IMG/VR virus record: IMGVR_UViG_2526164630_000014
Span: 1 to 13,507 of that record
From: a virus
Taxonomy: Duplodnaviria > Heunggongvirae > Uroviricota > Caudoviricetes
Reading direction: 5' to 3' (one strand)
Length of the DNA: 13,507 nucleotides
The position numbers and the translations under genes are program-made. This document shows positions 1-13,507 of the stretch, piece by piece (position 1 is the stretch's first letter; each line of letters begins with the position of its first letter). The notes under the pieces are model-generated. The model was given only the letters and a program-made list of their open reading frames with translations, was not told where the DNA came from and did not search any database.

Positions 1-6752: not shown

Positions 6753-6865
6753 CTCACAATTTTCCCTCTATTTAGCAAATGGATAAATACGCATTATGAT
6801 AAATTTACATTGCGGTTGATTTATCAAAATGGTAAAGTTGTTCTGTGTGATAAACGGAGGCACTA
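6753..6865. promoter_or_regulatory. OR operator cluster with divergent PRM/PR promoters
   Basis: 113-bp intergenic between divergent cI and cro. GATAAA-core motifs at 6782..6789 (GGATAAAT), 6797..6804 (TGATAAAT), 6819..6826 (inverted ATTTATCA) and 6848..6855 (TGATAAAC). Candidate PR -35 TTGCGG (6810..6815) and -10 TAAAGT (6833..6838). cro SD GGAGG at 6856..6860. Confidence 0.6.
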
Positions 6866-7099
6866 ATGAGTAATGAACTACTACGCTGGCGAAAAGAGGC
6901 TTCTAGTGAGGAATGGAAGCGACTCGCCGCATTAGCGAAAACTTCAGTTGGCTATCTTGACCAGATTGCATATGGATTTCGAAGAGCTTCCCCTGATAAA
7001 GCGAATGCAATCGAAGAAGCTACTCGTAATTTCACGGGTTATAAACCTGTGAAAAAGGAAAACCTAGTGTTCGTATCGCGTAGAGCATCGGCTGCATAA
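6866..7099 (+). CDS. cro: Cro-like / YdaS-family HTH regulator
   Basis: 77-aa ORF divergent from cI; SD GGAGG 5 nt upstream. Resembles YdaS/Cro-type HTH proteins (Rac-prophage YdaS-like, ...NAIEEATR...); call from recall of that family. Confidence 0.75.
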   Translation: MSNELLRWRKEASSEEWKRLAALAKTSVGYLDQIAYGFRRASPDKANAIEEATRNFTGYKPVKKENLVFVSRRASAA

Positions 7100-7107
7100 G
7101 TAACACC

Positions 7108-7152
7108 GCTCTTTTCACAATGGACATTCGTCCTACGTCGCTGACAAAGCGA
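7108..7152 (+). promoter_or_regulatory. nutR (boxA-like CGCTCTTTT plus boxB hairpin)
   Basis: boxA-like CGCTCTTTT at 7108..7116; boxB UCGCU-GACAA-AGCGA at 7138..7152, same loop as the nutL boxB. Lies between cro and cII. Confidence 0.55.
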
Positions 7153-7237
7153 GTCCCAATATATCTGACCAACTAAGGCCACATGCGTTTCCACGCATAC
7201 CTTTCAACTAACTATTCACTATTGGAAATCTTAAGAA

Positions 7238-7537
7238 ATGGAACAAACAAGTTACAGCAAACTATCCCAGCGTGACGTTGATCGCGCAGAAACTGATTTA
7301 CTCATCAACCTGTCAACGCTTACCCAGCGTGGTCTGGCAAAGATGATTGGCTGTCATGAATCGAAGATAAGCAGAACGGACTGGAGGTTTATTGCTTCGG
7401 TCTTGTGTGCTTTCGGAATGGCATCAGACATCAGTCCGATTAGCAGGGCTTTTAAGTATGCGCTTGATGGACTCACCAATAAAAAACGCCCGGTGTGCAA
7501 GACCGAGCGTTCTGATCAAATACAAATGGAATTTTAA
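7238..7537 (+). CDS. cII: CII transcriptional activator
   Basis: 99-aa ORF; C-terminus LTNKKRPVCKTERSDQIQMEF closely matches lambda CII (ILTNKKRPAATERSEQIQMEF); central HTH region; downstream of cro/nutR. Confidence 0.85.
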   Translation: MEQTSYSKLSQRDVDRAETDLLINLSTLTQRGLAKMIGCHESKISRTDWRFIASVLCAFGMASDISPISRAFKYALDGLTNKKRPVCKTERSDQIQMEF

Positions 7538-7559
7538 CAACATCCAACGAGGTAATTAT

Positions 7560-7703
7560 ATGCGAAAAACGCAGGAAAATAAACGCGTTAATCACCGAAA
7601 AGATGTGCTACGTGACCAGTTTTATCAGGGGGTTAATCCAGCAATAGCTGTGCCACTGAGAGAAATACTTAACAGGTACAAAACTTCGGAGAAGTCAAAA
7701 TGA
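7560..7703 (+). CDS. Hypothetical small basic protein (47 aa)
   Basis: ATG at 7560 preceded by GAGG; MRKTQENKRVNHRKDVLRDQFYQGVNPAIAVPLREILNRYKTSEKSK; stop overlaps the start of the replication initiator (ATGA). The longer track ORF from 7392 overlaps cII and is probably not the true start. Confidence 0.4.
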   Translation: MRKTQENKRVNHRKDVLRDQFYQGVNPAIAVPLREILNRYKTSEKSK

Positions 7704-8497
7704 GCATGAATCTTATGGCTAAGGCCATGAATATAAAGGTTGGCAACCCACTGAGAAAACTGGTTCTGATTAAACTTGCCGATAACGCCAATGATAATGG
7801 CGAATGCTGGCCTTCATATCAACATGTCGCTGACCAGTGTGAGGTGAGCAGATCGACAGTAAAAAGTCACATTAGGGCACTGGAAGAGATGGGGCTTTTG
7901 AAAAGGGAATTCAGAAGAAAAGGAGAGCTTAACCAGTCAAACGTTTTTTATCTGACGCTGGATAATGCACAACAAATCCAACCAGAATCAGGTGGGGCAG
8001 GAGCTGCCCGGGGTGGGGCAGGAGCTGCCCGGGGTGGGGCAGGAGCTGCCCTAGGGGGTGGGGCAGGAGCTGCCCCCAGAACCTATCACTCTTTTGAACC
8101 AGTCAATGAACCTAAAAACATTATGTTCGAACATGTCCGAACAGAGTGTGAAAAAACTCCTGACCGTCACGAAGAAACCGACAAGGCATTCGAGGAAATA
8201 TTCTGGTGTGCAGGCATGCGGAAAGCCGGGAAGAAAAACGCAGCTTCAGCATTCAGAACACAGTTCAGGGAATGGCGTAAAACTACCAGGGGGACGGCAA
8301 GCGAGTTTGCCACGATGCTGGCAGAAGACATTGCGTGCAGGCTCGGTAAGCAGTTCGGGTTCGACAGGTTGTTACCATCGAGCTACCTGAACGGTCAACG
8401 CTGGAACGACGAGAAGCCAGAAACTATTCAACCACAATCCAAACCATCATCCGCAATCACCGTATCGAAAACTGGCTACGTGTTTTTCGACAGGTGA
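7700..8497 (+). CDS. Replication initiator protein (lambda O-like; N-terminal winged-HTH domain)
   Basis: 265-aa ORF. N-terminal NPLRKLVLIKLADNANDNGECWPSYQHVADQCEVSRSTVKSHIRALEEMGLLKR is typical of phage replication-initiator HTH domains. A Gly/Ala-rich linker is encoded by four tandem DNA repeats (iterons). Sits after cII and before the helicase. Confidence 0.75.
   Translation: MSMNLMAKAMNIKVGNPLRKLVLIKLADNANDNGECWPSYQHVADQCEVSRSTVKSHIRALEEMGLLKREFRRKGELNQSNVFYLTLDNAQQIQPESGGAGAARGGAGAARGGAGAALGGGAGAAPRTYHSFEPVNEPKNIMFEHVRTECEKTPDRHEETDKAFEEIFWCAGMRKAGKKNAASAFRTQFREWRKTTRGTASEFATMLAEDIACRLGKQFGFDRLLPSSYLNGQRWNDEKPETIQPQSKPSSAITVSKTGYVFFDR
7991..8077. repeat. Four tandem iterons (candidate ori) inside the initiator gene
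   Basis: Core TGGGGCAGGAGCTGCCC at 7993..8009, 8014..8030, 8035..8051 and 8059..8075 (spacing 21, 21, 24 bp); each core has an internal dyad GGGCAG/CTGCCC. Same architecture as lambda ori within gene O. Confidence 0.7.
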
Positions 8498-8500
8498 ACC

Positions 8501-8608
8501 ATGAAATCCAGAATCAAATCGTTACTTATCGCTGGCTATAACCATGGCTGGCTTAGTTCTGCATTCGTTGAGTTCTGGTTTAACCGTCTCGATCTGAGGT
8601 CAGCGTAA
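8501..8608 (+). CDS. Possible small ORF (35 aa) translationally coupled to the primase-helicase
   Basis: ATG at 8501 (MKSRIKSLLIAGYNHGWLSSAFVEFWFNRLDLRSA*); its TAA overlaps the ATG of the next gene (TAATG). Weak RBS. Confidence 0.25.
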   Translation: MKSRIKSLLIAGYNHGWLSSAFVEFWFNRLDLRSA

Positions 8609-11514
8609 TGACTCCAAGTGAACTGAGCGACCTGCTTTGGGCGCAGGTTGACAGGGTGGCTCCGCACCTGTTGCCAAACGGCAAGAAAGAGGGGCATGAG
8701 TGGGTTGCCGGTAACGTCAACGGTGACAAGGGAAACAGCCTTAAGGTCAACATTAGCGGCAAGAAAAAATGGGCTGATTTCGCTGAGGGAGACGGCGGTG
8801 ACATGCTTGATTTGTGGATGGCATGTCGTGGAATTAACCTGCATCAGGCTATGCAGGAAGCGAAAGCATTTCTCGGTATCAAGGATGACGATCACCATTT
8901 CGATGCCAAACGTGAGAAAAAATTCTCCAGACCTGACCGCAAGAAAATCGCCCGCTACGTTACCAGAACAGAATCCCATCTTGAGTACCTGCAATCGCGT
9001 GGCATATCGCCAGAAATCGTAAAGCGCTACGAGGTTGTCAGCGGCAAGGTGTGGAATGGAGAGCGGGAACTGGATGCTCTGGTGCTTCCGTACAAACGCG
9101 ATGGTGAGTTGTTGCAGGTCAAGCGAATCAGCACTGAGCGCCCGGACGGGAAGAAAGTCATTATGGCAGAAGGTGATTGCGAACCTTGTCTGTTCGGATG
9201 GCAGGCTCTGGACGCTGGCGTGAGGGCGGTTGTACTTTGCGAAGGCGAAATTGATTGTATGAGCTATGCGCAATACGGCATCTCGGCGTTATCCGTGCCG
9301 TTTGGTGGCGGGAAAGGCGCTAAGCAGCAGTGGATTGAGTTTGAGTATCACAACCTCGACAGGTTTGAGGAAATATTCATCTCGATGGACGTTGATGATG
9401 TTGGTCGTGAAGCCGCAAGGGAAATCGCAAGCCGACTCGGTGAACATCGTTGCCGTCTTGTTACTCTGCCGTACAAAGACATCAACGAATGCCTGATGAA
9501 CGGTGTTACCGAGGATGAAATCTGGCAGTACATCGGCACGGCATCCTATTTCGATCCTGAAGAACTCTACAGTGCGCGAGAGTTTTACCAGGACACTATC
9601 AACGCTTTCTACGGCAAGAAGCAGTATCTGTTTAATCCACCGTGGGAATCTCTGGCAGATAAATTCCAGTTCCGTGAGGCCGAGTTGACGCTGGTCAATG
9701 GTGTGAACGGTCACGGAAAGGCATGCCCACTGAATGAGCCTATTCTTTTAGCTGATGGGACATGGACTACTCACGGGGATGTAAAAATTGGCGATCAGGT
9801 GGCGTCAGTAGACGGCAATCCGTCAACTGTCACTGGGATATTCCCGCAGGGTGTTAGAGATGTTTACCGAGTCACATTTGAAGATGGTCGTTATGTTGAT
9901 TGCGCAGGCGATCACCTATGGGAGGTCACTAGTCGTGGATTCACGAAAGGCGAGAAACGCCGCGTGATTGACACCTTCGAGCTGAAGCGGTTGAGTGAAA
10001 CGAAGAGGCACAAAAATGGCGTTAGGATTCCTGAAATAACTGGTGACTTTGGCGACCACTCAGAGCCATTAGCATGGGTTATCGGCTCCCTTCTCGGGGA
10101 TGGTAGTCTTAGCAATGGGAGCGTGAAGTTTTCAAACGTCGAGCCATACATGATCGAGCGTATGAAGGCTGAACTGCCTGATTACAACTTCTCTGGAGAT
10201 GGTAAGGACTGGCTGATATCAACGGCGCGTGGTCAGGCAAATCCACTCATGGAGACCCTGCGAGGTTATGGACTAATGGGGTGCACAGCAAAAAACAAAT
10301 TCATCCCTCGTGTGTTTTTTTCCGCAAATAAATCAACGCGTATAGGCATGCTGTGTGGTCTGCTTGAAACGGATGGGTATGTCGAGAAGGATGGAACGCT
10401 TGTTTTTTCCTCAGCAAGTGAAGAACTGCGCAATGGGGTTGTTCAACTGGTTAACTCACTCGGCGGGTCATGCCGGACGCGAGTTAAAACTGGCGTGACA
10501 TACACATACAAGGACGATAAGCGGCATGGGATGGATTCATACGAGGCAAGAATCAGACTGACAAGAGAAATCAGGGAGGCCATCCGTTCACCACGACTCA
10601 ATGGCAGATTAACTGCGCATCGATTCGAGGGCTGTGGGGTATTCGTCAGGAATGTTGAAAAAATCGGCAATGCAGAATGCTTGTGTATTATGGTCGATCA
10701 CCCTCGCCACCTGTATGTAACCAGGGGATATGTGGCGACGCATAACACCGAGGTTGTCGGGCATATGGCACTTGAGGCAATGCGTCAGGGTGTGAAGACG
10801 TGCATCGCGTCACTTGAGCTGAAGCCTGGTATTCTCCTTAAGCGCCTTACCCGTCAGGCGACGTGCTGCAAGATGCCGCCAGTGCTGGAAATTGACTCTG
10901 CATTTAAATTTTATGACGAAAGACTTTGGGTGTTTGGCCTGACCGGAACGGCGAAAGCCGACAGGCTGATCGAAATATTCGACTACGCTCGCCGCCGATA
11001 CGGTATCCAGTTATTCATCATCGACAGCCTGATGAAATGTGGCATAGGCGACGATGACTATAACGGGCAGAAGGCGTTTGTTGACTCGATTTGCGACTTC
11101 AAAAACAAAACAAACTCCCACGTCATTCTCGTTACTCACTCGCGAAAAGGAGACAGCGAAGAAAAACCAACCGGGAAAATGGACGTAAAAGGCTCTGGAG
11201 CGATAACAGACCTGACAGACAACCTTTTCATCATCTGGCGTAACAAGGCTCGCGAGAGAGCGTTACAGAGAGTTCAGAGTGGTGAAAAGATGTCAGAGAA
11301 GGACGAACAGCTACTGGCATCTCCGGCATCTGTTTTGATGCTTGAAAAACAACGTAACGGCGAAGGTTGGGAAGGTGGTGTCCCGTTGTTCCTTGACGAG
11401 CAATCGCACCAGTTCCTGCAACTTGAATCAGGATCGCCATATAGCTACATCGCCAATATGCCGAAATCGGAATATGACGAGGCGTGGCGACAGGAAAACG
11501 TGACGGAGTATTAA
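8608..11514 (+). CDS. Bifunctional primase-helicase (Toprim primase + DnaB/gp4-like helicase), intein-containing
   Basis: 968-aa ORF. Toprim motifs VLCEGEIDCMSY and ISMDVDDVG in the N-terminal half. Helicase P-loop NGVNGHGKA split by an intein, resuming TEVVGHMALEAMRQG. Walker B-like LFIIDSLM and HVILVTHSRK downstream. Predicted spliced product 627 aa. Confidence 0.9.
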   Translation: MTPSELSDLLWAQVDRVAPHLLPNGKKEGHEWVAGNVNGDKGNSLKVNISGKKKWADFAEGDGGDMLDLWMACRGINLHQAMQEAKAFLGIKDDDHHFDAKREKKFSRPDRKKIARYVTRTESHLEYLQSRGISPEIVKRYEVVSGKVWNGERELDALVLPYKRDGELLQVKRISTERPDGKKVIMAEGDCEPCLFGWQALDAGVRAVVLCEGEIDCMSYAQYGISALSVPFGGGKGAKQQWIEFEYHNLDRFEEIFISMDVDDVGREAAREIASRLGEHRCRLVTLPYKDINECLMNGVTEDEIWQYIGTASYFDPEELYSAREFYQDTINAFYGKKQYLFNPPWESLADKFQFREAELTLVNGVNGHGKACPLNEPILLADGTWTTHGDVKIGDQVASVDGNPSTVTGIFPQGVRDVYRVTFEDGRYVDCAGDHLWEVTSRGFTKGEKRRVIDTFELKRLSETKRHKNGVRIPEITGDFGDHSEPLAWVIGSLLGDGSLSNGSVKFSNVEPYMIERMKAELPDYNFSGDGKDWLISTARGQANPLMETLRGYGLMGCTAKNKFIPRVFFSANKSTRIGMLCGLLETDGYVEKDGTLVFSSASEELRNGVVQLVNSLGGSCRTRVKTGVTYTYKDDKRHGMDSYEARIRLTREIREAIRSPRLNGRLTAHRFEGCGVFVRNVEKIGNAECLCIMVDHPRHLYVTRGYVATHNTEVVGHMALEAMRQGVKTCIASLELKPGILLKRLTRQATCCKMPPVLEIDSAFKFYDERLWVFGLTGTAKADRLIEIFDYARRRYGIQLFIIDSLMKCGIGDDDYNGQKAFVDSICDFKNKTNSHVILVTHSRKGDSEEKPTGKMDVKGSGAITDLTDNLFIIWRNKARERALQRVQSGEKMSEKDEQLLASPASVLMLEKQRNGEGWEGGVPLFLDEQSHQFLQLESGSPYSYIANMPKSEYDEAWRQENVTEY
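9724..10746 (+). mobile_element. Intein (341 aa) with LAGLIDADG homing-endonuclease domain, inserted at the helicase P-loop
   Basis: Starts with Cys (CPLNEPILLADGTWTTHGDVKIGDQV, block A), block B-like VDCAGDHLW, two LAGLIDADG motifs (VIGSLLGDGSL and LCGLLETDGYV), ends ...YVATHN followed by Thr +1. Flanking extein sequence forms a GxGK...T P-loop. Confidence 0.85.
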
Positions 11515-11784
11515 ATGAATAAAAAACAATTAGCCATTCTCGAAAAGGCATGGGATGCACAAATATCATACGCTTTGAAAGAACAGGCACTACCAATAAT
11601 CCAGACCAAATCGAAAATAGCCAGGCAGTTATGCGATGGCGGATTCCTGAACGAAGTTGAGATTACGCGCCAGATGGTAACGTTCAAAGGGTATGAGATA
11701 AATCATCATGGTATAGCAGCGTATTGTTCCCATCTTCCTGATGACGTTGACATTGATGAAATGGAAGGGGAGATGAAGCAATGA
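11515..11784 (+). CDS. Hypothetical protein (89 aa)
   Basis: ORF starting immediately after the helicase stop (TAAATG); operon-like tight packing; no family recognised. Confidence 0.5.
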   Translation: MNKKQLAILEKAWDAQISYALKEQALPIIQTKSKIARQLCDGGFLNEVEITRQMVTFKGYEINHHGIAAYCSHLPDDVDIDEMEGEMKQ

Positions 11785-11873
11785 CCATCTACATCACTGA
11801 GCTTGTAACAGGCCTGCTGGTAATCGCAGGCCTTTTTATTTGGGGGAGAGGGATTGGAGGCTTTAAGAAATGA
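11781..11873 (+). CDS. Possible small hydrophobic peptide (30 aa)
   Basis: MTIYITELVTGLLVIAGLFIWGRGIGGFKK*; one predicted TM helix; ATGA overlaps with both flanking ORFs. Confidence 0.3.
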   Translation: MTIYITELVTGLLVIAGLFIWGRGIGGFKK

Positions 11874-12085
11874 GTACGATAGCTGAGCTTGTCAGGGCTA
11901 ATTTTCGTGAAGAGTTGGTGCGTTGGTATCGGTATCGTTCATCGTCCAGTTTGCCGCTTGATGAGTTGTATGAGCATTCACCTGCCGCACGACGCTATCC
12001 GCGTGACCGTGTTCTTCGACGGTTGTTCAAACTCAACAATGAGTTTCAGCGCAACAGAATTATCCGGAGTCTGGATTTAAAGTGA
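11870..12085 (+). CDS. Hypothetical protein (71 aa)
   Basis: ORF in the nin-like region, start overlapping the preceding small ORF; no family recognised. Confidence 0.45.
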   Translation: MSTIAELVRANFREELVRWYRYRSSSSLPLDELYEHSPAARRYPRDRVLRRLFKLNNEFQRNRIIRSLDLK

Positions 12086-12095
12086 AGGAGTGAGC

Positions 12096-12333
12096 ATGAG
12101 CGACCTATCATTAACCCAGCCAAAGCTAAAAGAATGTCCGTTTTGCGGCGGTAATGCTCGTCTGTGGGTTGAGGCCGGAATAAATATTGATGTGTGGGGC
12201 GTATGCAGAATGTGACCTCTGTGAAGCCAGGGGGCGATGGGCACCATCAGTTGCTGCGGCGGCTGAAAAATGGAACCGGAGAGCAGGAGATGAAGCAAAC
12301 CTTTCTGCTTCGCAACGAAGCAATCAGAAATAA
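12096..12333 (+). pseudogene. Lar-like restriction-alleviation protein, frameshifted
   Basis: Good SD (AAGGAG). Frame 0 encodes MSDLSLTQPKLKECPFCGGNARLWVEAGINIDVWG... and stops at 12213. The rest of a Lar-type zinc ribbon (YAECDLCEARGRWAPSVAAAAEKWNRRAG...) continues in the +1 frame to 12333. The shift lies within 12184..12212, probably an extra G near 12201. Confidence 0.5.
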
Positions 12334-12736
12334 CGCCATAGACGCCATTCTCTCACTACCCATCGACGACAAGTCACCCCACGAAGTCCACGTTAAAGAA
12401 CCCAAGCGCAGCAAAGCGCAGAATGACCGTATGTGGCCGATGCTGAACGATGTTTCGCGTCAGGTGCTATGGCATGGTCAACGGCTGGCGCCGGAAGACT
12501 GGAAAGACCTGTTCACTGCCCTGTGGCTTAAGACCAAAAAACTGGAGCAACGAAGTGTGCCTGGTATCGACGGTGGCGTTGTCATGCTTGGCGTGCGTAC
12601 CAGCAAAATGCGGAAGGCCAGCATGACTGAGCTTATCGAAATCATGTTCTGGTTCGGCTCAGAGCGCAACGTGCGGTGGAGTGATGACTCCCGGCGAGAG
12701 TATGAATGGTCACAACGAAAAGGTAGGGCTGCATGA
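12290..12736 (+). CDS. ninB: NinB (Orf-family recombination mediator)
   Basis: 148-aa product from the internal ATG; KAQNDRMWPMLNDVSRQVLWHG and C-terminal ...[19 protein letters not shown] resemble lambda NinB; call from recall. Confidence 0.8.
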   Translation: MKQTFLLRNEAIRNNAIDAILSLPIDDKSPHEVHVKEPKRSKAQNDRMWPMLNDVSRQVLWHGQRLAPEDWKDLFTALWLKTKKLEQRSVPGIDGGVVMLGVRTSKMRKASMTELIEIMFWFGSERNVRWSDDSRREYEWSQRKGRAA

Positions 12737-13260
12737 CTATCAAATCAAATACGCCAGCACACGACAAGGACTGCTGGCAAACGCCGCTTTGGCTTTTTGA
12801 TGCACTGGATATTGAGTTTGGATTCTGGCTGGATTCGGCAGCGAGCGACAAAAATGCTCTGTGCGCTCACTGGCTAACTGAGGCCGACGACGCGCTCAAT
12901 TCTGAGTGGGTAAGCCACGGTGCAATCTGGAATAACCCACCGTACAGCAATATCAGGCCGTGGGTGGAAAAAGCCGCTGAGCAGTGCATACAACAGCGAC
13001 AGACGGTAGTTATGCCTGTGCCAGAGGATATGTCAGTCGGATGGTTCAGCAAGGCTCTGGAGAGTGTTGACGAAGTTCGCATCATCACTGATGGACGGAT
13101 TAATTTTATCGAACCATCGACAGGGCTGGAGAAGAAGGGAAACAGCAAAGGCTCCATGCTGCTGATTTGGCGACCGTACATCAGTCCTCGACGAATGTTT
13201 ACTACTGTATCCAAAGCGGCATTGATGGCGATCGGGCAGGGCGTCAGGAGGGCGGCATGA
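12733..13260 (+). CDS. Phage DNA N6-adenine methyltransferase (orphan, no cognate nuclease evident)
   Basis: 175-aa ORF with the NPPY catalytic motif ([10 protein letters not shown]); start overlaps the ninB stop (ATGA). Confidence 0.8.
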
Positions 13261-13439
13261 GGCGACAGCGACGAAGTATCACCGACATCATCTGCGAAAA
13301 CTGCAAATACCTTCCAACGAAACGCTCCAGAAATAAACGCAAGCCAATCCCAAAAGAATCTGACGTAAAAACCTTCAATTACACGGCTCACCTGTGGGAT
13401 ATCCGGTGGCTAAGACATCGTGCGAGGAAAACAAGGTGA
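13257..13439 (+). CDS. ninE: NinE
   Basis: 60-aa product from the internal ATG ([60 protein letters not shown]), near-identical to lambda NinE; start overlaps the methyltransferase stop. Confidence 0.85.
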
Positions 13440-13507
13440 TTGACGCGATGATTTATTCGGGGCTATATTCCTCACGCGCCAGCAAAATCTGGCGTCGGGA
13501 TTGGCGT
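13436..13507 (+). CDS. Start of next nin-region ORF (partial)
   Basis: Open frame from GTG 13436 / ATG 13451 ([20 protein letters not shown]...) running to the window end, overlapping the ninE stop. Confidence 0.3.

Follow-up and report, generated by a model that had tools for sequence, protein, structure and literature searches.

A probable class 3 intein with a nested LAGLIDADG endonuclease domain in the Walker A motif of a lambdoid prophage primase-helicase

The P gene and its replication module

The window, by which we mean the whole 13,507-nucleotide stretch of viral DNA analysed here (IMGVR_UViG_2526164630_000014:1-13507), contains the replication module of a lambdoid Stx2a-type prophage; all features described below are on the plus strand. 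An O-like replication initiator (positions 7700-8497; Pfam HTH_36, PHROGs replication initiation protein) lies directly upstream of P, the gene for a gp4-type primase-helicase (8608-11514, stop codon included), which encodes a precursor of 968 amino acids and 109.2 kDa. P is the sole helicase/primase gene of the module beside the O-like initiator, in the window as well as in phages Φ24B and Min27. In agreement with the sequence-only reading of this DNA, the 968-residue frame is split in-frame at its nucleotide-binding loop.

The N-extein (8608-9720, 371 residues) comprises the Toprim-bearing primase part and the first stretch of the helicase domain, through the Walker A lysine, as delimited by intein-free alleles and by alignment with T7 gp4. 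Its Toprim domain (residues 209-296; 9232-9495) has EGEID and DVDD motifs, aligns with the T7 gp4 primase and matches Pfam Toprim_2 (E 7.6e-12, 45.9 bits against a cutoff of 22.1). The N-terminal part of the Walker A motif, GVNGHGK (9700-9720), ends on the invariant lysine (residue -1). The C-extein (10747-11514, 255 residues plus the stop codon) is the remainder of the SF4 (gp4/DnaB-like) helicase domain, as seen from the T7 gp4 alignment and Pfam AAA_25, and contains a Walker B-like LFIIDSL (11011-11031). With the exteins joined, the protein matches structures of the T7 gp4 primase-helicase (5IKN and 6N7I, E about 1e-23; with 1Q57, the gp4 set spans E 1e-21 to 1e-23) and Twinkle (6.5e-14) over residues 192-539, and it matches PHROG 239 (phrog_239), 'DNA primase/helicase', at 1.5e-171. 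The joined GVNGHGKT aligns with GSGMGKS of T7 gp4. P has the T7 gp4/Twinkle-type organization, with a Toprim primase fused to an SF4 RecA-type helicase that carries Walker A and Walker B motifs.

Insertion site and boundaries

An intein-free allele of P, 98-99% identical in nucleotide sequence, is present in about 210 complete E. coli genomes. These alleles are 1881 nucleotides (626 residues) long and differ from the window's exteins at 17-38 of the 1881 nucleotides. They read GVNGHGK/TEVVGH (a slash marks the insertion point here and below), which places the inserted block at 9721-10746, with a length of 1026 nucleotides. Across six sequenced intein-free alleles and the roughly 210 genomes with the 1881-nucleotide form, the gap is exactly 1026 nucleotides (342 codons) and falls between the Lys and Thr codons. 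The insertion in P is in-frame and codon-precise, and it is real rather than a product of chance. The inserted element, Ala1-Asn342 (342 residues, 38.0 kDa), begins Ala-Cys-Pro and ends in VATHN. It is followed by Thr+1 (10747-10749), which is the Walker A threonine and the predicted C-extein nucleophile. The codon for Thr+1 is ACC in 12/12 intein-containing alleles and ACG in 6/6 intein-free ones, and this wobble base is the only fixed flanking difference between the two kinds of allele.

Comparison with intein-free homologues had been suggested as a check on the boundaries, and it recovers the same gene without the block, which identifies an insertion and not a native domain. The RefSeq label of P, only 'toprim domain-containing protein', and the NCBIfam intein models, none of which passes its cutoff, would suit a native accessory helicase domain that is not mobile at all. 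Near-identical genes nevertheless lack the block with codon precision, and the block interrupts the Walker A motif. It also carries Hint and LAGLIDADG folds and motifs, and homologous blocks occupy the same K/T site in unrelated P-loop proteins, including DnaB and PhoH. The chance of a native domain is practically nil, the intein-free alleles having ruled it out.

The splicing domain

Four splicing blocks are recognizable in the intein. Block A, ACPLNEPILLADG (9721-9759), starts with the non-nucleophilic Ala1, followed by a Cys2 that is not conserved. Block B, GRYVDCAGDHLWEV (9886-9927), contains His65 (B:10) and Trp67 (B:12; codon 9919-9921). Block F, AECLCIMVDHPRHLYV (10672-10719), contains Cys322 (F:4; codon 10684-10686), which is predicted to act as the initiating nucleophile and as the branch point. 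Block G, GYVATHN (10726-10746), provides Thr340 (G:5), His341 and Asn342. Class 3 inteins have no nucleophile at position 1 and carry a Trp-Cys-Thr (WCT) triplet (Tori et al., 2010; PMC2807308, PMC3196547). Their +1 residue is Ser or Thr, with Cys in one known exception, and they are reportedly monophyletic (Tori et al., 2010). In the window, the residues expected of this class are all in place (Ala1, His65, Trp67, Cys322, Thr340, His341, Asn342 and Thr+1): position 1 has no Ser, Thr or Cys, the triplet occupies B:12, F:4 and G:5, and the C-terminal His-Asn is followed by Thr.

The top sequence matches in the PDB are also class 3 inteins, namely MchDnaBi1 (6RIX, 4.8e-10; 6RIY) and Msm DnaBi1 (6BS8), and the HMMER alignments to these three entries span blocks A/B and F/G. 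The H-x-W of block B aligns with the H-Q-W of Mch and Msm DnaBi1, the THN residues align as well, and Cys322 in CLCIMVDHP.HLY aligns with the catalytic block F Cys in RCVEVDNP.HLY (6RIX, 6BS8). Among the best 147 of 16,992 HMMER matches, the block B His and Trp and the block F Cys are present in 147/147, Thr G:5 in 145/147 and the complete H-W-C-T-H-N set in 145/147, while the +1 residue is Thr in 133, Ser in 13 and Cys in 1. The nearest PDB sequences and essentially all of these best 147 relatives are WCT inteins, as judged by sequence match.

The sequence-only reading had started the element at 9724, on the cysteine, which gave 1023 nucleotides, 341 residues, a junction GHGKA/intein/TEVV and a spliced product of 627 residues. 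These limits are incorrect: the intein-free junction, GHGK/T, gives 9721-10746, 342 residues and a product of 626 residues (71.1 kDa), whereas the earlier junction would add an Ala to the Walker A motif. With the earlier limits the element would be a class 1 intein, in which the cysteine undertakes the N-S acyl shift and the Ala belongs to the N-extein. The cysteine does adjoin the junction and the element does end in His-Asn before Thr, and by 2009 three inteins were known that combine WCT with Ser or Cys at the N-terminus (PMC2807308), so a Cys start together with WCT is possible in principle. Yet the 6/6 sequenced intein-free alleles and the roughly 210 genomes with the 1881-nucleotide form have GK/T without Ala, and the extra Ala would disrupt the GxxGxGK[T/S] Walker A motif aligned to T7 gp4. 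Of the best 147 relatives, moreover, 120 begin directly after GK, 96 of them with Ala, and have Gln (95), Leu (21) or Met, not Cys, at position 2. The sister intein in a DnaB-type helicase of other Stx phages begins Ala-Met. We regard a class 1 intein as highly unlikely.

What had been called canonical intein blocks stands for the His-Asn end and Thr+1. It does not stand for the supposed N-terminal Cys, which is residue 2 of the element and poorly kept in relatives. Since the first residue is Ala and the Trp-Cys-Thr triplet is present, the intein is assigned to class 3 and not to canonical class 1, and Cys322, not Cys2, should start splicing, as far as its sequence can tell.

The endonuclease domain and the predicted fold

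The splicing domain is split by a LAGLIDADG endonuclease domain, and both motifs that the sequence-only reading had reported are present. The first (block C, LAWVIGSLLGDGSL, 10069-10110) has LLGDG with the acidic Asp127, and the second (block E, RIGMLCGLLETDGYV, 10339-10383) has LLETDG with Asp218 and is matched by Pfam LAGLIDADG_3 (E 1.6e-8, 35.1 bits against a cutoff of 22.5). Between them lies block D, KNKFIPRVFF (10291-10320), in a region that aligns with PI-SceI residues 282-359. Neither Lys193, Ile195 and Pro196 of this block nor the acidic Asp127 and Asp218 vary in the alignment. Two motifs that each end in a catalytic acidic residue are thus accompanied by the block D lysine.

An AlphaFold2 model of the intein (pLDDT 77, pTM 0.70), of moderate confidence and built from only 4 sequences, points to a PI-SceI-like two-domain fold. 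In Foldseek searches the model retrieved PI-SceI (1EF0, 1VDE; E 1e-17 to 1e-18, TM 0.70-0.72), and, for its Hint part, class 3 DnaB inteins. A Hint fold with blocks A, B, F and G is found from the HMMER alignments and Foldseek, although Pfam Hom_end_hint scores 26.3 bits, under its gathering score of 32.1. This profile stays below threshold and no NCBIfam intein model passes; the Hint assignment rests on the PDB alignments, the fold and the motifs. We estimate at roughly 80% the probability that 9721-10746 is a class 3 intein in which a LAGLIDADG homing endonuclease with two motifs is nested, working as proposed in the next section; an intein with a nested endonuclease of this kind in the P-loop is also what the earlier reading had proposed.

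Proposed mechanism

By analogy with class 3 inteins and LAGLIDADG enzymes that have been studied by experiment, we propose the following sequence of events. Translation would yield the 109-kDa precursor, presumably inactive because its ATP-binding loop is split. The usual N-S acyl shift would not be available to start splicing, because residue 1 is Ala. Instead, Cys322 would attack the Lys(-1)-Ala1 bond with assistance from His65 and Trp67, giving a block F thioester branched intermediate of the kind through which class 3 inteins splice; mutation of Cys F:4 abolishes splicing in this class (PMC2807308, PMC5222942). The N-extein would then move onto the side chain of Thr+1, cyclisation of Asn342 would set the 38-kDa intein free, and an O-N shift would remake the GK-T peptide bond, yielding the active helicase-primase of 626 residues and 71 kDa. 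The predicted masses are 109.2 kDa for the precursor, 71.1 kDa for the spliced product and 38.0 kDa for the free intein. In homing, the endonuclease of the freed intein would cut intein-free alleles at GGAAAA/ACGGAG, and repair off an intein-containing phage or prophage would copy the intein in.

Because the Walker A Lys and Thr stand 342 residues apart in the precursor, replication by the P module would have to depend on protein splicing, a dependence that the sequence-only reading had also drawn. Autocatalytic excision of the P intein, with ligation of the exteins, is probable: its catalytic residues are intact, and phages deposited as isolates have the identical allele. A splicing-dead relic, with a non-functional helicase in a decaying prophage or with another helicase serving the phage, has a precedent in the class 3 look-alike Arsp-FB24 Arth_1007, which lies in a prophage remnant and was shown to be an inactive pseudogene (PMC3196547), and IS-truncated and frameshifted copies of the P intein do occur. 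Unlike in Arth_1007, the catalytic residues are all intact (His B:10, Trp B:12, Cys F:4, Thr G:5, His-Asn and Thr+1). The reading frame is open and under purifying selection, to judge from dN/dS values of 0.16 for the intein (against the copy in a Klebsiella phage) and about 0.1 for the exteins, and the identical allele is the module's only helicase/primase gene in the isolated-phage genomes of Φ24B and Min27 (PMC3430580), of which Φ24B is described there as infective. A relic is quite unlikely.

Distribution and mobility

Inteins were described as unusual in E. coli-type lambdoid prophages by the sequence-only reading, which agrees with the statement that they 'appear to be absent' from E. 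coli (PMC5050341) but not with the 79 of 5426 complete E. coli genomes that have the P intein. These are 79 of the 296 genomes with a P gene (about 27%), on several extein backgrounds. A further 24-30 complete E. coli genomes have the sister intein in a DnaB-type prophage helicase. The genomes listed are mostly of Shiga-toxin-producing serotypes. A P allele 100% identical to that of the window occurs in E. coli O157 and O111 genomes and in phages Min27, Φ24B, Stx2a_F403/F451 and phiXuzhou21, and a Klebsiella P22-like phage has an intein copy with 97.5% identity. The intein frame is open in 12/14 full-length copies; the other two are frameshifted at homopolymer runs in the endonuclease domain. 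In Shigella and E. coli, IS elements have cut some copies short; the intein is thus not functional in all of its copies.

Identical inteins (0/1026 differences) sit on exteins that differ at 25/1881 sites (Fisher P = 2.3e-5), and when alleles are compared by extein distance, those with the intein are interspersed among those without it. This pattern is consistent with homing or with recombination. Exchange between lambdoid phages by ordinary homologous recombination could have produced it with no endonuclease at work, in which case the intein would splice but its endonuclease would no longer be active, and the element would have spread vertically and by general recombination. Lambdoid phages are highly mosaic, and the window matches Φ24B and Min27 over only 84%. 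The nearest extein polymorphisms lie 40 nucleotides upstream and 114 nucleotides downstream of the intein, so any co-conversion tract must be short. The two homopolymer frameshifts fall in the endonuclease domain, whose dN/dS of 0.48 would also suit loss of activity, a value from 5 changes that is uninformative either way. Against a dead endonuclease stand the two LAGLIDADG acidic residues and the block D lysine, kept in the window and conserved across relatives, as well as the identity of the intein across exteins up to 1.4% apart, its presence on several backgrounds in about a quarter of P-bearing E. coli genomes, and the near-identical Klebsiella copy. We consider spread with an inactive endonuclease possible, if doubtful, and favour an active homing endonuclease.

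Implications

The P intein is an already reported, ordinary member of a well-known class, and class 3 inteins at the Lys/Thr site of a P-loop are a known kind; the value of the present analysis is mainly corrective and practical, and it describes no new kind of element. Correct annotation and expression of this Stx-phage replication protein require the limits 9721-10746, class 3 chemistry at Cys322 and a mature product of 626 residues. Full-length class 3 inteins with predicted endonucleases, in a tractable host that offers natural intein-free alleles, may form a model system that would be convenient for tests of class 3 splicing in vivo, of homing and of conditional splicing.

In M. smegmatis, H2O2 reversibly inhibits splicing of DnaBi1, a class 3 intein that likewise lies in a P-loop (PMC6195587). 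Given that the P intein belongs to this class, occupies this insertion site and has extra cysteines, we speculate that its splicing could be conditional as well, for instance through a reversible oxidation block at Cys322, for which Cys320 close by, Cys61 and the idiosyncratic Cys2 are possible disulfide partners; we consider this unlikely. If true, phage DNA replication in a Stx2a prophage would be under post-translational redox control, and toxin production could be affected too, because Stx2 output depends on phage replication.

Comparison with known systems

An intein in the identical 968-residue P protein of Stx phage Φ24B (vB_EcoP_24B) was reported in 2012 (Smith et al., BMC Genomics 13:311, PMC3430580), with a HintN domain from residue 372. 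The P intein of Φ24B and Min27 is the same element, 100% identical in DNA, between the same Toprim primase N-terminus and gp4d-helicase C-terminus. The limits given for it were approximate, 372-702, in contrast to 372-713 here, and that report gives no mechanistic class, endonuclease or intein-free comparison for the P intein (PMC3430580). The cargo of the immunity region differs, with NYN/DUF3024 in the window and stk in Φ24B and Min27.

InBase lists 'ShP-Sfv-2a-2457T-n / -301-n Primase' inteins from a Shigella flexneri prophage primase, cited by Tori et al. (2010; PMC2807308). Over intein residues 1-241, the partial copies from Shigella flexneri and E. coli have 98% identity to the window. 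Truncation of the Shigella flexneri-type copies was caused by an IS3-family insertion; the InBase entries named above are partial and end before block F, whereas the copy in the window is complete. Full-length 'EP-Min27 Primase' and 'ShP-Sfv-5 Primase' entries are presumably also in InBase.

PI-SceI (the VMA1 intein) and archaeal VMA/PI-PfuI inteins share the Hint plus LAGLIDADG architecture predicted for the window (Foldseek E 1e-15 to 1e-18, TM 0.66-0.72), and PI-SceI also matches in sequence over endonuclease blocks D and E (E about 8e-7). PI-SceI differs in being a class 1 intein (Cys1, Cys+1) of a V-ATPase subunit, with about 15% identity to the window.

The prototype of class 3 is the DnaB intein of mycobacteriophage Bethlehem. 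The mycobacterial class 3 DnaB inteins (Msm DnaBi1, 6BS8; Mch DnaBi1, 6RIX/6RIY; Mle DnaB) lie, like that of the window, in the Walker A motif of a replicative helicase (P-loop location, PMC6195587; residue numbering, PMC5222942). They also have the Ala-type start, His65 and Trp67 with the same numbering, the block F Cys, Thr-His-Asn and Ser/Thr+1. Their host is DnaB and not a gp4-type primase-helicase fusion, and those with solved structures are mini-inteins of 139-145 residues that lack an endonuclease, in contrast to the full LAGLIDADG domain of the window. Identity over the Hint part is only about 27-29%, and Asp62 of the block B DxxH in Msm DnaBi1 is Ala62 in the window, at a position that is variable among relatives.

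The sister intein in the DnaB-type helicase of other Stx2a-converting phages (for example LC487996.1, TL-2011a) is 50% identical over its full length (E 2e-121) and has the same K/T Walker A site, Ala1, WCT, HN/T end and endonuclease type. It has Met at residue 2, and its host, a 797-residue protein of the DnaB family, is not orthologous to P; the DNA flanking the two inteins has only the G-K/T-E codons in common (22/48 nucleotides).

Insertion into the Walker A motif of a prophage primase-helicase

The open reading frame of the precursor (8608-11514, + strand, 968 aa) has a 100% identical counterpart, annotated as 'toprim domain-containing protein', in numerous E. coli chromosomes of the O157:H7 and O111 serotypes; its place there is within a lambdoid prophage's early region, with stx2a downstream. 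The prophage gene order is exo-bet-gam-kil-cIII-N ... cI-cro-cII-O-like-P-ninB ... Q-tRNAs-stx2AB, and the O-like initiator (7700-8497) is located directly upstream of the P gene that carries the element. The host protein contains a Toprim_2 domain (Pfam) and is a 'DNA primase/helicase' according to PHROGs (1.5e-171). Its intein-free sequence matches structures of the T7 gp4 primase-helicase (5IKN, 6N7I and 1Q57; E 1e-21 to 1e-23) as well as Twinkle, with residues 192-539 as the matching region. The RefSeq product name (e.g. WP_001444365.1) mentions only the toprim domain, and the intein and the mature product are unannotated.

The gene is present in 296 complete E. coli genomes, with full-length coverage in 79 of them; most of the remaining genomes give a two-piece match with a total span of only 1881 nt. 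Direct comparison of an intein-free allele (...TLVNGVNGHGK/TEVVGHMALE...) with the window (...GHGK/ACPLNE...VATHN/TEVV...) reveals the insertion as a gap corresponding to 9721-10746 (1026 nt, 342 aa, beginning with Ala-Cys). The same junctions are found in five further intein-free and eleven further intein-containing alleles; WP_001322819.1 (locus L001) is one example of the intein-free form. The sequence-only reading, which had proposed an inserted block at 9724-10746 (341 aa), was one codon short at the 5' end, but comparison with the intein-free homologues confirms the block itself and places its exact site within Walker A. The same alleles rule out that the segment is a native domain of the helicase or a chance open reading frame. 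GVNGHGKTEVV aligns on the gp4 Walker A sequence GSGMGKSTFV, and the intein therefore sits between the invariant Lys of Walker A and its Ser/Thr, which is the 'classic' P-loop intein insertion (Kelley et al. 2016, PMC5050341). The calculated masses are 109.2 kDa for the precursor, 38.0 kDa for the intein and 71.1 kDa for the predicted mature product of 626 aa.

Class 3 signature and proposed splicing mechanism

Class 3 inteins are defined by the absence of Ser, Thr or Cys at position 1, together with a non-contiguous triplet of Trp (B:12), Cys (F:4) and Thr (G:5); the +1 residue is usually Ser or Thr, and splicing proceeds via a branched intermediate on the block F Cys (PMC2807308; PMC3196547). 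The window intein has Ala1, His65, Trp67 (in GDHLW), Cys322 (in CLCIMV), Thr340-His341-Asn342 and Thr+1, and in HMMER alignments these residues fall on the His65/Trp67 pair, the block F Cys and the THN of solved class 3 inteins (residue numbering of Msm and Mle as in PMC5222942). Judged by this signature, the element is a class 3 intein, not class 1. Canonical chemistry with an N-terminal Cys, as initially proposed from the sequence, does not hold, because the Cys is residue 2 and the full class 3 signature is present. The InBase entry 'EP-Min27 Primase' is presumably also listed as class 3.

Searching 1.84 billion representatives exhaustively with HMMER gave 16,992 relatives at a threshold of E ≤ 1e-3, of which 2,951 also passed E ≤ 1e-30. 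For a census of the signature, the top hits with every signature position aligned were used (n=147; local alignment with ungapped extrapolation to the junction). H-W-C-T-H-N is found in 145 of these 147 relatives, and position +1 is occupied by Thr in 133 of them, by Ser in 13 and by Cys in one. Of the 120/147 in which the intein follows 'GK', 96 have Ala as residue 1, and residue 2 is mostly Gln (95) or Leu (21). In terms of these alignments, Cys2 of the window intein is idiosyncratic and not the predicted nucleophile. Individual relatives with the same intein layout occur in DnaB and PhoH P-loops. In the relative P0004 (595 aa), a PhoH-like ATPase, the site GTGK/A...THN/T is occupied by a class 3 intein. 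Another relative, P0003 (357 aa, from an ENA metagenome), looks free-standing or N-terminally cut, with His B:10 replaced by Gln, Cys F:4 by Arg, and THC at its end; it may be a decayed or domesticated derivative.

By analogy with the class 3 inteins that have been studied (MP-Be DnaB, Dra Snf2 and Msm/Mle DnaB; PMC2807308, PMC5222942, PMC6195587), Cys322 would attack the Lys-Ala1 bond, the N-extein would be transferred to Thr+1, Asn342 would cyclise, and an O-N shift would restore GK-T and with it an active helicase. The 100% identical allele in Φ24B and Min27, which were deposited as isolated phages (PMC3430580), speaks for splicing of the element. Msm DnaBi1 offers an analogy for redox- or stress-conditional splicing as a gate on Stx-phage replication, which we regard as improbable.

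Domain architecture and endonuclease

In the intein, a LAGLIDADG endonuclease with two motifs interrupts a Hint splicing domain. In Pfam, LAGLIDADG_3 scores above its cutoff (35.1 vs 22.5 bits) and Hom_end_hint below threshold (26.3 vs 32.1 bits); no NCBIfam model is above cutoff for the intein. Among PDB sequences, class 3 DnaB inteins match best, namely those from Mycobacterium chimaera (6RIX/6RIY, E 4.8e-10) and from M. smegmatis (6BS8), with PI-SceI as the next-best match for the central part (about 8e-7). An AlphaFold model (pLDDT 77, pTM 0.70) was compared with known structures using Foldseek; it matches PI-SceI over its whole length (E 1e-17 to 1e-18, TM 0.70-0.72), and also the VMA and PI-PfuI inteins, and class 3 DnaB inteins over the Hint part.

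LAGLIDADG motif 1 (10069-10110) contains Asp127 and motif 2 (10339-10383) contains Asp218, with endonuclease block D (10291-10320; Lys193-x-Ile-Pro) located between them. Endonuclease activity and homing of the intein are plausible. The reading frame is open and constrained, with an intein dN/dS of 0.16 against the Klebsiella phage copy and changes mostly in the Hint parts.

Decayed copies were also observed. Two otherwise full-length loci (L028 and L027) have single-T deletions in the endonuclease domain, at T7 10315-10321 and T6 10403-10408. The resulting frameshifts would abolish the C-extein too, and these homopolymer deletions could be real decay or sequencing error. In E. coli ECMA0423, Shigella flexneri SFBU1023 and an IMG/VR contig (L025), an insertion sequence of the IS3 family (HTH_Tnp_1 and rve ORFs) truncates the gene after residue 241 of the intein, at locus position about 3715. 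This insertion explains the 'partial' InBase Shigella prophage primase inteins mentioned by Tori et al., and PHROG 510 ('DNA primase') appears to be built from N-extein plus half-intein fragments of this kind.

Allelic variation and prophage setting

The intein is polymorphic for presence and absence. A set of 12 full-length alleles with the intein, drawn from E. coli, IMG/VR contigs and Klebsiella phage phiKp_30, was set against 6 alleles that lack it. The sole fixed difference in the exteins is the wobble base of Thr+1 (window 10749), ACC in 12/12 intein-containing and ACG in 6/6 intein-free alleles; the third base of Lys-1 (window 9720; AAG vs AAA) is associated with the intein, but not fixed. 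These codon differences may mark either a minimal co-conversion footprint or an altered endonuclease target.

The intein haplotype of the window is unchanged (0/1026) across exteins that are up to 26/1881 sites apart. Between the window and locus L005, for instance, the exteins differ at 25/1881 sites and the inteins at 0/1026 (Fisher P = 2.3e-5). The remaining intein haplotypes have 6-7, 25-26 and 38 nt differences, and by extein distance intein-containing and intein-free alleles interleave. This pattern of sequence variation fits recent lateral spread, via homing or ordinary phage recombination alike. The same 968-aa intein-containing gene is present in the P22-like Klebsiella phage phiKp_30 (Lederbergvirus; locus L003, 782-3688). 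Its intein differs from that of the window at 26 sites; the Hint parts (429 nt) account for 21 of these and the endonuclease part (597 nt) for only 5, a skew that suggests mosaic recombination within the intein.

An 89-aa ORF (phrog_2239; 11515-11784, + strand) abuts the P stop codon with its start (TAA ATG). Among the loci examined, this ORF lies 3' of intein-containing alleles (L002, L005 and L006), and ninB takes its place after intein-free ones. The association is probably phage mosaicism, not a link to the intein.

As a whole, the window is intact in none of the complete E. coli genomes (best 86%) and in none of the phage records (best 84%), because the cargo between N and cI differs. In the window this cargo consists, on the - strand, of genes for an NYN-domain protein (4640-5497; 285 aa, PF01936) and a DUF3024 protein (5646-5987; 113 aa), in the slot held by the stk kinase in Φ24B and Min27. 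The DUF3024 protein matches the PADLOC candidate defence family PDC-S43 (7e-42), and the two may be a prophage-borne defence or exclusion pair. At least 80% of the 1.8-kb NYN/DUF3024 segment is present in only 9/5426 complete E. coli genomes.

Comparison with related inteins

A second helicase, of the DnaB type and 797 aa long, came to light through short DNA matches in 51 further Stx2a phage records. It has an intein of its own (339 aa; 2971-3987 of locus L004, LC487996.1, Stx2-converting phage Stx2a 981509), which is also present in TL-2011a and the LC6160xx phages. This sister intein starts with Ala-Met (ARPGMGK/AMALSEG...NHLW...ECLCIMV...VTHN/TELA). It is 50% identical to the window intein (E 2e-121), and both are of the class 3 LAGLIDADG type at the same Walker A K/T site of non-orthologous host proteins. 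Between 24 and 30 complete E. coli genomes (O157, O121 and others) have the sister intein. [quoted passage not shown] A DNA target common to both is unsupported, as the flanks share only the G-K/T-E codons (22/48 nt). The papers searched contain no mention of the sister intein.

For P of Φ24B (968 aa), Smith et al. (2012; PMC3430580) reported, without experimental data, that it 'carries an intein ... residues 372-702 ... HintN'; they also pointed to P orthologues in Min27 and in a prophage of Shigella flexneri. Tori et al. (2010; PMC2807308) referred to primase inteins of Shigella prophages, listed in InBase, in which the N-terminal nucleophile is absent. That class 3 inteins occupy the P-loops of helicases and PhoH was already established, as were their structures and the proposal of a phage origin (PMC3196547, PMC6195587, PMC5050341). 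The present analysis contributes the exact boundaries, a class 3 assignment made explicit and accompanied by a family census, the anatomy of the endonuclease, the polymorphism among alleles and the DnaB sister intein. These additions are refinements of an already known element, and the intein finding is real but ordinary.

Follow-up and report, generated by a model that had tools for sequence, protein, structure and literature searches.

The lar gene in the early region of a Stx-type lambdoid prophage of E. coli DEC11C is recorded in two reading frames, which are separated by a single extra G at position 12201. This frameshift is most probably an artefact of sequencing or draft assembly. Such a reading is favoured because the private single-base indels of the contig form a set of singletons that consists of insertions only and is largely non-duplicative. 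The lar gene of the real phage is probably intact. The window, i.e., the whole stretch of DNA that was analysed (13,507 nucleotides), is the complete 13.5-kb draft contig AIGX01000004.1 of the assembly GCA_000250155.2.

Gene order in the nin region

The serotype of strain DEC11C is O45:H2 (PMC6028524). The window region is 99.7% identical to many Stx phages. Its positions 11870-13439 are a standard nin-region operon with the order DUF7301-lar-ninB-dam-ninE from left to right and overlapping start and stop codons (Table 1). The same order is found in 933W, VT2-Sakai, phi24B and several hundred STEC prophages. Both lar and dam are known and ordinary genes, annotated already in hundreds of Stx-phage and STEC genomes, where they are named by the NCBI pipeline.

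The genes of this operon are tightly packed. The DUF7301 stop codon ends on the base with which the lar Shine-Dalgarno sequence begins, lar runs 44 nt into the start of ninB, and ATGA start/stop overlaps connect ninB with dam and dam with ninE. The ninB gene has its own GGAG 8 nt upstream of the start codon, and the exact NinB protein of the window occurs on at least 1000 public contigs. A terminator-like hairpin followed by a T-run (11810-11843, plus strand; stem of 8 bp with 6 G-C pairs) is located just upstream of DUF7301-lar-ninB within a 30-aa ORF and may represent the nin-region terminator of tR2 type. Apart from the hairpin at 11810-11833, a scan of 11400-13507 for promoters and terminators did not rise above the level expected from shuffled sequence.

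Table 1. Features of the nin region in the window
Feature	Position	Strand	Evidence
DUF7301 family gene, 71 aa, directly 5' of lar	11870..12085	+	PF23975, 91.5 bits; PGAP name in EDL933 'DUF7301 family protein'
lar Shine-Dalgarno sequence AAGGAG, 5 nt 5' of ATG 12096	12085..12090	+	read from sequence
Lar N-terminal fragment, frame 0, 39 aa then TGA, MSDLSLTQPKLKECPFCGGNARLWVEAGINIDVWGVCRM	12096-12215	+	ORF list; TIGR03655 positions 1-27, 28.0 bits
Lar C-terminal fragment, frame +1, (M)MCGAYAECDLCEARGRWAPSVAAAAEKWNRRAGDEANLSASQRSNQK then stop	12187/12190-12333	+	ORF list; TIGR03655 positions 27-55, 28.9 bits
Extra G causing the frameshift, GGGGC[G]TATG	12201	+	alignments to VT2-Sakai, EDL933, 2013C-3264 and F403
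Poly-G tract region, GGGGGCG in the window, GGGGGGC in intact relatives	12230..12236	+	alignments, allele look-ups
ninB, 148 aa, intact, start ATG 12290	12290..12736	+	PF05772, 165.1 bits
Phage Dam-family N6-adenine methyltransferase, 175 aa	12733..13260	+	PF05869, 212.7 bits; TIGR01712 equivalog, 260.2 bits
ninE, 60 aa	13257..13439	+	PF05322, 147.8 bits

The two halves of lar

The preliminary description, which was made from the sequence of the window, proposed a Lar-type zinc-ribbon gene divided between two frames and overlapping ninB. Both open reading frames are where it placed them, and the two halves match complementary parts of the family profiles. The overlap of the two frames is 29 nt long (12187-12215). 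CPFC (12135-12146), the first pair of the zinc ribbon, is encoded in frame 0, and both the second pair, CDLC (12211-12222), and the WNRR motif (12271-12282) are encoded in frame +1, the translation of which ends with CGAYAECDLCEARGRWAPSVAAAAEKWNRRAGDEANLSASQRSNQK before the TAA codon at 12331-12333. Thus the CxxC...CxxC and WN+R elements, found in one frame in the relatives, are distributed between two frames in the window.

In PF14354, positions 2-20 are covered by the first half and positions 25-58 by the second. As encoded, neither half reaches the TIGR03655 cut-off of 39.6 bits. Conceptual repair by removing G12201 raises the score to 62.8 bits for TIGR03655 (E 2.6e-17) and to 41.8 bits for PF14354 (cut-off 28.6), and it is only through this repair that full-domain membership in the Lar family is reached. 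The match of the joined halves to the Lar profiles is far beyond chance. The identification of the gene had been made dependent on a Lar zinc-ribbon signature in a profile search, and this signature is present. A search of PDB sequences with Lar did not find a solved homologue; the zinc-ribbon fold is supported by weak similarity to eL43, a ribosomal protein with a zinc ribbon (E 0.009).

The extra base and its uniqueness

An intact single-frame homologue in related phages had been named in advance as a sign that the frameshift is an error, and such homologues, of essentially this sequence, do exist. H0103 of VT2-Sakai is an intact lar of 237 nt encoding 78 aa. The intact 237-nt gene is also present in Stx2a_F403, and one identical sequence is shared by 62 of the 83 related loci. 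The window differs from these intact genes at two sites only, namely the extra G and a GC-to-CG swap at 12235-12236, 34-35 nt further downstream. The swap changes GGGGGGCATGG of the relatives into GGGGGCGATGG and gives A47R in the repaired protein. The recorded form around the extra G, GGGGCGTATG, would be that of a pseudogene; in the case of an artefact, GGGGCTATG and, at the swap, GGGGGGCATGG are expected.

The extra G was found in none of the 83 related loci, 76 of which carry the intact G6 form of lar. A 43-mer centred on it had no megablast match in 5,426 complete E. coli genomes, including 527 that possess the locus, and a 29-mer with the extra G had no exact match in IMG/VR. Exact look-up among approximately 15 billion proteins revealed the truncated 39-aa product (EHX18419.1) on one public contig, AIGX01000004.1, which is the window itself. 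The intact 78-aa Lar was found in such a look-up on at least 1000 contigs, and the repaired Lar with R47 was not found elsewhere. The preliminary description considered lar to be apparently inactivated. The frameshift is indeed present in the record, but an artefact is likelier than a biological event, the extra G being unique and occurring amid other unique gene-breaking insertions.

Private changes along the contig

The nearest relative for the whole-contig comparison was Stx2a_F403. Comparison with it and with the fetched loci as a whole revealed private insertions of a single base at 11, 25, 414, 679, 2212 and 12201, and possibly at 5624, which is ambiguous as it sits at the edge of an alignment block. 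Private single-base deletions were not found anywhere in the contig in the same comparison. Over 1-3327, each of the 12 best-matching phages is shorter than the window by exactly five bases. Insertions 11 and 25 fall in the leftmost part of the contig, in an ORF of 90 aa. The remaining four disrupt a 63-aa ORF (414), the C-terminus of exo (679), gam (2212) and lar (12201), each breaking one gene, so that the earlier count of lar as the fourth single-base frameshift of the window is correct. When the six bases are deleted, the 63-aa ORF, exo (226 aa), gam (98 aa) and lar (78 aa) regain the lengths annotated in the relatives.

Four of the six confirmed insertions do not double a neighbouring base. 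Some of the changes are adjacent to homopolymers, such as GGGGC[G], [T]ATTTTTT and G6C read as G5CG, and several insertions resemble the flow-type or consensus errors that occur at such runs. The genomes of the DECA collection are presumably 454-based. The contig also has 11-13 private substitutions. Private changes are confined to 1-6794 and 12201-13178; between them, 8012-12200 does not differ from Stx2a_F403 at any base, and the 2.9-kb primase-helicase gene is free of any private change. A single STEC genome can contain up to 4 copies of the lar locus and up to 9 matches to one or another part of the window. Consensus errors in collapsed repeats are favoured because the genes of the flanks are multi-copy in these genomes. 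The other frameshifts of the window (exo, gam and the 63-aa ORF) probably share the artefactual origin and deserve the same discount.

Several further features of the contig were observed. The gene of a 968-aa Toprim primase-helicase (8608-11514), equally long in Stx2a_F403, seems to harbour an intein, marked by a block running from GHGKACPLNEPILLADG to VATHNTEV and by a weak LAGLIDADG_3 Pfam match. The O-like replication gene (7700-8497) has 21 bp (7991-8011) that are not in Stx2a_F403; this insertion has GGTGGGGC on both sides and looks like a copy-number difference of an iteron-type repeat unit. The segment 4373-5621, between N and the cI-side genes, has no match to the nearest relatives and is a mosaic replacement; its minus strand codes for an NYN-domain protein of 272-285 aa, and Stx2a_F403 has the stk kinase at this place. 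The only Rfam match of the window is the lambda cIII thermoregulator RF01804 (2700-2758, minus strand, 88.5 bits).

The Dam methyltransferase

The preliminary description also recognized an NPPY-type adenine methyltransferase directly after ninB, with no partner nuclease, and this is borne out by the profiles, the motif and the neighbouring genes. The protein covers positions 1-165 of the 165 positions of TIGR01712, and its scores are to be compared with cut-offs of 97.05 bits for this profile and 28.1 for PF05869. The catalytic NPPY, of the (D/N)PPY type, is formed by residues 68-71 (nt 12934-12945). In the window as well as in 933W, VT2-Sakai and EDL933 the adjoining genes encode NinB (PF05772) and NinE (PF05322), with no restriction endonuclease adjacent. 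The family defined by TIGR01712 and PF05869 includes the Dam proteins of phages T1 and HP1.

The VT2-Sakai enzyme M.EcoVT2Dam, described as an orphan methyltransferase and Dam homologue (PMC6602927), has the same length, the same NPPY and the same position between ninB and ninE, with 173 of 175 residues identical. The window protein differs from it by two singleton substitutions, L95P (13016) and F149Y (13178); L and F are found in 64-66 related loci. In a test for a chimeric consensus, P95 and Y149 were absent from all 11 other full-length members of the 90%-identity cluster, and an exact look-up did not find the window variant of the protein elsewhere. These substitutions are possibly consensus errors too. 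The enzyme would methylate adenine, and GATC is its likely target because of the near-identity (99%) to M.EcoVT2Dam. The whole window contains 35 GATC sites, somewhat fewer than the approximately 52 expected from the base composition. The phi24B copy of dam is expressed in lysogen cultures (PMC3342100).

The methyltransferase of the window is not the prophage 16S rRNA enzyme M.EcoPA8orf6770P. The latter is MT-A70/M.EcoGV-like, lies near the left end of its prophage (approximately 3.3 kb on the map) and has PNB-2 as partner (Gong et al., PMC10810198). M.EcoGV and M.EcoVT2Dam are listed as separate enzymes of one prophage (PMC6602927).

Length variation of the poly-G tract in lar

A poly-G tract lies approximately 29-30 nt downstream of the extra G. 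All lengths from G3 to G10 were found in public sequences by exact look-ups of the products (Table 2). Among 491 complete-genome records with the locus, G7 occurs in 22 and G5 in 3; the 78 IMG/VR loci comprise 73 with G6 and 5 with G7. The amino-acid variants R45W, R45S and G46V also fall in the tract. The inspected copies marked as 'frameshifted' by PGAP are those of EDL933 (G7) and 2013C-3264 (G5). The frameshift of the window is not one of these alleles, which differ from intact lar at the tract itself. The G7 allele of 933W is real, since the Sanger record of 1999 and several later EDL933 assemblies agree on it. Rare tract lengths may be errors.

Table 2. Tract lengths of lar and their products
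Tract	Contigs	Product
G3	2	in frame, 77 aa
G4	1	truncated, 55 aa
G5	6	Lar'-NinB fusion, 212 aa
G6	at least 1000	intact, 78 aa
G7	812	truncated, 56 aa
G8	2	Lar'-NinB fusion, 213 aa
G9	10	in frame, 79 aa
G10	3	truncated, 57 aa

The products of G7, G4 and G10 keep the zinc ribbon and lose the WNRR tail. In G5 and G8, the N-terminal 46-47 residues of Lar, with both CxxC pairs, are in frame with NinB, and fusion proteins are predicted. One such fusion is located at L004:1201-1839 in E. coli 2013C-3264; the equivalent frame of the window is the ORF 12194-12736. In 933W, L0092 (L084:1998-2357, 119 aa) is the G7-truncated lar frame read from a GTG further upstream, within the DUF7301 gene; it is an annotation artefact of the frameshifted allele.

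The tract is a mutational hot spot and, judging by its sequence variation, possibly a switch. Its length is polymorphic between isolates, as in a contingency locus; the frameshift of the window lies outside it. It is conceivable, if rather improbable, that the G6 tract of Stx phages acts as a hypermutable switch, by which populations would hedge between Lar-ON, Lar-OFF and the Lar'-NinB fusion. The reason for such hedging would perhaps be that Lar-family proteins can be toxic DNases, by analogy with RalR.

Function and relatives of Lar

The lar product would be a 78-aa C4 zinc-ribbon protein of the Lar family. By family resemblance, it would act early after infection or induction, blunting type I restriction. 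The designation of lar and dam as an anti-restriction cluster, given in the preliminary description, holds for the gene identities (a Lar-family protein and an orphan Dam) but is an overstatement otherwise: the order of the genes is the conserved one of the nin region, and the counter-restriction roles of both are inferred from the family names.

The closest relatives are the Lar genes of Stx phages, such as H0103 of VT2-Sakai (BAA94131.1) and 'Orf7'/L0092 of 933W, with approximately 99% nucleotide identity. They occupy the same place between DUF7301 and ninB, share the CPFC...CDLC...WNRR architecture and are named 'Lar family restriction alleviation protein' by PGAP. Neither the extra G nor the A47R swap of the window is present in any of them; the lar of 933W has a different frameshift, at the poly-G tract (G7).

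The Lar protein of the Rac prophage, RalR, belongs by profile to the same family (TIGR03655, PF14354) and is likewise a small, cysteine-rich prophage protein. It is not an orthologue, the window Lar scoring 26.6 bits on the NF007260 equivalog against a cut-off of 113. Rac Lar, the family prototype, alleviates restriction (King and Murray 1995, as cited in PMC4041452), and RalR was shown to be a toxin, a non-specific DNase, whose antitoxin is an sRNA (Guo et al. 2014, PMC4041452). An Rfam scan for a RalA-like antitoxin or other RNA revealed no sRNA family in or near the lar locus. A functional analogue of Lar is Ral of phage lambda, a small early phage protein that alleviates type I restriction. 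Lambda Ral is not known to share a sequence family with Lar; its gene is on the N-side of lambda and not in the nin region.

Error, pseudogene or recoding

Under the artefact reading, a spurious G at 12201 would break lar and be accompanied by the GC-to-CG transposition at the poly-G tract. Both changes would most likely be errors of base calling or consensus building where a run of G is followed by C; the flanks of the contig would be repeated among several prophages of the same genome. Against this reading, insertions 414 and 2212 do not fit a simple homopolymer-error model, and the private substitutions could be true divergence or reflect relaxed selection in a decaying prophage. A genuine private pseudogene, i.e., a decaying DEC11C prophage in which lar, gam, exo and the small ORF have each acquired a real +1 insertion, is the less probable explanation, though it deserves some weight. 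Four genes are broken in one prophage, and L95P, F149Y and A47R all change an amino acid, as would be expected from relaxed selection. Natural frameshift alleles of lar (G7, G5) are common in other strains, with PGAP marking them accordingly; loss of lar is evidently tolerated because real alleles of this kind exist (G7 of 933W and EDL933). However, bacterial pseudogenes generally decay through deletions more than insertions, and single-base insertions that arise naturally mostly duplicate a base of a homopolymer; the contig has six or seven insertions against zero deletions, and four of the six confirmed ones are not duplications. Furthermore, each change is a singleton among thousands of genomes, and the changes cluster towards the contig ends, leaving the primase-helicase gene untouched. 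The extra base is most likely an error.

Two other explanations would make the split a functional state of the gene. Programmed recoding, in which a +1 ribosomal frameshift or transcriptional slippage joins the frames and full-length Lar is made, could draw on the preservation of both halves, the frame overlap and the nearby G-run. It was rejected as extremely improbable: approximately 95% of the relatives have a single frame, so a frameshift is not conserved, the split allele is a singleton, and no +1 shift site was recognized by reading 12187-12215 (neither an RF2-type stop context nor a slippery heptamer). Scarcely more credible is an ON/OFF contingency locus, of which the window would represent one OFF state produced by slippage in G-rich sequence. 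The full allelic series at the poly-G tract, found across several serotypes, is consistent with such a locus, but the lesion of the window is a non-duplicative G after C upstream of the tract, and the rare tract lengths come mostly from short read-derived assemblies. A G6 tract is also short for classical phase variation.

Biological significance

The split lar has a small biological weight: the genes concerned are known, and the frameshift, seen in a single draft contig, is most likely artefactual. The only lead, a modest one, is the real poly-G length variation in the lar gene of Stx phages, including the common G7 allele of 933W.
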